The position numbers and the translations under genes are program-made. From the IMG/VR virus record IMGVR_UViG_3300033463_000008: a stretch of 64,000 bases of DNA. One strand, given 5' to 3'. The notes beneath the pieces are model-generated. The model was not told the origin of the DNA. It was given only the letters and a program-made list of their open reading frames with translations, and did not search any database. This document shows, piece by piece, positions 1 to 64,000 of the stretch (within the stretch, counting starts at the first letter, position 1; the number at the start of each line of letters is the position of its first letter). This stretch comes from a virus (taxonomy: Duplodnaviria; Caudoviricetes).

Positions 1-5
1 CAAAC

Positions 6-581
6 ATGGTATATGACAAGATGCGACGTGGCATTACCTTCAATACGGACCGTATGAAGGACTTACGCGGAATTCATGACCTGATGCGACGCATAGACTT
101 TGACGATGGCAAGTTTATGGAGCCGTTGCTCAGCAGGTACATTTACACGGTGCAGAACATGCCAAGCAAAAAACATCGTGGGATTCCGGTGATTGGATAT
201 TTTGACCTTGAAGAGTATCTGTCCATCATGCGTGACCCGAGGGTGGCGTTGTTCCATCCGGCTGGGGCGACTAGCGCACTGATGTACATTGAAGTCGCCC
301 AGACACCCGGGAAGGTTGTCTTGAAGGACATTGCCGAAAACGGCTCGTGCATGCTATCGCTGGAAGGCTTCAAGTCGGTGCTTGATGTCAAGAAGGTGAA
401 CTCGTTCCGACCGATTGTCCTGTTGACTATGGCGCCGTTTACTCTCCCGGATACGTCCAACTTCCCGTGGCATAAGGTGACGTACGGAAAATTCAAGGTG
501 TTTTGCACACCGATGATTGGAAAGATGGATTTATGGGAACGGACGCAGGGCGGGGTGAATTTGTTGTCCCCAATGAAATAA
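6..581 (+). CDS. hypothetical protein (may extend upstream of window)
   Basis: 191-aa ORF, phage-like codon usage, no recognised motif. Confidence 0.5.
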   Translation: MVYDKMRRGITFNTDRMKDLRGIHDLMRRIDFDDGKFMEPLLSRYIYTVQNMPSKKHRGIPVIGYFDLEEYLSIMRDPRVALFHPAGATSALMYIEVAQTPGKVVLKDIAENGSCMLSLEGFKSVLDVKKVNSFRPIVLLTMAPFTLPDTSNFPWHKVTYGKFKVFCTPMIGKMDLWERTQGGVNLLSPMK

Positions 582-627
582 GTGTTGATAAGTTGTTGAT
601 AGTGTGGATATTTCAGTTATTTAGTAG

Positions 628-656
628 TTGACAGTTTGGTATCAAGTAGTTAAATT
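628..656 (+). promoter_or_regulatory. sigma70-type promoter for uvsX
   Basis: TTGACA(628-633)-17 nt-TAAATT(651-656), followed by GAGG RBS and ATG 680. Confidence 0.7.
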
Positions 657-679
657 TCAGTTGAAAAAAGAGGTATCTC

Positions 680-2011
680 ATGGCTAAGAAAGTAGCAAAT
701 GTAGCAGCGACGGGTGTACAGGTTGCCCCAAATTTCGGTTTCTTCCGCAAGTTGAAGACCGGGGATAAATACCTGGACCATAACAAGAAACGTCCTGAAT
801 ACGGTTTTATTAACAGCGGTTCCTATGCGTTTAACGCGGCTTTGTCCGGTGACGTATATCAGGGCTTCCACATGAACAAGTTCTTCATGGCGGTGGGTTT
901 CTTCGGAACCGGTAAGTCCTTGATTGCCAAGTTGAACTTTGCCCTCGAACTCATGAAGCAGGGCTATTATATTTTCTGGTATGACACCGAAAATGAAACC
1001 ACCGAAGAAATGCTCATCGAGAACTTCGGGTTCATTCCTGGCCAGTTCGAAATTGTCCGTATGCATACGGTCGAAGAATTCCACCACAGTATGTCCATGA
1101 TCGTCAGCCAGCTTGAAGAAGACAAGGGTGAAAAGTTTGAAAATGAACGTAAGTGCGCCATTGTGCTTGACTCTGCGGGCGGTCTCTTTACGAACAAGGG
1201 TGTGGACGATGCCCAGAAGGGTGCCGATAGCGCTGACATGACCAAGGCTAAGAAGTTGAAGGCCTTCTTCACCGACATGACATTCCGTTGCGGTGAACTC
1301 GGTGTGCCGATGTACATTACCAACCACAAGTATTTGAAGCCGACCAGCTACGGCAACCCGGAAGAAATTGCTGGTGGTGAAGGCGCCAAGTATTTTGCCC
1401 GTGTCATCTTTGACCTTACCGTTGGATTCGAAGTTGTTTCTGCAACTGACAAGACAAAACTCGGCCTTATCCTGAACGTGAACATCAAGAAGAGCTGCTT
1501 TGTCCACGTCGGTACCAAGGTCAAGATGTACCTTGACTGGAAGACCGGACTGAATCCATACTACGGTCTTCATGATATCGCCAAGGCGGCTGGCCTCCTT
1601 GATGCTTATTCTGCCACAAAGTATCCGGATGTCACTCCTCCTGCTGGCCGTATCGGCAATGCCGGTGCATGGGTCATCAAGGATCCGCGCAAGCCGCGTT
1701 CCGAATGGATTACCTGCTTGAACAAGGACCTCCACAAGGCTGAAACCATCGGTACCATCCTTGACCCGATTAACGACTATGTCCATGAAACCTACAAGAA
1801 TAGGTCTCTTGCCGACAAGCTCGGTGAGAACGGCATCGACGAGAGCGTAAGTCTCGAAGTGGACGAGGAAGCAGTCGAACGCAACCTCGAAAGGGTCAAG
1901 AAGGAATCCAAGAAGAAGGCCGCCAGCATGGCGAAGGCCCTCGGCGAAGAGGAAGAGGCACCGGAACCGGAAACTGCCGCCATGGTGGTTTCGGACGAAG
2001 TTGCCGAATAA
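680..2011 (+). CDS. uvsX: UvsX/RecA-like recombinase
   Basis: INSGSYAFNAALSG, Walker A GFFGTGKS, YDTE, IVLDS, YITNH, GGEG motifs typical of T4-like UvsX. Confidence 0.9.
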   Translation: MAKKVANVAATGVQVAPNFGFFRKLKTGDKYLDHNKKRPEYGFINSGSYAFNAALSGDVYQGFHMNKFFMAVGFFGTGKSLIAKLNFALELMKQGYYIFWYDTENETTEEMLIENFGFIPGQFEIVRMHTVEEFHHSMSMIVSQLEEDKGEKFENERKCAIVLDSAGGLFTNKGVDDAQKGADSADMTKAKKLKAFFTDMTFRCGELGVPMYITNHKYLKPTSYGNPEEIAGGEGAKYFARVIFDLTVGFEVVSATDKTKLGLILNVNIKKSCFVHVGTKVKMYLDWKTGLNPYYGLHDIAKAAGLLDAYSATKYPDVTPPAGRIGNAGAWVIKDPRKPRSEWITCLNKDLHKAETIGTILDPINDYVHETYKNRSLADKLGENGIDESVSLEVDEEAVERNLERVKKESKKKAASMAKALGEEEEAPEPETAAMVVSDEVAE

Positions 2012-2031
2012 AAGAACACGTAAGTCGAAAA

Positions 2032-2056
2032 GAGTCGGGGACTTCCCGACTTTTTC
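2032..2056 (+). terminator. intrinsic terminator
   Basis: AGTCGGG-loop-CCCGACT followed by T tract. Confidence 0.7.
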
Positions 2057-2139
2057 GTTTATTTTGCGATTGGTTTGCTATATTTTTGCTATATTTCCGA
2101 ATGTAATGAATTGTGATTTTTATGCGTTGTGATTGACTT

Positions 2140-3801
2140 ATGCCAGAAACCGTGAATGAAAACATGTTACCTCCACCTTTCCAGCCGGTTCAACCGGTAA
2201 TGAATCCAGCACAGCAGGTGGTCGTTCCTACACAGCCAGATGCTCTAGCGGCAGCTCTCCCTCCCGCATGGGACCCGGCCTCAGCTAATGCCAGGGCGGT
2301 CCCTGTAATACAGCTGAGCAGGGAAGACTTAATTCTCAGAACCTTCTTCAATGACAATGTGATTGGCCCTAAGCTTAGGCCGTATCTGAACACTAGCATG
2401 TTCTTGGATCCGGTTAACCAGGCACTTGTCAAAGTAATCAACAAGTTCGACAAGAAACATAAACGCAGTCCTAGCGCCCAGGAACTTATATTGGGCATGG
2501 GCTCGACCGGTTTCTCTGAACAGTTGGTTCAAAAACTCGGATACATCTGCAACACACCGATGGTCGGTGTTCGGCAAGATTACCTTATCGAGATTCTGGA
2601 AGGATATTTCCGTGAACGAATGACGGAGAATATCCTCATAAATGCCGCTGAAAACGTCCATGACAGACATGTTGATGGCATCAACGGTCTCCTCCCCAAG
2701 CTTAAAGAAGCTGTAAACTTCTCCCTCCATACCAACCTTGGTCTCAACGTTTATTCCGACATCGGGACGGCACTGGCACTGTTGAAGGAACGCAAGGAAT
2801 GTATTCCTTCCGCAATCAACGAAATTCGCGCCAAGACCGGCATCATTCAAGCCGATGGTACCATCAGGTGTGGCGGTTATTATCGCAAGACACTTACCCT
2901 ATATGTTGGCCAGCCGAACGTCGGTAAGAGTCTTATCCTTGGCAATGAAGGTGTATTTGCGTATTCTTGTGGGTATAACGTTCTCTACATTTCCCTCGAA
3001 CTTGCCGAAGACTATCTATGGCAGCGATTGGCCGCTAACCTATGCGATGTGACCATGCCGGAAATCCTGCAGATGACCGAGGAAGAATGCCGGGCGAAGA
3101 TTGATGCGAAGCTTCGCGCAAACCAGGGCGATGGCGTTCATGGCAACCTGCAAGTGAAGCGCTTGAAGACGACGACTACGCCTGCCGATATCGAAATGTA
3201 CGTTGATCAGTTCGAAGCTACCTATGGCAAGCTTGATCTTCTGGTGATTGACTACATCGGCATCATGAAGCCAGGTCTTTCTGCAGCCGAACAGCGTAGC
3301 ATGTATCTTGACGGTGTTGCCAAGGCGGAACAGATACGAGATTTTCTCATTGAACGCAATATCGCCGGTATTTCCGCAGTGCAGTTCAACCGATTGGGAT
3401 ATAATTCACTCGATGCGGGTATCGAAGCTGTGCAGGGTTCTTCTGGCTATACGGAAACGGCTGACGTGATGATTTCAATCAAGTCCGACTCCGTGTTGCG
3501 TGAATGCGGCATGTTCTACCATGAGTTCTTGAAGAACCGTTTTGGTAGAAATTCCGACATTTTCCAAACCCGTTGCGACTTCATGCGGATGAAGTGGTTT
3601 GATGCGACGCAAGAAGAACTCACCCATTATCAGGAACTTCGTACTGAATCGGATGCGGTCATGGCCAACCAGATGATGTCACGCGGTCCGCGCCCTCCAA
3701 AACGCGGAGCTGCGCCTCCACCGCCACCAAAGGCACAGCAGTCCGCCCCGCAGGAGCAGTTGCCTTCAAGGCCGGGTGAACGGGTTGCCAGTATGATTTA
3801 G
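2140..3801 (+). CDS. gp41-like replicative DnaB-family helicase
   Basis: Walker A GQPNVGKS, VLYISLE, LVIDY, SAVQFNR, KNRFG; P/Q-rich termini. Confidence 0.9.
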   Translation: MPETVNENMLPPPFQPVQPVMNPAQQVVVPTQPDALAAALPPAWDPASANARAVPVIQLSREDLILRTFFNDNVIGPKLRPYLNTSMFLDPVNQALVKVINKFDKKHKRSPSAQELILGMGSTGFSEQLVQKLGYICNTPMVGVRQDYLIEILEGYFRERMTENILINAAENVHDRHVDGINGLLPKLKEAVNFSLHTNLGLNVYSDIGTALALLKERKECIPSAINEIRAKTGIIQADGTIRCGGYYRKTLTLYVGQPNVGKSLILGNEGVFAYSCGYNVLYISLELAEDYLWQRLAANLCDVTMPEILQMTEEECRAKIDAKLRANQGDGVHGNLQVKRLKTTTTPADIEMYVDQFEATYGKLDLLVIDYIGIMKPGLSAAEQRSMYLDGVAKAEQIRDFLIERNIAGISAVQFNRLGYNSLDAGIEAVQGSSGYTETADVMISIKSDSVLRECGMFYHEFLKNRFGRNSDIFQTRCDFMRMKWFDATQEELTHYQELRTESDAVMANQMMSRGPRPPKRGAAPPPPPKAQQSAPQEQLPSRPGERVASMI

Positions 3802-3810
3802 TTTTCCGGT

Positions 3811-4569
3811 ATGAAGATTGCCGGAATAGACCCATCAATGAATTCGTCGGGCAAGGTCATAATGGACCTTGACGACGCTACGCTTGACATCAAATCAGTC
3901 GATTATTATGGATACAGCTCCAAGTTGTGCTATCTTCATGACGAGGAGCATGTTCATATCTACGCCCTCGGTACAGATTACACAAAGCTCCCGATGATGG
4001 CCAGGATGGAACGCGCCTATACCTTGCTCAACAAGGATATGGAGGACGTGAAGTACATTTCCTTCGAGGACTATGCCTATGAAGAAGCCGAACGGCAGGG
4101 AAGCAACGCGATTTTCCAGATTGGCGAGTTCTGCGGAGGTGTCCGATACCATTTCTTCATGCAGGGCAAGGGCATCATTACTTACGGCATTCCGCAGATT
4201 AAGCATTTTGCCACCGGTAACGGCGGTGCGAAAAAGCCGGCAATGTGCCAGGCGGTGAAGGAAATCTATCCACAGTTCTACTATCCATACTTTGATACAT
4301 TGGCGCAGTTCGAGAGTCCACATTCCGACTTCTGTGATGCGTTCTGGATGTGCGAAATCTTGCGAAATCATATCAAGTTTGACGTACTTGGACCTGAGTC
4401 ATTGGAACCGGATACCCTCGCGCTCATGCGCTATACCTCCAAGCCGTTGTCCGGAAAGAAAAAGAAGACCAGGTGCCTTCTTGATTACGACCTGGCGCTC
4501 CGTTCGGACATGATGTTTGACCAGGAGGCCGCTGCAAAACGCCGAAAGCCAAAAAGGACCGCTAAATAG
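3811..4569 (+). CDS. RuvC-like Holliday junction resolvase
   Basis: IAGIDPS, FEDYA, IKHFATGNG.AKK, SDFCDAF catalytic motifs. Confidence 0.8.
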   Translation: MKIAGIDPSMNSSGKVIMDLDDATLDIKSVDYYGYSSKLCYLHDEEHVHIYALGTDYTKLPMMARMERAYTLLNKDMEDVKYISFEDYAYEEAERQGSNAIFQIGEFCGGVRYHFFMQGKGIITYGIPQIKHFATGNGGAKKPAMCQAVKEIYPQFYYPYFDTLAQFESPHSDFCDAFWMCEILRNHIKFDVLGPESLEPDTLALMRYTSKPLSGKKKKTRCLLDYDLALRSDMMFDQEAAAKRRKPKRTAK

Positions 4570-4614
4570 TGCTCAAATGGAGTAGTTTCTCGTAGGTAAT
4601 AAATAGGAAACATT

Positions 4615-5121
4615 ATGCTCCATCTGAACACTGATTCTAATGACCCGTCTAGCGCGGTAAACTTGAGCAAGGAAGCTGAAACCGAGCTTCTTGTCAGTGA
4701 AATCAACAAATTTTTAAGCTCCCCGCCGAGATATGATGGCGACATGGCCATTGTCCTTACAATGCCGGAATCGTACCTCAAGAAAGGCAGGGCAAAGCTG
4801 AACGAAGCAATCCATGTCGTTTATGACCGGTACAAGGAATATGGCGTCACCATGCTCACAATCCTGTGCGCGATTGAGAGCGTGGTCGAGTCTACAAAGC
4901 TTGGCCCGCTTGTAGATAACGACATCAAGCTCATGATTGCCGCTGAACAGGGGATTGAGATTTCTGTCGAGGAGCTTGAGCGGGTCAATGAACAGGTGAA
5001 GAAGGGCGAGCTGAATTTTGACATTCCTAGACCCCAGCCGCAGATTGATCCCGATGATGACGAGGATGCAAAATTTAACGCCATGATGGACATGGTGGCG
5101 GAGGATGACGAGGATGAGTAA
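4615..5121 (+). CDS. hypothetical protein (possibly gp33-like late-transcription co-activator)
   Basis: ORF with acidic tail upstream of gp32; weak resemblance of the central helical segment to gp33. Confidence 0.4.
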   Translation: MLHLNTDSNDPSSAVNLSKEAETELLVSEINKFLSSPPRYDGDMAIVLTMPESYLKKGRAKLNEAIHVVYDRYKEYGVTMLTILCAIESVVESTKLGPLVDNDIKLMIAAEQGIEISVEELERVNEQVKKGELNFDIPRPQPQIDPDDDEDAKFNAMMDMVAEDDEDE

Positions 5122-5737
5122 GTATCACTTTCCAGGACATGGCGCCGTAGTGAAGGAAATCCAGGAAACCCTGGAACGCGAGGCTGAAGAACGCAACAAG
5201 GAAATCAAGAGTACCAGCTTGATGCTCCTTAATGCACAGGATGGCGTGTACGGCAGCCATCAGAACCTCCCGACGGTTTATAGAGAAAAGTGGCTCGCAA
5301 AGTTGCGCGAGGAACGTGACAACCCGATGCTCGGCAAGAGCTACATCGCCCGTGCGCCCGAGTACGAGACTGATGCCGATGTTGTCACCGAGGCGCATGA
5401 GCTTACCGACCAGGAAACCAAGGATATGTTTGTTACCGATGAAAACGGCAATAAGTACATCCCGGAAACCTATAATCCGAATGTGGACGATTCCCAGACA
5501 TCCGACTTGGATGACGAGGCTAAGAAGGTTATCGACTTGGCCATTATCCAGAATGTCGCGGCCAAGTGCATTGGCTGGGAATTCGAGGATGTCATGAAGG
5601 AATGCGCCATGGCGTTCGAGGAGGAATACGGTGAAGACTTTGTCCTCCCGGATAACATGGAAGAAATCGTTACTGCTGCGGTCAATGATGCCGAGGTAAA
5701 CGCCAGGATTGCGTATCAGAAGCCGGAAGCAAAGTAA
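5105..5737 (+). CDS. hypothetical acidic protein (start probably ATG 5114)
   Basis: ORF overlapping previous stop, followed by a terminator. Confidence 0.6.
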   Translation: MTRMSKYHFPGHGAVVKEIQETLEREAEERNKEIKSTSLMLLNAQDGVYGSHQNLPTVYREKWLAKLREERDNPMLGKSYIARAPEYETDADVVTEAHELTDQETKDMFVTDENGNKYIPETYNPNVDDSQTSDLDDEAKKVIDLAIIQNVAAKCIGWEFEDVMKECAMAFEEEYGEDFVLPDNMEEIVTAAVNDAEVNARIAYQKPEAK

Positions 5738-5766
5738 AAATATATTTACATGCGAAAAATTTCATC

Positions 5767-5794
5767 AGGCGGTCTACAAACCGCCTTTCTTTTT
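5767..5794 (+). terminator. intrinsic terminator
   Basis: AGGCGGT-loop-ACCGCCT + T tract. Confidence 0.65.
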
Positions 5795-5831
5795 GCTACA
5801 TTTTATGATGGGTGCGAAAAGTGCTCCTACT

Positions 5832-5839
5832 TATAAACT
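5832..5839 (+). promoter_or_regulatory. putative late promoter TATAAACT (recurrent phage motif)
   Basis: Same motif at ~11978, 15503, 19673, 25952, 35911, 49830 (+) and 35830, 43120, 45050, 53412 (-), usually just upstream of a gene; resembles T4 late promoter TATAAATA. Confidence 0.7.
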
Positions 5840-5906
5840 GTGGATAGAAGATATTAGCAGATACTAGCAGCAATTTAGCATCAAGAACTAGAAATAAGGA
5901 TAACTT

Positions 5907-7469
5907 ATGGATCAAAATATTCCTCAGCAGAATCAATTCGGCATTGGCGGGCAGCAGCAGTTTGCTCAGCCTCAGTTCACTCAGCCAGGTGCCGCTCCTC
6001 AGTTTAATTCCATGTTCGCAGGCATGGGTGGCGTTCCGGAAACTCCGGCAGGACAAGGCGCTCCCGCAGACCCGAACGAATGGCAACTCCAGTGCGACGC
6101 ACAGCACGAAAGCGTTGAAGCCATCATCCGCATCCTCCCGAGAGGGCTTGCAGGTGTCCAGAACAATCTTTGGCCTCACGTCAATTGCAAAAAGCATTAT
6201 CTTAAGAAGCGCGATGGTCAGCGTTGGGGCGAAGGCCCGATCATCTGTCGCGGAAACATTCCCGACCCGAACGCAAAGTATGGCAAGGCTTATTGCCCGC
6301 TCTGCAAGGAAACGTGGGACCGTTACTACAAAATCAAGAACACTTATGGTGAACAGGCAGCCAAGGATTCCGGTATTTCCGGCAACCTCTCCGTTGATGA
6401 CATCTATGTGAACGTTCTCGTTATCAATGACTTCGTTCACCCGGAAAACAACGGCCAGATTAAGATTTGGCACGCCAAGACAAAGCAGTGGGACAAGGTC
6501 ATGGCTGCATTGCCGGAACGCAATGTCAACAAGAATGGCCAGGCCAAGCAGCAGTACACCAGTACGGTTAAGTATGTCGGTGTCCCTTGGAATGTCCTCA
6601 CCGGTGCAGTGTTCCACTTGAAGGGCACGTGGGACACCACCAAGGCATGGGGTACTCATAAGGGTGCTGCCGTGTGGGAGGCTTCCGAATTCGATCCGAT
6701 GCCAACTCCGCTTGCCAACAATGATGAAGGCATCATGCAGTACCTCAACCAGTGCCATGACCTTTCCAAGTACGAACTTCAGCCGAAGTCTTCCGAAGAA
6801 TTGGAAGGTATTACCCGCAGCTTCTATGCTGCCTACGATGGCGCTCCTGCACAGGCCGTGGACAACAATAACAACATTGCAGCTAACGGCTATCCGGCTT
6901 ATCAACAGCCTGCCCCGTTTGGTCAGCAGTTTGCTCAGCCGGCCCAGGGTGGCACTATGCCGGCTGCTACGCCGAGTGCCTATGTTCCGCCTCAGCCGAA
7001 GACTACTGTCGGTAATGCCGGTGCATTCTTCAATAACCCGTCTGCACCGAACTATGCACAGCCTCAGCCTCAGCAGAGCGCATACGTGAATCCGGCAGCA
7101 GCTCCTGCACAGCCGAGCGCATTTGCGGCACCGGGTGTAGCACCTGTTCAGCAGAGTGCATTTGCAGCTCCTCAGGCAACACCGCAGTTTGCAGCTCCGA
7201 CACCGCAGTTTGCGGCTCCGGCAGCAGCACCTGTTCAGCAGAGTGCATTTGCAGCCCCGGCAGCAGCTCCGCAGGCCAACTTTGGTGCTCCGACTCCGCA
7301 GGCAGCCCCGCAGTTTGGTGTTCCGGGCGCAGCTCCGGCTCAGCCGGCGGCATATACCCCGCCTGCAGCTCCTGCACCGCAGCCGACTCCATTCGGTAAC
7401 GCTCCGGTTGGTGGTGCACCTGCGGCCACGACCATCCAGGTTGATGACGACGCGGATTTACCTTTCTAG
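5907..7469 (+). CDS. gp32-like single-stranded DNA-binding protein with long low-complexity tail
   Basis: AIIRILP, Zn motif H..C..CPLC, YVNVLVINDFVHPENNGQIKIW typical of gp32; C-terminus DDDADLPF. Confidence 0.85.
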   Translation: MDQNIPQQNQFGIGGQQQFAQPQFTQPGAAPQFNSMFAGMGGVPETPAGQGAPADPNEWQLQCDAQHESVEAIIRILPRGLAGVQNNLWPHVNCKKHYLKKRDGQRWGEGPIICRGNIPDPNAKYGKAYCPLCKETWDRYYKIKNTYGEQAAKDSGISGNLSVDDIYVNVLVINDFVHPENNGQIKIWHAKTKQWDKVMAALPERNVNKNGQAKQQYTSTVKYVGVPWNVLTGAVFHLKGTWDTTKAWGTHKGAAVWEASEFDPMPTPLANNDEGIMQYLNQCHDLSKYELQPKSSEELEGITRSFYAAYDGAPAQAVDNNNNIAANGYPAYQQPAPFGQQFAQPAQGGTMPAATPSAYVPPQPKTTVGNAGAFFNNPSAPNYAQPQPQQSAYVNPAAAPAQPSAFAAPGVAPVQQSAFAAPQATPQFAAPTPQFAAPAAAPVQQSAFAAPAAAPQANFGAPTPQAAPQFGVPGAAPAQPAAYTPPAAPAPQPTPFGNAPVGGAPAATTIQVDDDADLPF

Positions 7470-7484
7470 CAATTGTCTAGTTCG

Positions 7485-7515
7485 AAACGGCATCGTCATT
7501 GACGGTGCCGTTTTT
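7485..7515 (+). terminator. intrinsic terminator
   Basis: AACGGCATCGTC-loop-GACGGTGCCGTT + T tract. Confidence 0.75.
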
Positions 7516-7532
7516 CATTGAGTGTTTATTTA

Positions 7533-8693
7533 ATGGCTGTTGATTATTCAGAAATACCCGCTGCGGTGTATGATCAGTTCATTCATGAACTTTACGGGAC
7601 CCAGAACCTGAAAGAACGTTCTGACCATTATGAGTTCGTGTGTCCGAACTGTGGTGACATGCGTTTTCCAAACAAGCGGAAGGCCTGGATTTATAAGGAC
7701 ACGTGGAAGTATATCTGCTTCAAGTGTCCCTGTTCTATGCCGTTTGCCTATTATTTGAAGCAGACTGACCGCGAAGCTTACAAAAGGCTAATATATGCCG
7801 CATTTGGTGAAATGGGGCATGAAGGTACGCGAAAGGAGAAGCCGAAAGAAGACCGAGTGGAACTTTCTCCGGAATTGCCGTTCGTGGATGGCGAGCTCCT
7901 TCCCATTACGGCAAATCACCCGCTGGCACAGGCAGGCCTGGCTGAATGCAAGAAAAGAAAGATTCGCCCCGAAGTATTCGAGAAGTGGTACGTTTGCCAG
8001 GAAGGGAACCAGTTTCTCCATAGGGACGAAAACGGAAACCTGATTATAAACCCGAATACCGGAAGACCGGTCGGTAACGAGTATAAGAACCGTATCATTA
8101 TACCGTTTTACCATTTTGGTGGCAAATGGACACAGTTTGATGCCCGCGCCATTGATCCGAACAACCCTACCCGATATTTGAACTGGAAGGGCGTACACCG
8201 CGAGGCTTACAATATTGACTTTATCCGGTTTGACCGTCCGTTCTACATTCTGGAAGGGTCGATTGACTCCACTTTCATTCCGAATGCAATCGGTATCGGT
8301 GGTGTCGAACACATGCAGGAAATTCTGATGGACAACCCTAAGATTGCCCAGAACAAGGAAAACTGCGTGTTCATATGGGACAATGACGAGGCTGGCCGCA
8401 AGGGTCGAACCGCATCATGCCATTTAGGGTATAAGTGGTTTGACTGGGAAGGTATCAATGAAAAGGATGTCAACGCCGAAGTGCTACACGGTACCAACAT
8501 GCCGCTTGATTCGGATGGGTATGTCCGGCAGGAATATATAGATGCGCGTACCCGTCAGCCAGGTGGCTCCGACATATTGTTCATGCTGAAATATGGAAAT
8601 GTCGCCAAGGAAAAGTACAAAAAGGACATGCAGCGCCGTAAGGAAGCCAATGCCAGACGGCAGCTTGCCGTAACACCGGAGGTTTACTTCTAA
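7533..8693 (+). CDS. gp61-like DNA primase
   Basis: Zn finger CPNCGD...CFKC, RIIIPF, TOPRIM YILEGSIDS and WDND. Confidence 0.9.
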   Translation: MAVDYSEIPAAVYDQFIHELYGTQNLKERSDHYEFVCPNCGDMRFPNKRKAWIYKDTWKYICFKCPCSMPFAYYLKQTDREAYKRLIYAAFGEMGHEGTRKEKPKEDRVELSPELPFVDGELLPITANHPLAQAGLAECKKRKIRPEVFEKWYVCQEGNQFLHRDENGNLIINPNTGRPVGNEYKNRIIIPFYHFGGKWTQFDARAIDPNNPTRYLNWKGVHREAYNIDFIRFDRPFYILEGSIDSTFIPNAIGIGGVEHMQEILMDNPKIAQNKENCVFIWDNDEAGRKGRTASCHLGYKWFDWEGINEKDVNAEVLHGTNMPLDSDGYVRQEYIDARTRQPGGSDILFMLKYGNVAKEKYKKDMQRRKEANARRQLAVTPEVYF

Positions 8694-10729
8694 TGCTTGA
8701 CCGACTTATCAAGAAACTGAATGAACCTGAACCGGAATTTGTAGACGAGAAGTGGGTTGCATCCTACATCAAGAAGGATGTCGAATACGTCCGGAAGATT
8801 AAGCTGTGCGAAATGGTCCCGTTTCGCCTGGACGAACATGGCAACAAGATTTACAAGACTTCGGTAATCAAGCATCGAATCATGCGGTATCGGCTGATGC
8901 CTGCATCCACTGACCATCCGCTGTATGAGATGACGCAGGAAGAGGCCATGGTGTACCTGAATATCCATAGCCCTGCAAAATACGTGAAGCATGTTCGGGC
9001 TGGCGACATCAAGGTTCACCTAAACGCAAATGGAAAGAAGCGTGTCTACCGTCAGGATGCCGATGAATTTCTTCGCACATTCGATCGTCTATATCTACTG
9101 AAATACATCAGGGAGCCGCTGGTCTTTACTGATGCCGCGCTTCTGTTTGGATTCAAGATGAGCAACATGAAGTTCATGCTCAAGCGCAAGCGTATTGAGG
9201 CTGAACCGCGCAAGAAGTATGAAATCCGCAAGGTTTCGCAGGAAACGCTAATCAAGTTTTCTCAGGCTAGGGTAGATAACGGCCACAAGTTTAGAAGAAA
9301 CCCCATCCCGGAATACATGTCCCGCAGCATTGCCGAAATATACTGTGGTGCGGTTCCGGAAGCAAGGAATGCCGTTCGCGGAAAGCTCATCAAGTGTGAG
9401 CAGTACACTGCCGCAAATGGCAAGGTGAAGTGGGGTATCAGCAAGGCGAAGCTGGATGCGCTGATTAACAAGTGCTGGCAGGGACGCTGTTACGGTAGCG
9501 GCAAGCAGCCTTATTACAACTCCAGGAATGTCGAGTATATCTTTGGTAAAAGTCAGGCGTGGATTGATAACTGTCTTCGTGGCAAATGTCCGCTGGTGGA
9601 CAAGTATGGCGATCCTGTGGAAAAGAAGGATGCCTTCAAGAAGATATGCGGGTGGGACAAGAAGGCTGTCGAGGAAATTATTGCATCGGGTGTCGAATAT
9701 TATCCGAACATCCGTATAGGCAAGACGATTAAGAACCCGGAACCGAAACGCTTTACCACTCCCAAGCCAAAGACTGTCATAACACATGCTGCCGTTGAGG
9801 CGATTGAATATGCGTTGGACAATGCGTATTCTGAAAGGGAATTTGCCAAGGAGCAGCATGCGCGTGAAGTGGTCAATGCCAAGAACGACAGGCAGCGTGA
9901 AAAGGAAGCTATCCGTGTAGAGCTTGGGTTCAAGCCGACCAAGGAATTGCTTCTTCGTCGCGACAATGTGCTGAAATACTCGGAGAACAGGGAAATAATT
10001 TCCCTTGTCTACACAAATGCCGGCTGCAACATATACAAGGACAGGTCACTGGGTAAATATGACCTGGCGGTATTTGTCCGTGACCATGATTTCAGGCTTA
10101 GGCGACGGGTTACCCCGAATTCATCCACCCGATTGATACGCCGGGGCATAGAAAATTCAATCATGCGCAAGGTGAAGATGTTGCCGGAGTGGATAATAAT
10201 TGTCCCGGGAACATCATTCATAAACGATATCAACCTTTATGAAACTTTGCGGCAGGTCCCTAGCGAAGTAATGGCAGTCGCTCCGTTTGGATATGAGTTT
10301 ACTCAGTTTGACGGTACATGGACGAAATGCACCCGCACTTACGGATTTTACCAGAAGTACCGGTTGAACCCGGCAAGCAACGAGATGGTGCTTGGGTCGG
10401 TAAGGGTTAACGGGATGAACCCGGTTGAAGTACTTGACGGTCCATTTGTTGCCGTCCGGGGCGAAATGCTTGACAAACTTAAAGAAATTCACTATTTTAA
10501 TGTACTGGGCGAATGCCGCAGCGCTATGGGCCCGATTATCTCGGCGGTTTGTAGAAGATATCGGCTCGGAATGATGCAGGTGCCGGTCAGTTCTTCGTGT
10601 TCAGGTGACTACATGGTGTCCTATGATAGTCCGAAATGGCACGAGATTGAGGATAGAATCATCAGCTACGTGGCGGCTACCGAGCAAGCCATAGCGTTTA
10701 ACCGCAGGAAAGAGATATGCAAGAAATAA
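8693..10729 (+). CDS. tandem winged-HTH repeat protein fused to degenerate glycosyltransferase-like domain
   Basis: Repeats such as MTQEEAMVYLNI...VRAGDI...KRVYRQDADEF; C-terminal PVEVLDGPFVAVR resembling GT2-like folds. Confidence 0.45.
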   Translation: MLDRLIKKLNEPEPEFVDEKWVASYIKKDVEYVRKIKLCEMVPFRLDEHGNKIYKTSVIKHRIMRYRLMPASTDHPLYEMTQEEAMVYLNIHSPAKYVKHVRAGDIKVHLNANGKKRVYRQDADEFLRTFDRLYLLKYIREPLVFTDAALLFGFKMSNMKFMLKRKRIEAEPRKKYEIRKVSQETLIKFSQARVDNGHKFRRNPIPEYMSRSIAEIYCGAVPEARNAVRGKLIKCEQYTAANGKVKWGISKAKLDALINKCWQGRCYGSGKQPYYNSRNVEYIFGKSQAWIDNCLRGKCPLVDKYGDPVEKKDAFKKICGWDKKAVEEIIASGVEYYPNIRIGKTIKNPEPKRFTTPKPKTVITHAAVEAIEYALDNAYSEREFAKEQHAREVVNAKNDRQREKEAIRVELGFKPTKELLLRRDNVLKYSENREIISLVYTNAGCNIYKDRSLGKYDLAVFVRDHDFRLRRRVTPNSSTRLIRRGIENSIMRKVKMLPEWIIIVPGTSFINDINLYETLRQVPSEVMAVAPFGYEFTQFDGTWTKCTRTYGFYQKYRLNPASNEMVLGSVRVNGMNPVEVLDGPFVAVRGEMLDKLKEIHYFNVLGECRSAMGPIISAVCRRYRLGMMQVPVSSSCSGDYMVSYDSPKWHEIEDRIISYVAATEQAIAFNRRKEICKK

Positions 10730-11580
10730 GATTTAGTAGGCCGTTCTTCAATGTAATCAAGCAGGTGTGCTTGGTGACCAAGGCTAAGACTGTCAAGTTT
10801 TTCCATGACGGCGACAAGTCTTGCCTGAACATACACAATGAGAACAGCTTTATCCATATCAGCGCGGGTCCCACCGATTTTTCGTTTGACGGACTGGAAA
10901 TCAATTCGTCATCGTTTATCGAGTTCATCCGGTTTGCTGAACTTATTGGCTACCCGGAAACTGGCAGTATCGTAGTTGACAATGAAGAAACCATTGCTGG
11001 CCATATTTATGAGTTTATCCGCTTTGCCAACGGTTCTGAAACTGCCCGTAGTCTTACTGCGGAACCGTCGTTCTTTAATGAAGACGACACGAAGATTCCA
11101 GCTTCCCGCGAAGCTGACCCGATGAGCCTTTTGGCCACCATCAAGCTGAACAAGAAGGATTTGGAAAAGTATGTCCAGAAGCTGAAACTTGTTCCCGGGT
11201 GCCAGTTCTTTAGCGTGAATGTGACTCCGAAGGGCGAAGTCAAGTTCTATTTCAAGGGCCGTGTTGGGCAGCAGATTACTAGCAAGGTTGACTACACGAT
11301 GACTCTTCCGGGCGACAGCAAGGCTATCGAGGTTGCTTATGGGCAATCCTCCAAGCAGAGATACCGTAAGATTCCTGCATCCATCTTTACGGTACTTAAA
11401 GGTCTGGGCTGTGAAGAATATGACATGGAAATCCGCTACGTGGCTGCTGACTTCGACTCCATCGCATTGAAGTCGTTTGCCAACTTGCAGGGTCTTGACC
11501 AGCAGTACCCCATTGGCATCTATGCGATGATTGTGGAATGCTCCGGCGCAGAGGAAAATGCAGAAGAACTTGTTGATTAA
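10717..11580 (+). CDS. putative gp45-like sliding clamp
   Basis: 287 aa, two-domain beta/alpha pattern, located in the replication cluster. Confidence 0.5.
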   Translation: MQEIRFSRPFFNVIKQVCLVTKAKTVKFFHDGDKSCLNIHNENSFIHISAGPTDFSFDGLEINSSSFIEFIRFAELIGYPETGSIVVDNEETIAGHIYEFIRFANGSETARSLTAEPSFFNEDDTKIPASREADPMSLLATIKLNKKDLEKYVQKLKLVPGCQFFSVNVTPKGEVKFYFKGRVGQQITSKVDYTMTLPGDSKAIEVAYGQSSKQRYRKIPASIFTVLKGLGCEEYDMEIRYVAADFDSIALKSFANLQGLDQQYPIGIYAMIVECSGAEENAEELVD

Positions 11581-11592
11581 GGAGGCATAATC

Positions 11593-11964
11593 ATGAAAAC
11601 AGCAGCAAAGTGGCCTGCGATTGATCCGGTAGTCAAGGATTGGATAATCGAGTATTTCAGCAAATGCAACAAGATGGGTCGCCCATTGAAGGCCTCACAC
11701 ATTAAGCCGGAAATCGACATCGTGAAGTCCATTGTCCTGTATATGCCGGTATGGGGTTCCGATGAGACGTGCTGGGTGGACAATGAAATTATAACCATCA
11801 AGGTATTTTCCTACCGCGATAGTCCACATAAATACATGCTCGTGACCGCCAGAACACGATCCGGTGAAGTGGATAACCATTATTACACTTGTACGACGGT
11901 GGACCATCAGGCGGATGCCGGTGATATTGAATGGCTTGAACGGCTGGTGCGGGAGCGTGAATAG
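11593..11964 (+). CDS. hypothetical protein
   Basis: Strong GGAGG RBS, 123 aa. Confidence 0.6.
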   Translation: MKTAAKWPAIDPVVKDWIIEYFSKCNKMGRPLKASHIKPEIDIVKSIVLYMPVWGSDETCWVDNEIITIKVFSYRDSPHKYMLVTARTRSGEVDNHYYTCTTVDHQADAGDIEWLERLVRERE

Positions 11965-12017
11965 TTGCGGTTGACCTTATAAACTTCTCCCAAAGAAGAA
12001 TTTTTTAGAGGTCAATC

Positions 12018-13535
12018 GTGCCGATTACTATATCTCGTCAGGAACTCCTGGAAAAATTGGGCAATATGGGTAAGATGAGCTATGTCAAGACCCAGAGCGG
12101 CCCGGTCGTTCCGGCTAAGAAAGAACTTATTGATACCATCACGAAGAATGTCCCGAAGCCTGTTGGCGACCAGACCAAGGCGAAGTGGGACCATCGTAGA
12201 TACGACAACGATCCGCTTACACTCAACAAGAATTACCTGAACTTGAAGGACCTTGGAATCAAGGTCATGACCGAGTCCAGGCTCCGTTCGTTGAATGAAG
12301 CTAATGGCATGACGTGCAAGATTGACTTGCCGGTCATGGACCAGCAGGTGACTTCCGGCAAGATGCAGTGCCTTGGCCATGAGATTCAATTGCAGATGAT
12401 GGCACCAAACGATGAAGGCGAAGTTACTATCATTCTCGATGACAAGAATACCGGCAATACTACACAGCGTGTGTTACCGGCGGATTCTGATGAACTGAAA
12501 GGCCGCCTTGACTTGGTAATCAAACGCTTGGCAATCGACCTCGTGAAGAATGGTGACCGTGCCGACAACTTTGACCAGATGACTGGCGGTGTTGGCTCTG
12601 TTACTGGGTTTGCCGGAAACGACAACTTCGGCGATGTTGATTTTGACAACCTGAATACGGCTGAAATGGGTCCAAGTGCGCTGGTTCGACAGGAATCCGT
12701 GGACTGGCAGCTTAATGCCCTTCTAGGCATGTGCAACAAGATTACGCTTGAAGCTGAAGGCGATTTCACGGCAGATGACTTTGCTGCGCCTGCGGATGGT
12801 GGTGCCGGTGGTGCTGACGGTGGTGCTGGAATGGATCCTAATGCCGGTGGTGGCATGAGCGCCGGTGATGTGAATGCCAATGCCGGTGGTACAGCCGAAG
12901 GTGCTAAGGAGACCATGGAATTTACCACGTTCTGTGACCCTGGCGTGGGCGATGACGGTGCCGGTCTGTCTCAGAAGGCTGTTGATACGCTTAACAAGAT
13001 TATTGCGAATGCGTATACCAAGGGCTTGAAGGATGACAGCTCGGGTGTTCAGCCGGACGAGGATGAAATTGCCAATGGTTGGGCCGGTACGTTGGCTCAG
13101 CCGCGTGTGGTTGCAGTTCCTACGTTCCTTAAGTTCCCGAAGTATGCTGCATTGGGCAGTCAGCCTCTTAACAAGGATGGCCTTGTCAAGATGGCCAAGG
13201 CTCTTGAAGACGGTATTGACCCCAAGACCTTCGACCAGCGTCTTGGCACATGGTTCCCCGAGGTTTACAACGAAGACGGCACGAGCATCAACGATGTCGA
13301 TGCTCAGACAGCCGCTATGCGCATGCCGGGCGATGACCCGACCGGTACTGGTGTTGGCTTTGACCCGAATGCCCAGATTGGCGATCCGAATGGTGGCACT
13401 GGCGATACCGGTGACATGATGGACAGGGCTAATAACTTGTTTGGCGAACCGGGAACCGAAATGAAGGAAGGCGAGGGTGACGACGGAAACGACAACGTAG
13501 ACTTCGACCTTGCCGCTCTGGACAATATTTATTAA
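12018..13535 (+). CDS. acidic Gly-rich late protein, putative internal head protein
   Basis: TATAAACT upstream, D/G-rich, TES/QES/LEA sites, terminator after. Confidence 0.6.
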   Translation: MPITISRQELLEKLGNMGKMSYVKTQSGPVVPAKKELIDTITKNVPKPVGDQTKAKWDHRRYDNDPLTLNKNYLNLKDLGIKVMTESRLRSLNEANGMTCKIDLPVMDQQVTSGKMQCLGHEIQLQMMAPNDEGEVTIILDDKNTGNTTQRVLPADSDELKGRLDLVIKRLAIDLVKNGDRADNFDQMTGGVGSVTGFAGNDNFGDVDFDNLNTAEMGPSALVRQESVDWQLNALLGMCNKITLEAEGDFTADDFAAPADGGAGGADGGAGMDPNAGGGMSAGDVNANAGGTAEGAKETMEFTTFCDPGVGDDGAGLSQKAVDTLNKIIANAYTKGLKDDSSGVQPDEDEIANGWAGTLAQPRVVAVPTFLKFPKYAALGSQPLNKDGLVKMAKALEDGIDPKTFDQRLGTWFPEVYNEDGTSINDVDAQTAAMRMPGDDPTGTGVGFDPNAQIGDPNGGTGDTGDMMDRANNLFGEPGTEMKEGEGDDGNDNVDFDLAALDNIY

Positions 13536-13552
13536 TCTATTCCTCCTGAGTA

Positions 13553-13583
13553 AAAAGAGGCGTCCCATTGGGGCGCCTTTTTT
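13553..13583 (+). terminator. intrinsic terminator
   Basis: AGGCGTCCC-loop-GGGGCGCCT + T tract. Confidence 0.75.
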
Positions 13584-13609
13584 GATGTAGTTTTCGAATG
13601 AGGTTAAGT

Positions 13610-14740
13610 ATGTCAGAAAAAACTCCATCTCTTGTAATGTTTAATACCGCCACTAGGTTCCGTTCCGCGATTTCGTTCCTGTATTCATCGACCAGGGATG
13701 ACAACATGAGGGCTCACGTCTGGACCGACAAGGACTCTGATGGCATTGTGATTTTGCATGTTCAGACTGAACATGGTGTCTATGTAAACACGGACTCCAC
13801 ATTGAAGTCCGAACTCCTTGATTGTGATGCCTGGGTCAATTTGCATGATTTCTGCGAACTATGCCGAGAAGTTTCCCAGGAAAACAATGTCACCCTTTGG
13901 GTGGATGGCGGGCGCCTTTATGTAGCGTCGTCCTTCAATGAAGACTTTGAAGGGTTTGAACTTGAATGCTACTGTGAGCCCGTTGAGTCGTTCGAATATG
14001 ACGATATGGGGGACAGCATTGATGAAACAATCAAGATTGAACAGGGTTCATTCTCCATCGTGACGGACAGCTCGTTTGACTTTGAATGGATGGAAATTCA
14101 CCGTCACGAAGGGTTGCTTTCTTACCGCTCCGGCAAGGACAAGGTTGTTCTCGCCACTGTCGTTGCTTCACTTTCTGGGCATGACGGTGTCGAAGTGAAC
14201 AAGGGCCTTCCGGATTTCGCAATTAGGATTCCATGCGACCTTTTCCGTATCATCCCGATGCTTGAAGTTTCCCAGGAATGTACCCTTAATCTTGACTACA
14301 AGAATAAGCGTCTTCGCATTGCCGGTGAAGTCATGCGCATTGATTATTCCTACAAGGAACCGGAATTTCCAGCAATGTCATCCGAAGGGATGACCGACTA
14401 CATGAAGTTTGATACCGCCGCGATGATTGCTACCATTGACACGATTTATCGAGTGAACTACAAGAACCCGAGTGCCATTGTCAAGATTACCCCGGTGGAT
14501 GAAGGGCATGTTTCTATCGAGTTCAAGGTGGAAGGCCGCTATGGTGCAACTGTGACCATGGGCGAAGTCCATATGTTCGATCTGGAAAAGTCGGTTGAAC
14601 TGTCGATGGATATCATTACGATTATGATCCGCAACTGCAACTGCAAGAATCTGCTATTGAAGTTGGGCCCGGATGACAAAATGATGCTTTGTTTCAGCAA
14701 CCAGCTGTTTGCTAGAAAGGTGTATTATCTTGGAAAATAA
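13610..14740 (+). CDS. putative DnaN (beta-clamp)-like sliding clamp
   Basis: ~376 aa, three repeated clamp-like domains, EPEFP linker followed by helix/strand pattern of beta-clamp domain III. Confidence 0.55.
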   Translation: MSEKTPSLVMFNTATRFRSAISFLYSSTRDDNMRAHVWTDKDSDGIVILHVQTEHGVYVNTDSTLKSELLDCDAWVNLHDFCELCREVSQENNVTLWVDGGRLYVASSFNEDFEGFELECYCEPVESFEYDDMGDSIDETIKIEQGSFSIVTDSSFDFEWMEIHRHEGLLSYRSGKDKVVLATVVASLSGHDGVEVNKGLPDFAIRIPCDLFRIIPMLEVSQECTLNLDYKNKRLRIAGEVMRIDYSYKEPEFPAMSSEGMTDYMKFDTAAMIATIDTIYRVNYKNPSAIVKITPVDEGHVSIEFKVEGRYGATVTMGEVHMFDLEKSVELSMDIITIMIRNCNCKNLLLKLGPDDKMMLCFSNQLFARKVYYLGK

Positions 14741-14782
14741 AATAATCGTTGCAAATGCAACGATTATGTGCCAATAGATGGG

Positions 14783-14814
14783 ATAAGCGGTGTATTTGCA
14801 CCGCTTATTTTTTA
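14783..14814. terminator. bidirectional terminator between convergent genes
   Basis: ATAAGCGGTG-loop-CACCGCTTAT + T tract. Confidence 0.65.
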
Positions 14815-14817
14815 TTC

Positions 14818-15432
14818 TTATGCCGGTTCTTCGACGGGTGTTTCATCCGTATCGACTGGTGTTTCATCCGCATTGTCGGTTGCTGTATCGGTTCCGACTT
14901 CCTCACCACCGGGTTCTTCCGCCGAGATGTTGTTCACGTCACTTGCCGTTTCTGCACCATCTTCCGCGGTGAAATCGTCAAATGCGTTATTGGCGGTATC
15001 GTTAAGGGAGCTCATGTCTTCATCGCTGAAACCCATGGCGTTGTTGTCTATTCCGCCACCGAAGTCACCGCCATCAAAATCACCACTACCACCAAGCATT
15101 TCGTTATCATCATCTGGGGCTGCAAATGCTTCTGAACCCGGATAGCTGTCGCCAAAGAAATTTTTGAATTCTTCATCCTGTTCGGTCTGGTTTTCTTCCG
15201 GATGAAGCAGTTCGTCTTCCACTTCCTTGTAGCTCTGTTCCTTCATGTCGGCAGTTGTGTTCCCAAACGGGACTTCGGATGGTGTTTTCAGGCGTTTCTG
15301 GTTGAGTTCCATAATCTTGTCATGCAACTTTGCCTTGATTTCGCTGATAGGTACCTTAGTGTCGTCGTGGAGTTGGGTAACTGCGGGGGATTCATGACTT
15401 ACTGAACCTGATGTGGGGACGTTAAGTTCCAT
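14818..15432 (-). CDS. acidic hypothetical late protein
   Basis: TATAAAT on - strand at ~15462-15468 just upstream; very D/E-rich. Confidence 0.6.
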   Translation of the reverse strand: MELNVPTSGSVSHESPAVTQLHDDTKVPISEIKAKLHDKIMELNQKRLKTPSEVPFGNTTADMKEQSYKEVEDELLHPEENQTEQDEEFKNFFGDSYPGSEAFAAPDDDNEMLGGSGDFDGGDFGGGIDNNAMGFSDEDMSSLNDTANNAFDDFTAEDGAETASDVNNISAEEPGGEEVGTDTATDNADETPVDTDETPVEEPA

Positions 15433-15544
15433 AATTGATGCCTTTTTGATGTCGGATATAGATTTATAACGCAATTGGACTATAAATATTTTTTCGTTGT
15501 ACTATAAACTTTCAGCATAAGAAAAATGTCCAAAAGGATTTAAC

Positions 15545-16669
15545 ATGGGATACTCTATAGACCAAGATGTAGAAATCATGAAGGAAATCGAAAGGATTTC
15601 CCAGGAACCCATCAATGAAAGCCAGTACACAGCGGTTCGTCGTGGTGCAAAACCCATCGTTGAATCGATGGCTGTCTTTGATGACGTGAAGGTTGACTTC
15701 AGCAAATGGACCAGTGACAGCAAGAAGGTCAATAAGGCTAAGACTGCCAACACGGGTTCTGCCAAGCCAATCACCAAGAATGACACTGTCGAAGAAAAGA
15801 AGAAGGGCGGTCAGGTGACTGAAATCACCAATGTTGAACTGTCCAAGAAGAAGGGCCAGGTGGTTGAATCCAAGCAGGAATCTGATGGAGACAAGGCTAA
15901 ACCGGCACCTCAGGTCAAGAACTTCGACAGCAAGGCCAAGTCTGCTGCTGCAGCAAACCGTTCTGCTGCTGACAAGGAAAAGCACTTTGCCGAAACGGCC
16001 AAGAAGCAGAAGAAGTTCAAGACTTTCATCGAAAGCCTTGTAGTTGACGAAGCTTCTCGTCGTGCTGCTGATCTTGTTCTTGCCGAAGCTGAAAAGGTTT
16101 TCAAGGCTCAGTTCGAATCTGCTGCCATGATGGAATCTGTTCAGGAAACCGCTCAGAAGGTTTATGATGCCGTTGCCAAGAAAATTGGCCCGCAGCACGC
16201 AAAGGGTCTCGACCTTGGTGAAATCTGTGATGAACTCAATGCAGGCAAGACTCCGCAGGAAGTTGCCAACCGCATGATCCATTTGGTCAAGCGCAAGGCT
16301 CAGGATGCTGACAGTGCCTTCAATAATGGTGTTGACGGCCCGATGCCAACTCGAAACCAGCTTAAGAACAGGGAAGGCATTTCGGTTAACGAATCTGCTG
16401 CCATGATGGAATCTGTTCAGGAAACCGCTCAGAAGGTTTATGATGCTGTCGCCAAGAAAATTGGCCCGCAGCACGCAAAGGGTCTCGACCTTGGTGAAAT
16501 CTGTGATGAACTCAATGCAGGCAAGACTCCGCAGGAAGTTGCCAACCGCATGATCCATTTGGTCAAGCGCAAGGCTCAGGATGCTGACAGTGCCTTCAAT
16601 AATGGTGTTGACGGCCCGATGCCAACTCGAAACCAGCTTAAGAACAGGGAAGGCATTTCGCTTACCTAG
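15545..16669 (+). CDS. putative internal head protein with 92-aa tandem duplication
   Basis: TATAAACT at 15503; many xES sites; duplicated C-terminal domain. Confidence 0.65.
   Translation: MGYSIDQDVEIMKEIERISQEPINESQYTAVRRGAKPIVESMAVFDDVKVDFSKWTSDSKKVNKAKTANTGSAKPITKNDTVEEKKKGGQVTEITNVELSKKKGQVVESKQESDGDKAKPAPQVKNFDSKAKSAAAANRSAADKEKHFAETAKKQKKFKTFIESLVVDEASRRAADLVLAEAEKVFKAQFESAAMMESVQETAQKVYDAVAKKIGPQHAKGLDLGEICDELNAGKTPQEVANRMIHLVKRKAQDADSAFNNGVDGPMPTRNQLKNREGISVNESAAMMESVQETAQKVYDAVAKKIGPQHAKGLDLGEICDELNAGKTPQEVANRMIHLVKRKAQDADSAFNNGVDGPMPTRNQLKNREGISLT
16115..16660 (+). repeat. 276-bp-period tandem duplication
   Basis: Copies start at 16115 and 16391; I found only two synonymous differences (GATGCCGTT vs GATGCTGTC). 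Confidence 0.95.
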
Positions 16670-16689
16670 TCGCTGAAAGAAAAAATGTG

Positions 16690-16716
16690 AAAATCCACCC
16701 ATTGGGTGGATTTTTT
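16690..16716 (+). terminator. intrinsic terminator overlapping the next promoter
   Basis: AAAATCCACCC-loop-GGGTGGATTTT; runs into TTTGCTATATT. Confidence 0.7.
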
Positions 16717-16734
16717 GCTATATTTCCAAACGAA

Positions 16735-19659
16735 ATGTCATTGGTGTTAGAAAATAATAAGGTTGCAGACTCCCAAGAAGTCCATCCGATGTGGACTGCA
16801 ATTTATCATGATAGGGATACCGACCAGTTATTTCTTTGGTACGATACTGGAAAGCTGGAAACCAAGGTAATTTCCAATACATTCTATACGCCTAATCGAG
16901 GCGAGTACAACTCGATTCCCTGCGGGATGAAGGATATCTATGGCAGGGAGATGTACTCGGTCACATGTAAATCCAAGGTGGAACAGGACATACGAAAGCG
17001 TACCATGGGTCCGAATAACCACCTTTCCGAAATTGATATTGACCCAAGGGCTCGTTTCCTACAGAAGCATTATGCAAAGTCAGGCATGTTGAAGCCTGAC
17101 ATGAAGAAAATCAATCTATGCTTCCTCGATATTGAAGTGGAGACGGTGGGTCGCTTTCCTGCTGCCCACCGTGCCGAATATCCGATTAACTGTGTTACGG
17201 TCTATTTTTCCAAGACTGACCATTATGTGACGTATGGTCTTGGACGTGATGTATCTGATTACGTCAAGGAGGAAATGGCTAAGGAAAATGGCCATTATGT
17301 CCTATGTTATACGGAAAAGGAACTCCTTGAAAAACTTTTCTCGGAGATTGGACGTAACCAGGTCGATATTCTGTCGGGATGGAACTTCTCGTACGATACC
17401 ACTTACATGGTGAACCGTGCCGCCAAGTTGAAGGTGGACTTGAAGCTCATGTCCAGGCTCCCGGGCCAGTTCCAGAAGGCCTACTTTGACCGCGAGGGCA
17501 ACCTGCAGATTGCCGGTACGGAAGTTATTGACTTCCTTGCTCTCTACCGCAAGTACACTTTTTCGGAAGAACCGTCGTACAAACTTGACTACATTGGTGG
17601 CCTTGTTGTCGGTGAGCACAAGGCTCCATTGCCCGATGGCTACAAGTCATGGAAGAACTACTGGGATGAGTTCATCCTGTATAACTTCCAGGACGTTAGA
17701 CTGCTGAAAAAGATTGAGTTGAAGGTGCGCATGTTCCAGCTTGCCGTCATGGCTGCTTCGGAAGCCCGCGTGCCATTCTCTTCAGTATTTGAATCCAAGA
17801 AGATGCTGGTTGGGTTCGTGATGAACATGCTTCACGAACAGCATCTTGTGTTCCCTCCGATGCAAGCCAAGAATAAGGAAGAATACCCGGGTGCATTCGT
17901 GTATTCCATTCCTGGATATTATGAATTCTTGGTTTCTTATGACTATCGTTCCCTGTATCCGTCCATTATGATGACCTTCAACACCTCGCCGGAAACCAAG
18001 GTCATCAAGCCGATTGATTACGTGCTTACTCCGGAAGAGAAGGACAAGCTCATCGAGAGTCCGTGGACACATAATGGTCAGTACAAGGTATATTTCCGTC
18101 GTGACAAGGAAGGCATTGTTCCTCAGGTTACGAGAAAGTTGTTTGACGGTCGTGCGAAGCTGAAAAACAAGAAGAAAGCCGCTGAAAAGGCTGGCGACAT
18201 GGAAATGAAGGACATATACGATATGATGCAAAAGGTCTATAAGGTCCTTGGCAACTCTCTGTATGGTCTTCTTGGTTCCAACTTCTTCCCGTTCTATGAT
18301 GTCGATAATGCCGCTTCTATTACCGGTTACGGTCAACGGCTCATCAAGTTTACTATTGCTCAACTCGCCAAGTATCTCAATGAAGAACTTGTCAACGACC
18401 AGCGGTTCTATGATGCCTTTGGTTACAAGCCGACTATTGATCCTTCGTTCCTTGGAACTACGAAGGACGAGGATGGCCAGATTCTTTATCGCCGCATGTC
18501 ACATGGTGATACTGACTCGTTCTACTGCAAGATTGGTGATATTTTCAAGGAATTCGGTGCCAAGGCTGGCTCCGGTGTTGAGGTTATCGTATTTGATGGC
18601 CACAAGGAAATCTTCCGCCAGGGTTTCGACAATGATCATATTCTTGAATCCAAGAAATTGTTCAACGCGGCTTGCAACCAGTATCTGCATGATGTCTGGC
18701 ATGACCCGGAGAACCGTTCAGTGGACAAGAAGACTGGCCTTACGAAGGTGCAGATTATGTTCCATGATGGTATCGTCATGGGTAAGCGCTATCGCGTGAT
18801 TTATAACCGTTTCCGCCTCACGGATTTCTGTCGCATTATGGATGCTGCCATGCTTGAAGAGAAGCTGGATGAGTACATGCTTGCGTATGCGAAGAAATGG
18901 AACTACCTGACCAACGAATTGTTCTTGAAGCGTGAAAAGTGCATTTACAAGGCAATCGTTACTGCGAAAAAGAAGTACATCTGCGAAGCTGAATCCAACG
19001 AAGATATCGTGTACCTCGACCTTGGACATAAAGGCGAAGATGGTAAGTGGGTACCGGGTACGCTTGAACTCGAACCGCATTTTGCTATTACCGGTCTTGA
19101 AATTGTGCGTAGTTCTACCACCTTGTTCAGTAGGGAGCGTATGCTCGACATGGTGAAGCTGATGCTGAAAACCATGGACAGGGACGAGGTGCGCCGTAGG
19201 CTGCTTGTCATGAAGAAGGAATTCTTCGAGGCCGTCAATGCCGGCAACTACTCCTACATTGCATGCCCTTCCGGTATGAAGGAAGAACCCCTCCCGTACT
19301 TGAAGATGATAACGATGCCGCGTTCCGAAATCAAGGATATCGACTGGCGCCGCAGGGCCGCTTCTGTGTGGAACTACCTGATTGAGAATGACCCCGTTCT
19401 TACCCAGGAGCCGTACGAGCCTATCTATGCCGGTGACAAGATGAAGTTCATCAAGAAGGCCGATGACCGCTATGGTGTCTCAATCATCTGTTATAGCGGT
19501 GAGAAGTGTCCGGAACGCCTCCTGCAACTCTTCCATGCCGACTGGGAAGAACAGTGGCATGTCTCTGTCGCCCAGATACTTGGCCGTCTTTTCGAGGCTG
19601 TCGGGTGGCCGAAGGAACTCGAATACGACGAAACCAAGAAGGTTCGCGCATTCGTTTAA
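16735..19659 (+). CDS. gp43-like family B DNA polymerase
   Basis: Exo FLDIEV, GWN..YD, YNFQD; pol SYDYRSLYPSI, K...NSLYG, HGDTDS, KKKY. Confidence 0.95.
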   Translation: MSLVLENNKVADSQEVHPMWTAIYHDRDTDQLFLWYDTGKLETKVISNTFYTPNRGEYNSIPCGMKDIYGREMYSVTCKSKVEQDIRKRTMGPNNHLSEIDIDPRARFLQKHYAKSGMLKPDMKKINLCFLDIEVETVGRFPAAHRAEYPINCVTVYFSKTDHYVTYGLGRDVSDYVKEEMAKENGHYVLCYTEKELLEKLFSEIGRNQVDILSGWNFSYDTTYMVNRAAKLKVDLKLMSRLPGQFQKAYFDREGNLQIAGTEVIDFLALYRKYTFSEEPSYKLDYIGGLVVGEHKAPLPDGYKSWKNYWDEFILYNFQDVRLLKKIELKVRMFQLAVMAASEARVPFSSVFESKKMLVGFVMNMLHEQHLVFPPMQAKNKEEYPGAFVYSIPGYYEFLVSYDYRSLYPSIMMTFNTSPETKVIKPIDYVLTPEEKDKLIESPWTHNGQYKVYFRRDKEGIVPQVTRKLFDGRAKLKNKKKAAEKAGDMEMKDIYDMMQKVYKVLGNSLYGLLGSNFFPFYDVDNAASITGYGQRLIKFTIAQLAKYLNEELVNDQRFYDAFGYKPTIDPSFLGTTKDEDGQILYRRMSHGDTDSFYCKIGDIFKEFGAKAGSGVEVIVFDGHKEIFRQGFDNDHILESKKLFNAACNQYLHDVWHDPENRSVDKKTGLTKVQIMFHDGIVMGKRYRVIYNRFRLTDFCRIMDAAMLEEKLDEYMLAYAKKWNYLTNELFLKREKCIYKAIVTAKKKYICEAESNEDIVYLDLGHKGEDGKWVPGTLELEPHFAITGLEIVRSSTTLFSRERMLDMVKLMLKTMDRDEVRRRLLVMKKEFFEAVNAGNYSYIACPSGMKEEPLPYLKMITMPRSEIKDIDWRRRAASVWNYLIENDPVLTQEPYEPIYAGDKMKFIKKADDRYGVSIICYSGEKCPERLLQLFHADWEEQWHVSVAQILGRLFEAVGWPKELEYDETKKVRAFV

Positions 19660-19721
19660 CGGTCCCAAATCATATAAACTGCAGACCGATGTAGTTTTAT
19701 GGAAAATAGACGGGATTCCCT

Positions 19722-22700
19722 ATGTACGATTTTGAAAAATACTATGCTGACATGGACGTTAAGGCCGAAGCCAATATCGACCTGAGCGGTGTACAAATTG
19801 AGAATCCCCAGGGAAATCCGAACGAATATGTCACCAACAATGTCGTATATTTCATAACCGGCATTATCCTGTCGAATGATCCGAATTTTGGGTCGTATGT
19901 TTCGGTCGGAATTAACGACAGGTTGAAGATTACGATCGAAGAGGGTAGTTCCACCACAGTCCATTGTGTCGCACTCATGCACCCGATGGCTGATTTGGTT
20001 GAGGCGAATGTGGCCAGCCTGTGGAATCCGGGCAAGGAGCGGGAGAATTCCTTGACTCTTGATTCCAGCAATGGGGGCGCTGTCATAACATATACACCGT
20101 TGCATGATGGTACGTCCATTCCTTCAGTCAATTACTCTTACGCCCGGGCGTATGTCGCACCGCGTTATGAGTTTATTACCGGTATTGGCGGTGATGACGT
20201 GATTGCTCGTTTGGCATCCGGCTTGCTGAATCCGACACTGGTCAACCAGAACGTGATTTCACATCATTCAATGCCAGCTGCGAATTTGTCCGAGTCGATG
20301 CGTGCGATTTATATGATGCTTGGCCTTAACGGCAAGCGCAAGATATCGCTTAAGGCGTTTAGGAAGGGATTAGAAAGCAAGGCTGCGCGATATAACGCTG
20401 TAATCGGCTACGACCTGTTCCGGAAAAGAATGAACCAGATTTCTGACTGGTGTGGTGAGAACAATTACGGTGTCGATGTAAAGTACTATGACCAGAGTAT
20501 GTCTGATCCGTTGCCGGAAAGTGTCGAGGATGCTACCGACGCAGATTACAGGAAGAATCCCCAGGCAGCCCGCGTGAAACACCAGGCTTATCTGAATGCC
20601 GTTGCTAATGCCGATAAGACCAGGACTTCCATGCAGAACCGAACAAGTTTTGATGAAGCATATCAGATCCATCTGCCGGCATTCCTGGATAATCCTAAGA
20701 TATCCCCGCTTGTTGATGACTTGACACCGTCCGGTGATGGCGTGACTGCCCTCATTCCCCCGGTGAAAGATGCCGTGAAAGGCGTGTTTTATCCGAGAGA
20801 GGAGATTGAAACCGAGTTTTATGAGAACTTTGAAAACGTGTATGATGAAATCAGGGATGCCTTGAGTATCATGAGGCGGTATCTTAGCAGGAAGACTAAG
20901 AGAAAGATAACACAGCTCGATGCAAAATTTACCCATTATCCGTCCAATAATGGCGGACTGGCATTTGACCTGGATTCATTAATCAATTCATTCCAGACAA
21001 ATTACAATGCTGTCGGTACAGGGAATGGCGAATATGCCACCGGTAATGTTCAGAATATGCCGGAATACATAACCGCATATCCAAGAGTGTTTCAGATTAA
21101 CGGAAAATACGAACCGGATGCTGGGGGTGCCCCGGCTTCCTGGGTGGCGTTGACTCCACCGGATAATCCGACGTTTATTGGCAGGGCCTGGGTTACCAGC
21201 GGCACTGGCTTTTATCGGGCGTCGGATTATACTCTGAACAAGAAAGTGGTCTCAATGACCGGCCAGGAAGTGCGCGAAGCGATTGTAGATGCGTACAACT
21301 GGATTCTTAAGACGGATGGAAAGCAAGTGCTTGATTATGAAGCCGACATCAACGTAAATGATAATACATTCGATGGCGGTTATGATAGTAGTGCCGATGC
21401 CGACACCAGGGTAAAACAATGCAAGCGTCTTATCGAGTTGATTGGCGGATGGATGAACCTCTTCAAGAAATGTGGTTCCAGGGAAGGCGTCCAAATATTC
21501 CTGGCTGCACACCCATTCAATCCAGGAGAGAATATCATGTCATGGCTGAGCCGTATGGTTGTCGCGGGATACATGACATGGAGCTTGAAGGATAACTATG
21601 ACATAATCGACTGGGAATCATCCTCTAGTTCAAGTTCCGGTGCTACTGACTATGCCAACTTCGTTCCGGCATTTACACCGGAATGGGGTATCGATCCGGA
21701 AAGCGAAACCGACATTGACGATGCAATGCGTGCCGCGTCGGTAATGGTGAGCGCATACAAGGAAATGCGCAGTCAGTTGGTAACCCGTGCGTTCCTGATG
21801 AATCCGGTTCGTGTGGCCAGGGCATGGCTTGCGCTTGAGGATGCGTCTGATGCTATTTCGGCATTGCAGGATTCAATCGACAAAGTAATCTGGTATCAGG
21901 CGTTTGTAAATGAATCGGTCTTTACCAACCGGTCCATGTACCTCAATTTTGCCAACTGGCTTAACCGTGGTGATGGAAACGATGACGATTATGTCAAGAT
22001 TCCGTTCTCCGTCTGGTCTCTGCCTGCCAGATTCATGGTTCCGGTTGCGATGTACCGGAAGGTGAGGAAAAAGTATCGTACATGGTTTGGACGTACCCGT
22101 CATAAAACCGTCAAGGTGTTTGATGGCGTGCGTTGGGCAGAAGTTCGGTTCTATGACTTGAATGTGTACGGAGAATATCCGCAGATTGCTGAAACACCGG
22201 GCAACACTATTCAGCTTGATAAGCCGGCAACCATCGAACGGGTTGGAAATGTTTGGTATCTGAATTTTGATGAACCTCTGCCTGAAGATGTTTGGAATGC
22301 AGGCAGTGGTGAAGTGACGTTTGATGATATTGCAAAATCGGCATTGCAGGTTGTGTTTGATGGTGACATGTCGGCGCATGTACCGGAAGATGCCGACCCA
22401 CCAACGTTGATCGGAGAGCATGTGGTTGTATCTGTGAAGGTTCCGCCGGAACGCAGCCGCAACGACAGTGAAAATAAGACTCCGGTCACAGTTCATGTGA
22501 AGGCTCCGGGGCTCCCGTATGACGAAGAAATTCGCAAACAGGCGTTTGTTGAATACGGTCCGTTCTCGCAGGATAAATTGTTTGAAGTGGTTCGGTATGG
22601 AAACGGGGGTTTCCCGAATGTTCCCGAAACCCAGCGGTTTGATGGATGGAAGGTGTTTAGGCCGACCTCGCGCAAGATTGAAGACATGCGAGAAGGGTTT

Positions 22701-24308
22701 GGACTTTATGACAAGGTTGCCTTCCTGATGTCCATCCTTACGCATGAGTTTGGTGCGGGACGCGTCGAATTGATTAACACGTGGCGTTCCGCTGACGACC
22801 AGAAGAGTATTTGTATGGGCGGTCCAGAAAGCAGTATGCTTTCGTGGCATAACTACGGTATGGCCGCGAAAATTTTAATTTATCAGGCTGACCGTACTAC
22901 TCCCATTGAAGACAAGAGCGACGATATGAAGCGCTTGGTGAAGGTGGCCAAGGCGTTTACTGAAATATGCGCCGATGGAAGGGCAGGGGTTCCGTGCAAC
23001 GTGGTGTGGTGTGGCCGTCTTGTAGTCAATCCGAGCTTGTTTGACTGGGAATTCTTGCCAATGGGACTTGGCCACAAGGATGCCTTCAAGTTCCGCGAGG
23101 CGATACTTGCGCAGCGCGATCCGATTAAGGAATATGCGTACGTGGACGTTGACGCTGCCGGAATGGTTACCGGTAAGGCGCCAGAGGGAAATGAACCGTA
23201 TGTCCTAAAGACTTCCGCAACTTATCGGAATGCGAAGATTGTCAATGGGCATCATTATGTTTCTCCGGACCGTATCGTCAATTATCATACACCGGAAGAC
23301 ATTGTCCTATATGATCTGGTTGAATACATAGACCTAATTAACCTTAAGATGAATGCCAACGGCAACACGCTTGGCGATCGAGGAAACATCTATGAATGGA
23401 AGGCCTTGAATGATTCCGCGTGCTCCCAGTTGATTAGGTATTTTGCGCTGACAAACAACATCAAATCAGCCAAGGCCTTGATTGCTGGTGATTTCGTTGA
23501 AAAGTACCAGGCAATCGAGGATGCTTTCTATTCGACATCTACGGTAGATTATGTGAAGAACATGCTTGGCGAACATTACGAGGATGTGTACATTACAATC
23601 GATTCCATGAACGATGCCGGGTTTATTTCCCTCAGCAATGGAAAGATGTATATCAAGGTCCATGACCAGATACCTGACAATGTTCCTACCATGATTGACA
23701 TGCATGGGCAGCAAAGGGTGGACAGTAACCATATCAAGCGCGGTGTGTGGCGTAACGGCGTGTTCTACGGCCTGGATGAGATTGAGATTCCTTACACGGA
23801 AAGCGATGGCCCGGTAATAGAAGGGTATGTGGATGGCGTGGCGTCTTATGGGGAGGCAATTTTCTTACATAAGTCCGTTGCATCAGCTTTACATGAGGCT
23901 TTCCTGAACACCCGTGACATGTTCGAACGCTACCAGGGCGCTGTCATGTATGACCGTTTCCAGGATGGCCCGAATGCTTCCCGGTTCAATCAGCTGGAAA
24001 ACGAATTCGGTGCCATTGCCGCACAGGACTTAATGGACTTTGGCGAACTGGAAGCTATGCTCGCACAGGATGACATCAACAAGCGTGCGGACATTGAATC
24101 CAATGGGGACAGGAATGGCCTCATTGACGGAAGTATTTACGAAAAGGTCGTAAATAATGCACAGCTTGCCGGTATGCGCAAGGCAGTCAAGACCAATGAG
24201 CGCATACATATCACCGATAAGGGTAACGGGTTGACTCCGGGTGAAATATACCGTGCCGTAATGGAAGGACGGGCTCCGGGGGCTAACGATTTGATGTCCA
24301 GAAGGTAG
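19722..24308 (+). CDS. large virion-type protein with M15-peptidase-like segment
   Basis: 1528 aa, late promoter at 19673; TWRSADDQ...SWHNYGMAAK. Confidence 0.55.
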   Translation: MYDFEKYYADMDVKAEANIDLSGVQIENPQGNPNEYVTNNVVYFITGIILSNDPNFGSYVSVGINDRLKITIEEGSSTTVHCVALMHPMADLVEANVASLWNPGKERENSLTLDSSNGGAVITYTPLHDGTSIPSVNYSYARAYVAPRYEFITGIGGDDVIARLASGLLNPTLVNQNVISHHSMPAANLSESMRAIYMMLGLNGKRKISLKAFRKGLESKAARYNAVIGYDLFRKRMNQISDWCGENNYGVDVKYYDQSMSDPLPESVEDATDADYRKNPQAARVKHQAYLNAVANADKTRTSMQNRTSFDEAYQIHLPAFLDNPKISPLVDDLTPSGDGVTALIPPVKDAVKGVFYPREEIETEFYENFENVYDEIRDALSIMRRYLSRKTKRKITQLDAKFTHYPSNNGGLAFDLDSLINSFQTNYNAVGTGNGEYATGNVQNMPEYITAYPRVFQINGKYEPDAGGAPASWVALTPPDNPTFIGRAWVTSGTGFYRASDYTLNKKVVSMTGQEVREAIVDAYNWILKTDGKQVLDYEADINVNDNTFDGGYDSSADADTRVKQCKRLIELIGGWMNLFKKCGSREGVQIFLAAHPFNPGENIMSWLSRMVVAGYMTWSLKDNYDIIDWESSSSSSSGATDYANFVPAFTPEWGIDPESETDIDDAMRAASVMVSAYKEMRSQLVTRAFLMNPVRVARAWLALEDASDAISALQDSIDKVIWYQAFVNESVFTNRSMYLNFANWLNRGDGNDDDYVKIPFSVWSLPARFMVPVAMYRKVRKKYRTWFGRTRHKTVKVFDGVRWAEVRFYDLNVYGEYPQIAETPGNTIQLDKPATIERVGNVWYLNFDEPLPEDVWNAGSGEVTFDDIAKSALQVVFDGDMSAHVPEDADPPTLIGEHVVVSVKVPPERSRNDSENKTPVTVHVKAPGLPYDEEIRKQAFVEYGPFSQDKLFEVVRYGNGGFPNVPETQRFDGWKVFRPTSRKIEDMREGFGLYDKVAFLMSILTHEFGAGRVELINTWRSADDQKSICMGGPESSMLSWHNYGMAAKILIYQADRTTPIEDKSDDMKRLVKVAKAFTEICADGRAGVPCNVVWCGRLVVNPSLFDWEFLPMGLGHKDAFKFREAILAQRDPIKEYAYVDVDAAGMVTGKAPEGNEPYVLKTSATYRNAKIVNGHHYVSPDRIVNYHTPEDIVLYDLVEYIDLINLKMNANGNTLGDRGNIYEWKALNDSACSQLIRYFALTNNIKSAKALIAGDFVEKYQAIEDAFYSTSTVDYVKNMLGEHYEDVYITIDSMNDAGFISLSNGKMYIKVHDQIPDNVPTMIDMHGQQRVDSNHIKRGVWRNGVFYGLDEIEIPYTESDGPVIEGYVDGVASYGEAIFLHKSVASALHEAFLNTRDMFERYQGAVMYDRFQDGPNASRFNQLENEFGAIAAQDLMDFGELEAMLAQDDINKRADIESNGDRNGLIDGSIYEKVVNNAQLAGMRKAVKTNERIHITDKGNGLTPGEIYRAVMEGRAPGANDLMSRR

Positions 24309-24349
24309 TTTTCATATAAGCTGCAGGAGAAAAGGAATTTGGTAGCCCG

Positions 24350-25936
24350 ATGCCTGCACAAGTAGCGATTAAAAAATATACCGGAAAGGATTCTGAGTTT
24401 GGGACACTGGTGTCATCCTTGGGTATCAAACGAGTTGACACGTGTGTCCCGTCCGTGTATAGCTCGGAGCGTCTCGGTGGGCGTACCGTACCTGCCGACG
24501 ATGGCAGTGAAAGCCAATTTTATTGCATCTATCGTCCGGACGATCCTAAATGCAAGGCATACTCGATGGAATGCGTGTTCAAGGTGCACCTTGTTGCCCC
24601 GCCTGACCGTCAATTGACCAACATTCGTCTTTATCCGACTGGCCCGAGGCCGCGTGGCGAACATCCGGCCATTTTGAGAATAGGAAACTCGATTTCATAT
24701 TCCCGTCCGACAAACAGCAAGTCGCTTATTGCAACTAACGATATTTGGGAATTTAGTCCGGAACATCCGTTTTATCTTACAGTTTCTGGACTGTATGGCC
24801 AGATGCCGCAACAGCAGCTGGGCCATACCCATTTTATCACGGAGTACCGTGATGTCGGCGCGGGGAACGTTGTTTTTCTTGACGGGATGCGCCAACCAGT
24901 AGTCCCAGTCGGCGTTTACACTGATGATGAGAAAGACATTACTATCACCTTTGAGGACCGTACATTTGCTGCCAACACTCACAAGTACACTCCTTGCTTG
25001 ATATTTGTCGATCCGAAAACAGGAAAGGACATCAACACGATTGCACAGGAATCTGGCATGGAACCGTTCTATCAGGTTGTTGTCCCTGATGACAAGAAAG
25101 CCGTTGATGGGGTTATTTATCCAAGCGATGGTCCTGTTGTTGAACTTCGTGTAAAGACGAAAGAATGGAACCTGATGAACATGTTCCCGTCCGGTCTTAT
25201 CTACCAGATTCCGCCTGATAGGGAATGCGACTATCGCGGGTCTGGATATGTGGTGGCATGGATGCCTCTGTACTGGGGAGAGCCGGGATGGCAGTCTACT
25301 GATTCCGGCGATTCTGAGCTTGTCGAAACGGCTTATGTTCCAAACCGCTGGTTCAAGCGCGTTTACACTTTGAGCGATGGTACGGTGAAGGAAGAAGATT
25401 TGCCTGACCACTTCAAAAACAAACCGACCGAGTACTATGATGTCGAGGTTCGTCCTGGCTCAAATGGATGCCCGACCTATTTCCTGAATGGGGTTGAACG
25501 TCCCCAGCTGATTTTCGATATCCACAAGACATATCATTTCTTCAACAAGAGCGGTTCCAAGTTCCCGATGCGGTTCATAGGAAACATGTTTGCTCCGCAG
25601 GCAATCATTCCTGAGGATGTCGTGTCTGCGGGTGTCGTTGTTCTCCGTGGAAATACTGACATGGAAGAGCTTTTTGTCAATCCGGAACTGATTTTGAAGT
25701 CAGGCGCCAGGATTAATGCATATCAGAGCGTGTGCGCACCTGGACTTGGCAATGTGGTCTACAACCATCCGTTGGCCATGTGCGGAAGCTACAATATGTG
25801 TCGCGTTGGCGGGGGCATCTATAATCCCCTTATGGCGGGTGAAACCGACTATGTTTACCTGCAACTCGAAGTGGACGGGAATACCGATCCGGGAAGCTGT
25901 ATTCCGAATATCAAGATGGAATACGACGAGGTTTAA
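24350..25936 (+). CDS. hypothetical, probable structural protein
   Basis: TATAAGCT upstream, beta-rich 528 aa. Confidence 0.6.
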   Translation: MPAQVAIKKYTGKDSEFGTLVSSLGIKRVDTCVPSVYSSERLGGRTVPADDGSESQFYCIYRPDDPKCKAYSMECVFKVHLVAPPDRQLTNIRLYPTGPRPRGEHPAILRIGNSISYSRPTNSKSLIATNDIWEFSPEHPFYLTVSGLYGQMPQQQLGHTHFITEYRDVGAGNVVFLDGMRQPVVPVGVYTDDEKDITITFEDRTFAANTHKYTPCLIFVDPKTGKDINTIAQESGMEPFYQVVVPDDKKAVDGVIYPSDGPVVELRVKTKEWNLMNMFPSGLIYQIPPDRECDYRGSGYVVAWMPLYWGEPGWQSTDSGDSELVETAYVPNRWFKRVYTLSDGTVKEEDLPDHFKNKPTEYYDVEVRPGSNGCPTYFLNGVERPQLIFDIHKTYHFFNKSGSKFPMRFIGNMFAPQAIIPEDVVSAGVVVLRGNTDMEELFVNPELILKSGARINAYQSVCAPGLGNVVYNHPLAMCGSYNMCRVGGGIYNPLMAGETDYVYLQLEVDGNTDPGSCIPNIKMEYDEV

Positions 25937-25978
25937 AATTTTTGAAACACTTATAAACTTTCTGTCAAATCAGCCCCA

Positions 25979-27691
25979 ATGGCTGCTCAAAAGGAACAAA
26001 TCTATATGACACAAGAAAAGAACAAGAAAGCTGTTGCGGACCTATTTTGCATGGAAGATGCAAGGGCCGTATGTGAAGCCATTGGCGGTCTTGGCCTCAA
26101 TACCGACAATCAGGCTACCGATGATCCACTGGAATACACTCCGGACAATATCCTGGATGTGACAGTGAATGAAAATCCTGATGGTATGCCGGCACTTCCG
26201 CAGTTCACCCCGAAGGAAATGGATAGCGAAACACAGGCATTCGTTGTCGATGAACTTGCCAAGGAATTGCAGGCTGATGGCCGTGAATCCCTTAATGACG
26301 AAGACCTTGTTCCGTTCATGGTGAAAATCAAGGGTGAAAACCGCATTTCCCAGGACTTGACTCCGTTCATTGACCAGATTACTGGTAACGCAAACAACCG
26401 TCTTGCTACCCAGAACGTTTCTGAAGCTCAGCCAAATGGTGTTGCTACTAACCTTACGAATGGTGGTAACGGTGCTGCTCCTGCTGCTCCTGCGGTCGCT
26501 GACCCGACTGCTGGTATGGGTGCACTCCCGCCGGAAGCTCCGGGTGGCCTTGATGCCCCGACCGAAGCTCCTGCTCTCGATGCCAACGCTGGCGACTCCC
26601 TCAACGGCGATGAACTGTGGGGAAATGATTCTGCTGCACCGGGTGCCGAAGGTGACTTCAATCTTGATGTGCCCGAACCGGGTGCCGAGGATGCCTCTGC
26701 TGGTGGCGATGATACATTCAATCTTGACATCGGCGATGAAGGTGGTGAAGCTCCGGCTGGCGATGACACTGACACAATTGGCGAATTGGACTTTGGCGAT
26801 GAAGGCGGTGAAGGCGCATCGGAAGGTGGCGACGCTTCTGCCGAAGGCGGTTCCAGTGAAGACGACCTTTTCAGTGCCCTCGATGGCATGAGCGATGAAG
26901 ATCTCGATGATGGTTCTGATTTGGGTGGTGACACTGGCGACGCCGGTGATGCTGGCGATCTTGGTGATCTTGGCGGTGAAGGTGAAGGCGGTTCCGAAGA
27001 TGAAAAGCCTACCGAAACCGAATGCGCAGCCGCACCTGTTAAAACCGAATGTGGCGAAGCTCCGGCTGACAACACCGACATTCAGCTTGAATCCATCAAG
27101 GCTAACTACGTAGCCAACCTTGCTAAGGAACGTGTCCGTGCAATTACGGAAGCTTATGACCGTAAGCGTGCTTTGGCTGAAAAGCGTGCCCTTTGCGAAA
27201 GCATCATCAGTAATTATCAGGAAAATGAGGCTGCCAAGGAACGCAAGACTGTGGTAGAATCTACCATGGGCGAAAAGTTATCTGAACTTGGTGACAAGGT
27301 TGCCACGCTTTGTGAAAATGCTTCCAAGGATAAGGGCCTCGATGCCAAGCTTGAATCCATTCTTAACAATGTGAAGAAAGGCAAGACGCTCGATGCCAAG
27401 TTCGAATCCATTTTGAGTGGTTCCAATAAGCCGAGGGTTCAATCTTCGTCCAGTGTCTTGGATGCCAAGCTCGAATCCATTCTTGGCAAGGTGAAGGCAA
27501 GCAAGGCTCTCGACGCCAAGCTTGAATCCATCGTCAACAAGGTTTCTGCTGACAAGGCAGTCGATGCAAAGCTCGCCGCCATCGTGGAATCCGTGAAGGC
27601 TCCGAAGGCTGCAGCGGCTAAGGCTCCGCTTGATGCCAAGCTTGAATCCATCATTGCTTCGACCAAACAGAAGATTGCTGCGGCTAAGTAA
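25979..27691 (+). CDS. acidic prohead core/scaffold-like protein
   Basis: Late promoter 25952; D/E/G-rich middle, coiled-coil C-terminus with six LDAKLESI-type repeats. Confidence 0.55.
   Translation: MAAQKEQIYMTQEKNKKAVADLFCMEDARAVCEAIGGLGLNTDNQATDDPLEYTPDNILDVTVNENPDGMPALPQFTPKEMDSETQAFVVDELAKELQADGRESLNDEDLVPFMVKIKGENRISQDLTPFIDQITGNANNRLATQNVSEAQPNGVATNLTNGGNGAAPAAPAVADPTAGMGALPPEAPGGLDAPTEAPALDANAGDSLNGDELWGNDSAAPGAEGDFNLDVPEPGAEDASAGGDDTFNLDIGDEGGEAPAGDDTDTIGELDFGDEGGEGASEGGDASAEGGSSEDDLFSALDGMSDEDLDDGSDLGGDTGDAGDAGDLGDLGGEGEGGSEDEKPTETECAAAPVKTECGEAPADNTDIQLESIKANYVANLAKERVRAITEAYDRKRALAEKRALCESIISNYQENEAAKERKTVVESTMGEKLSELGDKVATLCENASKDKGLDAKLESILNNVKKGKTLDAKFESILSGSNKPRVQSSSSVLDAKLESILGKVKASKALDAKLESIVNKVSADKAVDAKLAAIVESVKAPKAAAAKAPLDAKLESIIASTKQKIAAAK
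27338..27652 (+). repeat. six (L/V)DAK(L/F)ESI peptide repeats
   Basis: Recurrent GATGCCAAGCTTGAATCCAT-like units. Confidence 0.85.
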
Positions 27692-27710
27692 TCTGGATTG
27701 AAATTTGAAT

Positions 27711-27737
27711 AGACACCGCCCTTTGGGTGGTGTCTTT
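27711..27737 (+). terminator. intrinsic terminator
   Basis: AGACACCGCCC-loop-GGGTGGTGTCT + T's. Confidence 0.7.
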
Positions 27738-27788
27738 CTGTTTGCTAGAAGAAGATAGTTTTACATCAACCTTGATAAACTGCAGAAC

Positions 27789-30017
27789 ATGGGACATTTC
27801 AACGGACGACTTAAAGAAGCTATACAGGCCGCTGCCGAGAAGGCTAGGGGGCAGGAGGGCTCGTTTTATGATATCCTCAAATTTTATAAGTTTTTTGATG
27901 TCGCCGATACTGATAATGGATTGACTGATTGGCAGCGGGCAGGAGTCCCGGAAGCGAACCAACATAGGATGAGCGCATTTTGTAGTGCGTTTGCCGATAT
28001 GATTGAGGACTTCCTCGCCAATGATGAATATGGTGTCTTGACTACCGCCATGGAAGATATTGTCAACAAGCTGGACCAGAGAGGTGCCCAGACTGCCGGC
28101 GAAATGGATGTTATCGGTGGCGTTGTAGGCGGATTGACAGGGGGTGCGAGTGAATCGGCTCGCCAAAGCCTTTCTTCTGCAATCGCTGCGGCTATGCAGG
28201 GCAACAAGTTCGACCCTGATGTGCTTCCGCCAATATCCATTGGCCTTAACGGCCTTCCGATTTCCCTGTCCAACTATTACAAGCCCGGCTTTTCACAGCC
28301 CAACTGGCCTTTCCTTTATGAGCATGAAGTTCGGAAAGAAACCGGGTTCTATGAGGGTGATGACGGCTATTTGATGGTTGGCCCGGGCATCCCGCTATCC
28401 CTTGGCGGAAAGGCCAAGATTCTTGTACTGAAGGCTATTTTTGCCGTACCGACTGTCGATGACCACGGAAATCCGGTGGGCGACATGGAAGGCGGGTTAA
28501 GCGAGGAACAGTTCGAAATTGTCAAGAGAGTAATGGACAAGCGCGTCTTGAGCGACTTGACTGATGAAGAAAAGAATTTTAGTCTGACAGCCGAACAGTC
28601 CCGTGCATCCTACTTCCGATATGTCAACATGGTATTGTGGGATGCAGTGTGCAACAAGAACAACTGGGCGTATCTGCACTGGGGCATCCTTTCGCATAAC
28701 TCAATGCCGGAACCGGTCAAGACTGCTGTATGTAGCTTCCTGAAGACAAACGGCTTGGCATTGGACGCCAATATTAATGGTCCTGCAGCGATGATTAGCT
28801 ATTGCTTGAATATCGGCATGGCTTATCTGATTGGTCGCAGGAATCCGGTTACGATCGTCGGTCTCCCTGAACAGGGCTTGAAGGCTATTCCTGAAAAGGG
28901 TTCCAAGGATGTTGAATTTTTGGCAGAAACGGGCAAGGCTGTCCGTTACAACGGAGGAGTCCCGAAGGATTTGAGACTGGCCAAACTGCATTTTACCTAT
29001 ATAGCCGACATCTTGGTTAGACTTACGAACGGGTCGTCCGAATACGATACTGAACTGAGAAAGCGCCGTATTGATGAAGCCAACCTGATTTATGACTACT
29101 GCGGGTTGCCTAAGGTGGAATACGGCATGTCGCCGGCTTCCGTTCCGCCGGAACTGAAGGCTGATGCCCTGGTGAAGCGTGGATTCCTTGACCTGATGCG
29201 CTCCACGATTTACGTATTCCCGAACAAGTCGGGCAACTATGGTTCCGGCGCCAATGTGAAAATCGAGATGCAGTCGAAGAACATCGACCCGGATGGCACT
29301 CGCCTCCAGCCGAGAACCAAGCAGGTGCTCCAGTGGCTTGGTGCACAAATCGGTGTCGATACTATCCAGGTTTCATCCCTTATCCGTGAGCCGGATGTCC
29401 AGGGACGCATCATGTGCGACAACTGGCACATGGGCAAGCGAATTTCCTATGGAAAGGGCGGTACCGCGGTCAATATGGTGTATGTGGACTGGACCAAGAA
29501 GCATGGCGGCACCGAGATTAACTGTGCCAAGCATCTTCCGTACGACACGCTGCTGAAGGTGAATGATGCTGACCTTCCGAAAGTCAGGGAACTGATGAAG
29601 AAGAAGGCAAACGAGGTTGTCGCGAGCGGAATAAAGGTATCAAACCATTGCTGTGACCCGACCATTTACCAGGCGGTCGATATTAGCGCTACCCATCTGG
29701 CGAGATACGGCAGGGCGATATGCGACAAGGCTGTCGCAATATGCGAAGATGCCAAGAAGAGAAAGATTTTGCAGGGCCTCATTCTTCCTGATGGATGGGG
29801 TTCTCCACCGGCAAAGACTGGTGAACCGGCACTCCACATCGAAGTTGACCCGCGCCGGACTGAGCCGGCAATTCCGATGGCGGGGGAGGATCCGTCCGCA
29901 CTTGCGCCGACACCGGGAAGTGATATCCAGATAAGAATTTACAACGAGAACCTTACAAGCAAGGGTGCATTGGATGCGGTCTTTGTAAAGGACTGCGTTG
30001 ACAACAAGAATGCGTAG
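27789..30017 (+). CDS. putative virion peptidoglycan hydrolase: lysozyme-like + M15 peptidase-like domains
   Basis: EHEVRKETGFYEGDDGYLMVGPG and LRKRRIDEANL (GH24-like); SSLIREPDVQ...SNH...AVDI...HIEV (M15-like). Confidence 0.6.
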   Translation: MGHFNGRLKEAIQAAAEKARGQEGSFYDILKFYKFFDVADTDNGLTDWQRAGVPEANQHRMSAFCSAFADMIEDFLANDEYGVLTTAMEDIVNKLDQRGAQTAGEMDVIGGVVGGLTGGASESARQSLSSAIAAAMQGNKFDPDVLPPISIGLNGLPISLSNYYKPGFSQPNWPFLYEHEVRKETGFYEGDDGYLMVGPGIPLSLGGKAKILVLKAIFAVPTVDDHGNPVGDMEGGLSEEQFEIVKRVMDKRVLSDLTDEEKNFSLTAEQSRASYFRYVNMVLWDAVCNKNNWAYLHWGILSHNSMPEPVKTAVCSFLKTNGLALDANINGPAAMISYCLNIGMAYLIGRRNPVTIVGLPEQGLKAIPEKGSKDVEFLAETGKAVRYNGGVPKDLRLAKLHFTYIADILVRLTNGSSEYDTELRKRRIDEANLIYDYCGLPKVEYGMSPASVPPELKADALVKRGFLDLMRSTIYVFPNKSGNYGSGANVKIEMQSKNIDPDGTRLQPRTKQVLQWLGAQIGVDTIQVSSLIREPDVQGRIMCDNWHMGKRISYGKGGTAVNMVYVDWTKKHGGTEINCAKHLPYDTLLKVNDADLPKVRELMKKKANEVVASGIKVSNHCCDPTIYQAVDISATHLARYGRAICDKAVAICEDAKKRKILQGLILPDGWGSPPAKTGEPALHIEVDPRRTEPAIPMAGEDPSALAPTPGSDIQIRIYNENLTSKGALDAVFVKDCVDNKNA

Positions 30018-30024
30018 GTAGAAC

Positions 30025-30750
30025 ATGTCCAAGCTGTACACGAAAAAGAAACAGGAATTTGATGACACCGTATTTGGCTATCTGGTGAAACGGTTGACTA
30101 CGCCCATTACGGATAGCGATGCATATCACACTGGCCATGTTGACGAAAAGGGCAATGAAATGAAGGCTCCCGACGACTGGTCGTATACAAGGCTTGATCG
30201 TTTGGTATTTGACCTGAAGGCAATCCTTGGTGACCGGGTGAACAACATTGCGGAATCCTATGCGGATGTTGATTCTTATGCCTTGATGAACGGGAAGGTT
30301 GATGCGGGGAAGTACACGGAAAAATACCATCAGGTGCTTTCGATTATCGAGGAAGCTGCCTACATTCCTCCGGCATTGCGCGGACAGGCCGGGGAAGCTA
30401 ATGAAACCAGTGACCTTCCGATGAGTGACCGTATTTCATTCGCGCTGTCTGTGGCGAACTTCCTACTGTTCTCGGCAAGATTTAGCCGTTTTCCGAATAC
30501 GGTCGAAATTGATGACGAAGTGCTCCCGTCTGTAGAATCGACGTTTGGTGTTCGTGCGCTTGGCTCGCAGCAGGAATTTCTTGATTACGCAAGGAATGCC
30601 AAGATTACCGACGGGCGCGGACTGAACAACAATGGATATGTGCTCCTTGTACGGGCCGCCAGGAAGATTGTGTCTTCTGACATATTGAAGCCACGCAATT
30701 TCGGCGAGCACAATCAGAGCGAGCAATGGAGGATTGTTGCGAATGCATAG
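30025..30750 (+). CDS. T4-like conserved hypothetical protein
   Basis: LVKRLTTPITDSDAYHTGHVDEKGN...YTRLDRLVFDLK resembles a head-region family of T4-like phages. Confidence 0.5.
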   Translation: MSKLYTKKKQEFDDTVFGYLVKRLTTPITDSDAYHTGHVDEKGNEMKAPDDWSYTRLDRLVFDLKAILGDRVNNIAESYADVDSYALMNGKVDAGKYTEKYHQVLSIIEEAAYIPPALRGQAGEANETSDLPMSDRISFALSVANFLLFSARFSRFPNTVEIDDEVLPSVESTFGVRALGSQQEFLDYARNAKITDGRGLNNNGYVLLVRAARKIVSSDILKPRNFGEHNQSEQWRIVANA

Positions 30751-30943
30751 GATGTACAACGGATTGCCATTGTTCGAGGTGGATTTCGGGGACTTCTCCT
30801 ATATAGTCGAATGCGTTATGCATGGTAAGCGCATGTTGGCCCGCAATATCTCTGACAATGGATTGAAGGAATATTTCAATACCGTGCGGCGTGCGAACTT
30901 TGCCGCGACCTACGGGGGCACGGTTATAATTTACGGAAGGTAG
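30743..30943 (+). CDS. small hypothetical protein
   Basis: ORF coupled between 30750 and portal. Confidence 0.5.
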   Translation: MHRMYNGLPLFEVDFGDFSYIVECVMHGKRMLARNISDNGLKEYFNTVRRANFAATYGGTVIIYGR

Positions 30944-30947
30944 AGTT

Positions 30948-32666
30948 ATGCTTTTCAAGAAAAACAAGACACCGGAAACCCTCTCGTCGAGACTTCTCAA
31001 CTACGAGCGTAATTACGGTATCGGGAACCCGAAAGGGCCGTATTTTGACCGAATTTTTAATCGAATAGACACGGAACGCAAGGTCAATGCTTCCCGGAAC
31101 TCGGTTGCACAGGGCATGAATGACATGATGTTTCCGAACGGGACTACCCCGGACGGTTACAGCACGTTCACGCCGATGCTCGGCATATCCACGGAGTCGC
31201 TGGATCCGGACAAGGTCCAGGACTCGATTGCCCAGAAGGAATGCGACCTGTACTGGCGAAAGAACGTCGAGCGTTCATTGAAGTATGAAACGGTTGCCGG
31301 ACGTTCCGAAGTGAACGAGTCAATCATCCAGATTTGTAACGAGGCTGCGTACAAGGATGACATGGGTGAATCATGTTCCCTTGAAATTGACCCGGATGCA
31401 AAGATTGGCGATGCTACCCAGGACATCCTTCATTCAACCTTCCGTCGCAAGGTTCTTCGCGAGCTTCTCAATTTCCGAATTAACGGCTGGAACTACATGC
31501 GCTATCTGTGCATTCATGGCCGTATCTTCTTTGAAATCGAGTTTGACGAGAACAAGAGCCAGATTCTTGGCTTGAAGATGCTTCGTGAAGAGAACATGAT
31601 TGTCATCTACCATGACGACTTGATTATCGGTTATCGCCAGATGCAGTCGGGCTGGACGAACATGCGCAACGGTGGCAAGAACTACAAGGACTTCTCCCCG
31701 AACCAGATTCTGTACGCATCTCTCGACATGACAGGTCCTGGCGGCATCAATGACCCGCGTTCTATTCTGGAACCGGCAATGAAGCCATATAACCAACTCA
31801 ATACCATTGAGGATAGCGTTGTCATGTACCGTATTCTCTGGGGTCAGGAAAAACTGGTCATGAAGGTCGATACGGGTAACATGCCGAAGGATAAGGCCGA
31901 GAAGTACATGAAGGACCAGGCCAAGGTCTTCTCCCGTAAGCTGGATTACAATTCGCAGACTGGCGAAGTGACGAACTTTGGTAAGGCAATCGGCTTGACC
32001 GAACATTACATCATCAGTCTTTCCCAGGGCCGTACAGGTTCATCCATTGAACGAATGAATGCCGGCAACAACCTTCAGAACATTGACGACTTGAAGTTCT
32101 TCAAGCGCAACCTTGTCAACTCCCTCATGGTGCCTCCTGGCCGTATCACTGCGCTTGCGGGCGATAACCAGAACTACACGCAGGGCAAGATTGGTGAAGT
32201 TACCCAGTCCGAAGTATCGTTTGCCGCGCTAGTCCAGCGTTATCAGACCCCGCTTGAAGCAATCATGATTCGTCTGTTTGTCATGGTGCTCAACACGATG
32301 AAGAACGTGGACAACTCCATCAAGAGTGAAGTCAACTTCTCGGTCAGGTTCAAACGTTCCAACGGTTTCCAAAACTTCATCGAAAGTGAAATCTGGAACA
32401 CCAGGCTCAATACGTTTGACCTCATGGCCAAGCATTGCCGTTCCAAGGATAACCCGACCGGCATGCTTCCGAGGAAGTTTGCCCTCATGAAGGGTCTTCG
32501 TGTCAGCAATGAAGAATATAACCAGATTCGCCAGTGGCTCCAGGAAGAAAAGAACGATGAGCTTTATGGCGAAACCGGTTCTTCGTCTGGTGGTGGCGAT
32601 GCGGGCGGTGGAGCCGGTGGTGACGCTGGCGGTGGTGCCGGTGGCGGTCTCGGAGGCCTGATGTAG
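30948..32666 (+). CDS. portal vertex protein (gp20-like)
   Basis: SILEPAMKPYNQLNTIEDSVVMYR, VDTGNMPKDKAEKYM, IDDLKFF...SLMVP. Confidence 0.95.
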   Translation: MLFKKNKTPETLSSRLLNYERNYGIGNPKGPYFDRIFNRIDTERKVNASRNSVAQGMNDMMFPNGTTPDGYSTFTPMLGISTESLDPDKVQDSIAQKECDLYWRKNVERSLKYETVAGRSEVNESIIQICNEAAYKDDMGESCSLEIDPDAKIGDATQDILHSTFRRKVLRELLNFRINGWNYMRYLCIHGRIFFEIEFDENKSQILGLKMLREENMIVIYHDDLIIGYRQMQSGWTNMRNGGKNYKDFSPNQILYASLDMTGPGGINDPRSILEPAMKPYNQLNTIEDSVVMYRILWGQEKLVMKVDTGNMPKDKAEKYMKDQAKVFSRKLDYNSQTGEVTNFGKAIGLTEHYIISLSQGRTGSSIERMNAGNNLQNIDDLKFFKRNLVNSLMVPPGRITALAGDNQNYTQGKIGEVTQSEVSFAALVQRYQTPLEAIMIRLFVMVLNTMKNVDNSIKSEVNFSVRFKRSNGFQNFIESEIWNTRLNTFDLMAKHCRSKDNPTGMLPRKFALMKGLRVSNEEYNQIRQWLQEEKNDELYGETGSSSGGGDAGGGAGGDAGGGAGGGLGGLM

Positions 32667-32680
32667 CCCGAAAATGTATG

Positions 32681-32708
32681 GAAAATCCCGGTAACCCCGG
32701 GATTTTTC
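32681..32708 (+). terminator. intrinsic terminator
   Basis: GAAAATCCCGG-loop-CCGGGATTTTTC. Confidence 0.7.
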
Positions 32709-32860
32709 TGACTTTAGCGGTTTCAGTGCACGTTTTTGGCCTGTTTTTCATGTTAAAAAATGAAAACTCTAAACATTATGGCAGAAAACGTTCGAGAGTG
32801 CTTCCGTTCGGAGCACATGATATGCGAACGGAACACTAACTCAACAAAAGGTAACAAACA

Positions 32861-34351
32861 ATGCAGGTTATCCAGAACAAGTCCAATACACGTAAGTGGA
32901 AGGCCGTCCTTGAATCCAATCTCGGTCGCCCGCTCCGCAACCGTGGGGAAGCTTCTGCAATCGCAGTGCTTCTTGAAAACCAGAACTTGGTCAACCGTGG
33001 TGCCAAGTTCGAATCTGCCAACATCACCGCTGATGTGGCTCAGTACCAACAGTATGCCCTTCCGCTCATTCGCCGTCAGTTCCCTGAACTCTTGGCTATG
33101 AACACTGTGGCCGTCATCCCGACGACTACTCCACAGGGAATTTACTTCGCGTTGCGTTATCTGTACGATAACGAACCGCTCAAGACGACTGCCTTCCGTT
33201 ATGGCCAGAAGCAGGAAATCGGTTACGATTTGATCGCTGACCACACCGGTTTTGCAACGTCCTTCAACCCGTACAGCACGGGCGCTGGCGAAATGCTCTC
33301 CAACTACTCCGAAGGTACTCAGGAACGTACCGGCCTCGCTTATGGCGTGAAGAACCCTGGCGATCCGGGCTACCTCTACAACAACTTCGGTGGTCTCACC
33401 AACGATGGTGATGATGAACTCGGTCAGTACGCTTACAACATCAAGAAAGCATCCATCAAGGTGATTTCTGGTGCTATCCGCGTCGGTACTCGCGCCATCA
33501 AGAGCCATTACACGCTCGAACTCCAGCAGGACATGGCTGCAGCACACGGCCAGGACGTTGAAGCTCTCTTGCTCGAAGGCCTCCAGTTCGAAATCCAGCA
33601 GAACATCGACCGTGAAATCCTCATGGCCATGATCATGGTTGCTCAGAACGAACGCCTCGGTGGTGAAAAGGTCATCGTTGTTGACCTCAAGAACACTGAA
33701 ACGGGTCCGGCTAAGGGTCGTTGGGCTGCTGAATCCATCGCAGCTGGCATCGTGAACACCATCATCGCCGTGTCTCGTAAGATCGCTCTTACGACTCGTA
33801 TGGGTTCCGGTAACTTCGCCATCGTGTCCCCGGACATCGGCGCTGCTATCGCCACTTTGAACAACGGTATCTACATCCCGAACGGCTACCTCGGTACTGA
33901 TGCTACCATGCAGCCTGCTGGTGGTGTGGCTGACGCTGGTTCTCTCCTCAACGGTCAGATCAAGCTGTACCAGGACATCTACGCTAACGCCAGCTACGCT
34001 CTCGTTGGCTTCAAGGGTCCTCGTCAGGGTGAATCCGGCATCATCTTCATGCCGTACATCCCGTACATCTTCACGAAGACCGCTGGTCAGGAAGATGGTT
34101 CTCCGCGTCTCATCGTCAAGAGCCGTTACGCCATCGTGGCTAACCTCCTCGGCGCTGGCCAGTTCTATCGTATCATCCAGTTCAAGAACGTGAACAACGT
34201 GATTACTGGTATCGACTTGAACGAAGCTCCGTGGGAATCTAACGGTTCCTTCACGGGTGACAACCTCGAACCGGGTCTCTCCTACCACGATCAGTCCACC
34301 GAGCTCTACAACGCTGCTGGTGGCTTGACCTTCGAAGACAAGCACTGGTAA
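32861..34351 (+). CDS. major capsid protein (gp23-like)
   Basis: KWKAVLE, LLENQ, IFALRY-like IYFALRY, RAIKSHYTLELQQDMAAAHG, EIQQNIDREI, PYIP, SRYA; very biased codon usage. Confidence 0.95.
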   Translation: MQVIQNKSNTRKWKAVLESNLGRPLRNRGEASAIAVLLENQNLVNRGAKFESANITADVAQYQQYALPLIRRQFPELLAMNTVAVIPTTTPQGIYFALRYLYDNEPLKTTAFRYGQKQEIGYDLIADHTGFATSFNPYSTGAGEMLSNYSEGTQERTGLAYGVKNPGDPGYLYNNFGGLTNDGDDELGQYAYNIKKASIKVISGAIRVGTRAIKSHYTLELQQDMAAAHGQDVEALLLEGLQFEIQQNIDREILMAMIMVAQNERLGGEKVIVVDLKNTETGPAKGRWAAESIAAGIVNTIIAVSRKIALTTRMGSGNFAIVSPDIGAAIATLNNGIYIPNGYLGTDATMQPAGGVADAGSLLNGQIKLYQDIYANASYALVGFKGPRQGESGIIFMPYIPYIFTKTAGQEDGSPRLIVKSRYAIVANLLGAGQFYRIIQFKNVNNVITGIDLNEAPWESNGSFTGDNLEPGLSYHDQSTELYNAAGGLTFEDKHW

Positions 34352-34390
34352 TCTTTACCGGTCTTGCCCGAAAGGGGAAACGGAAATGAA

Positions 34391-34421
34391 TGGGAGTGGG
34401 TGAAAACCCGCTCCTATTTTT
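34391..34421 (+). terminator. intrinsic terminator after capsid gene
   Basis: GGAGTGGGT-GAAA-ACCCGCTCC + T tract. Confidence 0.75.
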
Positions 34422-34424
34422 GTT

Positions 34425-34620
34425 TGGCAATGATTTAAAAATTATGAACTACCCACCGGCTAAAGACCGGTGGGTTTCAGTAACCACCGGTGCAACCAGT
34501 TGAATTTCCCGCATCACAGCACCACTGCTTTTTAGGTCGTTAAGACGGTCATCCACAGTTGGGTTCTCCGCAAGGCATAGCGGTCGCAAGACCACGGCTT
34601 CCCCGGTTCGCGGGGTACCT
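34425..34620 (-). ncRNA. predicted TnpB omegaRNA/reRNA (overlaps tnpB 3' end; guide from flank)
   Basis: Established TnpB architecture; RE hairpin ending GGGTAGTTCAT; boundaries approximate. Confidence 0.55.
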
Positions 34621-35720
34621 TCATTATCTAGTATTCTAAGACCTTCATCAAGTATGTTCTTGGCGGCATTCCAGTCCCTATCTATTACGCTACCACATTC
34701 TAGACATATCCACTCGCGTTCGCTAAGTTTCAATGTATGGTATCTATGCCCACAGTTGTTGCATAGTTGCGAACTGGGGAAGAACCGTCCTACCTTAACG
34801 ACAGTACGGTTATGCCATTGAGCCTTGTACTCTATCATCTTAGTTAGTGTACCGAGTGCCTGATTGGCCAACGCACCAGCAAGACAGCGGTTCTTCAGCA
34901 TTCCCTTTATGTTAAGGTTCTCCATGCAGATTATGTCATAATCTCGGACTAACCTGTGTGATACTTGATGAAGGAAGTTATTCCTTCTGTTACCCAGTTT
35001 TTCATGGGCTGCAGCAAGTTGAATACGGACTTTCTCGTATCGACTGCCGCCTTTCTTCGCCTTTGCGAGTTTCCTCTGCAAATGCCTAATCTTTCGTTCC
35101 GACTTCTTATCGAAATGTGGATTCTTAATCACTTCTCCGTTGGACATCACGATGGACGACTTGATACCGAGGTCGATACCCACACATTCGCCAGTATGTT
35201 CCATTTCCGGCACATCAACATCACAACAAATAGAACAATAATAGTCGCCCTTTCTGCTCTTCTTTACGGTGACATGATAGATTTTAACAATATTTTCGTG
35301 TTCAAATGTCTTGCCGAAACGGCACTTAATTGCACCAACTTTCGGCAGTACAATGGAATTGCCGACTATTAGTTTCTTAATATCCTTGTGACACATAGCA
35401 TTCCGGTAACTCTGTTTGTCCTTCTTGGACTTGTATCTTGGATACTTGGATTTGCCTGCAAAGAAGTTCTGATAGGCTTGGTTCATATCCATATAGGCAT
35501 TAGCCAGTCCTTGCGAGTCGGCTTCTTTCAACCATTCCCATTCTTCCTTAAAAGACTTCAATTTCGGCTGAAAGGACATCTTGGTCTCTTCGTAGATATA
35601 TGACTTAATTCTAAGGCACTGGTTATACACGAAACGACAGCAACCGAAGGTCTTCGCGAAAAATACCTTCTGCGCTTTGTTCGGATATAGCTTGATTTCG
35701 ATGCCTTTCTTAACTATCAT
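34449..35720 (-). CDS. tnpB: TnpB RNA-guided endonuclease
   Basis: KLYPNKAQ..FGCCRFVYN HTH, RuvC GIDLG / MENL / DRDWNAAKNI, CNNC..CLEC Zn finger. Confidence 0.95.
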   Translation of the reverse strand: MIVKKGIEIKLYPNKAQKVFFAKTFGCCRFVYNQCLRIKSYIYEETKMSFQPKLKSFKEEWEWLKEADSQGLANAYMDMNQAYQNFFAGKSKYPRYKSKKDKQSYRNAMCHKDIKKLIVGNSIVLPKVGAIKCRFGKTFEHENIVKIYHVTVKKSRKGDYYCSICCDVDVPEMEHTGECVGIDLGIKSSIVMSNGEVIKNPHFDKKSERKIRHLQRKLAKAKKGGSRYEKVRIQLAAAHEKLGNRRNNFLHQVSHRLVRDYDIICMENLNIKGMLKNRCLAGALANQALGTLTKMIEYKAQWHNRTVVKVGRFFPSSQLCNNCGHRYHTLKLSEREWICLECGSVIDRDWNAAKNILDEGLRILDNEGTPRTGEAVVLRPLCLAENPTVDDRLNDLKSSGAVMREIQLVAPVVTETHRSLAGG

Positions 35721-35729
35721 ACGAAAAAA

Positions 35730-35830
35730 CCTACCGGAACTGGTCCTTCCGGTAGGATACAATGTACCTAAGTACATTTTAAACTCTTCTGCGATGGCAA
35801 GGACCAGTTGCCTTCGTATATCAGTTTATA
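35730..35830 (-). promoter_or_regulatory. late promoter + kissing-hairpin leader of tnpB
   Basis: TATAAACT (35830-35823), hairpin loops CUGGUCC and GGACCAG complementary. Confidence 0.65.
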
Positions 35831-35955
35831 TATGTAGCAAAAATTCCGAAAATAGTCAAGCGGCTTTCATCTCACCCACTAAAGATGGGTGAGTTTTCTC
35901 GCCGCTACATTATAAACTGTACCATGAAAGATTTTTACCGACTGGTGTGTTTATT

Positions 35956-36615
35956 ATGATGGATATGTTTGAATCGCTTGAAAGTATGCTTCCGCTGTGC
36001 GAAATGGCGTCAGTGGACATGACAGGCAATGCTGGGACATTGGATGCATCTCACTACAAGGCATATGCCAAGAATCCAAGTGAACTCGACCAGAATACGC
36101 TGGCTGAACTTGCTGACATGGTTGACCGCGCCCATGATGCAAAGAACGTGATTGCTGCGCAACAGGCATCCGGGCGTGAACCGATGGCGACACCAAGGAC
36201 GATTGACCAGTTGATGAATAGCATACTTGTCCTCTACATCACATGTGACGATGCGCCCGTGGCTGTTACGAATGTAGTGGACCCGTCAATGGAAGACTAT
36301 CATGGATATGTGCCCATCAGGTTCTATTCATTGAAAACCGGGTATAACCTGGATGGCCGTCTGCAACAGTCTTTCTTCTCCATTGAGGAAGATTTTCGCT
36401 CATCCGGCGTAGCAAAGGAATTGTTCCTGCAACTGAATGTCAACGGTTCGCCGTGCTTCATCGTGGTTGACCCGATGGATGCACCGACAGTGAAGAATGT
36501 GCAGGAAAGCGGATACAAGAAAGTGGGCCACATGAAAATAGATGGCTCGGGTAACGAAATGGAGCTGTGGGTATCCCCAGCAAAGGAAAAGGTAGCTTCT
36601 GATGAGCAAGATTAA
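35956..36615 (+). CDS. GNAT-like acetyltransferase with putative cleavable N-terminus
   Basis: FSIEEDFRSSGVAKELF (AcCoA motif A-like), SGYK; late promoter 35911; N-terminal FESLES. Confidence 0.5.
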   Translation: MMDMFESLESMLPLCEMASVDMTGNAGTLDASHYKAYAKNPSELDQNTLAELADMVDRAHDAKNVIAAQQASGREPMATPRTIDQLMNSILVLYITCDDAPVAVTNVVDPSMEDYHGYVPIRFYSLKTGYNLDGRLQQSFFSIEEDFRSSGVAKELFLQLNVNGSPCFIVVDPMDAPTVKNVQESGYKKVGHMKIDGSGNEMELWVSPAKEKVASDEQD

Positions 36616-38242
36616 TAAGGTTCTCTATAATGTAGACCAAACTACCGGTACTAACGGTACTACCGCAGATGAACGGAAACTGGCTCGAAAAAATATTGGT
36701 TTGGATGAAGTTGTTGGACATGCAGCGACTGCATCCGAATCTGGTATTGCTCCGCTTGATACGGGAGGTAAGATTCCTTCCAGATGTTTACCTTCACATG
36801 CACATGGTAATATTACTAATGATGGTAAAATTGGTAACACATCAGGGCTTCCTTTGGTGACAACGACCGATGGTCTAGTTACTACGGGTGCATTTGGTAC
36901 TGCTGCGGGTCAATTTGCAAGTGGTAACCATACACATGGATTTATTACTAATGATGGTAAGCTAGAGAATCGATATGGAGAATTGGAACCGGTGCTTGTT
37001 GCTGAGGATGGCACTATTGGTCTCGGCTTATTTGGAAGCGCCGCTAACGCCGTTGCTCGGGGTAACCATGGCCATGGCAATATTGCCAAAGATGGCAAGG
37101 TGAGTGTCGCAATTGGGAATAATGAGGTTCCAAACTGCATATTAGTAACTCGTACTGAATCCTCTGGACATGAGAATGACGTTGCATGTGGGCCGGCATT
37201 TGGAAACGATACTTCCAAATTTCTAAATCAAGCTGGTAAATGGGCTAATGTTGGAGTCGCAACAGATAGTTCTGTTGGCGGCATAATGCTAGGTTACACG
37301 TCAACTGGGAAAAATTATGCTGTGGAGCTTGATCATAATATGGCATATGTTAATGTGCCGTGGACTGAATATACCGCTGGCACCAACGTGAAGATTTCTA
37401 ACCAGAACGCCATCAGTTCCCTTCATGGCCTGAAGTCTTACAGCCGTACACAGCCGACCGGCGGCTATGGCGACATGGTGAAAGACGATTTGATTCTCGG
37501 AGTCTATCACATTTCTCCGCCTACGATTGTGAACAATGACAAGAAAAACAACATAGTCTACGAATACAAGGTAACCGACATTACAAATGTGTCATATTTT
37601 GACATCGGCTACGCGATGACTCCGGATGCCGACGGCTTTGTTCCGAATGTCCATTTCGTAATCGACCTTACTGGAGAAATTACAGACGATTCCGATCCAA
37701 GTATGATTAGATCACCGCATGACCATCTGACTCTCAGTGTGGGCCATGGCGATCCAAAAGCAATGGTAGCGAACTACTATGTACGCTACATCCCGATCTA
37801 CATCGGTCACAAGTACTTGGTCGACTTCTACGGCAATGTAGCCCATGTGAACGTGCTGGGTGAGAACCGTGTACAAGACATTGCGCCGAACTGGGGCGAT
37901 GTACAAGAATTCTTGAGCACCACCCCGAACACGACTCATCATAACATATCGTACAAGCTAGACAGTTATACGGTCTACCACATGGACATTTATACGAACG
38001 GCCTCCAGGCGGAGAGCACGGATAAGTACCAGTATCGCGTAGCACTCGGTGTTTACGGCTCGGGTAACATAAGGTACCTTACCGGATGGATCCGCCAAGA
38101 CTCTGGCAAGGCCATACAGCCGCACCTTGACTTCAATAGCGATATTTTCAGATCGATGTTCATAGAGTTTGACCAGGCGAACTACCCGATGGCCACGCAG
38201 AGTGTAAACCTTATGATCATGGGAACAAAGGAGAGGATGTAA
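36602..38242 (+). CDS. tail fibre-like protein
   Basis: ERKLARKNIGL, three HxHGxIxxDGK repeats, NYAVEL..AYVNVPW fibre motifs. Confidence 0.65.
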   Translation: MSKINKVLYNVDQTTGTNGTTADERKLARKNIGLDEVVGHAATASESGIAPLDTGGKIPSRCLPSHAHGNITNDGKIGNTSGLPLVTTTDGLVTTGAFGTAAGQFASGNHTHGFITNDGKLENRYGELEPVLVAEDGTIGLGLFGSAANAVARGNHGHGNIAKDGKVSVAIGNNEVPNCILVTRTESSGHENDVACGPAFGNDTSKFLNQAGKWANVGVATDSSVGGIMLGYTSTGKNYAVELDHNMAYVNVPWTEYTAGTNVKISNQNAISSLHGLKSYSRTQPTGGYGDMVKDDLILGVYHISPPTIVNNDKKNNIVYEYKVTDITNVSYFDIGYAMTPDADGFVPNVHFVIDLTGEITDDSDPSMIRSPHDHLTLSVGHGDPKAMVANYYVRYIPIYIGHKYLVDFYGNVAHVNVLGENRVQDIAPNWGDVQEFLSTTPNTTHHNISYKLDSYTVYHMDIYTNGLQAESTDKYQYRVALGVYGSGNIRYLTGWIRQDSGKAIQPHLDFNSDIFRSMFIEFDQANYPMATQSVNLMIMGTKERM

Positions 38243-38277
38243 TGGGAACTGTTGGAGAAATAACTTAAGGTTAATCT

Positions 38278-38601
38278 ATGGCATCTCAGGCAAAAGACAT
38301 AAGGGGTTCGCTTATACTCACGCCTTCACAGGCGGAGTTCATGGGCATACTCCTTAAAATGATGAAAAAGGAATGCAAGCATGTTCAGGAAACCGGTATG
38401 ATGCTAAAGCCGGGCCCAGGCAACATGTATTCCGATTTTGTCATTACAGTTAAATGCTCCCAGGACCGCCGTACATGCGAAGTGTACCGGAACAGAACCG
38501 GTACACTCATATTTGCAATGCTTAATGGCAAGGTTGTCGCTGCCGATTACGAAATCGATTTCGTTACGGAGCACATGAAGCGCAAGTTTAGCGCTCTATG
38601 A
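38278..38601 (+). CDS. hypothetical protein
   Basis: 107-aa ORF with RBS. Confidence 0.55.
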   Translation: MASQAKDIRGSLILTPSQAEFMGILLKMMKKECKHVQETGMMLKPGPGNMYSDFVITVKCSQDRRTCEVYRNRTGTLIFAMLNGKVVAADYEIDFVTEHMKRKFSAL

Positions 38602-39451
38602 ACTTTTTCAGCTTGCCCTTGACACTTTCATAATATTTCTGCCAGATGTCGATGACCTCGTTGACGGTCTTGTCGTCCGTCTTGTCCATCTTAATCTTCT
38701 TGTTATGGGATGGCGATGCGCGGAACACGTTTTCCTCGCCAAGATGGGCGCATGCTTCATAGTAATTGGCCATGCCGCTTCTTGCAACCCATTCGTCTAG
38801 GATGTATTCAAGCCATCCGAGCTTGGACATGTTGCCGCAGGCTGTGTGCGGGGTGTCCATGCCGGTATTGAACGACAGAATCTTGAAATCTCTATGTCCT
38901 GCCTTGGTCAAGCCGGATTCAAGGGTTTCGATAGGGTCATTGGCCCACATGCCACCATCACAGTAGCTCTTGCCATCCTGCATAATTACGTCAAAATAGG
39001 TCGGCGCGGAGCAGCTTGTGAGTACCGCGAACCACTTTTCGGTATCCTTATCCCCAAGGTCCCAGACCTTTTCGACGCTCTTGCCGTTCATGAAGGTAGC
39101 CGGGATGTACACAGACTTTTTCCAGTCGCCTATCTTGCCCGGAAAGGTCTTTTGAAGGATCGTCTTGAGCTTGGAATTGTTATATGTCGGGCACTTGATG
39201 TCAAAAACCTTATATGCAGGGTACTTTTTGAAGATATTCTTCAAGTTTCCCTTGTACAGGTCGAAGATTTCGTGCGCCGACAGGCCTTGTGCAAGGCCTG
39301 CTGCGATAATCGAGCCTGTAGAGGTGCCTCCGTAGGCGAAACTCATGTCGCAGAGCTTCTTGCCGAAATCTTGTTCCATCCTGGTCATGAATGCAAGTGG
39401 ACCGATACCGAGGGCACCGCCACCGGAAACGCTGATTGCTAGTCTTTTCAT
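38588..39451 (-). CDS. patatin-like phospholipase
   Basis: SGGGALG, GTSTG nucleophile, SAPTYF, DGG. Confidence 0.9.
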   Translation of the reverse strand: MKRLAISVSGGGALGIGPLAFMTRMEQDFGKKLCDMSFAYGGTSTGSIIAAGLAQGLSAHEIFDLYKGNLKNIFKKYPAYKVFDIKCPTYNNSKLKTILQKTFPGKIGDWKKSVYIPATFMNGKSVEKVWDLGDKDTEKWFAVLTSCSAPTYFDVIMQDGKSYCDGGMWANDPIETLESGLTKAGHRDFKILSFNTGMDTPHTACGNMSKLGWLEYILDEWVARSGMANYYEACAHLGEENVFRASPSHNKKIKMDKTDDKTVNEVIDIWQKYYESVKGKLKKFIER

Positions 39452-39546
39452 TGGAAAATCTCCTGTTTTCCAAAGCTTTAGCGGTTGGCCACGGTTTTTT
39501 AGCTTGCGATTGTATAAACTTTTCTTACATTTTCGTCAATTAAGTG

Positions 39547-39575
39547 TTGACAGAGTGTTGATAAGTTGTTATATT
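39547..39575 (+). promoter_or_regulatory. consensus sigma70 promoter for phage sigma gene
   Basis: TTGACA-17 nt-TATATT with extended TG. Confidence 0.75.
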
Positions 39576-39604
39576 AAGGTTAACAATATACAAAGGGGTG
39601 TGTT

Positions 39605-40417
39605 TTGCCCGCAATTTCAATTGAACCAGGAGTGCAAGAGCTCTTCGCCGAGGTTGCCGGTTATGAAATTATAGGCCAACGGGCGGAAAACGCCTGTTTC
39701 CAGACCTATCATACGAGCAAGAATGAGGGAGTGAGGGAAGCCGCCAAGGTCAAAATCATCAAATCGAACCTCAGGCTGGTGCTGAAGCTTGCAATGGACT
39801 ATCACAATGTCACCGGATTGCCCATTACCGACTTTTATACCGAGGGCAAACTAGGACTCATGGAGTCGTTTTACAAATACGATTATCGTAAAGGCGTAAA
39901 ATTCGGCTCATTTGCCATCTGGGAAGTCAGGCGCCATATGTCTATGGTTGTCCAGGGGCGCGATTTGGTCCATGTCCCCGTGCGTCAGCGCAAGCGCGTA
40001 TTGAAGGCTATACGGGACGGCCTACCGATGGACATGAATTACGGGACGGAAGCCATGAATGCCATCCTGGGCCCGGATTCACTCGACATGCCAGTGGGCG
40101 AGGATGGTGAAAATTCCACGTTCCTGTTACACGATGTCATACCCGATGAATCTACTGATGCCAATCCGGAAAAGAACGCTATCATGGAAGACATGCGAGA
40201 TGGCCTTGTTGCCGAAATGAAACGCGTCCTTACACCGATAGAGAACAAATTGTTGCGTTCCCTGTACGGACTTGACGGAGATGGGAGTAGTTTTGAGGAA
40301 GAGGCGGCGAATACCGGCATGAGCAAGGACTGGATTCGCAAGATCAAAAACCAGGCAATAGAGAAGCTGAGGGACAGCAAGCGCCTCAATGTCCTCCGCG
40401 ACTGCTATATGGAATAA
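39605..40417 (+). CDS. sigma70-family RNA polymerase sigma factor
   Basis: SNLRLVLKLA, EGKLGLM..YDYRKGVKFGSFAIW, SLDMPVG, region-4 HTH; TTG start. Confidence 0.9.
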   Translation: MPAISIEPGVQELFAEVAGYEIIGQRAENACFQTYHTSKNEGVREAAKVKIIKSNLRLVLKLAMDYHNVTGLPITDFYTEGKLGLMESFYKYDYRKGVKFGSFAIWEVRRHMSMVVQGRDLVHVPVRQRKRVLKAIRDGLPMDMNYGTEAMNAILGPDSLDMPVGEDGENSTFLLHDVIPDESTDANPEKNAIMEDMRDGLVAEMKRVLTPIENKLLRSLYGLDGDGSSFEEEAANTGMSKDWIRKIKNQAIEKLRDSKRLNVLRDCYME

Positions 40418-40423
40418 CTTAAT

Positions 40424-41392
40424 GTGGGCATCTGGTCCAAAATTGTCAACTTTTTCAAGTCGAAGCCGGACGATGACGGCTCCGAGGAGCGCAGTATGTA
40501 TAATGTAGATGACGGTCCTACCCTTATTTATAGTGACGAGCCCAACTTGTCGGATGCCGTGTACGATGCGAATAGCGGTCGCATGGTTGGCCACGCTTCC
40601 ACTAGCGCAAGGGCGGACTTGGAAAGGGTCGCCAGGGCGAATGCGTCAATGATTGTCCCGGGGCAGGTCGTTAGGCAACGCAGGCCGGCACAAAGGCCGA
40701 TGCAGCGCCCCGTGCAGCAACCGGTGCAGCAGCCTGTCCAGCAGGCCCAGCCGACACAGCCGGTCCAAGAGGCGGCACCCGTGGAGCAGCCGGTGCAGCA
40801 GGCCCCACAGCCGCAACCGCAACCCGTCTACCAGCAACCGGTGTATCAGCAGCCTATGTATCAGCAACCAGTATATCCACAACAGCAGTATTACCAGCAG
40901 CCACAATATTATCAACAGCCACAGTATTACCAGCAGCCGATGCCCCAGCAGCAACCACAGCCGCAGGGCGATGATGAAATCAAGCTGGTGCAGGGTGAAC
41001 GCATCGCAATCGCCCCGAACTTCCCGGCATACGAGATGATTGAGGTGAACGGCGTGTATCACTTGTACATCGACCTTCCGGGTGTGAAGAAGAGTGAACT
41101 TAAAATGAACTTCTCCGGTGGAAGCCTGTATGTCAGCGGGCACCGTGAACTCATGTGCGAGAAGTACCGCCCGAAGGGAAAGGGCAAGGGAAACAAGGGC
41201 AAGAAGCCGCAGTACGAGGCACTTATCGGTGTCGGGCGCCACTTGCTCGGGGATTTCAGCTTCCCGTTCTACTTCCCGAAGCCTGTAGACACTTCCCAGG
41301 ATTCGTTCAAGGCAAACTTGGTCGATGGCATCCTTCATATCGAGATGAGGGTGGCTGGTGTGGACACTGGAATTTCAATTGGATTGGGGTAA
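40424..41392 (+). CDS. small heat-shock (Hsp20/alpha-crystallin) protein with Q/P/Y-rich linker
   Basis: YIDLPGVKKSEL..LYVSG.R..GDFSF..P..V...ANLVDGILHI. Confidence 0.8.
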   Translation: MGIWSKIVNFFKSKPDDDGSEERSMYNVDDGPTLIYSDEPNLSDAVYDANSGRMVGHASTSARADLERVARANASMIVPGQVVRQRRPAQRPMQRPVQQPVQQPVQQAQPTQPVQEAAPVEQPVQQAPQPQPQPVYQQPVYQQPMYQQPVYPQQQYYQQPQYYQQPQYYQQPMPQQQPQPQGDDEIKLVQGERIAIAPNFPAYEMIEVNGVYHLYIDLPGVKKSELKMNFSGGSLYVSGHRELMCEKYRPKGKGKGNKGKKPQYEALIGVGRHLLGDFSFPFYFPKPVDTSQDSFKANLVDGILHIEMRVAGVDTGISIGLG

Positions 41393-41395
41393 AGT

Positions 41396-41695
41396 ATGGT
41401 AAAGTTTGACCTTGTATTGACTGATGGCCGGATCCATGTCGATACCATCGATGATGCTGAAAGTACTCCGGGTTCATCCCGGCAATACACTCGGTTCAAT
41501 GCCGAGTGCAAGCCGGAACTGAATCAGGTTCTTTCCAATCTGAGTGGTGCCAATTTGACTGATGCCCGGGTGGACGCGATTATATTTACGCTCGCAAAGC
41601 ACAACTTCATGAAGAAAGAAGCCATTCACCTTATGGATGATGATGGCCACTTGACCAATCGTATCCGTGTATTCATTGACAGCATAGAGCAGTAA
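41396..41695 (+). CDS. hypothetical protein
   Basis: ORF coupled to sHSP gene. Confidence 0.55.
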   Translation: MVKFDLVLTDGRIHVDTIDDAESTPGSSRQYTRFNAECKPELNQVLSNLSGANLTDARVDAIIFTLAKHNFMKKEAIHLMDDDGHLTNRIRVFIDSIEQ

Positions 41696-41732
41696 TATGA
41701 ACCGTGGTTCAACGACAGAAACTCAGAATGCA

Positions 41733-41760
41733 TAAAAGGCGACCGAATGGCCGCCTTTTT
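41733..41760. terminator. bidirectional terminator
   Basis: AAAAGGCGACC-loop-GGCCGCCTTTT between convergent genes. Confidence 0.7.
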
Positions 41761-41778
41761 AATGCGTGATTGTCTCCT

Positions 41779-42111
41779 TTAATGTTTCCCGCAGTTGCAT
41801 CCTTTCTTTACTGCGCCAATAACTTTTCTGATGGGTTTGGCTACCTTGTAGACAGCCTTCAAGCCAGCCTTTCTGAATTTTTCCGGGAGGATGAACAGGT
41901 AGTCGCCGATTTCGGGAAAATCGGTCGCCATCTTGTCAACCGCTGCTGTGCCGGAATACGTTGCACCCTTTGCGTCGACGTACTTGAAATCGTGTGCGTT
42001 TTCGTCGGCCTTGTAGTATTCCGCACGGTCCTTAACCTTGGCTCTAATCATGTGCATGAAGTTCGTGCACACGGAGCAGGTAGAGTCGTATATAATTCTT
42101 GGAAGCGCCAT
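41779..42111 (-). CDS. DCC1/DUF393-like thiol-disulfide oxidoreductase family protein
   Basis: N-terminal IIYDSTCSVC (DxxCxxC), later YSGTAAV. Confidence 0.7.
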   Translation of the reverse strand: MALPRIIYDSTCSVCTNFMHMIRAKVKDRAEYYKADENAHDFKYVDAKGATYSGTAAVDKMATDFPEIGDYLFILPEKFRKAGLKAVYKVAKPIRKVIGAVKKGCNCGKH

Positions 42112-43085
42112 TAGTCACCTATCTTTACTTTGTATCCGCCCATTTGGGGAGCTGTGCCGAACGAGCCATCCGGGTTGATGATGACCACTTCGGTAGGCTG
42201 GGTCATTACATTGCAGCTTGGATCCTTGCCGGAACAGATGTCCTGATATGGCATGCCGAGAATTTCATCAAGGTTGTCCGAAATCCGGTCGAGCATGTTG
42301 CACTTGGCATCATTCTGGGCAACCTTCATCGGGTTGTCATCAATGGTGCTACCGTCAAATGGCATTGCCTGGTCATTGAAGCCGACAATATTTTGAACAT
42401 CGTCAATGGATGCGTTGAGCATCGGCTGGATGTCGGTTGCGCGGAAGGTGAAAGTAGGCCATTCGCCGTCACAGGAGGTAAGAAGTTCATTCGGATTGGA
42501 AGTCGGTTTTGCAGCAGTAACCATCTGGCCGTCAGCTTTCTTTACGACAAACAGTGCCGGGGTGTTTCCACAGTGAACCACGTCGCCAAGATGGAAGCCG
42601 CCCTGCTGTGGGCAGCACTGGCCAGCGCATTCGAGCTGGTACATTCGCATGAAGTTGCGGCCCATGCCGCGTTCAACGCATTCGTCGAGGGACAGCTTGA
42701 GACCCATGCTTTCCTGGACCGGAGTTTCCGCGTTTTCTGTCGAATCTACGAATGTCTGCACGCCTTCCTTTAGCTTCTCGATGCCGTTGTTCATGTTGGA
42801 CATTGCGTCTGTGCCCGGGTCTTCAAAGAGAGGACCCTTCTGCTTATCCGGGTATGTCGGGTTGCCGGAGCATTCATCGGGTTCAGGTTTCTGGCCAGGA
42901 GCCTTGCCAGTTACCTTGCTAGTTACCTTGGTAACAGTTGGCTTTGCATTGAACGGTGTTGAACTGTCGCCGTAATCGGCATATATCGCATCAATGTCTT
43001 CTTCCGCTTCCATCATTGGACGGGAGATTGGGGAGGCTTCAATTTGTCTCGTGATAGCAAGCAGTTGGTCAAGTTCATCGCACAT
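42111..43085 (-). CDS. acidic hypothetical late protein
   Basis: TATAAACT at 43120-43113 overlapping terminase stop; MEA/QES sites. Confidence 0.6.
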   Translation of the reverse strand: MCDELDQLLAITRQIEASPISRPMMEAEEDIDAIYADYGDSSTPFNAKPTVTKVTSKVTGKAPGQKPEPDECSGNPTYPDKQKGPLFEDPGTDAMSNMNNGIEKLKEGVQTFVDSTENAETPVQESMGLKLSLDECVERGMGRNFMRMYQLECAGQCCPQQGGFHLGDVVHCGNTPALFVVKKADGQMVTAAKPTSNPNELLTSCDGEWPTFTFRATDIQPMLNASIDDVQNIVGFNDQAMPFDGSTIDDNPMKVAQNDAKCNMLDRISDNLDEILGMPYQDICSGKDPSCNVMTQPTEVVIINPDGSFGTAPQMGGYKVKIGD

Positions 43086-43115
43086 CGGGAATTCCTTTTC
43101 TTTAACAGTTACAGT

Positions 43116-45032
43116 TTATACTCTCGAAGCTACTGGTATACCCGGTACGGGCGGCTGTGGATAGGCGTAGTTCTGTGGCTGCTGTGGATAGTAACCTGGG
43201 TATTGATAGTTATAGTGTTGCTGATATGCCGGATGTTGCTGCATGTGATTATAACCGGGCGGATATGCCTGATATTGATGCTGCATATCCTGTCGGTAGC
43301 CTTGCGGCGGGCCATACTGGTATTGCTGTGGAACGCCTGAATAGACAGTGGCCTGAACCGGCTGTTGTTGCTGCTGCGACGGGCGCTGTACAGGCGGCAA
43401 CATGCGCTGGTTGCCGGCAAGTTCCATCATGCCGCGCTGTTCCTGCGAAATTTGCGGGTTGTGGATTTGCTCTGCCGCGTTGCGCATGTCGGCAATCTGA
43501 GCAGCCGGTGCGAACACCGCCCTGATTACGTCGTCCCAAGAGATTTCTTCCATTTCACCCTGGAAGTACGGCGAGTAGGCGTGGTAGACGGCCCAGTACA
43601 AGCTCGTAACGTGGTCGTCATGGTTACCGCCGGAAGCACCCCAGGTGCTCTTGGTGGGTCGAGTGAACGACATGAGCTCGTTGATTGTCTTCTCGTCATG
43701 GAGAATGAGGTAGTTCTTCTGGATGTAAGTCTTCAGCAGCATGACGGCCTGGTTCTTGGTAGTTCCAGTGGAGTACATGCCACGGAAGTAGCTATCGTAG
43801 TCAACGATATTCGGGTACTGCATTGCGGCAGTCATCGTCTGGTAGGCAAGCGAGCCGGATCCGCCATTATATTCGATTGTAAGTGCGGGGAAATTGTATT
43901 TCCGGAGTAGGGCAAATGACACTGCACAGAAGTCTTCTACGGTCACGCTGTTCGAGGACAGTGTGAGCACCTGTTCCAGCTTGGTACTGGTCTTTGCATA
44001 GAGGATTTGGAGGACGTGGTAGTCCTGACGCATACCGTAGCCGGTATCCAGTGCGGCAATGTAGACTGACTTGTCGAATTCCATCTGTTGCGGATTGAGC
44101 GGTCGCCGATAAACGCGGAGCTGGTATTCGTCCGGGATTCTCGGATGGGCCATCGGTTTGTCCGGATGCAGATGCTGCAAGGTGTGGTAGTCGATAAGGG
44201 TGACTGCGGAACCGATGAATTCGCATTCGTATTCCTGGCGGAATCTTTCTTCGCCACAGCGGAGTTTTTCGTCAATGCCCCACTGTTCGTCACGACCGGG
44301 CACTTCATTCCAGAGCACCGTGGACCTGACGTACTTCGCCTGCAATTCGTGTGCGGTTGCCGTAGATTCATCGACCGCATCTTCCCACATTCGATAGAAG
44401 TGGTTCATGCCCGCCGGCGTTGACGTAATGATGACTCGCGTCTTCTTACCTGACGAGATAGTCGGGAACACGGAAGCCATGAATTCATCGGCCATGCCCG
44501 GACGCAAGAACGCAAATTCGTCAAGGTACAGTAGATTCGGGGAGAAACCACGAATACCGTCCGATGATGAAGCCGCGATGATGATACGGCAGCCGTTGGC
44601 GAACTGGATGGACATCTTGTTCCACAGTTTTACGCCGGGCTGTAGCCAGTAGGGGAGGTTCAGGTAGGATTCTCGCAGGAGCTGCAACTGTTCCTTAGCA
44701 AGCATGAGCTTGTTTGCCAGCATTGCGATGAGCTGGTCTTCGTGGAACATTGCGTACCAAAGGATAAATGCGCGGACAATGGTGGATTTACCCACCTGCC
44801 GGGACCATCGGTTGATGTTGAACCTGTATTTGAGGAAACGCCGAATTGCCTCGTCCTGGAACGGGTACGTCTTCATCAGCTGGGTGCCCTCGTCCTTTGT
44901 GTTGATGTAGACGTAGTGGCGGATGAAGTAAATAGGGTCCTTGGTGCAGCGCTCGATTTCTTGCAGCTGCCACATTTCGAGCTTCACAGACTCGCTTGCA
45001 GACCTTAGATTATGTATCCCGTTGAATGGCAT
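43116..45032 (-). CDS. large terminase (gp17-like) with Q/Y/P-rich C-terminal tail
   Basis: DPIYFI, SRQVGKST, LYLDEFAF, ITSTP.G, FRQEYECEF, HDDHV; late promoter at 45050-45043. Confidence 0.95.
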   Translation of the reverse strand: MPFNGIHNLRSASESVKLEMWQLQEIERCTKDPIYFIRHYVYINTKDEGTQLMKTYPFQDEAIRRFLKYRFNINRWSRQVGKSTIVRAFILWYAMFHEDQLIAMLANKLMLAKEQLQLLRESYLNLPYWLQPGVKLWNKMSIQFANGCRIIIAASSSDGIRGFSPNLLYLDEFAFLRPGMADEFMASVFPTISSGKKTRVIITSTPAGMNHFYRMWEDAVDESTATAHELQAKYVRSTVLWNEVPGRDEQWGIDEKLRCGEERFRQEYECEFIGSAVTLIDYHTLQHLHPDKPMAHPRIPDEYQLRVYRRPLNPQQMEFDKSVYIAALDTGYGMRQDYHVLQILYAKTSTKLEQVLTLSSNSVTVEDFCAVSFALLRKYNFPALTIEYNGGSGSLAYQTMTAAMQYPNIVDYDSYFRGMYSTGTTKNQAVMLLKTYIQKNYLILHDEKTINELMSFTRPTKSTWGASGGNHDDHVTSLYWAVYHAYSPYFQGEMEEISWDDVIRAVFAPAAQIADMRNAAEQIHNPQISQEQRGMMELAGNQRMLPPVQRPSQQQQQPVQATVYSGVPQQYQYGPPQGYRQDMQHQYQAYPPGYNHMQQHPAYQQHYNYQYPGYYPQQPQNYAYPQPPVPGIPVASRV

Positions 45033-45128
45033 AGTACAAAGCAGTTTATAAGGCATTGATTTGTGGACGATTATCGGGATTTTTGGATTTTGGACAGAAA
45101 TTGGGAAATTTTTTGCTATATTTTTGAC

Positions 45129-46184
45129 ATGAAGTTTCTTGTGATTACTGCATTTTGTGACAAGGGTGACCGCTATCGTCGAAGGAACCTGGAGGCGACA
45201 CTTGAGAACAACATGAAATTGTTCCCGGAAGCTATTTTTTGCGTATCCGAGCAGAATCCGACTGGGTGGTTCGATACGCTTAATTTGGATCCGTCCAGGG
45301 TTCGCCATGTTACATTGAATATTGACGGCGGTTTTTGCAAGACTGCGCTGTTAAATGCGGCAATCGAAGCTGTCCCGGACACAGAAGCTATCGCAATGGT
45401 TGATGGCGATGTGTATCTTAACGAAAAGGTCGTTGACTATATACGCAACCACTGGAATGATGGTTCGCTGGTGTTCCCGTATTCAGAGGCAGTGTACTTG
45501 AAGGAAACTGATACCCGAATGCTGGTTAAAGGTATGCCGCTGCTTCCGGGTCCAAAGGACCACGGGGTAAATATCGACCGTCAGACTGGTCTGTGCAATG
45601 TGTTTACACGGGATACGTGGAAACAAGTTGGCAAGTATGATGAAGAATTTGTAAACTGGGGTGCCGAGGACGATGCTTTTCTTACAAAATGCAAGCGTCT
45701 GGTCGGGCCGATTGTGCGGAATAGAGAGCCGGGATGCGTGGCGTACCATCTGTTCCATCCGGCTGCTAACACACCTGAATATCTGAAAAGCAGTCCGCTG
45801 TACCTTGCTAACCGTGTAAGGCAGGCATGCGTAAGGCGCATGAGCGACGAAGACCTTAAACTGTACGTGTCCGGCAGGCGCACTTTGGCCGAGATGGTGG
45901 AGAAGTACAATGACATGGGTCGGCTGGCGGTTAGCCTGGATTGGCAATGCACTCCAAGGACTTCACTACACATGGACACCACTATATACGATGTGGACCG
46001 TACCGGCAAAATGACCTTCGAAAAGGTGATGAAGGCTATTGAGGAAGAAGACAGCGCAGAATACTGCGTCACTTTCATTGATGAAATTTTGTTGCAACTG
46101 CCTGATTTGACGCAGTTGCAGATAGATGAGATTGTGGGATTGCGGAAGCATTATGAGGAGTTAGCCAATGCAGTTCAGTCGTGA
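45129..46184 (+). CDS. GT-A fold glycosyltransferase (GT2/GT7C-like)
   Basis: LLNAAI, MVDGD (DxD), YDEEFVNWGAEDD, HLFH. Confidence 0.8.
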   Translation: MKFLVITAFCDKGDRYRRRNLEATLENNMKLFPEAIFCVSEQNPTGWFDTLNLDPSRVRHVTLNIDGGFCKTALLNAAIEAVPDTEAIAMVDGDVYLNEKVVDYIRNHWNDGSLVFPYSEAVYLKETDTRMLVKGMPLLPGPKDHGVNIDRQTGLCNVFTRDTWKQVGKYDEEFVNWGAEDDAFLTKCKRLVGPIVRNREPGCVAYHLFHPAANTPEYLKSSPLYLANRVRQACVRRMSDEDLKLYVSGRRTLAEMVEKYNDMGRLAVSLDWQCTPRTSLHMDTTIYDVDRTGKMTFEKVMKAIEEEDSAEYCVTFIDEILLQLPDLTQLQIDEIVGLRKHYEELANAVQS

Positions 46185-46908
46185 TTTTCTAGTACCTGAC
46201 TGGCACAGTAAATTTAATGTTTTGGCGAGAATGTGCGCCATGTATGACCACCGTTCATGCTGGGCAAATGCGGAATGTAGGGAACCGGTTGCAGTACAGT
46301 GCGGTGATGGTAGAGTACTTGGACCGGATGGAATTGAGCATAAACCGCACATTTTGATATTGCATGACTGGGATGAAAAGTACGCTCCTATGGTAAACAG
46401 GGCTACCAAGATCATTACGTTTGGCAAGCTGGATGGCGCCCCGGACGGAGCTGTCGTACTTGACAGCTTCCCGCTTCCGGATTTGCCCGAGCACCTCATG
46501 CATCCGGATAACAATATCTTGATTGCCGGGCAATGCGCAGGCAATGAAACTCTTGATTTCGTGAATACCGTGCTGGATGGTCTTGACCATACGCTGTCGG
46601 TTACGATTGCCTTGTATGACAAGGAATCGTACAAGACCGAACGGATGATTTCTGGACTAGTTTATGGGGAGACATTGACAACTTTTGAGAAGGTGTCGTG
46701 GAAGAAACGCCAGTCATATTCAATGATTACCGCGCTTTATCTCACCGCAGGACAGGTGATTCACTGTGGGTCGGGAAAGCGCGGTTTCTTGCATGCATTG
46801 GCGGTGAAGGCGGCATCCCGTGGCTCCGGTCTGATAACCCGGAGAGGGGATAATGACTTCGAGCCGACGACGATACATCAATTTTTGGATGTCATTGGTG
46901 GAAGGTAA
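46168..46908 (+). CDS. hypothetical protein (possibly degenerate GT-B-like)
   Basis: ORF coupled to the GT gene. Confidence 0.5.
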   Translation: MQFSRDFLVPDWHSKFNVLARMCAMYDHRSCWANAECREPVAVQCGDGRVLGPDGIEHKPHILILHDWDEKYAPMVNRATKIITFGKLDGAPDGAVVLDSFPLPDLPEHLMHPDNNILIAGQCAGNETLDFVNTVLDGLDHTLSVTIALYDKESYKTERMISGLVYGETLTTFEKVSWKKRQSYSMITALYLTAGQVIHCGSGKRGFLHALAVKAASRGSGLITRRGDNDFEPTTIHQFLDVIGGR

Positions 46909-46943
46909 AGAAGATTTTACAATTTTCACCAAACCCTACAGAA

Positions 46944-46991
46944 CCGCCATATCTAGTGTAAAAACGCCAGAAAATGTACAATATGCTGTAT
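46944..46991 (+). promoter_or_regulatory. tandem NrdR boxes
   Basis: CCGCCATATCTAGTGT (46944) and GTACAATATGCTGTAT (46976), 32-bp spacing, upstream of nrdD. Confidence 0.65.
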
Positions 46992-47096
46992 TTATGTTCA
47001 CTATGTGTCGGTTCGCGGAGGATATAAACACTACTTGCCTTATTACAAAGCGACTGAGGAATGGTCACCGTTGTAAGGTAAAAATGAGGAAAATGT

Positions 47097-49820
47097 ATGA
47101 GTAATGTAAGCGAATCTGCTGAACCTATTGCCGCACCGAAACTTGCCAAAGTGAACAAGCGTGACGGAAGACCACAGACTTTTAATCCAAGCAAGATTGA
47201 ACACGCGATGAAGACCGCGTTCTATGCTACCAAGACTTCTGTTAGTGACGAAGAACTTGATGAGGCGACCAACCGGGTTATTGAAGAAATCCAAAGTTAC
47301 AACACCGCGTCGGTCTCTGCCGACAAGGTGGCCAATGCGGTGAAGAATGTTCTCCGCGAAAAGTGGCCCAAGGCATACGATGCCTATGTGATTTACCGTG
47401 CCAACCGTGACAAGGTTCTTGCGACCAAGAAGGCGATTATCAAGAACATGCCTCTTCTGAACACGGTGCGTGAAATTACAGATGACAAGTACACGTCATT
47501 GAACACGTCGAATATCCTCCGTGACAACGCCAATGAATGTGGCGCAACGCCGGCTGGCGCGTATGGCAAGATTGCGTCTGAGACGAACAAGATGTACAAC
47601 CTGTTGAATAACATCAACGAGAAGTATTCCCAGATGCATAAGGATGGCTACATGCACATCCATGACCTCAACATGTACAACTTGACCTTCAACTGCCTCT
47701 TCGCTCCTATTGGCAAGCTGCTGTCCACTGGTTTCGATTCCGGCACGGGCTTCATTCGCCGTGCTCATTCTGTCCAGAGTGCTGCTGCGCTTACCGCAGT
47801 GATTTTCCAGCTTCAATCCAATCAGCAGTATGGCGGCATTGCATGTGATAACTTTGACTTTGACCTTGCCCCGTCAGTGGATGAAAGTTTCCGTACCCAT
47901 CTCGGCGTTAGGCTAAACGATTATTACGAAGACACTGGTGATGAAAAGTTCAAGGGCTTTGCTGGTGATCCGGAAAAAGACGAAGATAAGGAACGCTGGC
48001 GCAAGCTTCTTTCCGATGTCACCATGAACAAGCCGATTTGCCATTACACCGACCGTTTCCCCAAGAAATGTCTTGAAAAGGCTATCAAGTACACTAACAT
48101 TGAAACCCATCAGGCTATGGAAGCTCTTGTCCACAACCTGAACTCCTTGCAGAGCCGGTCCGGAAACCAGGTCCCATTCTCATCAATCAACTTTGGCCTC
48201 GATACGTCCAACTGCGGGCGAATGGTCAGCCACAACTTGATGCGTGCCCAGTACGAAGGCATGGGTGACGGCCTTACCCCGATTTTCCCGATCTTGATTT
48301 TCAAGCTCATGAAGGGCTATACCAAGTACGAGGGCGACCCGAACTACGACCTGTACAACCAGGCAATCGAATGTCTCGCCCGCCGCTTCTACCCGAACTT
48401 TGTACGTGTTGACTCCTCCTTCAACCTCCCGTATGTCAAGTACGAATACAAGGAAGTCGAGGATGCAAACCCGACGTTCAAGTACCGGGGTAGGAACGAA
48501 GATTTTGAATTCGGCTTCGGCGATTACAAGGCCGGCGAAACCACTGCGTTTGAATACGATGTGGGCAATGGCGACTACTGGGAAGTCGTGTCCAAGACGG
48601 GCGACAAGCTCAAAGTTCGCAAGATTATCCCGAACACCACCATTTCCACGATGGGCTGCCGTACCAGGGTCATCGGCAACATCAACGGACCCGAACAGAC
48701 TACCGCCCGCGGTAACTTCGCGTTCCATACGCTCAACCTGCCCCGTATCGCTATCGAGGCTCACATCAAGAGCAAGAACGAGGAAACCCGTAAGCAGATC
48801 TTCTTCGAAAAGCTCGATGAGTTGCTTGAATGCGCCAAGGATAGCCTCCTCGACCGCTTCAACTTTATCTGTAATACAAAGACCTACGAGAACTTCCCGT
48901 TCACTATGCAGCAGGGTCTGTATCTGACCTCCGATGACAAGAAGCACGCGCTCACCGATTCCATTGCGGAAGTGATGAAGCAGTCTACCCTGTCCATCGG
49001 TTATATCGGCATTGCCGAAGTCATCACCCTCCTTACCGGTAAGACCTTCGGTATTGACCATGACATCGATGACTTTGCACTCTCTATCGTGGAACATATC
49101 CGCGAGTTCTGCGATAAGACCCAGAAGGAAACGCATCTCAACTGGTCGTGCTTTGCAACTCCGGCAGAAGCCGTTGCTGGTCGTTTTGCTTCCATCGACA
49201 AGAACAAGTTCTGCAAGGAAATCATCGAGGAACCGACGGATGACGATGATATGATGACCGGTTGTGAAGGTCATTCGAACCCGAAGATGAGCGATAATGA
49301 CTTTGTTACTGGATGTGAATGCACTTATCCGGATGCCCGTAAGAAGAAGGTTCGCCTGATCGGCGTTAAGGGTCTTGAAGATGTTGACCTCATGAAGATT
49401 TTCGGCAAGGGTTACTATACCAATAGCCATATGATGTATTTCTCTCTGGATACGACTCTTGAAAACAAGATTAAGACTGAGGCGCCGTTCCACAAGATTA
49501 CGAACGCTGGTCACATCTTCTACTACAAGCTTAATGGTGATTTAACTAAAAATGTGCCGGCGGTAAAGGCTGCTATAGATGCAATGTATGAAGGCGACCT
49601 TGGTTATTTTAGTTGTACTATGTCGTCGGATGATTGCATGAAGTGTGGATATCATGGCATAATTGATAACGAATGTCCGAAGTGTGGCTGTAGGGATGAA
49701 GATATGTTTGTTCGTGTTCGCCGTATTACGGGTTATTTAACGGGATCGCCTAGAAAGACGATTTTGAAGTCCTGGAATACTGGCAAGCTTGCTGAATTGG
49801 CAGATCGCAAAAATATTTGA
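47097..49820 (+). CDS. nrdD: anaerobic (class III) ribonucleoside-triphosphate reductase with ATP cone
   Basis: VNKRDG ATP cone, HIHDL..NC, MGCRT, GNFAFHTLNLPR, CxxC..CPKC, RRITGYL glycyl radical motif. Confidence 0.95.
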   Translation: MSNVSESAEPIAAPKLAKVNKRDGRPQTFNPSKIEHAMKTAFYATKTSVSDEELDEATNRVIEEIQSYNTASVSADKVANAVKNVLREKWPKAYDAYVIYRANRDKVLATKKAIIKNMPLLNTVREITDDKYTSLNTSNILRDNANECGATPAGAYGKIASETNKMYNLLNNINEKYSQMHKDGYMHIHDLNMYNLTFNCLFAPIGKLLSTGFDSGTGFIRRAHSVQSAAALTAVIFQLQSNQQYGGIACDNFDFDLAPSVDESFRTHLGVRLNDYYEDTGDEKFKGFAGDPEKDEDKERWRKLLSDVTMNKPICHYTDRFPKKCLEKAIKYTNIETHQAMEALVHNLNSLQSRSGNQVPFSSINFGLDTSNCGRMVSHNLMRAQYEGMGDGLTPIFPILIFKLMKGYTKYEGDPNYDLYNQAIECLARRFYPNFVRVDSSFNLPYVKYEYKEVEDANPTFKYRGRNEDFEFGFGDYKAGETTAFEYDVGNGDYWEVVSKTGDKLKVRKIIPNTTISTMGCRTRVIGNINGPEQTTARGNFAFHTLNLPRIAIEAHIKSKNEETRKQIFFEKLDELLECAKDSLLDRFNFICNTKTYENFPFTMQQGLYLTSDDKKHALTDSIAEVMKQSTLSIGYIGIAEVITLLTGKTFGIDHDIDDFALSIVEHIREFCDKTQKETHLNWSCFATPAEAVAGRFASIDKNKFCKEIIEEPTDDDDMMTGCEGHSNPKMSDNDFVTGCECTYPDARKKKVRLIGVKGLEDVDLMKIFGKGYYTNSHMMYFSLDTTLENKIKTEAPFHKITNAGHIFYYKLNGDLTKNVPAVKAAIDAMYEGDLGYFSCTMSSDDCMKCGYHGIIDNECPKCGCRDEDMFVRVRRITGYLTGSPRKTILKSWNTGKLAELADRKNI

Positions 49821-49829
49821 CGGTCATGT

Positions 49830-49937
49830 TATAAACTCATTGCCGGCACATCGGATAATTGGCGTTCTTCGATGTGAGATGGGTTTTATAGGTGACCCGT
49901 GGTTGGATGAACGCCAATTTAGCCGACTGCGGGTCAC
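49830..49937 (+). promoter_or_regulatory. late promoter + kissing-hairpin leader of endonuclease gene
   Basis: TATAAACT, two stem-loops with 11-nt complementary loops. Confidence 0.7.
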
Positions 49938-49940
49938 TTT

Positions 49941-51053
49941 ATGCTTAATAAGAAATCAATTTATGGTCATCTGTCTAATGAAGCTGACTTAGTGCAGATG
50001 AAATCTTTAAAACCGGTAAATAAATATAATCGGTTAAATTTTAGTTTTAAGTGTTCAGAATGTGGAGAGATTTCATCACGAAACTTACGGACGATAGTAT
50101 TTCCATTTAGATGTCGTAATTGCGTATCTAAACAAACACATACCACGGACGAATACTATGCAAACTATAATAAGAGTATGGTTGAAAAGTATGGCGAAAA
50201 TTACCGTGAGATATTAGATGAGCATCGGAATCAAGTTGTGAAGGAGCGTTATGGTAGTTATTCTGGCATGTTTATCGCAACAAGTGATAAACGAAATGCT
50301 ACCATGAAAGCTAGATATGGGGTTACTCATCCGGCAAAAATTGATGGATATGGTAGAAAATGCGCTGAAACTAAGTTGCAACGGTATGGTGACCCGACAT
50401 ATAACAATCGTACCAAAGCGAAGGAGAGTATTGTTGCCGAATTCGGATCAACTGATGTGTGGTATCAACAAAATGTAATTAAGAGTACGCGCACGAAATT
50501 GATACGATATGGTGATAAGACATATAATAATAGGGAGAAGGCTGCGAAAACATCTCTTAAACGATACGGAGTCCGCGTTCCATCACAGAGTAAGAAGATT
50601 CATGAACGAATGCATTTTAAGTACATTTATAATGATATAATCTTTGATAGTTCGTATGATTTATCATATTATATATGGCTATCTGATAATAACATTGATT
50701 TTGAGTATAGACCGGATGTGCAATTTTCTTATACATATAATGGAAGGACTCATGTTTATAACCCGGATTTTAGAGTTGAAACGAGATTAGTTGAATTGAA
50801 GGGCCGGCAATTCTTCAAGGATAAAAATCCGGATAATGTAATGGTGAACCCATATAATCATGATGAGGATGGATTATATGAAGCAAAACATCAGTGTATG
50901 CTGGCTCACGATGTTGACATTATAGTAGATTGTTCGGAATACGAGAAATATGTTGCCAAACATTATGGAAAGGATTATATTTCTACTTTTAGGAATAAAA
51001 CAATTAAACATAAAAAGCGTAATAAGGTTTGTAATGAATTACAGCAAGATTGA
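49941..51053 (+). CDS. free-standing homing-type endonuclease (Zn finger, K/RYG repeats, PD-(D/E)XK domain)
   Basis: CSEC..CRNC, repeated RYG/KYG units, FDSSYD..YNPDF..VELKG; AT-rich insertion between nrdD and nrdG. Confidence 0.7.
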   Translation: MLNKKSIYGHLSNEADLVQMKSLKPVNKYNRLNFSFKCSECGEISSRNLRTIVFPFRCRNCVSKQTHTTDEYYANYNKSMVEKYGENYREILDEHRNQVVKERYGSYSGMFIATSDKRNATMKARYGVTHPAKIDGYGRKCAETKLQRYGDPTYNNRTKAKESIVAEFGSTDVWYQQNVIKSTRTKLIRYGDKTYNNREKAAKTSLKRYGVRVPSQSKKIHERMHFKYIYNDIIFDSSYDLSYYIWLSDNNIDFEYRPDVQFSYTYNGRTHVYNPDFRVETRLVELKGRQFFKDKNPDNVMVNPYNHDEDGLYEAKHQCMLAHDVDIIVDCSEYEKYVAKHYGKDYISTFRNKTIKHKKRNKVCNELQQD

Positions 51054-51564
51054 TCCGATGTCAATAGTCGATGGGGAAGGCCTTCGGGTCTCACTCTTCG
51101 TCTCCGGTTGCCGCAACCACTGCAAGGGTTGCTTTAATCCAGAGACCTGGGACTTTTCCTATGGCAAGGAATTCGACGCTATTGCCGAGAATGAGGTGCT
51201 CGAAGCATGCCGGCCATCCTATATTGCCGGACTGACTGTACTTGGTGGCGAACCGTTTGAGCCCGAGAACCAGTGGGGGCTCTTGCCGTTCCTTTCCAAG
51301 TTCAAGGAAAAGTATCCTGACAAGACTCTGTGGATGTTTACCGGCTATGTGTTGGATAATGACCTGCTGACTGGGCAGCGCCAGGATATCCATCTCGTAA
51401 CGTCGAACATCCTCAAAACGGTGGATGTCTTGGTGGACGGCCCGTTCATCCTGGAACAGAGGGATATTTCACTGAAATTCAGGGGTAGTTCGAATCAGCG
51501 GATTTGGACACGTGAGGAAATTCAGAAACTTCTCGACAGCATGCCTGCCGCACGAGGCTTGTGA
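51034..51564 (+). CDS. nrdG: anaerobic RNR activating radical SAM enzyme
   Basis: DGEGLRVSLFVSGCRNHCKGCFN, LGGEP, DG.F, FRGSSNQR. Confidence 0.95.
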   Translation: MNYSKIDPMSIVDGEGLRVSLFVSGCRNHCKGCFNPETWDFSYGKEFDAIAENEVLEACRPSYIAGLTVLGGEPFEPENQWGLLPFLSKFKEKYPDKTLWMFTGYVLDNDLLTGQRQDIHLVTSNILKTVDVLVDGPFILEQRDISLKFRGSSNQRIWTREEIQKLLDSMPAARGL

Positions 51565-51568
51565 GTGT

Positions 51569-52057
51569 CTAACGAAGTTTCTGGATAATGTCCATGATTT
51601 TCTGATGAATCTCGGGTGGACATGGAAGTTCTTCCAGCTCTTTCAGCGCATCGTTCAATGCGAAAGCGCTGCTTTTGTTATAAGAGCGTTCGACAAATAC
51701 CCGGTGCTTGGCTGTGATGGCGTCAAGCAGGTCGTTTGGGCTGGCGATGGATATCGGAGTGGGTGCTTCATCGCCAAATGACATTTTCAGGCTGACTGGG
51801 CGGGCCCCCATCGGTCCTTCGGACACGGCCAGTTCAATTTTTCCATACAGTTCCCCGGCAGCATACTCGCCAAGCACTTTGAAATATGAAGTATCGGCAC
51901 TTTTGTAGCCTTGAACCGGCTGCCCAAGGGTGATGTTTGGCGTTGTTTCGACGATAAAGGATAACGCTTCTGCTAATTTGTAGCTGATTCCGGCAATGAG
52001 TTGTTCTTTGGTCATGACTTTGCCCACTTTTTTCATAAAATTAGTCCTTTTTATCAT
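51569..52057 (-). CDS. hypothetical protein
   Basis: ORF with TAAACT-like motif upstream on - strand. Confidence 0.55.
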   Translation of the reverse strand: MIKRTNFMKKVGKVMTKEQLIAGISYKLAEALSFIVETTPNITLGQPVQGYKSADTSYFKVLGEYAAGELYGKIELAVSEGPMGARPVSLKMSFGDEAPTPISIASPNDLLDAITAKHRVFVERSYNKSSAFALNDALKELEELPCPPEIHQKIMDIIQKLR

Positions 52058-52119
52058 TGAAGGGAGTAGTTTACCATTAGTAAAACATGACGCAACATCC
52101 AGTATTTTAACCGGAGATA

Positions 52120-52677
52120 ATGCAAATGCGATCTCGTGATGAAATTAAAGAATTTTTGAGAGGAATTCCTCAGAAAAGTACGCTTGTTGAACAGGCGATA
52201 ACCTTTGCACGGTTTGCACATGATGGCCAGAAGGATAAAGGCGGTGCTCCGTATTTTGAACATCCTGAACGCGTCGCTGCCAGAGTGGCTGATGCATACG
52301 AGGATGACAAGCTTACCGCGATTGCGTACCTCCATGATACAGTCGAGGATGGTGGATTCACTGTTTCTGACTTAAAAATGTTCTTCCCGGAAGTGGTGTG
52401 GAAGGTTGTTGACGTATTGACTCGCGGAAAGACTACTCCTCGCGAAGAATACATTGAAGCGGTTGCAAAGAATTACCTCGCAGCCAGGGTGAAGGTGTGC
52501 GACCTCGAAGACAACATCGACCTTGGACGCATACCGAATCCGACCCAGAAGGATTATGACCGTAGGGACAGGTACCTTTCCGAATACCGTAAACTACAGG
52601 AAGCAATCGTTGACTGGGAGAAACGACTTCCCGCAGCAGAACTTGAAACGGATTTCTATGCGGAATACTACTGCTAA
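52120..52677 (+). CDS. RelA/SpoT-type HD-domain hydrolase (small alarmone hydrolase-like)
   Basis: AHDGQKDKGGAPYFEHPERVA, LHDTVED, VKVCDLEDN. Confidence 0.8.
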   Translation: MQMRSRDEIKEFLRGIPQKSTLVEQAITFARFAHDGQKDKGGAPYFEHPERVAARVADAYEDDKLTAIAYLHDTVEDGGFTVSDLKMFFPEVVWKVVDVLTRGKTTPREEYIEAVAKNYLAARVKVCDLEDNIDLGRIPNPTQKDYDRRDRYLSEYRKLQEAIVDWEKRLPAAELETDFYAEYYC

Positions 52678-52679
52678 CA

Positions 52680-52706
52680 AAAATGCCGCCAAACAGGCGG
52701 CATTTT
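52680..52706. terminator. bidirectional terminator
   Basis: AAAATGCCGCC-loop-GGCGGCATTTT. Confidence 0.7.
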
Positions 52707-52725
52707 CCATATATGCGGAATAAGT

Positions 52726-53388
52726 CTATTGTTCGCCCTGCGGTTGTTCAGCATCGGCAGTCTTGGATTTGGCTTCTTCGGCTTTCTTGCCGACATTCGT
52801 CGCAGCCATGATGATGGTCTTGACGACCCTGAGGGCATCTTCCTTTTGCATAGCCGCATATCCTTTCTTGGACATGTACTTTGATATTGCTGCGGCAACT
52901 GGCTTTACCATATCCTGTGCGGTTGGTGCCTTTCCACCGGCTGTCTGTTTCATCTGCTGGCCAACTTCTCGAATTTTCTCGGGATATTTCAGTTTGGTAA
53001 GTTCAGCGATGAGTGCATCCGCGTTAATCGAAGCTGCCTGTGGCTGGGCGTTTACGTTTTTAGGTGCTTCTTCGTCAGCGGATGGTTCATCCTCAGGCGG
53101 CTGTTCAGATTCAGGTGCATCACCACCGTCTTCCGGGGGCATACCGCCGTCTTCAGGTGCATCACCACCGTCTTCAGGAGGCATACTGCCATCGTCCGGA
53201 GGCATACCGCCACCTTCACCACCAAGGTCATCTCCGATTTCGTTACCCAGATCGTTCAGTTCTGCCAGTTCACCATCTTCTTCCCCTTCGAATATGGCGT
53301 GATATGCTGCGTAGGCGGATTCATACACCGCTCGTGCGGTGCCTGTGGAAACAGAAGCTAGATTATGTAGGCGATTAGACATGTTCAT
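52726..53388 (-). CDS. acidic late protein with PPEDGG repeats
   Basis: TATAAACT and GAGG upstream; VYES/IFEG sites; GGMPPEDGGDAP repeats. Confidence 0.6.
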   Translation of the reverse strand: MNMSNRLHNLASVSTGTARAVYESAYAAYHAIFEGEEDGELAELNDLGNEIGDDLGGEGGGMPPDDGSMPPEDGGDAPEDGGMPPEDGGDAPESEQPPEDEPSADEEAPKNVNAQPQAASINADALIAELTKLKYPEKIREVGQQMKQTAGGKAPTAQDMVKPVAAAISKYMSKKGYAAMQKEDALRVVKTIIMAATNVGKKAEEAKSKTADAEQPQGEQ

Positions 53389-53454
53389 GATATTACCTCG
53401 GTCATAGTTTATAGTTTCGGTTGCCATTTTAGGTATTTTTGCTATATTTCTCGC

Positions 53455-55143
53455 ATGGATCTCCAAAAGTTGTTTGATGAATTATCGCATAAAGACTCTG
53501 CCGCATCTGAGAACTCGCGTGTTGATACTAATGGCGCGGCTGTTGATGCGATTTCCGCCATTGAAGTTGAACCTAAGGATGATACTGTTAACGAATGCAT
53601 GACGGAAGATCCGCCTCCGCCTCCCCCTAAGGGAGCTCCGCTTGCCGAAAAGGTATTTGAACCGGCACCTGATATTTTTAATTTGTTTGATTCTGAAACC
53701 AAAGAAATCAAGGAGCCGGAAGAAACATCGAAAGAATCTGCACCGAAGCAGAAACTATTGACCAAGGATGATTTGACCGAGGACCAGAAGTCGGCTTTGG
53801 AATATATCAATTCCTTCATGGAGAGCGATTGCCGCCAGATGGTGCTTTGTGGTCCGGCTGGTACTGGTAAGACCTCCTTGGTGAATGTTCTTCTTGATGA
53901 ATTGGACAAGAAAAACATATCGTACGTGTGTACTGCACCGACCAACAAGGCTGTTGAAGTCATTGCAAAGCGCACTAATCGTCAGTTTGACCGTACCATT
54001 TATTCTCTTTGTGGATTGAAGCTTGTTGACCTTGATGACAAGGAACCGTATCTGGAACGGAATGGCGAATCCGCACTTGGTGAATATGACATTATTATAA
54101 TTGACGAAGCTTCAATGGCTGGAACTGAACTGTTGCGGAATATTGAAGCTAACCTGGTCGAATTTAGTTACATAAAGGTTATCTATGTGGGTGATCCGTG
54201 TCAGATTCCTGCTGTGGAAGACAGCAACCGTGGACTGTTGCAGTCTCCTGTTTTCAATCTGAAATATGGCTTCATGCTTAGCAAGGTGATGCGTACGGCA
54301 CTTGACAACCCGATTATGCGCACTGTCACCATGATGCGCCAGCATATTACCCAGCCAGGCGATTATTTTGACCATGTTACTGAGGTTGGTGAATCTGGCG
54401 GTATCTACTTCTACACTGAACGCAGTGAGTTTATGTCGAAAGTGTACGAATACTTCACTTCCGATGCTTACAAGGAAGATACCGACTACGCGCTTGCGAT
54501 TGCGTATCGCAATATTTCCGTGGATGCGCTCAATAAATGTATTCGCCGTCATAGATATCCTGGTGTAGAAGCTGAATATGTAGAAGGTGAAGAATTGCGC
54601 ATCTCCCGGGGTTACCGCAGGATGAACAAGACTGACAGGCGTGGGAGGGTTCGATATGATGAAGAGCAGGTTTACAGCATGGAGGAACGTGTAAAGGTCC
54701 TCAATGTGATAGACATGCCTGATGGAGATCCGGCATATCATATTGGGTGCTACAAGTTGACTGTGGTCAATTTCCGTGCACTTCCTGGACATCGCAAGCA
54801 ATGTACGGCCTACGTAGTTAAGCCATCCGAACAGGAAAAACTGAATAAGTTGAAGGCTGACCTTGCTGCCGAATGCCGTGAACGAGCCAAAGAACTTGGC
54901 CAGATGGGGCGACATAAGTACACCAAGAAAGAAGCTTGGGAGCCATACAACAAGCTTAAAAATAACTTTATGTATGTTGGCTATATCTATGCCATGACAG
55001 TATATAAGGCACAAGGTACTACTGTACAAAATGCCTTTGTGGTTGAACGTGACATGAATGTATGCTCTGACGTTATTTTGCGCAACAAATTGAAATACAC
55101 TGCATTTACGCGTGCAGCCAAGGAATTGCACGTTCTCGACTAG
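53455..55143 (+). CDS. Dda/RecD-like SF1B helicase
   Basis: GPAGTGKT, APTNKA, IIDEASM, GDPCQIP, YAMTVYKAQG, YTAFTRA. Confidence 0.9.
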   Translation: MDLQKLFDELSHKDSAASENSRVDTNGAAVDAISAIEVEPKDDTVNECMTEDPPPPPPKGAPLAEKVFEPAPDIFNLFDSETKEIKEPEETSKESAPKQKLLTKDDLTEDQKSALEYINSFMESDCRQMVLCGPAGTGKTSLVNVLLDELDKKNISYVCTAPTNKAVEVIAKRTNRQFDRTIYSLCGLKLVDLDDKEPYLERNGESALGEYDIIIIDEASMAGTELLRNIEANLVEFSYIKVIYVGDPCQIPAVEDSNRGLLQSPVFNLKYGFMLSKVMRTALDNPIMRTVTMMRQHITQPGDYFDHVTEVGESGGIYFYTERSEFMSKVYEYFTSDAYKEDTDYALAIAYRNISVDALNKCIRRHRYPGVEAEYVEGEELRISRGYRRMNKTDRRGRVRYDEEQVYSMEERVKVLNVIDMPDGDPAYHIGCYKLTVVNFRALPGHRKQCTAYVVKPSEQEKLNKLKADLAAECRERAKELGQMGRHKYTKKEAWEPYNKLKNNFMYVGYIYAMTVYKAQGTTVQNAFVVERDMNVCSDVILRNKLKYTAFTRAAKELHVLD

Positions 55144-55201
55144 TTGCCACCTTGTTATGCATTTGCTACATTCGTAGTAACAACAAAATGAGGTAAACAA
55201 C

Positions 55202-55417
55202 ATGATAACACATGTCAGATGCAAACGGGTTGAAGATGTCGATAAATTTCTGAACCAAGCTGGGTTAAAGCCAAACGAAGTTCAGATTACGTATACGGCA
55301 ACTGGTTTCCAGTCGTACTACATGGTATTCTTTGATGACCCTACAATTCAGGGAAAGAAGCCAAGGGGTAAGAAGAAAACAGAAACGGATCAACCGGAAC
55401 AGCCTGAACAGGCATAA
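55202..55417 (+). CDS. small hypothetical protein
   Basis: GAGG RBS, TGCTACATT promoter upstream. Confidence 0.55.
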   Translation: MITHVRCKRVEDVDKFLNQAGLKPNEVQITYTATGFQSYYMVFFDDPTIQGKKPRGKKKTETDQPEQPEQA

Positions 55418-55483
55418 GTTGGCAAATTGCTAAAAAAGGTGCTACATTTAGGTTATCAAAAACTAAAAAGGAACAAAAACATC

Positions 55484-56302
55484 ATGACACTAAAATCCAA
55501 AATCAAAATCATCACTCCGGAATACGCAAAGGAACTCCTCGAACGCACGAAGGCTGCCGGTGTTCTTAACCGCAAGACTAGTTCCAGAACCGTTGAAATC
55601 TATGCAAACGAGATGCGTAGTGACCGTTGGAAGTTGAATAGCGAATCAATCAAGCTTGATGAAAATGGCTATGTCCTTGATGGACAACATCGCCTCTTGG
55701 CTTGTATTCAGGCTGGATGCCCGTTCCAGACTCTCGTCAATAGCGATGTGCCGCGTGATACTTTTGATACCATTGACTGCGGTCGTGTCCGTACCGGTAC
55801 GCAGGTGTTGCAGATGTCCGGCGTTCAGTATCATACTGTCATCACTGGTATTATCAATGGCATGAATGAGTTCCGCAATTGTGGACATCTTGCTCTCAAG
55901 GATCGCCGTCTCACTCCGTCCGCCGTGCTTGAAGAATATAATACCCGCCCGGCAGACTATGACGATGCAGCCCGCGTTGCAATGCGTTGTATTACGGAAT
56001 CTCATGCAATGACCCCAAAAACAGTTGGTACTCTGTATTTTGCTCTTGTACATGACAATGGGGTGAGCAAAGAAAAGGCCGAGCAGTTCTTTACCCAGAT
56101 TAACTCCTTTGATACCGCGGGCAATCCGGTCATTGAAAAGATGCGCCGTTGGAACCTTGCTAACAAGGATAGACGTGTATCGGAAAAGCTTCGTGTTGCT
56201 TACGTGATTCGTTCCTGGAATGCCTATGTGTCCGGAACCAAGGCGCCACGTTTCAGTGAACATGATGCCGATGTCATGCCTACTTTCTTGAAGAGTAAGT
56301 AA
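55484..56302 (+). CDS. ParB/Srx-like N-terminal domain protein
   Basis: NR...YANEM..W, LDGQHRLLA. Confidence 0.65.
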   Translation: MTLKSKIKIITPEYAKELLERTKAAGVLNRKTSSRTVEIYANEMRSDRWKLNSESIKLDENGYVLDGQHRLLACIQAGCPFQTLVNSDVPRDTFDTIDCGRVRTGTQVLQMSGVQYHTVITGIINGMNEFRNCGHLALKDRRLTPSAVLEEYNTRPADYDDAARVAMRCITESHAMTPKTVGTLYFALVHDNGVSKEKAEQFFTQINSFDTAGNPVIEKMRRWNLANKDRRVSEKLRVAYVIRSWNAYVSGTKAPRFSEHDADVMPTFLKSK

Positions 56303-56332
56303 TGATATCATAGCAATTTTGTTGCCATAAGG

Positions 56333-56363
56333 ACCGCCGGGGCCTCAGGGTTCCGGCGGTTTT
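56333..56363 (+). terminator. intrinsic terminator
   Basis: ACCGCCGG-loop-CCGGCGGT + T tract. Confidence 0.7.
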
Positions 56364-56399
56364 GTTGCCACCCGAATCATAAAATGCTACATTTCCACC

Positions 56400-56540
56400 A
56401 TGGAATACCAAAAGCTATTATCATTCATCCACCCATCGGATAAAGAAACCGCCCAACGGTGGGCAAAGATTTTGCTCAATTCCTGCTATGACAGGATTGT
56501 AGCCAGTTCTAACTTTAAACTCTACGAGGTAAAGAAATAA
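56400..56540 (+). CDS. 46-aa small ORF, apparently leaderless, upstream of IF3
   Basis: TGCTACATT-6 nt-ATG; ends 1 nt before IF3 ATG; not in ORF track. Confidence 0.45.
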   Translation: MEYQKLLSFIHPSDKETAQRWAKILLNSCYDRIVASSNFKLYEVKK

Positions 56541-56541
56541 T

Positions 56542-57222
56542 ATGGGATTCAAGAACAATTTCTACATCTCCGCATCGACAATCATGCTGATTGGCGAAGA
56601 TGGAAAACCTATGGGCACCATGAACCCAGGCAAGGCTAAGGCGATTGCCAATGACCGAGACCTTCCATTGGTTTGTGTCAATCCGTCGGGAAATCCGCCT
56701 GTGTACCGTCTTGGTAACCCGCCGAAGGATGGTATCACTACGGCAACGGTTCGTTTGATGGGTGAAAACGGCGAACAGCTTGGCGTGGTGACAAGTGCGG
56801 AAGCTCGCAAGATTGCCGAGGAACGCGACCTTGACATCATCGTTGTAGCTGTCAACCAGGACCCGCAGGTTGCACGCCTTGGCGACCGTGGCAAGTATGA
56901 ATACGAGCAGAAGAAAAAGAAGCGTGAAATGGAAAAGAAGAACCGTGCAGCAGCCAAGGCTACCGAAGTCAAGGATCTCCGTTTCCCGAGCAACGGTGGT
57001 GATGCTGACCGTGAACGCATCTTGAAGCAGGGTGATGAATTCATGGAACAGGGTCATCCGGTAAACTTCTGCATTCGATTCCCGGGACGTAAGGTTTCTC
57101 ACTGCGACGATGTGATTGAGCGTACCAAGGAAGAAATGAATACGACTTTGACTCACGGTGTAATTTCGAAGATTAGCCGCGCCGGCAACAGTTTCACCAT
57201 CTCCTGCATGCCAAAGAAATGA
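56542..57222 (+). CDS. infC: translation initiation factor IF3 with duplicated N-terminal domain
   Basis: Two IF3-N units (LIGEDGKPMG..DLPLVCVNP..PPVYRL; LMGENGEQLG..DLDIIVV..PQVARL), KYEYEQKKK linker, IF3-C VKDLRF..RFPGR. Confidence 0.85.
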   Translation: MGFKNNFYISASTIMLIGEDGKPMGTMNPGKAKAIANDRDLPLVCVNPSGNPPVYRLGNPPKDGITTATVRLMGENGEQLGVVTSAEARKIAEERDLDIIVVAVNQDPQVARLGDRGKYEYEQKKKKREMEKKNRAAAKATEVKDLRFPSNGGDADRERILKQGDEFMEQGHPVNFCIRFPGRKVSHCDDVIERTKEEMNTTLTHGVISKISRAGNSFTISCMPKK

Positions 57223-57971
57223 TTATTGAAGCTACAAACCGTTTTGTCTTTACAGAAGTTGCCCGCATGCTGAAGGAAGAGTGCGGTGGCCGGCCTGAAT
57301 TTGCCGACACTGTATTCATCCTCGGTCATGTAGATTCTCGTTGTACCCTGTCAGGTATGCGCAAGAAGTATCCTAACAAGAAACTCGTTGTATACCAGTT
57401 GGAACAGATGTATGACGGATGCAAGTATGCCAATCCGCATGTATTCGAATGGCTTCGTGGTGCAGACGAGGTATGGGACTATGACTTGGACAATATCGAC
57501 TGGCTTGCCAAGAAGGGCATCCGTACTTCATTCCATCCGATGCATTACGCAAGCACTTTGCGCGACGTACCAAGCGTGGAAAAGGATGTCGATGTCCTGT
57601 TCTATGGCTTTCTGACCGAGCGTAGGTCCAAGCTGCTTACTCAGCTTGCCAATGCCGGCTGCAACAAGTGGGCAACGACAATCACCATGGGCATTTCCGG
57701 CGAGAACCTGGCCAAATGGATCGGACGCTCCAAGATTATCCTGAACATCCACGCATACGATAACAACAACCGTCAGGAACAGGTGCGCATGTTCTACCCG
57801 GTAATCAACGGGGCATGTGTCGTTTCCGAGCAGAGTGCCCGTAACTACCTTGACGGCTGTATTACCGAATGTCCGTTGAAGTACCTCCCGGAAACCATAG
57901 ACAACATCCTCAAGAATGACATGTGGAAGAAGCTCGGTGATAACGCTGTCTATAACTTCATGAGGCGATAA
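57219..57971 (+). CDS. GT-B-like glycosyltransferase
   Basis: DVLFYG..ERR, SKIILNIH, EQVRMF..G.CVVSE. Confidence 0.65.
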   Translation: MIIEATNRFVFTEVARMLKEECGGRPEFADTVFILGHVDSRCTLSGMRKKYPNKKLVVYQLEQMYDGCKYANPHVFEWLRGADEVWDYDLDNIDWLAKKGIRTSFHPMHYASTLRDVPSVEKDVDVLFYGFLTERRSKLLTQLANAGCNKWATTITMGISGENLAKWIGRSKIILNIHAYDNNNRQEQVRMFYPVINGACVVSEQSARNYLDGCITECPLKYLPETIDNILKNDMWKKLGDNAVYNFMRR

Positions 57972-58262
57972 TCAACTACCCACGGGTATAAAGACCCGTG
58001 AGTTTGGGGTAACTCAGACTCATAGTTGATTAGACTCAGTGAAGCAGAGAAATCTGCTGAACTACGTTAGGAAGGTCATAACACCTACGGATGTACGGTC
58101 AAGTCTGTAGCTCTGTTGAATGTCATTAAACAGTCCTGATGGGTAGGGACAGTGTGGCGTTCATGACAAGCCTTCCTAACATTGTCGATGACCACCCACA
58201 GGGAGTAATCCCTGCATTACCTATTAAGTTAGGTTAAAAAACAACGAAAGGATAACGACTAG
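57971..58262 (+). ncRNA. IscB omegaRNA (HEARO-type) scaffold
   Basis: ~290-nt structured region starting ATCAACTACCCAC, closing TAGTTGAT, CTACGTT and ACATTGTCGA motifs, directly upstream of iscB. Confidence 0.85.
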
Positions 58263-59522
58263 ATGGTCTATGTACTGAACAAATACGGCAACCCTCTGAT
58301 GCCTACCACTAGGCACGGCAAGGTCCGTCGTCTGCTCAGGAAAGGTCTCGCGGTTGTTGTCGATTACCGTCCATTCACCATTCAGCTTGCTTACGACACG
58401 CCGAACGGCGTGCAGGAGGTCAGTCTAGGAGTAGACGCGGGTACGAAGCATGTAGGTTTCTCCGCCACTACCAAGAAGAAGGTACTTTTCGAAGCAGAAT
58501 TACTGCTGAGGTCGGATATCGTGGAGAAGCTATCCACGCGAAGGGAGTTCCGTCGGACCAGAAGGAACAGGAAAACTCGCTACCGCAAGTCCAGGTTCCT
58601 GAACAGGACCAAGAAGCCAGGGTGGATTGCGCCTTCCGTACGGCAGAAGGTGGATTCCCATATATACTGGATTTCGAAGATATGTAAGATTTTACCTATC
58701 GGGGAGATAACGGTGGAGACGGCACAGTTTGATATTCAACTGTTGAAGGCCCAGGAACAGTGCCTTCCGTTGCCGCATGGAACCGACTACCAGAAGGGTG
58801 AACAGCTCGGATTTTCTAACGTAAGGGAATACGTGTTGTTCCGGGATGGGCATAAATGCCAGTGCTGTAAGGGCAAGTCCAAGGACAGGAAGCTGCGGGT
58901 CCACCATATCGAAAGCAGAAAGACAGGTGGAGATGCACCTAACAACCTCATCACGTTGTGTTCGGAATGCCATGCTAAGTATCATAGGGGCGAAATTAAG
59001 CTGCCTAAGAATGTCAGCCGCGGGGCTTCCTTGAAGGATGCTGCCGTAATGGGCATCATGCGGAAGTCGGTGTTCGGTCAACTGGATAAACTGTTCGGTG
59101 ATGCAGTTCCTTGCCACGAGACGTACGGCTACATCACCAAGTATGCCCGCACCAAGGCAGGCCTTCCGAAGGACCATACCATAGACGCCCGTTGCATCAG
59201 TGGCAATACGGGTGCCGAGTCCGACGGGCATTACTGGATTATCCGCAAGTTGCGTGCCAACAACAGGCAGCTGCACAAGGCATCCATACTCAAGGGATGC
59301 ATTCGGAAGAACAACCAGGCACCTCGGGAGGTACATGGATATAGACTGATGGATTATGTTGTTTATGCCGAACGACCTTGCTTCGTGAATGGCCGCAGGC
59401 AGTCGGGATACTTCTCTCTATCGGATATTTCCGGACATGTCCTTGCCGGTTCGGTGAACTATAAGCACCTTAACTTAATTAACCACAACAACACTAATAT
59501 AATGGAAACGAGAGAACTATAA
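58263..59522 (+). CDS. iscB: IscB RNA-guided endonuclease
   Basis: PLMP motif, RuvC LGVDAG / VETAQFD / HTIDA, RRxRR bridge helix, HNH HHIESR..NNLITLC..H. Confidence 0.95.
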   Translation: MVYVLNKYGNPLMPTTRHGKVRRLLRKGLAVVVDYRPFTIQLAYDTPNGVQEVSLGVDAGTKHVGFSATTKKKVLFEAELLLRSDIVEKLSTRREFRRTRRNRKTRYRKSRFLNRTKKPGWIAPSVRQKVDSHIYWISKICKILPIGEITVETAQFDIQLLKAQEQCLPLPHGTDYQKGEQLGFSNVREYVLFRDGHKCQCCKGKSKDRKLRVHHIESRKTGGDAPNNLITLCSECHAKYHRGEIKLPKNVSRGASLKDAAVMGIMRKSVFGQLDKLFGDAVPCHETYGYITKYARTKAGLPKDHTIDARCISGNTGAESDGHYWIIRKLRANNRQLHKASILKGCIRKNNQAPREVHGYRLMDYVVYAERPCFVNGRRQSGYFSLSDISGHVLAGSVNYKHLNLINHNNTNIMETREL

Positions 59523-60253
59523 TGGAAACGTCAGAACTCTGGGATCATAGTGCGAAGCTCATTTCGTTCGTCAATGATGGTGGTGAAATCAGGACGGATA
59601 TCAACATGCCTGAACTCACCAAGAAATGGGACTGGCGAAAGAAGTCCGATTGCTACCATATGCCGACTTACAGTTCCGAAGAAAGGCTTCTGGAATCAAT
59701 CGGCATCAATATTGATGAAGAAAACATCTGTATTGAAAGAAAGATAACTCCGGGTGCATATCGATATGGCGCCGTCGATGGTATCTATACCGTGTATTTC
59801 AGGACCAATTACAAGAAATACAAGGTTGCTGAATATGTCAAGGCAGCTGGCCGTCCGTTGTATTACCTGACGAGCCTTTGGCGACTGTCTATTGGCACTA
59901 ATGTATATCGCCCGACATGGACTTCGTCCTTGGAAACTAAGGTTTACATCCAGTCTACCCAGCTTATGGACCTTACCGACATGGGGTATCGCCGTCTGTT
60001 CTGTTCGAGCAAGGATTGCGACAACCGTGACAAGGTCCGTAAATCTAGGATACCTGGACGATATGATAAAGGGACCCGTAGATTTAACAGGTTCCTTAAA
60101 TATACCCGCCTTGCGGTAGTTATAATGATGTATCGTGAGGAAGCGTTAAGCAAATGCGAACGCGGCGATGTTCCACAGGTTGATAGGGAACTGTACAAGT
60201 TCTGGAGAAAGTGCCGTCGGTTCATCAACGGAACCTTGCCCATGTATCTCTAA
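59522..60253 (+). CDS. hypothetical protein
   Basis: TAATG-coupled ORF. Confidence 0.6.
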   Translation: METSELWDHSAKLISFVNDGGEIRTDINMPELTKKWDWRKKSDCYHMPTYSSEERLLESIGINIDEENICIERKITPGAYRYGAVDGIYTVYFRTNYKKYKVAEYVKAAGRPLYYLTSLWRLSIGTNVYRPTWTSSLETKVYIQSTQLMDLTDMGYRRLFCSSKDCDNRDKVRKSRIPGRYDKGTRRFNRFLKYTRLAVVIMMYREEALSKCERGDVPQVDRELYKFWRKCRRFINGTLPMYL

Positions 60254-60540
60254 GCCGGGGTTCCGCCAAATGGGACGAATAGGTGGATGAAGAATCTCTG
60301 GTTACATTCGGGGCATCGCAAGTACATTCCGCGAATGGTGTCTTCCAACTGTGGCTGGTGTTCGCGAATGCGGATATCGCAATAGGGGCATTTGACGCTC
60401 TCTATTGCCGGTTCCAGCTGTTTTAGCTCGCTGAACAGCAAGTCGATGGTTCCATCATCCTGTATTCGCACCAGAATATTCGGATTTTGGTGCATGAGAG
60501 TGATGTACTCGGCTAGCTTCTGGGGGTCCTTTATTTCCAT
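60250..60540 (-). CDS. small Zn-ribbon protein
   Basis: CPYC...CPEC. Confidence 0.55.
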   Translation of the reverse strand: MEIKDPQKLAEYITLMHQNPNILVRIQDDGTIDLLFSELKQLEPAIESVKCPYCDIRIREHQPQLEDTIRGMYLRCPECNQRFFIHLFVPFGGTPA

Positions 60541-60806
60541 TTTGATGCCTGCAAGAATCGGGTGAATGTCCCTGTGGCCAACGCCGAGAATAGTATTGCC
60601 GGTATGTAATGGGTGAATCCGCACAGGAATACCGACATTATGGTGAGCGCGATGATGTACCACCATATTGCCCTGCCGTTCCATGATCGGTCTTCCTGAT
60701 CGTAGAATTCCAAGAATTCCATGGTCGTGAAGAATTCGCGCTTGATGAAAATCCACGCAAGCTCGATGATGTTAACATAAGGTTCATTTGGAATCCGTAC
60801 TATCAT
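60531..60806 (-). CDS. small membrane protein
   Basis: Two hydrophobic segments. Confidence 0.5.
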   Translation of the reverse strand: MIVRIPNEPYVNIIELAWIFIKREFFTTMEFLEFYDQEDRSWNGRAIWWYIIALTIMSVFLCGFTHYIPAILFSALATGTFTRFLQASKWK

Positions 60807-60876
60807 GCCGAAAAACTATTTCAAAAATTTAACCCATCAACCACGCAAATAGCAGTTTTTTTGCTATATTTCGAAT

Positions 60877-61053
60877 ATGACAGCTTCAAAATGCATTCAA
60901 CTTGTACTGTACGGCCTTATAGTGGGGTATGAAATTCCTCGCATGAAGGCTAAATTCTCGGCATTAAAACAGCCGAAGAATACCCTTAACCCCCAGGACA
61001 TGCCTGTGCTGCAATGCAACCCCGGTAAGGAACTCGAAACTATTAACACCTAA
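60877..61053 (+). CDS. 58-aa small ORF with N-terminal hydrophobic segment, apparently leaderless
   Basis: TGCTATATT-6 nt-ATG; not in ORF track. Confidence 0.45.
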   Translation: MTASKCIQLVLYGLIVGYEIPRMKAKFSALKQPKNTLNPQDMPVLQCNPGKELETINT

Positions 61054-61070
61054 CAAGAACGGACTAATAA

Positions 61071-62732
61071 ATGTCAAACGACGTATCCCCACGCGGAAAA
61101 TTTTGGGATATCCTCACGTCGATTTCCAAGGATATTCCGAGAATTTCGACTGATTTTATCACCCCAGATGGCATAGACTACAAAAAACTATTCAACCAGG
61201 TCACCCACATCAACGCGAAGAAATTGCTACCGTTGGCGACTACGGGTACCGAACTGCTGCTTACCCTCTGGGAAAACAAGCCAAAGGAATCTTTCGGGGT
61301 GCAGGCTGTTTCCGCCGCACGAAACGCAATCGCATTATATTCGGTGCTTGATGACATCTACATGAACATCATCCCGAGCACGTCCGTGGAAAATCGTGGC
61401 GACATCCTGTTCTGGAAGGAAATTGCCAACCGGTTCAAGGTGGATATTCCCCTCTGTGACAATTATTCAACTACGGCTTCGGGCTACCTCCCTCTTTCCG
61501 ATATCCTTATCTACCTGTTGTCAAAGGTGAAGGACCATGACGCTATCACCTACCGTCCATCTGGCGATGATTATGTATCCAAGGTGACCATTGAACGGGT
61601 AGGCTTTATTGGCGAAGACCCGATAATGAACAGTGATGGTACGATTATCACGAAGGATAATATCATCACGTTGCTTCATTGCAAGAGCTATAACAAGGCT
61701 GGCGAATTGGTTGAGGATGTGTATTACACCATTTCCTTGGATACCGAGCGCGATAGCGACAATTCAATTCCGGACCATGTGTCGATGGGCAGTACCCAGG
61801 CATCTACAGGCGGGTCGTTTGTTTCGAAGACGCTTGTTGAGCATGCCGCGTACGTGAAGGGATACGTCGAGTCGGAATACCGTACCATTGAGCATGCGAT
61901 TATGGCGATTTATCGTCGTCTTGATTACCACAAGTATCATTTCTATGTGGACCAGAGCAAGATCATGGTTGCCAACAACGACAGTTTCTTTACCGGTGGT
62001 GACAATGATTGCTGGGTGCAGTCAGCTGAATTGACGCGCCTTCGCAAGGAATGCCAGCGAGTCTCCGCGTTGAATATGACCCGTTCCTATGCCCTTGTGG
62101 GTCCTCCGGGTACCGGAAAGACCGGCATGTGCGAACACTTGATGACCGAATTGTGCAATGACGGGTACACTCTTGTGCGTTGCTCGCTTGATAAGCGCAT
62201 GATGGGTACTATGCTTGGAAAGGTTCTCCTTACCACTAAAATGACATCAAAGTGCGCAATTTTGTTCGATGACCTTGACCAGCTTGATATCAAGCGTAAG
62301 GGCAGCGACAATGTGGGCGAGTTTCTTGGTTTCTTCTCTGCACTCAATAAATCGGATGTGCCGGTAATCCTGTTCTCTACCGTAAACAACCCGAAGAACG
62401 TGAATAGCACGATTATGGGTCGCCCGGAACGAATCGATGAAGTTGTGCCTATCAATACGCCTGATGTCAATATGACCAAGGAACTTCTGTGCCGTTATGG
62501 AAAGAAGAATGGGTATAATATTGAAGCCGATGTCTTGGAAGACGTTGCAACTGAATTGGTTGATTTGAGCGCGTCCGTTGCCGATATCAAGAACCTTACC
62601 GTAATGATGCGTGTAAAGCATGATGCGAAGGATACCTACAACTATGACGAGTTCAAGGTAGGGATCGATGCATTGAAACAATCCAGGGAAGTTGCCCGAA
62701 AGAACTTCTGTGTGGATGGCGATGAAGAATAA
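61071..62732 (+). CDS. AAA+ ATPase
   Basis: GPPGTGKT, ILFDDLD, STVNNP..RPERID. Confidence 0.85.
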   Translation: MSNDVSPRGKFWDILTSISKDIPRISTDFITPDGIDYKKLFNQVTHINAKKLLPLATTGTELLLTLWENKPKESFGVQAVSAARNAIALYSVLDDIYMNIIPSTSVENRGDILFWKEIANRFKVDIPLCDNYSTTASGYLPLSDILIYLLSKVKDHDAITYRPSGDDYVSKVTIERVGFIGEDPIMNSDGTIITKDNIITLLHCKSYNKAGELVEDVYYTISLDTERDSDNSIPDHVSMGSTQASTGGSFVSKTLVEHAAYVKGYVESEYRTIEHAIMAIYRRLDYHKYHFYVDQSKIMVANNDSFFTGGDNDCWVQSAELTRLRKECQRVSALNMTRSYALVGPPGTGKTGMCEHLMTELCNDGYTLVRCSLDKRMMGTMLGKVLLTTKMTSKCAILFDDLDQLDIKRKGSDNVGEFLGFFSALNKSDVPVILFSTVNNPKNVNSTIMGRPERIDEVVPINTPDVNMTKELLCRYGKKNGYNIEADVLEDVATELVDLSASVADIKNLTVMMRVKHDAKDTYNYDEFKVGIDALKQSREVARKNFCVDGDEE

Positions 62733-62735
62733 CGA

Positions 62736-62761
62736 AAGGGGCCGGATGACCGGCCTCTTTT
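62736..62761. terminator. bidirectional terminator
   Basis: GGGGCCGG-loop-CCGGCCTC + T tract. Confidence 0.65.
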
Positions 62762-62763
62762 AG

Positions 62764-63132
62764 TTACCAGGAAACGGTTACTTTCTTTTCAAGGTATTGG
62801 CTCTCAAATTCTCGCTGGAGTTTGTCTTTCGAACTTTCGCTGATCGATGTAATGATAGCGGGGGCCGGGTCTTCCTCAGTGACGGTAAAACCGGCATCCT
62901 TGAACATTTTCACCTGTTCATACTGACTCTTGTACATTTCATCTGCATCAAATGGTTCCTTGATTAGTACCGCGAGTTGATCCGTGAAAAAACTGAGCTT
63001 CATGACCTTGAGTTCCATGCTGCGCTTGTTGGCAGTGAGTGCTATCTTCTTCGCTTCTTCAAGTTTGGCGTAAAAGCTGCGTTCAATAAGCGGCATGTCA
63101 GAAATTTTCTTTAATTCTTCGAATGTTACCAT
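62764..63132 (-). CDS. hypothetical protein
   Basis: ORF with AGGGA RBS. Confidence 0.55.
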   Translation of the reverse strand: MVTFEELKKISDMPLIERSFYAKLEEAKKIALTANKRSMELKVMKLSFFTDQLAVLIKEPFDADEMYKSQYEQVKMFKDAGFTVTEEDPAPAIITSISESSKDKLQREFESQYLEKKVTVSW

Positions 63133-63212
63133 AAAGTGTCCCTTTATTTGATTTTCATACATAAAAACTAGTATTTTTTACTATATTTTGAAAAAACCTT
63201 AAAGAGGTGAAT

Positions 63213-63959
63213 ATGCAAAAAGAAGAACTGATCAAGATCCATGACCACATTGTTGGCTGGACTAGGGATTATGTCAAGAATAGTGGTGGCAAGACTGTCA
63301 TTCTTGGCATGTCTGGTGGTGCGGATTCTACAGTTGCTGGCCGTTTCGCGGTTGAAGCGGTTGGTCCGGAAAACGTCATCGGGGTCTTCATGCCGTGCGG
63401 TTACCAGCCGGATATCCAGGATGCCTATGATGCAGCGGCTGCTGCCGGAATCACTCGTACTTACGAAGTGAACATTGGCGAAGTCAATGCCCAGATGGCC
63501 AAGATTATCCCTGGCTTCAGTGGTTCTGAACAGGCTAAGCTGAATCTCCGCCCTCGTCTGCGCATGGCTACGCTTTATGCCATTGCCCAGTCTGTAGATG
63601 AAAATGGACAGCCGATTAACGGTCGCGTGTGCTGCACCGGGAACCGCTGTGAAGCGCTCGTAGGCTATTGCACCCTATGGGGTGACTTGGCAGGTGACTT
63701 TGCTCCATTGTCTATCCTCACGAAGCGCGAGGTATGCGAACTGGGCAAGTTTATGGGTCTTCCGGAACGGCTTGTGTTCAAGGCTCCTAGCGATGGCCTT
63801 AGCGGCAAGACTGACGAAGAATCCCTTGGCATTACCTACGCCCAGATTGAAGATTACCTCGCCAACAAGCCAATTGACCCGGAAGCTGCCGCCAAGATTA
63901 CTGCTATGGCCGGTCGTAACCAGTTCAAGCGCGAAATCGTCCGTATTCCACATCCGTAG
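63213..63959 (+). CDS. nadE: NH3-dependent NAD+ synthetase
   Basis: LGMSGGADS, NLRPRLRM..LY, TGNRCE..GY.TLWGD, APSDGL..TDE. Confidence 0.9.
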   Translation: MQKEELIKIHDHIVGWTRDYVKNSGGKTVILGMSGGADSTVAGRFAVEAVGPENVIGVFMPCGYQPDIQDAYDAAAAAGITRTYEVNIGEVNAQMAKIIPGFSGSEQAKLNLRPRLRMATLYAIAQSVDENGQPINGRVCCTGNRCEALVGYCTLWGDLAGDFAPLSILTKREVCELGKFMGLPERLVFKAPSDGLSGKTDEESLGITYAQIEDYLANKPIDPEAAAKITAMAGRNQFKREIVRIPHP

Positions 63960-64000
63960 GAGATGCCATGCAGGAACCGTTGTACATGATCCTCAATCTG

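Follow-up and report, generated by a model that had tools for sequence, protein, structure and literature searches.

The DNA analysed, here called the window, is a stretch of 64,000 nucleotides that is part of a large T4-like phage, and similar DNA is present in bovine and goat gut metagenomes. In antisense orientation, an insertion sequence (IS) element separates a Gp23-type major capsid gene (32861-34351) from the plus-strand gene that follows. It carries tnpB but no tnpA, and the RuvC-type residues D183, E267 and D349 of its TnpB protein are invariant in relatives. Conservation among related loci starts at TTTAT(AA), just before the left-end hairpin, and ends after 34444, five bases beyond the tnpB stop codon; the hairpin of the left end is repeated at the right end. 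Between the left end and tnpB is a leader containing a promoter-like box, a hairpin H1, a spacer hairpin Hs and a hairpin H2 followed by a T tract (Table 1).

Table 1. Features of the tnpB element and its leader, and sites of two over-represented motifs in the window
Feature	Coordinates	Strand	Remarks
IS right end / 3′ part of omegaRNA scaffold	34444..34520	-	context
tnpB, 423 aa	34449..35720	-	HTH_OrfB_IS605, OrfB_IS605 and Cas12f-like TNB domains
T6 (U6) tract	35724..35729	-	directly 3′ of H2
Hairpin H2	35730..35756	-	10 perfect pairs, 6 of them G-C; 7-nt loop 35740-35746
Kissing (loop-loop) helix	35740..35807	-	35801-35807 with 35740-35746, 7 Watson-Crick pairs
Spacer hairpin Hs, 7 bp	35761..35778	-	arms 35778-35772 and 35767-35761
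Hairpin H1	35792..35816	-	8/9 pairs, one A.A mismatch; 7-nt loop 35801-35807
TATAAACT box	35823..35830	-	promoter-like; ~6 nt 5′ of H1
IS left end	35866..35916	-	context; TTTAT(AA) target motif 35910-35916, hairpin 35873-35896
TATAAACT sites, examples	5832, 11978, 15503, 19673, 25952, 39513, 49830	+	
TATAAACT sites, examples	43120, 45050, 53413	-	
TTTGCTATATT sites	2074, 2085, 16714, 45112, 53438, 60860	+	

The insertion site coincides precisely with a TATAAACT box in reverse complement, as the left flank of the element reads (35910-35918 on the plus strand; the other boundary is 34444). The box at this flank is intact, 38 nt before a plus-strand orf that starts at 35956, and the same flank is found at five of eight related insertions; the element therefore seems to target TTTAT inside late-type promoters of the phage and to leave the promoters intact. 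The 3′ end of the tnpB/omegaRNA region (34503-34574, 72 nt) is 81% identical to Prevotella phage Lak-C1, the only hit of the element in the GenBank phage set. One RNA-library contig (run X17) fuses the right-end hairpin to the left end, with position 34478 joined to 35866 and 1387 nt skipped, including tnpB and the leader; many more contigs of this run match the left end only, at high depth. The join suggests miniature (PATE/MITE-like) derivatives of the element or excised junctions. The plus strand, which is antisense to tnpB, has a promoter-like site over the tnpB start codon (35692-35720; its score is within chance expectation), and on the same strand the left-end hairpin with a T-rich stretch (35871-35893) scores as a terminator; a putative antisense RNA of ~165 nt, resembling art200 of IS200, could extend across the whole leader.

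All letters and coordinates given for the hairpins, the box, the loops and the ATG in the original prediction, which was made from the sequence of the window, match those found here, and its two 7-nt loops are indeed exact complements in the window copy. The leader is also, as had been proposed, separate from the two other structured parts of the element: the left-end hairpin is upstream of it (35896-35873), and the right end and omegaRNA region (34520-34444) does not covary with the loops. A stretch of the right end resembles the H1 loop but stays unchanged when the leader loops change, and a link to the omegaRNA on this basis was rejected. The ATG of tnpB (35720) is 9 nt past the end of H2, and the T6 tract in between could be a terminator tail, a spacer between the Shine-Dalgarno (SD) sequence and the AUG, or both. 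The three hairpins constitute both the minimum free energy structure and the centroid computed by RNAfold (-38.3 kcal/mol, z = -4.58), and none of 200 shuffled sequences folds equally well; the computed energies of the free loop duplexes are about -7 to -11 kcal/mol. The two loop regions of the window copy are joined by an 11-nt perfect inverted repeat. The 11-bp extension of the kissing helix that had been described thus exists in this copy but is absent from most distant members of the family, and it is seen because the closing A-U pairs are invariant in the subfamily of the window. An outer helix around H1 (35820-35825 with 35779-35787) was considered and rejected; part of it falls within the promoter-like box, and the distant subfamily lacks a counterpart.

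Related loci were collected by protein-guided scans, which yielded 11 viral loci, 50 metagenomic loci and two in a metagenome-assembled genome (MAG) of Paludibacteraceae. In every one of the 43 distinct leaders a sequence exactly complementary to its H2 loop is located 58-68 nt upstream of that loop, and the 20 different loop pairs so formed are perfect over seven of seven Watson-Crick positions, with no wobble or mismatch in the kissing helix of any of the 43; with further viral copies the number of loop-pair types rises to about 26. Loop covariation among related leaders had been put forward as a check on the original prediction, and this is its outcome. In a cross control with the loops of other leaders, a complement was present in just 7 of 1698 comparisons. 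The kissing helix is 100% paired in an alignment of the near family (19 sequences), where three of its seven pairs have changed on both sides and none on one side only, its observed covariation score is unreached by any shuffle, and pairing falls to 25-39% when the partner is shifted by one to three columns. Close relatives (TnpB 86-95% identical) have leaders that are nearly invariant outside the loops while both loops switch together, for example among the pairs CTGGTCC/GGACCAG, CTCGCAC/GTGCGAG and CTGGTAC/GTACCAG. A blind hairpin caller, to which the H2 loop was unknown, recovered all 7/7 Watson-Crick pairs for 31 of 37 leaders and chose a wrong hairpin in the remaining six, most of which were separately shown to hold the exact complement. 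A cross-subfamily CM alignment was left out of these counts, as the distant H1 loops were out of register in it and antisense hits were mixed in. The loop-loop covariation is very strong, and the kissing-loop RNA is real and conserved.

The same architecture recurs with unrelated stems and loops in an AT-rich TnpB subfamily (~42% identical) and in the MAG copies (48%), and in these distant subfamilies the loops are again exactly complementary. The three hairpins are conserved in different ways. The H1 stem of relatives tolerates G.U pairs and has one compensatory pair in the near family, and a purine-purine mismatch in its lower part is conserved. Hs, of which three of seven pairs have changed on both sides in the near family, is present in the distant subfamilies with unrelated sequence and without any conserved sequence. 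The H2 stem is invariant in the 19 near-family leaders and is 12 bp long in most relatives; its base and the T run are kept in all subfamilies, the run being at least 4-5 nt in 43 of 43 leaders. Since the G.U pairs of the ordinary stems would be C.A on the other strand, the structure is assigned to the sense strand, and the loop-to-loop distance of 58-68 nt, which holds in all subfamilies, fits an intramolecular contact.

Selection on the leader was gauged against tnpB itself. Between pairs of loci with tnpB dS values of 0.3-2.5, the non-loop part of the leader diverges by 0.04-0.23 and is therefore more constrained than silent sites; the H2 stem is invariant even at dS > 1.5. Divergence of the loops in such pairs is 0-0.43, and in the win-L001 pair the loops differ by 0.43 compared to 0.10 for the remaining leader. 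Diversifying selection on the loops is not supported, as their divergence is not above dS.

The TATAAACT box upstream of H1 has 12 exact copies in the window, at least nine of them in sense orientation at distances of 25-110 nt before an orf start; for the related pattern TATAAAYW the count in the window is 16, versus six expected. Every leader subfamily has a TATAAA(C/T) box 6-9 nt before H1. The box resembles the T4 late promoter, TATAAATA, and is probably the late-type promoter element of the phage; transcription of the leader probably starts from it. If the box is a -10-type element, H1 would be located at the very 5′ end of the RNA, and H1 is probably the 5′-terminal hairpin of the transcript. 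Other genes behind TATAAACT boxes have short, unstructured leaders. A second over-represented motif in the window, TTTGCTATATT, has six exact copies, and nine copies with one mismatch versus about one expected. At three of its sites (16714, 45112 and 53438) it ends just ~10 nt before an ATG, and it may be an extended -10 promoter that gives rise to nearly leaderless mRNAs; two leader copies of a related phage sit behind a motif similar to TTTGCTATATT.

H2 and its T run look like an intrinsic (Rho-independent) terminator by their sequence. Stem and loop are within the limits for such terminators (a G+C-rich stem of 5-14 bp and a loop of 3-8 nt), the U tract is supplied by the six T residues directly after the stem, and the energy of H2 is -17 kcal/mol in the window and about -12 to -13 kcal/mol in AT-rich members. 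H2 also has the form of a hairpin that sequesters a ribosome-binding site, with an SD sequence ~8 nt before the AUG paired in a stable stem. The leader had been predicted to occupy the place of a ribosome-binding site, and this holds with a refinement: an SD-like AGG(T) (35732-35729), at 8 nt from the ATG, forms part of the 3′ arm of H2. Across leaders, AGG(A/T) recurs in this arm at a distance of ~6-14 nt from the ATG, and other genes of the phage have AAGGA or AAGGT 6-11 nt before the ATG. The leader copy L212 has a separate good SD sequence ~20 nt after H2, and so occlusion is not the whole story. One RNA contig of a relative runs from tnpB through H2 to 35789, which hints at read-through; the RNA evidence consists of assembled contigs of ~90%-identical relatives, which do not resolve starts, ends or strand.

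The leader had been described as belonging to tnpB. Its existence is well supported, but it is not specific to tnpB, for it also precedes other mobile nuclease genes. These leaders were found by scanning viral contigs for the conserved base of H2 and the T run, and R1, a covariance model of the near family, matches most of them on the sense strand, at best with 93 bits and at worst weakly. The 93-bit match (L164) precedes an I-TevI-like protein with a zinc finger, a NUMOD3 motif and a Vsr-like nuclease domain. A leader without an R1 match on the sense strand (L151) precedes a DUF7487 protein, three leaders (L202, L140 and L213) precede 431-aa SSO2105_N-like cluster proteins with a weak 'transposase' PHROG hit, and L212 precedes a 160-aa protein of unknown family, the one exception to the link with mobile nucleases. 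Comparison by hhalign detected no relationship of the 431-aa protein to TnpB, and no similarity to the left or right end of the IS was found near the non-TnpB leader loci. The presence of the leader before non-TnpB genes without IS ends argues that it is an RNA expression module and not a transposition structure. There are also distant TnpB loci without the leader (L009-L011, L088 and L089). Single phage genomes contain two or three leaders with different loops, while the Paludibacteraceae MAG contains at least three IS copies, two of which have one loop pair in common. The loops were considered as operators or targets of the encoded protein, and this was rejected: one loop pair serves both TnpB (L058/L066) and the I-TevI-like endonuclease (L164), and TnpB proteins that are 95% identical have different loops.

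Within the window, the tnpB copy is the only sense-strand match of R1 (143 bits). In a second leader of the same design (49830-49943, plus strand), a TATAAACT box is present and an 11-nt complement connects two hairpins; 3 nt separate the end of the second hairpin from the ATG of a DUF7487 / homing-endonuclease-like gene (49941-51053, plus strand); no homology of this leader to that of tnpB is detectable by R1. A scan of the window for paired hairpins with complementary loops also returned adjacent hairpins at 14742-14811, symmetric on both strands, which may be a bidirectional terminator, and a pair with a 7-nt loop complement at 44141-44225.

The best reading of these features, considered moderately probable as a whole, is that the tnpB leader is a cis-acting structured 5′ RNA of ~105 nt that throttles synthesis of the nuclease. 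This RNA, probably transcribed from the TATAAACT box, has H1, the spacer hairpin and H2 as its fold, with a 7-bp kissing helix between the apical 7-nt loops of H1 and H2. H2 would terminate part of the transcripts, so that few pass, and in those that pass it would hide the ribosome-binding site, resulting in poor translation. Through the kissing helix, the 5′ hairpin would hold H2 locked or pre-organised and would create a compact, probably nuclease-resistant 5′ end. The leader thus probably keeps the expression of selfish nuclease genes low, a direction of regulation that is predicted from the form of H2. The predicted weight of termination relative to translational occlusion has indications on both sides: the free SD sequence after H2 in L212 and the invariance of the T run speak against pure occlusion, while the conserved AGG at SD distance and, as weak evidence, the RNA contig of a relative that passes through H2 speak against a pure terminator. 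Further points count against throttling. Simple occlusion leaves the need for a kissing partner unexplained, and plain structural covariation would normally leave some G.U pairs in the kissing helix, which has none at all. Copies also occur in the Paludibacteraceae MAG: a phage-type late promoter may not work there, and SD sequences are generally little used in this kind of host.

The same fold might be a conditional gate, a switch of transcription or translation that is off by default and is opened at the right time of infection by a factor acting in trans, either a protein of phage or host origin recognising the shape of the kissing complex or an antiterminator, so that expression would be timed and not merely damped. 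A shape-reading protein would allow strict 7-nt Watson-Crick loop pairs of free sequence, and Rom is a protein that recognises the loop pairs of ColE1 RNA I and RNA II. Conservation beyond the needs of pairing (the H2 stem at dS > 1.5, the base of H2 and the purine-purine mismatch of H1) and the position of a terminator-like H2 right after a promoter-like box agree with such a gate. It is nevertheless rather unlikely, because the leader is also found in a bacterial MAG and in at least two promoter-like contexts, for which a single phage-specific factor is not obvious, no candidate factor was found, and no alternative (antiterminator) pairing is kept across subfamilies. Anti-sequestor pairings of the 5′ arm of H2 with the foot of H1 or the spacer loop, judged by eye and unscored, amount to 7-8 nt in the AT-rich subfamily and ~4 nt in the near family, and were rejected. 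A riboswitch was rejected as well, given that the loops are the most variable part of the leader, with no invariant pocket, and that no aptamer family was matched. An improbable reading has the leader acting in trans as an 'address' RNA of ~100 nt that ends at H2, the usual form of a small-RNA 3′ end being a hairpin with a U run, and pairs with the nascent leaders of sister copies; dimers held by two reciprocal kisses would serve copy-number sensing or multicopy inhibition, with the variety of loops preventing cross-talk. Many loop addresses do occur on near-identical leaders, as in the win-L001 pair, and leaders of one phage genome differ in their loops whereas two of three copies of one MAG IS share theirs; processing of the IS200 tnpA 5′UTR into a regulatory RNA is a precedent (PMC5435999). 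Overall, however, the loops evolve no faster than synonymous sites, and both the constant spacing and the conserved spacer hairpin point to a fold in cis. It is quite improbable, too, that address loops let each selfish nuclease element, whether a TnpB IS or a homing endonuclease, sense and restrict its own copy number or expression in the phage without cross-talk; if true, this would be an RNA-coded immunity or multicopy-inhibition system common to unrelated mobile nucleases.

Two further explanations would do without an RNA function. The leader is inside the IS and adjoins the left-end hairpin, and it might be a single-stranded DNA structure of the IS200/IS605 left end for peel-and-paste transposition; the transposed top strand carries the RNA-sense sequence, so the G.T pairs do not discriminate between DNA and RNA. 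A transposon end would be expected only together with left and right ends and to be needed for mobility, whereas the same leader precedes endonuclease, DUF7487, 431-aa and 160-aa genes without IS ends nearby, and the RNA-library contig that joins 34478 to 35866 lacks the leader, which is what a mini-element would look like. The leader's location, with a promoter-like box on one side and an ATG on the other, and its U run fit a role as RNA, and a DNA structure is very improbable. It is just as remote that there is no function at all and that the loops match by chance, or as an inverted repeat homogenised through DNA-level template switching or gene conversion. Copying could produce perfect complementarity without G.U intermediates, and on our own reading H1 and H2 of the AT-rich subfamily look like distant inverted paralogues; but identity is limited to exactly the seven loop bases, outside which the stems of H1 and H2 are unlike each other, purifying selection on the whole leader is strong, and the design persists across TnpB families that are only ~42% identical.

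TnpB is the ancestor of Cas12 and a compact genome editor, and control of its synthesis at the 5′ end is almost undescribed. The leader accompanies several TnpB subfamilies as well as homing-type nucleases unrelated to them, its sources being giant rumen phages and a Bacteroidota genome. Such a spread suggests a portable cassette by which selfish nucleases are controlled. With many orthogonal loop pairs to choose from, the leader could be used as a small, tunable lock on expression; the kissing lock predicts that single-loop mutants will differ from compensatory double mutants.

No relevant match to Rfam 15 was found in the window from 33800 to 36400 at E <= 5 (including IS605-orfB-I/II, HEARO and cow-rumen motifs), and none at E <= 1 in seven loci from all subfamilies; the Infernal/Rfam search suggested along with the original prediction thus identified no known family. 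In the literature, no described tnpB 5′ leader or kissing-loop terminator leader was found. The Rfam families IS605-orfB-I/II and HEARO/omegaRNA are likewise structured RNAs associated with orfB/tnpB of the IS605 family, but they are 3′ guide-RNA scaffolds whereas the tnpB leader is located at the 5′ end. Fully complementary 7-nt kissing loops are known from RNA I and RNA II of ColE1, and specificity loops that covary are known from the plasmid and phage antisense systems c4 of P1/P7 and CI of P4. The tnpB leader is like these systems in that its 7-nt loops are fully paired, free in sequence and present as specificity-type variants, but they involve two RNAs, an antisense or processed RNA and the target it pairs with, whereas both of its loops are contained in one leader, ~60 nt apart, with a spacer hairpin.

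The tnpA leader of IS200 comprises a left-end terminator, an SD-sequestering stem-loop, the antisense RNA art200 and a processed 5′UTR RNA (PMC4513863, PMC5435999). It belongs to the same IS superfamily, and in both cases a structured 5′UTR holds down the element's own protein; it is also a precedent for a leader as an RNA product. In contrast to the leader described here, it regulates tnpA and not tnpB, descriptions of it include no loop-loop tertiary pairing, and its antisense RNA comes from a transcript of its own, whereas the partner loop of the tnpB leader is on the same strand of the same leader. The tnpB leader is moreover a module in common with genes that do not belong to an IS.

The closest functional analogue is found in the homing endonuclease genes of T-even phages (I-TevI, I-TevII, I-TevIII, segB and Aeh1 mobE), which have hairpins that sequester the ribosome-binding site and keep nuclease synthesis low or late; a late promoter is located inside the hairpin in T4, so that late transcripts lack the inhibitory arm and escape repression (PMC2988022). 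In both cases a selfish nuclease gene has an SD sequence ~8 nt before the AUG buried in a hairpin with a late-type promoter nearby, and the placement of tnpB antisense by a Gp23-type gene is like that of T4 segD, which is antisense beside gene 23. The promoter-like box of the tnpB leader, however, is upstream of both hairpins and not embedded in one, and the T4 hairpins have no partner hairpin, whereas the leader has a constant 7-bp loop helix that covaries and a U run; the two have no sequence or Rfam relationship. The leader is, with strong support, an uncatalogued structured RNA in which what is probably a known kind of control by leader hairpins is combined with a covarying kissing lock in a portable module.

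Follow-up and report, generated by a model that had tools for sequence, protein, structure and literature searches.

Homing endonucleases and the TnpB/IscB nucleases are the commonest selfish genes of large phages. To our knowledge, how such nucleases stay harmless to their carrier has been explained for a few T4 genes only. This question is raised by one locus in a 64,000-nt stretch of phage DNA (referred to here as the window), at which two hairpins with complementary loops precede the start codon of a 370-aa nuclease gene. Does this leader hold the nuclease in check, and at which step of gene expression would it act? The source of the DNA is a rumen phage, and its relatives are jumbo phages.

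Analysis of the genomic localization revealed that the nuclease gene (49941..51053, plus strand) is positioned between nrdD (47097..49820, plus strand; Pfam NRDD 6e-146, ATP-cone, and Gly_radical), encoding an anaerobic ribonucleotide reductase, and nrdG (51034..51564, plus strand; Pfam Fer4_12 4.9e-46), encoding the activase. The first 20 nt of nrdG are shared with the 3' end of the nuclease ORF. The deduced protein combines a zinc finger, KYG repeats, and a PD-(D/E)XK-like nuclease with the motif PDF...E-x-K...YEAKHQCM; it matches Pfam DUF7487 (3.9e-14) and PHROG 3339 (homing endonuclease) and weakly resembles T7 endonuclease I and TnsA-N. The promoter motif, the leader, and the ORF form an inserted cassette (approximately 49818..51031, plus strand) that interrupts an nrdD-TAATG-nrdG junction. 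This cassette is absent from a nuclease-less allele seen in contigs of runs X20 and X7: there, a diverged nrdD end is followed immediately by window position 51032, and TAATG couples nrdD to nrdG. Comparison with the closest relative, L078, revealed an island of identity at 49926-51065, with 97 to 100% identity in the nuclease ORF and 60 to 85% in the flanks. Presence/absence polymorphism at a conserved site and a high-identity island, both found here, are traits of free-standing homing endonucleases, and the 370-aa protein is predicted to be the product of a free-standing homing-endonuclease-like gene. The assembled contigs of RNA libraries X19 and X20 leave most of the cassette almost uncovered and are uninformative on expression; the X20 contigs carry the nuclease-less allele.

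A preliminary description of the leader, made from the sequence, had placed two hairpins directly before the nuclease ATG, and all of its coordinates proved exact. Hairpin H1 (49847-55/49868-76, that is, 49847..49876, plus strand) has a 9-bp stem with one G-U pair and a 12-nt loop. Hairpin H2 (49892-906/49923-37, that is, 49892..49937, plus strand) has a 15-bp stem with three G-U pairs and a 16-nt loop, and its 3' end is separated by 3 nt from the ATG at 49941. The loop-1 segment (49857..49867) and the loop-2 segment (49909..49919), both on the plus strand, are perfect 11-nt complements of each other with a duplex energy of -15 kcal/mol. Both hairpins are present in the minimum-energy fold of 49821-49960 (-49.8 kcal/mol, z = -4.2), the stability of which was matched by none of 200 shuffles; the antisense strand folds much more poorly (-33.7 kcal/mol). 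A descriptor of two hairpins with complementary loops ranked this site first in the window, and hits with summed stems of at least 20 did not occur in 40 dinucleotide shuffles of the window. A complete 11-bp helix is impossible between closed loops of 12 and 16 nt; sterically, only about 6 to 8 bp are likely, unless the stems open.

An additional outer stem (49830-40/49879-90), proposed for read-through transcripts, can be drawn in the window but survived only in part. The pairing occurs in the window, L001, and L002, but it does not belong to the minimum-energy fold and is lost in L078. The analogue of this stem in the tnpB leaders is 93% paired, without double changes. Two other features were considered and rejected. 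A leader peptide could be read from an upstream ATG, the frame of which runs through H2 in both the window and L078, but the frame relation differs in L001 and the upstream ATG is not conserved in the tnpB family. For a conserved loop directed against the start region, upstream of H1 in window-type leaders, the match amounted to only 5 nt of A/U.

The second leader of this design in the window belongs to a tnpB gene (34449..35720, minus strand; Pfam OrfB_IS605, Cas12f1-like_TNB, and HTH_OrfB_IS605). The true start of this gene is likely 35720; in the longer ORF, the Pfam HTH domain starts only at residue 20. On the minus strand, the topology was as originally described: the promoter-like motif TATAAACT (35823..35830), H1 (35796..35812; GGCAA, loop CTGGTCC, and TTGCC, extended by ACGA/TCG), H2 (35730..35756; 10 bp, loop GGACCAG), T6, and the ATG at 35720. 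The two loops are 7-nt complements, extendable to 11 nt. A middle hairpin, M (35762..35777, minus strand; loop TTAG), lies between them, and all five of its core pairs (columns 69-73/78-82) are changed on both sides in the endonuclease leader of the relative G001. All 7 bp of the loop-loop helix are paired in nine of nine sequences (100%), and three of these seven pairs covary with changes on both sides, a degree of covariation reached by 0 of 500 shuffles. A pattern scan for the tnpB H2 contributed one further contig.

In the nuclease leader, the stems were compared among the window, L078, and L001. In this alignment, 96% of the cells are paired, versus 30 to 44% when the partners are slid, and four pairs are doubly changed. 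In H1 of L001 and L078, a compensatory change replaces C-G with U-A. In H2, the three sequences show three pairs with both sides changed and four with a single side changed, and 97.8% of the cells are paired. The loop-1 segment is unchanged in all three despite the diverged surrounding DNA, and the loop-loop helix is invariant apart from one mismatch in L001; evidence for its covariation therefore comes from more distant relatives. These remoter homologues have the same two-hairpin design with other loop letters, and complementarity is retained: the loop pair is GTGGAACTC/GAGTTCCAC in L002 and GAGCGAG/CTCGCTC in L034 and L036, the DUF7487 cassettes contain at least nine distinct complementary pairs, and 19 T4-type cassettes contain eight variants. 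With RNAfold, four of these 19 cassettes were misparsed, some of the 6-nt B loops being closed by a U-G pair; these cassettes were checked by eye. Complementarity of 6 nt is reached by only 0.7% of non-cognate loop combinations. The covariation check thus identified both leaders as structured RNAs with maintained loop-loop complementarity, the evidence for the loops being drawn from the tnpB family and the distant cassettes. The sense fold is more stable than the antisense fold by 4 to 18 kcal/mol in 11 of 12 leaders because of the G-U pairs. The stretch before the nuclease gene is a conserved folded RNA leader with mutually pairing loops.

To which genes is such a leader attached? In 818 kb, comprising this phage and three relatives, a kissing leader was found at 12 of the 14 nuclease genes driven by the motif TATAAACT and at none of 89 other genes (P = 6e-14), which bears out the predicted enrichment; 6 of 19 nuclease genes have no such leader. 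The design is common to genes of the DUF7487 type, three or four TnpB lineages, and homing endonucleases of the NUMOD3 and DUF559 types, so that leader modules occur at unrelated nuclease genes. Inside each genome, all loop pairs are different (two in the window, three in G001, four in G002, and three in G003). Unrelated nuclease genes exchange leader modules, the loops of which vary like barcodes.

The structure covers the region that a ribosome would need. Opening positions -18 to +12 of the nuclease leader costs 16.4 kcal/mol (7.7 to 20 kcal/mol across the kissing leaders), versus a median of 6.2 and a 90th percentile of 11 kcal/mol for other TATAAACT-driven genes. Kissing leaders measure approximately 96 to 105 nt, versus a median of 22 nt. 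Computed folding thus predicts that the ribosome-binding region of the nuclease gene is sequestered by stable RNA structure. The leaders do lack a Shine-Dalgarno (SD) sequence, as had been noted, but this lack is not distinctive: SD-like motifs precede 33% of the nuclease genes and likewise 33% of the other TATAAACT-driven genes, and a missing SD as a special mark of nuclease genes was rejected. The 3' arm of H2 contains an SD-like AGGA or GAGG in several relatives.

The motif TATAAACT (49830..49837, plus strand) resembles a T4 late promoter and is regarded as promoter-like from its recurrence upstream of genes: 12 copies versus 1.2 expected, nearly always directly upstream of genes. It is conserved in the window, L078, L001, and L002. 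In all 12 leaders, H1 starts 0 to 12 nt downstream of the motif, and in this phage the motif precedes both hairpins. A candidate promoter between H1 and H2 of the window, TATAGGTG, matches the motif at just four of eight bases and was rejected. Promoter-derived and read-through RNAs therefore carry the full structure alike, and the anatomy does not imply that expression is confined to late infection. The earlier idea of a shared control thus stands with respect to the common design, its enrichment at unrelated selfish nucleases, and the lack of an RNA-family match, but its late-only logic is not supported in this phage.

A promoter placed so that late transcripts would lack the inhibitory strand is found only in the distant T4-type cassettes. 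In these relatives, the promoter TATAAATA lies between the kissing hairpins B and C, which thus flank it. The loop of a third hairpin, A, is complementary to the SD/start region; loop A pairs with the ribosome-binding site (RBS) and loop B with loop C. Upstream transcripts carry hairpins A and B at their 3' end; a T-rich tract and the promoter follow these hairpins. Hairpin C has a weak AT-rich stem without a T-run. A flanked promoter and an anti-SD loop mean that the element must act there on read-through RNA and against translation. Release by a late promoter is visible only in these more distant relatives.

For the window leader, we put at about even the chances of a translational block, in which a kissing complex formed in cis occludes the nuclease start and throttles its translation. 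The RNA transcribed from the T4-late-like motif would fold into the 5'-proximal H1 and the long H2 abutting the start codon, and the loop of H1 would base pair with the loop of H2 in an intramolecular kissing complex. H2 would bury the nucleotides just 5' of the AUG that the 30S subunit needs, and the docked H1 would lock H2 closed in a single compact stacked structure. With H2 occluding the start and H1 acting as the lock, the nuclease would be weakly translated from all transcripts that cross the leader, whereas transcription would continue into nrdG. Leaders of this architecture, with other barcode loops, serve tnpB in the window and further selfish nuclease genes of related jumbo phages. 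The leader would thus act in cis on RNA, negatively, and at the level of translation initiation. The anatomy here gives no explanation for how or when the block is relieved.

The same hairpins could act on transcription instead. H2 and its T-rich tail could form an intrinsic terminator, the formation of which is tuned by H1 docking, to give mostly an RNA of approximately 95 nt and occasionally a full-length mRNA. A terminator scan (G+C-rich stem, 3- to 8-nt loop, and then a T-run) called the tnpB H2 (10 bp, 6 G-C pairs, 7-nt loop, and T6). Because no co-directional gene lies upstream of the tnpB leader, this terminator can act only on its own promoter. The sequence directly after H2 is T-rich in most of the 12 leaders, and this feature and the canonical tnpB terminator are also compatible with a transcriptional gate. 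However, H2 of the nuclease leader, with its 16-nt loop and TTTAT tail, falls outside the terminator definition, and the T4-type hairpin C is weak and AT-rich without a T-run. An efficient terminator would also sever nrdG from nrdD transcripts, since the nuclease-less allele couples the two genes by TAATG. Such attenuation appears possible but unlikely. Control in trans, in the style of P1 c4, is a still more doubtful reading. H1, or hairpins A and B in relatives, would be set free by release or termination as a small RNA that pairs with the H2 or C loop and the start region of transcripts of the same cassette, including co-infecting copies, with the loop letters as specificity barcodes. The distinctness of the loop pairs within each genome points in this direction, as does the position of the T4-type hairpins A and B at the end of upstream transcripts. 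Furthermore, tnpB elements that are 92 to 95% identical nevertheless differ at three of seven loop positions, which suggests selection for orthogonality. The window H1, however, has no terminator of its own that would support a separate small RNA, pairing within the molecule will outcompete pairing in trans, and template-switch repair of inverted repeats could likewise make the loops covary.

A role in RNA stability or processing was judged to be improbable. The 5' hairpin and the stacked kissing complex could shield the mRNA from 5'-end-dependent decay or form an RNase III-type maturation site; the short distance between the motif and H1 puts H1 at the extreme 5' end of promoter-derived RNA, and H2 reaches 15 to 19 bp in several leaders. 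This role leaves the loop complementarity, the nuclease-only occurrence, and the T4-type anti-SD hairpin unexplained. A feature of the DNA itself, such as a cruciform, a protein operator on the inverted repeat, or a recognition or immunity site of the nuclease, is highly improbable. The 11-nt inverted repeat is invariant across three relatives, and I-TevI binds an operator near its own promoter (PMC2988022), but the G-U pairs make the fold strand specific, and the leader, lying between promoter and ATG, is without exception in the sense orientation of its gene. Moreover, one design serves the RNA-guided TnpB and protein-guided endonucleases, the loops covary, and the stems change independently.

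Returning to translation, we consider that kissing leaders most likely keep phage nucleases poorly translated. An extension of this reading, a phage-wide control coded by shape, is speculative and rather unlikely. A common factor, for which a Rom-like RNA-binding protein, RNase III, and phage IF3 are candidates, would read the kissing complex regardless of its letters and switch all nuclease genes, and the barcodes would prevent cross-pairing and allow silencing in trans of a co-infecting cassette copy. The simple rule of two hairpins with obligatory loop pairing would offer a directly testable mechanism for the taming of selfish nucleases. The leaders also provide natural orthogonal RNA kissing pairs that may be used for expression tuning and a mark for the annotation of mobile nuclease cassettes in metagenomic phages, and they may bear on the balance between the TnpB protein and its guide RNA.

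In database searches, the two-hairpin leaders matched no RNA family in Rfam 15: the only match in the window is HEARO at 57971-58199, and at both leaders just chance miRNA and snoRNA hits far below the thresholds were obtained. A search of 50,697 cultured phage genomes with the DNA of 49700-50200 yielded no match, and a protein search of cultured phages yielded only weak Lak-megaphage hits. The loop 16-mer had 20 hits in IMG/VR, 19 of them chance hits without a partner loop and one the contig of L001 itself. No relevant publication linking kissing loops to homing endonucleases or to TnpB emerged from literature searches, and no motif of this kind is discussed in the text of a catalogue that lists more than 10,000 candidate RNAs of viruses (PMC10690425). 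A kissing-loop leader for selfish nucleases is apparently an unpublished mechanism.

Several known systems share parts of this design. Insertion elements are subject to "fold-back inhibition" (IS10) or carry a left-end terminator and an RBS-occluding stem-loop (IS200). In common with what is proposed for the leaders described here, a mobile element shields its nuclease or transposase gene from outside transcription by means of a left-end terminator and structured RNA at the start codon. IS10 and IS200 use simple local or linear pairings, and we know of no description of a loop-loop interaction, or of sharing across element families, for them. The P4 CI RNA and the P1/P7 c4 antisense RNA are further comparable systems. 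The latter constitutes the Rfam family C4 (RF01695) (summarised in PMC12197685). Like c4, an upstream co-transcribed RNA offers loop sequences complementary to downstream operon sites, including the ribosome-binding region, and its letters vary among relatives and set specificity; the A-RBS and B-C contacts of the T4-type cassettes mirror the two c4 contacts. Unlike c4, the window leader makes a single loop-loop contact and lacks a conserved loop complementary to the start region, and the targets are nuclease genes rather than an antirepressor. Rfam C4 gave no match at the leaders, either at the gathering score or at E values up to 10.

ColE1 RNA I/RNA II with Rom and R1 CopA/CopT form intermolecular kissing complexes between convergent transcripts in plasmid copy-number control. 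The tnpB, GAGCGAG, and T4-type leaders resemble them in their fully complementary 6- to 7-nt loops, with a geometry optimal for a stacked helix, and in both cases the loop letters are specificity determinants. Here, in contrast, both hairpins are located on one strand of one leader, and the loops of the window nuclease leader are unusually long (12 and 16 nt), with 11-nt complementarity.

The T-even homing endonuclease genes I-TevI, I-TevII, I-TevIII, segB, and Aeh1 mobE have RBS-sequestering hairpins with embedded late or middle promoters (PMC2988022). The present locus is similar in that a selfish phage nuclease gene comes with a late-type promoter of its own and with stable RNA structure at its translation start, and in that a free-standing endonuclease is inserted between ribonucleotide reductase genes. 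As in T-even phages, the read-through RNA of the T4-type relatives holds the inhibitory partners and the late RNA is without them. The T-even genes, however, use one local hairpin, whereas two hairpins and a covarying loop-loop helix are used here, and the window promoter lies upstream of the whole structure, so that the late transcript is not freed. Unlike the T-even hairpins, the design is also found at TnpB genes, and its modules are swapped between unrelated nucleases.

Inspection of the sequence showed the hairpins, loop segments, promoter-like motif and start codon of the nuclease leader to lie exactly where the preliminary description had placed them. The TATAAACT motif, which resembles the T4 late promoter, is located at 49830-37 and is followed by hairpins H1 (49847-55/49868-76; 9 bp, one G-U) and H2 (49892-906/49923-37; 15 bp, three G-U) and, 3 nt past H2, by the nuclease ATG (49941). 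Segments 49857-67 (loop 1) and 49909-19 (loop 2) complement each other perfectly over 11 nt. Both hairpins were present in the RNAfold structure of 49821-49960 (-49.8 kcal/mol, z = -4.2; 0/200 shuffles equally stable). The antisense strand of this region reached only -33.7 kcal/mol, and for 11 of the 12 leaders folding of the sense strand was favored over that of the antisense strand by 4 to 18 kcal/mol. These results demonstrate that the RNA fold of the leaders is specific to the sense strand.

The window was scanned with a descriptor defined as two adjacent hairpins with a Watson-Crick complement between their loops. The nuclease leader ranked first with summed stems of 26, and matches of ≥20 were absent from 40 dinucleotide shuffles of the window. 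The tnpB leader was among the next matches; 0.15 matches like it were expected by chance per shuffle. TATAAACT is a genuine recurrent motif, with 12 copies in the window versus 1.2 expected, nearly all shortly upstream of start codons. A tandem pair of perfect hairpins with a 7-nt complement between the tips was also detected at 14742-14811, 3' of ORF 13598-14740; because it scores on both strands and is followed by T-runs, it is probably no leader but a bidirectional terminator pair. Loop-loop duplex energies across the leaders ranged from -7 to -15 kcal/mol. The closed 12-nt and 16-nt loops of the window nuclease leader cannot accommodate all 11 bp; other leader families have fully complementary 6- to 7-nt loops, which corresponds to canonical kissing geometry.

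The nuclease ORF (49941-51053, 370 aa) matches Pfam DUF7487 and a PHROG annotated as homing endonuclease, and it lies between nrdD (47097-49820) and nrdG. Alignment of 12 homologues revealed three parts: a zinc finger at the N terminus, KYG modules in repeated copies and a C-terminal block, PDF...E-x-K...YEAKHQCM, of the PD-(D/E)XK type that matches T7 endonuclease I and TnsA-N only weakly; the protein is thus a predicted nuclease. The source material was bovine and ovine rumen. A nuclease-less allele found in public rumen runs joins a diverged nrdD end directly to window position 51032, with the nrdD stop and nrdG start coupled via TAATG. Because of this junction, the segment from the nrdD stop to 51031 is a single inserted cassette comprising promoter motif, both hairpins and ORF, and the leader fold belongs to the mobile cassette. 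The nuclease of a 4-kb rumen contig (L078) is 98% identical to that of the window; nucleotide identity is 97 to 100% over the ORF versus 60 to 85% in both flanks, a pattern characteristic of homing-type genes that were transferred recently. The nuclease ORF extends 20 nt into nrdG (51032-51053), where nuclease-less relatives have the TAATG overlap; this arrangement may couple nrdG translation to the nuclease ORF or set the two in competition. Within the ORF, a sigma-70-like site is present at 50953-50981; such sites are no commoner than in shuffles. Some DUF7487 homologues (L025:2662-4431 and L016:2785-4482) carry an N6/N4 DNA methyltransferase-like domain (Pfam N6_N4_Mtase, 7e-5) as a C-terminal fusion, giving a putative nuclease-methylase architecture inside a homing-endonuclease-like family.

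Homologous leaders were present in L078 and in L001, a relative with 53% protein identity that keeps the nrdD-nuclease-nrdG order. In these three sequences, 96% of structure cells were paired versus 30 to 44% with partners slid; four pairs had changed on both sides, and several further G-C/G-U/A-U changes were seen. Both loop segments are invariant apart from one mismatch in L001, despite the location of H1 in the diverged flank; because of this invariance, the alignment is silent on loop-loop pairing. Support for the kissing helix instead comes from relatives rather than from variation within the close family. Distant homologues of the nuclease family keep the layout with changed loop letters: the loops are GTGGAACTC/GAGTTCCAC in L002 and L081, also downstream of nrdD, and GAGCGAG/CTCGCTC in L034, L036 and L144, whose stems of 12 to 13 bp also show covariation.

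The tnpB leader, on the minus strand, comprises TATAAACT (35830-23), H1 (35812-35796), a small hairpin M (35777-62), H2 (35756-30), T6 and the ATG (35720). This ATG is the likely true start, because in the longer ORF the Pfam HTH domain does not begin until residue 20. An in-frame ATG 57 nt upstream (35777, minus), inside the 5' arm of M, leads ORF finders to call a 442-aa product; it is not kept in the L061 or G001 leader. Nine distinct leaders were aligned, from eight TnpB elements (73 to 95% identical) and one unrelated endonuclease gene. The 7-bp loop-loop helix was paired in 9/9, with three positions changed on both sides (CTGGTCC/GGACCAG, CTCGCAC/GTGCGAG, CTGGTAC/GTACCAG, CTAGCCC/GGGCTAG). 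For the whole structure, the observed covariation was reached by 0/500 shuffles, and slid controls fell to 20 to 40% paired.

The scan was extended to three large relatives, G001 (175 kb), G002 (355 kb, 93% complete) and G003 (224 kb). Wherever a high-scoring match had TATAAA just upstream and an ATG-initiated ORF just downstream, the next gene encoded a nuclease: DUF7487 (window, G001), the TnpB-a lineage of the window tnpB (window, G002, G003), two further TnpB lineages (G001 18.7 kb, G003 141.8 kb, G003 115 kb), a divergent TnpB-like protein (G002 16.7 kb), a NUMOD3 homing endonuclease (G002 10.5 kb) and a zinc-finger/NUMOD3/DUF559 endonuclease (G001 25.3 kb). The G002 DUF7487 copy (L002) fell below the cut-off, and its leader was recognised by eye. 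Among 103 TATAAACT-gene pairs, a kissing leader preceded 12/14 nuclease genes versus 0/89 others (Fisher p = 6e-14). A homology search identified such a leader at 13 of the 19 nuclease loci; two TnpB lineages had short plain leaders instead. A TnpB lineage 40% identical to that of the window (G001 92859-93953 and G002 243908-245002, both minus) has TATAAACT ahead of an A-rich leader that is short and unstructured, which shows that TnpB genes of these phages can do without the kissing leader. The third selfish nuclease of the window, an IscB-type RRXRR/HNH protein (58263-59522), is directly preceded by a HEARO RNA (57971-58199; Rfam RF02033, 137 bits), so that its 5' region is a guide-RNA scaffold, not a kissing leader.

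The complete TnpB-a leader (window 35718-35835, minus) also precedes the unrelated zinc-finger/NUMOD3/DUF559 endonuclease of G001 (L191:5515-5635, minus), with H1, M and H2 all present, H2 nearly identical and all five core pairs of M compensated. Similarly, the GAGCGAG leader is found before DUF7487 genes (L034, L036) and before the G002 TnpB-like gene (L172:16662-16762), with flanks lacking homology. The leaders thus behave as exchangeable modules among unrelated genes. Within any one genome, every loop pair differs. At L172:5835-5905 in G002, a 10-bp hairpin carries a loop with a 12-nt perfect complement immediately upstream of an ATG, a predicted loop-to-start-region contact; the downstream 202-aa ORF has no Pfam match and is not known as a nuclease.

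Analysis of 19 to 20 distinct, more distant cassettes of the DUF7487 nuclease family revealed a T4-type order: a conserved AAGGACAG box, hairpin A, a G+C-rich hairpin B with a T-rich tail, TATAAATA, hairpin C, SD and ATG. The B and C loops were complementary in all cassettes, in eight variants arising via matched substitutions (e.g., TTCCCG/CGGGAA, TTCCAG/CTGGAA, TTACCG/CGGTAA, TTGCCG/CGGCAA); a 6-nt complement occurred in just 0.7% of non-cognate comparisons. The A loop was complementary to the SD-to-start region over 6 to 8 nt in 19/19, with ten different loops (non-cognate mean, 4.2). Judged from this layout, both loop contacts would be possible only on upstream read-through RNA, and the late transcript is predicted to retain C alone and a free RBS. 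The invariant AAGGACAG box, just ahead of the anti-RBS hairpin (L015:2682-2796, L023:2330-2450, L168:3076-3199 [minus] and 16 others), might serve in processing, mark the border of the cassette or act as a site of recognition.

Kissing leaders are about 100 nt long versus about 22 nt in other genes with TATAAACT. Opening -18..+12 at the window nuclease start was calculated to cost 16.4 kcal/mol, whereas the other genes with the motif have a median of 6.2 and a 90th percentile of 11; in this fold, a highly stable hairpin abuts the start codon. We infer that H2 would block 30S binding and H1 would lock H2, so that only traces of nuclease would be produced as RNA polymerase continues into nrdG, which starts inside the 3' end of the nuclease ORF. 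Attenuation, in which transcription stops at H2, is the chief alternative. The H2 of tnpB is a textbook terminator, and most leaders have a T-rich tail after H2; however, the H2 of the window nuclease leader is not terminator-like, and termination there would starve nrdG.

Rfam 15 gave no match at the window nuclease or tnpB leader, and a full-text literature search did not find kissing loops ahead of homing-endonuclease or TnpB genes. Among known systems, the nearest are the T4 endonuclease hairpins, the c4 RNA of P1/P7 with the CI RNA of P4, and the kissing complexes of plasmids; the window nuclease leader fails a defining feature of each. It differs from the T4 hairpins in promoter position, with its motif upstream of both hairpins; it fails the covariance model and the two contacts of the c4 and CI RNAs; and it lacks the intermolecularity of the plasmid complexes. 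The T4-type cassettes follow the principle of T4 endonuclease genes, in which read-through RNA is inhibited and the late transcript has a free RBS (PMC2988022), but would do so by two loop-mediated contacts, as in P1 c4 RNA (PMC12197685).

Follow-up and report, generated by a model that had tools for sequence, protein, structure and literature searches.

The IF3 locus and its phage

The window analysed here is the whole 64,000-nucleotide stretch of the viral record IMGVR_UViG_3300033463_000008, which carries genes for a family B DNA polymerase, a large terminase, a portal protein and a DnaB-like helicase. Its source is a T4-like jumbo phage of the bovine rumen, and DNA of the phage is present in bovine gut samples. 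Relatives were found as contigs of 224–355 kb with 37–47 tRNA matches, and no tRNA gene was found within the 64-kb window itself; the tRNA and promoter counts given below rest partly on these relatives.

The segment of interest lies on the forward strand and comprises, in order, a G+C-rich hairpin followed by a T run (56330..56363), which is probably the terminator of the upstream gene, a host-type promoter of the form TTGCCA-17-TACATT (56365..56393), a 46-aa open reading frame (56400..56540), and a gene for the translation initiation factor IF3 (56542..57222) that starts with ATG and encodes 226 aa arranged as N1-N2-linker-C. A 250-aa glycosyltransferase-like gene (57219-57971) overlaps the IF3 stop codon (ATGA) and is also found 3' of IF3 in several relatives.

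The promoters of the phage follow the consensus TTG[AC]CA-17-TA[CT][AT]TT. Across 21 Fibrobacter genomes this pattern has 801 matches, against few for a reversed control, and a slightly narrower pattern gives 1–9 matches per genome in 12 Prevotella genomes. Assemblies of Fibrobacter contain binned contigs of related phages, as does one Prevotella assembly. The promoter consensus and the contig binning point to Fibrobacter, a main fibre digester of the rumen, as the likely host; to our knowledge, Fibrobacter phages are little studied. Two short DNA matches in Fibrobacter were considered as possible CRISPR spacers and rejected because they are intergenic and FtsH-like sequence.

Domain organization of the phage IF3

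The protein was cut into three parts, each of which was scanned against Pfam separately. Residues 7-57 match IF3_N with 47.5 bits and residues 64-130 match it with 79.2 bits (cut-off 26.9), so that the first unit is itself an IF3_N domain, and the C-terminal part matches IF3_C with 28.5 bits (E 1.5e-6), which is below the cut-off of 34.8. Scanned as a whole, the protein scores 129 bits with the NCBIfam model TIGR00168 infC (cut-off 60), and the phage profile PHROG 9787 matches it with an E-value of 9e-32 over residues 62-225 only, leaving N1 outside the profile. An AlphaFold model (pLDDT 82) contains a strand-strand-helix-strand-strand unit twice, followed by a long helix of 25 residues (116-140) and then the IF3-C fold. 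The top Foldseek matches of the model are IF3 structures, and its C-domain fold compares with 1tig at a TM of 0.83 by target. The N-N-linker-C layout, the divergent C-domain and the ATG start (56542) that an earlier, sequence-only reading of this DNA had proposed are all borne out by these scans and the model.

N1 and N2 are identical at merely 19 of 56 positions, and an assembly duplication is therefore ruled out as their source. The canonical IF3 has exactly one N-domain; this rule fails in 23 phage proteins, which therefore represent a variant and not canonical members of the family. A shape search of the Atlas with the model returned ordinary IF3 clusters alone, and no longer fused forms of phage IF3 were found, although the latter is weak evidence. 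RNA contigs of three rumen metatranscriptome runs cover portions of the gene; they could reflect DNA carry-over and tell neither the start, the strand nor the level of the transcript. We conclude that the product of 56542-57222 is a real, selected variant of the known initiation factor IF3.

Family, origin and selection

The N-N-C layout extends over 23 phage proteins, down to 39% identity. About 20 full-length relatives with 39-98% identity share it, and a profile search added three double-N proteins as well as six relatives with a single N-domain (P0037, P0039, P0040 and P0042-44), among which P0042 sits among T4-like genes. In a tree of N-domains, which rests on 56 columns and in which many forks lack resolution, all 23 phage N1 domains form one clade (support 99/95), the nearest rows to this clade are the single-N phage-type domains, and the bacterial N-domains group apart (96/83). 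The position of a single N1 clade beside the single-N phage domains indicates that the duplication occurred once, within this phage lineage.

Estimates of dN/dS from six genes, in which synonymous sites are nearly saturated, are 0.07 for N1, 0.10 for N2, 0.05 for the linker and 0.035 for the C-domain. N1 is thus under purifying selection. The genes next to IF3 differ between clades, with the exception of a helicase.

Three further observations came from the same searches. The sequence LR756511.1 was considered as a double-N candidate and set aside, as its 96% query coverage in two pieces within 486 nt fits a single-N protein matched twice. P0016, on a 908-base contig, fuses the N-terminal region of RNase Y to the linker and C-domain of phage IF3 through a YEYEQ-like stretch that both share, and this fusion is probably an assembly chimera. 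In the P0022 lineage, a 383-aa gene with faint KOW/Spt5 matches (L004:5858-7009, reverse strand) is convergent with IF3.

Division of the tRNA contacts between N1 and N2

In bacterial IF3, residues R25, Q33 and R66 touch the elbow of the initiator tRNA, and R25 is invariant (PMC9723500). N2 (56731..56886) has the equivalents of all three (R71, Q79 and R112). The linker that follows (56887..56964) is basic and helical, with 11 basic versus 4 acidic residues, is four residues longer than that of E. coli, and carries K118 and Y121 at the positions of K72 and Y75. The tRNA-elbow residues and the linker Y75 equivalent are therefore all present in N2 and the linker, and none is present in N1. Across the family, the R25 equivalent is absent from N1 in 23/23 proteins and present in N2 in 23/23, and the Q33 equivalent is also missing from N1 of the window protein.

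The extra domain N1 (residues 4-59; 56551..56718), for which the Pfam match, the residue table, the dN/dS values and the tree all provide evidence, has an invariant G-x-A-K patch of its own at the helix start. It is weakly basic (6 basic and 4 acidic residues) and without a linker helix, and its tether to N2 varies from about 8 to 30 residues. AlphaFold left the N1-N2 orientation unfixed (pTM 0.44-0.46). By cryo-EM, the single N-domain is normally seen to leave the 30S platform and relocate to the tRNA elbow (PMC5037330); N1, which lacks the tRNA contact, could remain as an anchor on the 30S subunit.

The C-domain and the RFPGR motif

The divergent C-domain (56965..57219) retains the equivalents of K94, D106, G132, R133, H137 and P176 in the window protein, and the equivalents of K72, Y75, K94, D106, G132 and R133 are present in all 23 double-N proteins. 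One helix of the domain is remodelled (Y107R, V109R, K110I/L/M); in the window protein the K110 equivalent is I160, with an invariant R159 one residue earlier. In E. coli, K110 is required for 30S binding. The equivalents of R99 and R168 are also missing in the window protein, but we dropped this loss as specific evidence since both positions vary in bacteria, Fibrobacter included.

Aligned with E. coli IF3, the window protein has RFPGR (57076..57090) where E. coli has RFRGR (129-133), and P181 (CCG, 57082-57084) stands at the position of R131. Proline is found there in 13/13 members of the clade of the window protein and in P0022, with F, S, N, T, K or R in other phage relatives; arginine is retained in the clade of L011, L012, P0018-21 and P0035 and in P0036, all of which have the N-N-C layout. 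The proline codons across six relatives are CCG, CCT and CCC, with synonymous sites near saturation. Among 112 more distant IF3s with the motif none has proline at this position, and Fibrobacter IF3 has arginine. On the tree, whose backbone lacks resolution, the proline would have one or two origins. [quoted passage not shown] The R131P-equivalent C-domain supports the proposal of the sequence-only reading that the protein is a re-engineered initiation factor.

The upstream region and the 46-aa ORF

The hairpin at 56330..56363 has a folding energy of -29.6 kcal/mol (z -4.0; 0/200 shuffles), and similar hairpins are found in L001, L009, L010 and L155. The same promoter motif precedes IF3 or the 46-aa ORF in L001, L009, L011, L012 and L153-L155. 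In the window, the ATG of the 46-aa ORF lies 6 nt past the -10 box, and with the transcription start placed by this promoter spacing the ORF is probably leaderless. It is kept in L001-3 and L009 with a dN/dS of 0.13, and is therefore a real gene; Pfam and Atlas searches with it gave no match. Its stop codon ends 1 nt upstream of the IF3 ATG, and a Shine-Dalgarno-like site for IF3, GAGGT (56526..56530), lies inside it at a spacing of 11 nt, compared with 5-7 nt at two other genes of the window. The close stop and the poorly spaced Shine-Dalgarno (SD) site would suit translational coupling of the ORF to IF3.

The ORF is missing from L010, L153-L156, L004, L011 and L012, even though the IF3 proteins of L155, L153 and L010 are 84%, 85% and 78% identical to that of the window. 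In the relatives without the ORF, IF3 has its own promoter, a short leader and an SD site directly upstream. What had been noted as an apparently leaderless ORF thus stands as a gene, probably leaderless, but it is confined to one subclade; it is a later insertion and not a family-wide control element.

The ATG start of IF3 itself had been set against the AUU that infC commonly uses for autoregulation. This contrast is of little weight, because infC of Fibrobacter appears to start with TTG, and the single-N phage IF3s also begin with ATG, as does every phage IF3 member examined. A structured leader was not found at the IF3 start (folding z -0.2), and the proposed bias to structured-leader mRNAs finds no support there.

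Leaderless promoters and initiator tRNAs

We counted a promoter as leaderless-type if an ATG lies 6 or 7 nt past the -10 box. Such promoters make up 19/60 in five IF3-bearing phage sequences versus 92/801 in Fibrobacter (P=6e-5), where the five sequences are related and their counts consequently non-independent. The Fibrobacter share (about 11%, genomes G005-G026, a few matches being on mis-binned phage contigs) suggests that leaderless genes exist in Fibrobacter itself. As a control without IF3 we used G119 (IMGVR_UViG_3300028832_000001), a complete jumbo phage of 415,750 bp that has Fibrobacter-type promoters and no IF3 match; its terminase matches lie at three separate places. G119 has 6/31 leaderless-type promoters, and the excess in the IF3-bearing phages over it is not significant (P=0.32). 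Phages with P131 have 10/24 and those with R131 have 10/42 (P=0.17), and G002, which keeps R131, has 9/27. The motif and the excess over Fibrobacter thus favour the proposed bias to leaderless mRNAs and the other two comparisons do not: the promoter data fail to tie leaderless genes to IF3, P131 or N1, nothing links the N-domain duplication to start-site choice, and a specific leaderless bias of the phage IF3 is unproven. A search for phage genes with a non-canonical start, which was swamped by shadow ORFs, gave no convincing case.

Excess wild-type IF3 inhibits leaderless mRNAs (PMC9031893), and a strict phage copy would therefore harm leaderless genes such as the helicase at 53455. Given this inhibition and the many leaderless-type phage genes, a lenient factor would suit these phages. 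The helicase in question is PIF1/RecD-like (53455-55143) and probably leaderless, with its ATG 6 nt past a TTGCCA-16-TATATT promoter (region 53421-53457 of the window).

An initiator tRNA with all three G-C pairs in the anticodon stem is present in 24 Fibrobacter genomes. The initiator-type tRNA of G002 has a C1-U72 mismatch, A11-U24 and the middle G-C pair alone of the three; its anticodon stem reads A29-U41/G30-C40/U31-G39 (G002:C1:56058-56131, reverse strand). In G001, an initiator-like tRNA-Met (G001:C1:192247-192319, forward strand) has A29-U41 and C33, with two of its three G-C pairs retained. Matches to the G001-type arm were obtained in 27 viral stretches, a large share of which are initiator-like tRNAs, and the A-U/G-C/G-C variant is also known from some bacteria (PMC5389676). 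Co-occurrence of this variant with IF3 was considered and rejected, as four other phage records with the arm lack an IF3_N match. G119 carries the same A-U/G-C/G-C arm as G001 without IF3, and G002, whose tRNA is the most deviant, nevertheless keeps R131. The link of IF3 to 3GC-deficient initiator tRNAs is suggestive only.

A proposed low-stringency initiation factor and its alternatives

The explanation that we favour, with a probability of roughly 45%, is that the protein is an IF3 of low stringency that has gained an anchor domain, and that it would loosen initiation generally. The host-type promoter would drive the phage IF3, which is therefore probably expressed early. [quoted passage not shown] By competing with host IF3 it would lower the bar for all suboptimal starts, to the benefit of phage genes that are leaderless, have a weak SD site or are translationally coupled, and of initiator tRNAs with broken G-C pairs; initiation would be loosened in general, and phage mRNA would not be singled out. 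The duplication would split the jobs of the N-domain, with N2 holding the tRNA elbow and N1 serving as an additional, tethered anchor whose likeliest site is close to the 30S platform and which might raise residence relative to host IF3; this role of N1 is the weakest step of the scheme. Several observations argue against it: R131 is kept in the L011 clade and P0036 with the same layout, the IF3-less G119 has both leaderless-type promoters and the G001-type tRNA arm, the K110 equivalent is replaced, and N1 is weakly basic, with a position that the AlphaFold model leaves open.

It is rather unlikely, in our estimate, that the phage IF3 is a plain supplement, which adds subunit-splitting or recycling, or replaces host IF3 after shut-off, while its proofreading residues drift and N1 persists because it aids folding or stability or slightly improves affinity. 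Such drift would account for the free variation of position 131 across the phage lineage (P, F, S, N, T, K, R) and leaves it less clear why P181 is fixed in 13/13 members of its clade, with three codons in six genes at near-saturated synonymous sites. The single-N relatives show that N1 is dispensable in the wider lineage; within the double-N family, N1 has an invariant G-x-A-K surface and has lost R25 in all 23 proteins, which speaks against this reading. G119 has leaderless genes without any IF3, as a plain supplement would allow, and reviews (PMC7824862) suggest that phage IF3 acts in ribosome rescue or as a general support.

A stronger form of the low-stringency scheme, in which N1 on the platform and N2 on the tRNA elbow would bind at once and out-compete host IF3, and which together with the R131P C-domain and a 3GC-deficient tRNA would form a phage low-stringency path favouring leaderless early mRNAs, seems to us doubtful. 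If this form were true, a phage would be resetting start-site selection by means of a core initiation factor. We regard as more improbable still that the factor selectively steers ribosomes to those phage mRNAs that are leaderless or have a structured leader, while the leaderless 46-aa ORF, coupled to IF3, replaces the AUU codon as a feedback sensor. The R131P-like motif, the share of leaderless-type promoters above that of Fibrobacter, and the 46-aa ORF, which is probably leaderless, is under selection, ends 1 nt before the IF3 ATG and contains the poorly spaced SD site, are what one would expect of such steering. Nevertheless, the close relatives L155, L153 and L010 do without the ORF and have a promoter and SD site; P131 is unlinked to the leaderless share, which shows no significant excess over G119; the IF3 start has no structured leader; and with about 11% of the same promoters leaderless-type in Fibrobacter, the effect would not be selective for the phage. 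Finally, it is very unlikely that N1 docks a partner other than the ribosome (an RNA or protein of the phage, or a defence factor of the host directed at IF3 or tRNA) or that the protein is a dominant-negative factor blocking host initiation, for although N1 has no tRNA contact, a variable tether and a new conserved patch, and the C-domain helix is remodelled, every core residue that faces the ribosome has been retained, as have the tRNA-elbow residues in N2, and no partner gene travels with IF3.

Comparison with known IF3 systems

Bacterial IF3 (InfC; TIGR00168; PF05198 and PF00707; PDB 5lmn and 8jsg) has the same fold of N-domain, helical linker and C-domain, and shares with the phage protein the equivalents of R25, Q33, R66, K72, Y75, K94, D106, G132 and R133. 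Identity to E. coli IF3 is about 33% over N2-C, and the phage protein differs from it in the extra N-domain, the linker longer by four residues, R131P, K110I, Y70R and a C-domain below the Pfam cut-off. The phage protein shares its substituted site with the R131P allele of E. coli IF3 and with the IF3 of mycoplasmas, and mycoplasmas pair the altered 131 with initiator tRNAs short of the full 3GC pairs (PMC11775629), to which those of G001 and G002 appear similar. These factors, however, have one N-domain and are the sole IF3 of the cell, whereas the phage IF3 would work alongside the strict factor of its host. Mitochondrial IF3 likewise has an altered RFRGR motif and terminal additions and serves a translation system with leaderless mRNAs (PMC11775629), but its additions are extensions of about 30 residues, whereas the phage addition is a duplicated folded domain.

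IF3 genes are known from jumbo phages (PMC7162821, PMC7824862 and PMC11895373). The single-N phage IF3s (PHROG 9787; WNN14575.1 of Sharanji, an E. coli jumbo phage; the huge phages of Al-Shayeb 2020) likewise occur in jumbo genomes. PHROG 9787 has 168 positions and a single N-domain, compared with the 226 residues of the window protein with its additional N1, and in their available parts PMC11895373, PMC7162821 and PMC7824862 mention no doubled N-domain. More broadly, no description of a doubled IF3 N-domain was found in a literature search that took in few subscription papers.

The bacterial paralog P0095 (GCA_030841365.1) also has two IF3_N domains above the cut-off and an IF3_C domain. Its N2 groups with the adjacent canonical infC (97/85), and its origin is therefore independent of the phage N-N-C proteins; unlike them, its N1 keeps R25, and R131 is kept as well. 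The paralog is found on one contig only, where it follows rpsF-ssb-rpsR-infC as a second infC (L085:4358-5750). The N-N-C layout is thus rare but not restricted to phages.

Phage IF3 has been listed for years, and we found no functional test of it in the literature. The present analysis newly contributes the R131P subclade, the presence of R25 in N2 with its loss from N1, a control phage lacking IF3 and a bacterial double-N protein of independent origin. One lineage with single-N and double-N proteins and with R, P, F or S at position 131 amounts to a natural experiment, and the family could reveal whether phages retune start-site fidelity. The split N-domain, with one copy having and one lacking the tRNA contact, bears on the question of platform versus elbow for the IF3 N-domain.

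Other elements in the window and its relatives

A HEARO/omega-type RNA (Rfam RF02033, 137 bits) lies at 57971-58199 of the window and is followed by an IscB-like ORF with RRXRR and HNH domains (58263-59522). RNA contigs in several variants from rumen metatranscriptomes match the RNA region. The whole unit (57971-59522) is missing at this place in L001-3 and is therefore a recent insertion. An IS605 OrfB/TnpB gene (34449-35777, reverse strand) has counterparts in G001 and G002 at about 90% identity, although the core genes are far more diverged; it is a mobile element that moves among these phages. G001 also has a tmRNA (L053:10092-10450) with the tag ANDAFACRMAA among about 50 tRNA genes.
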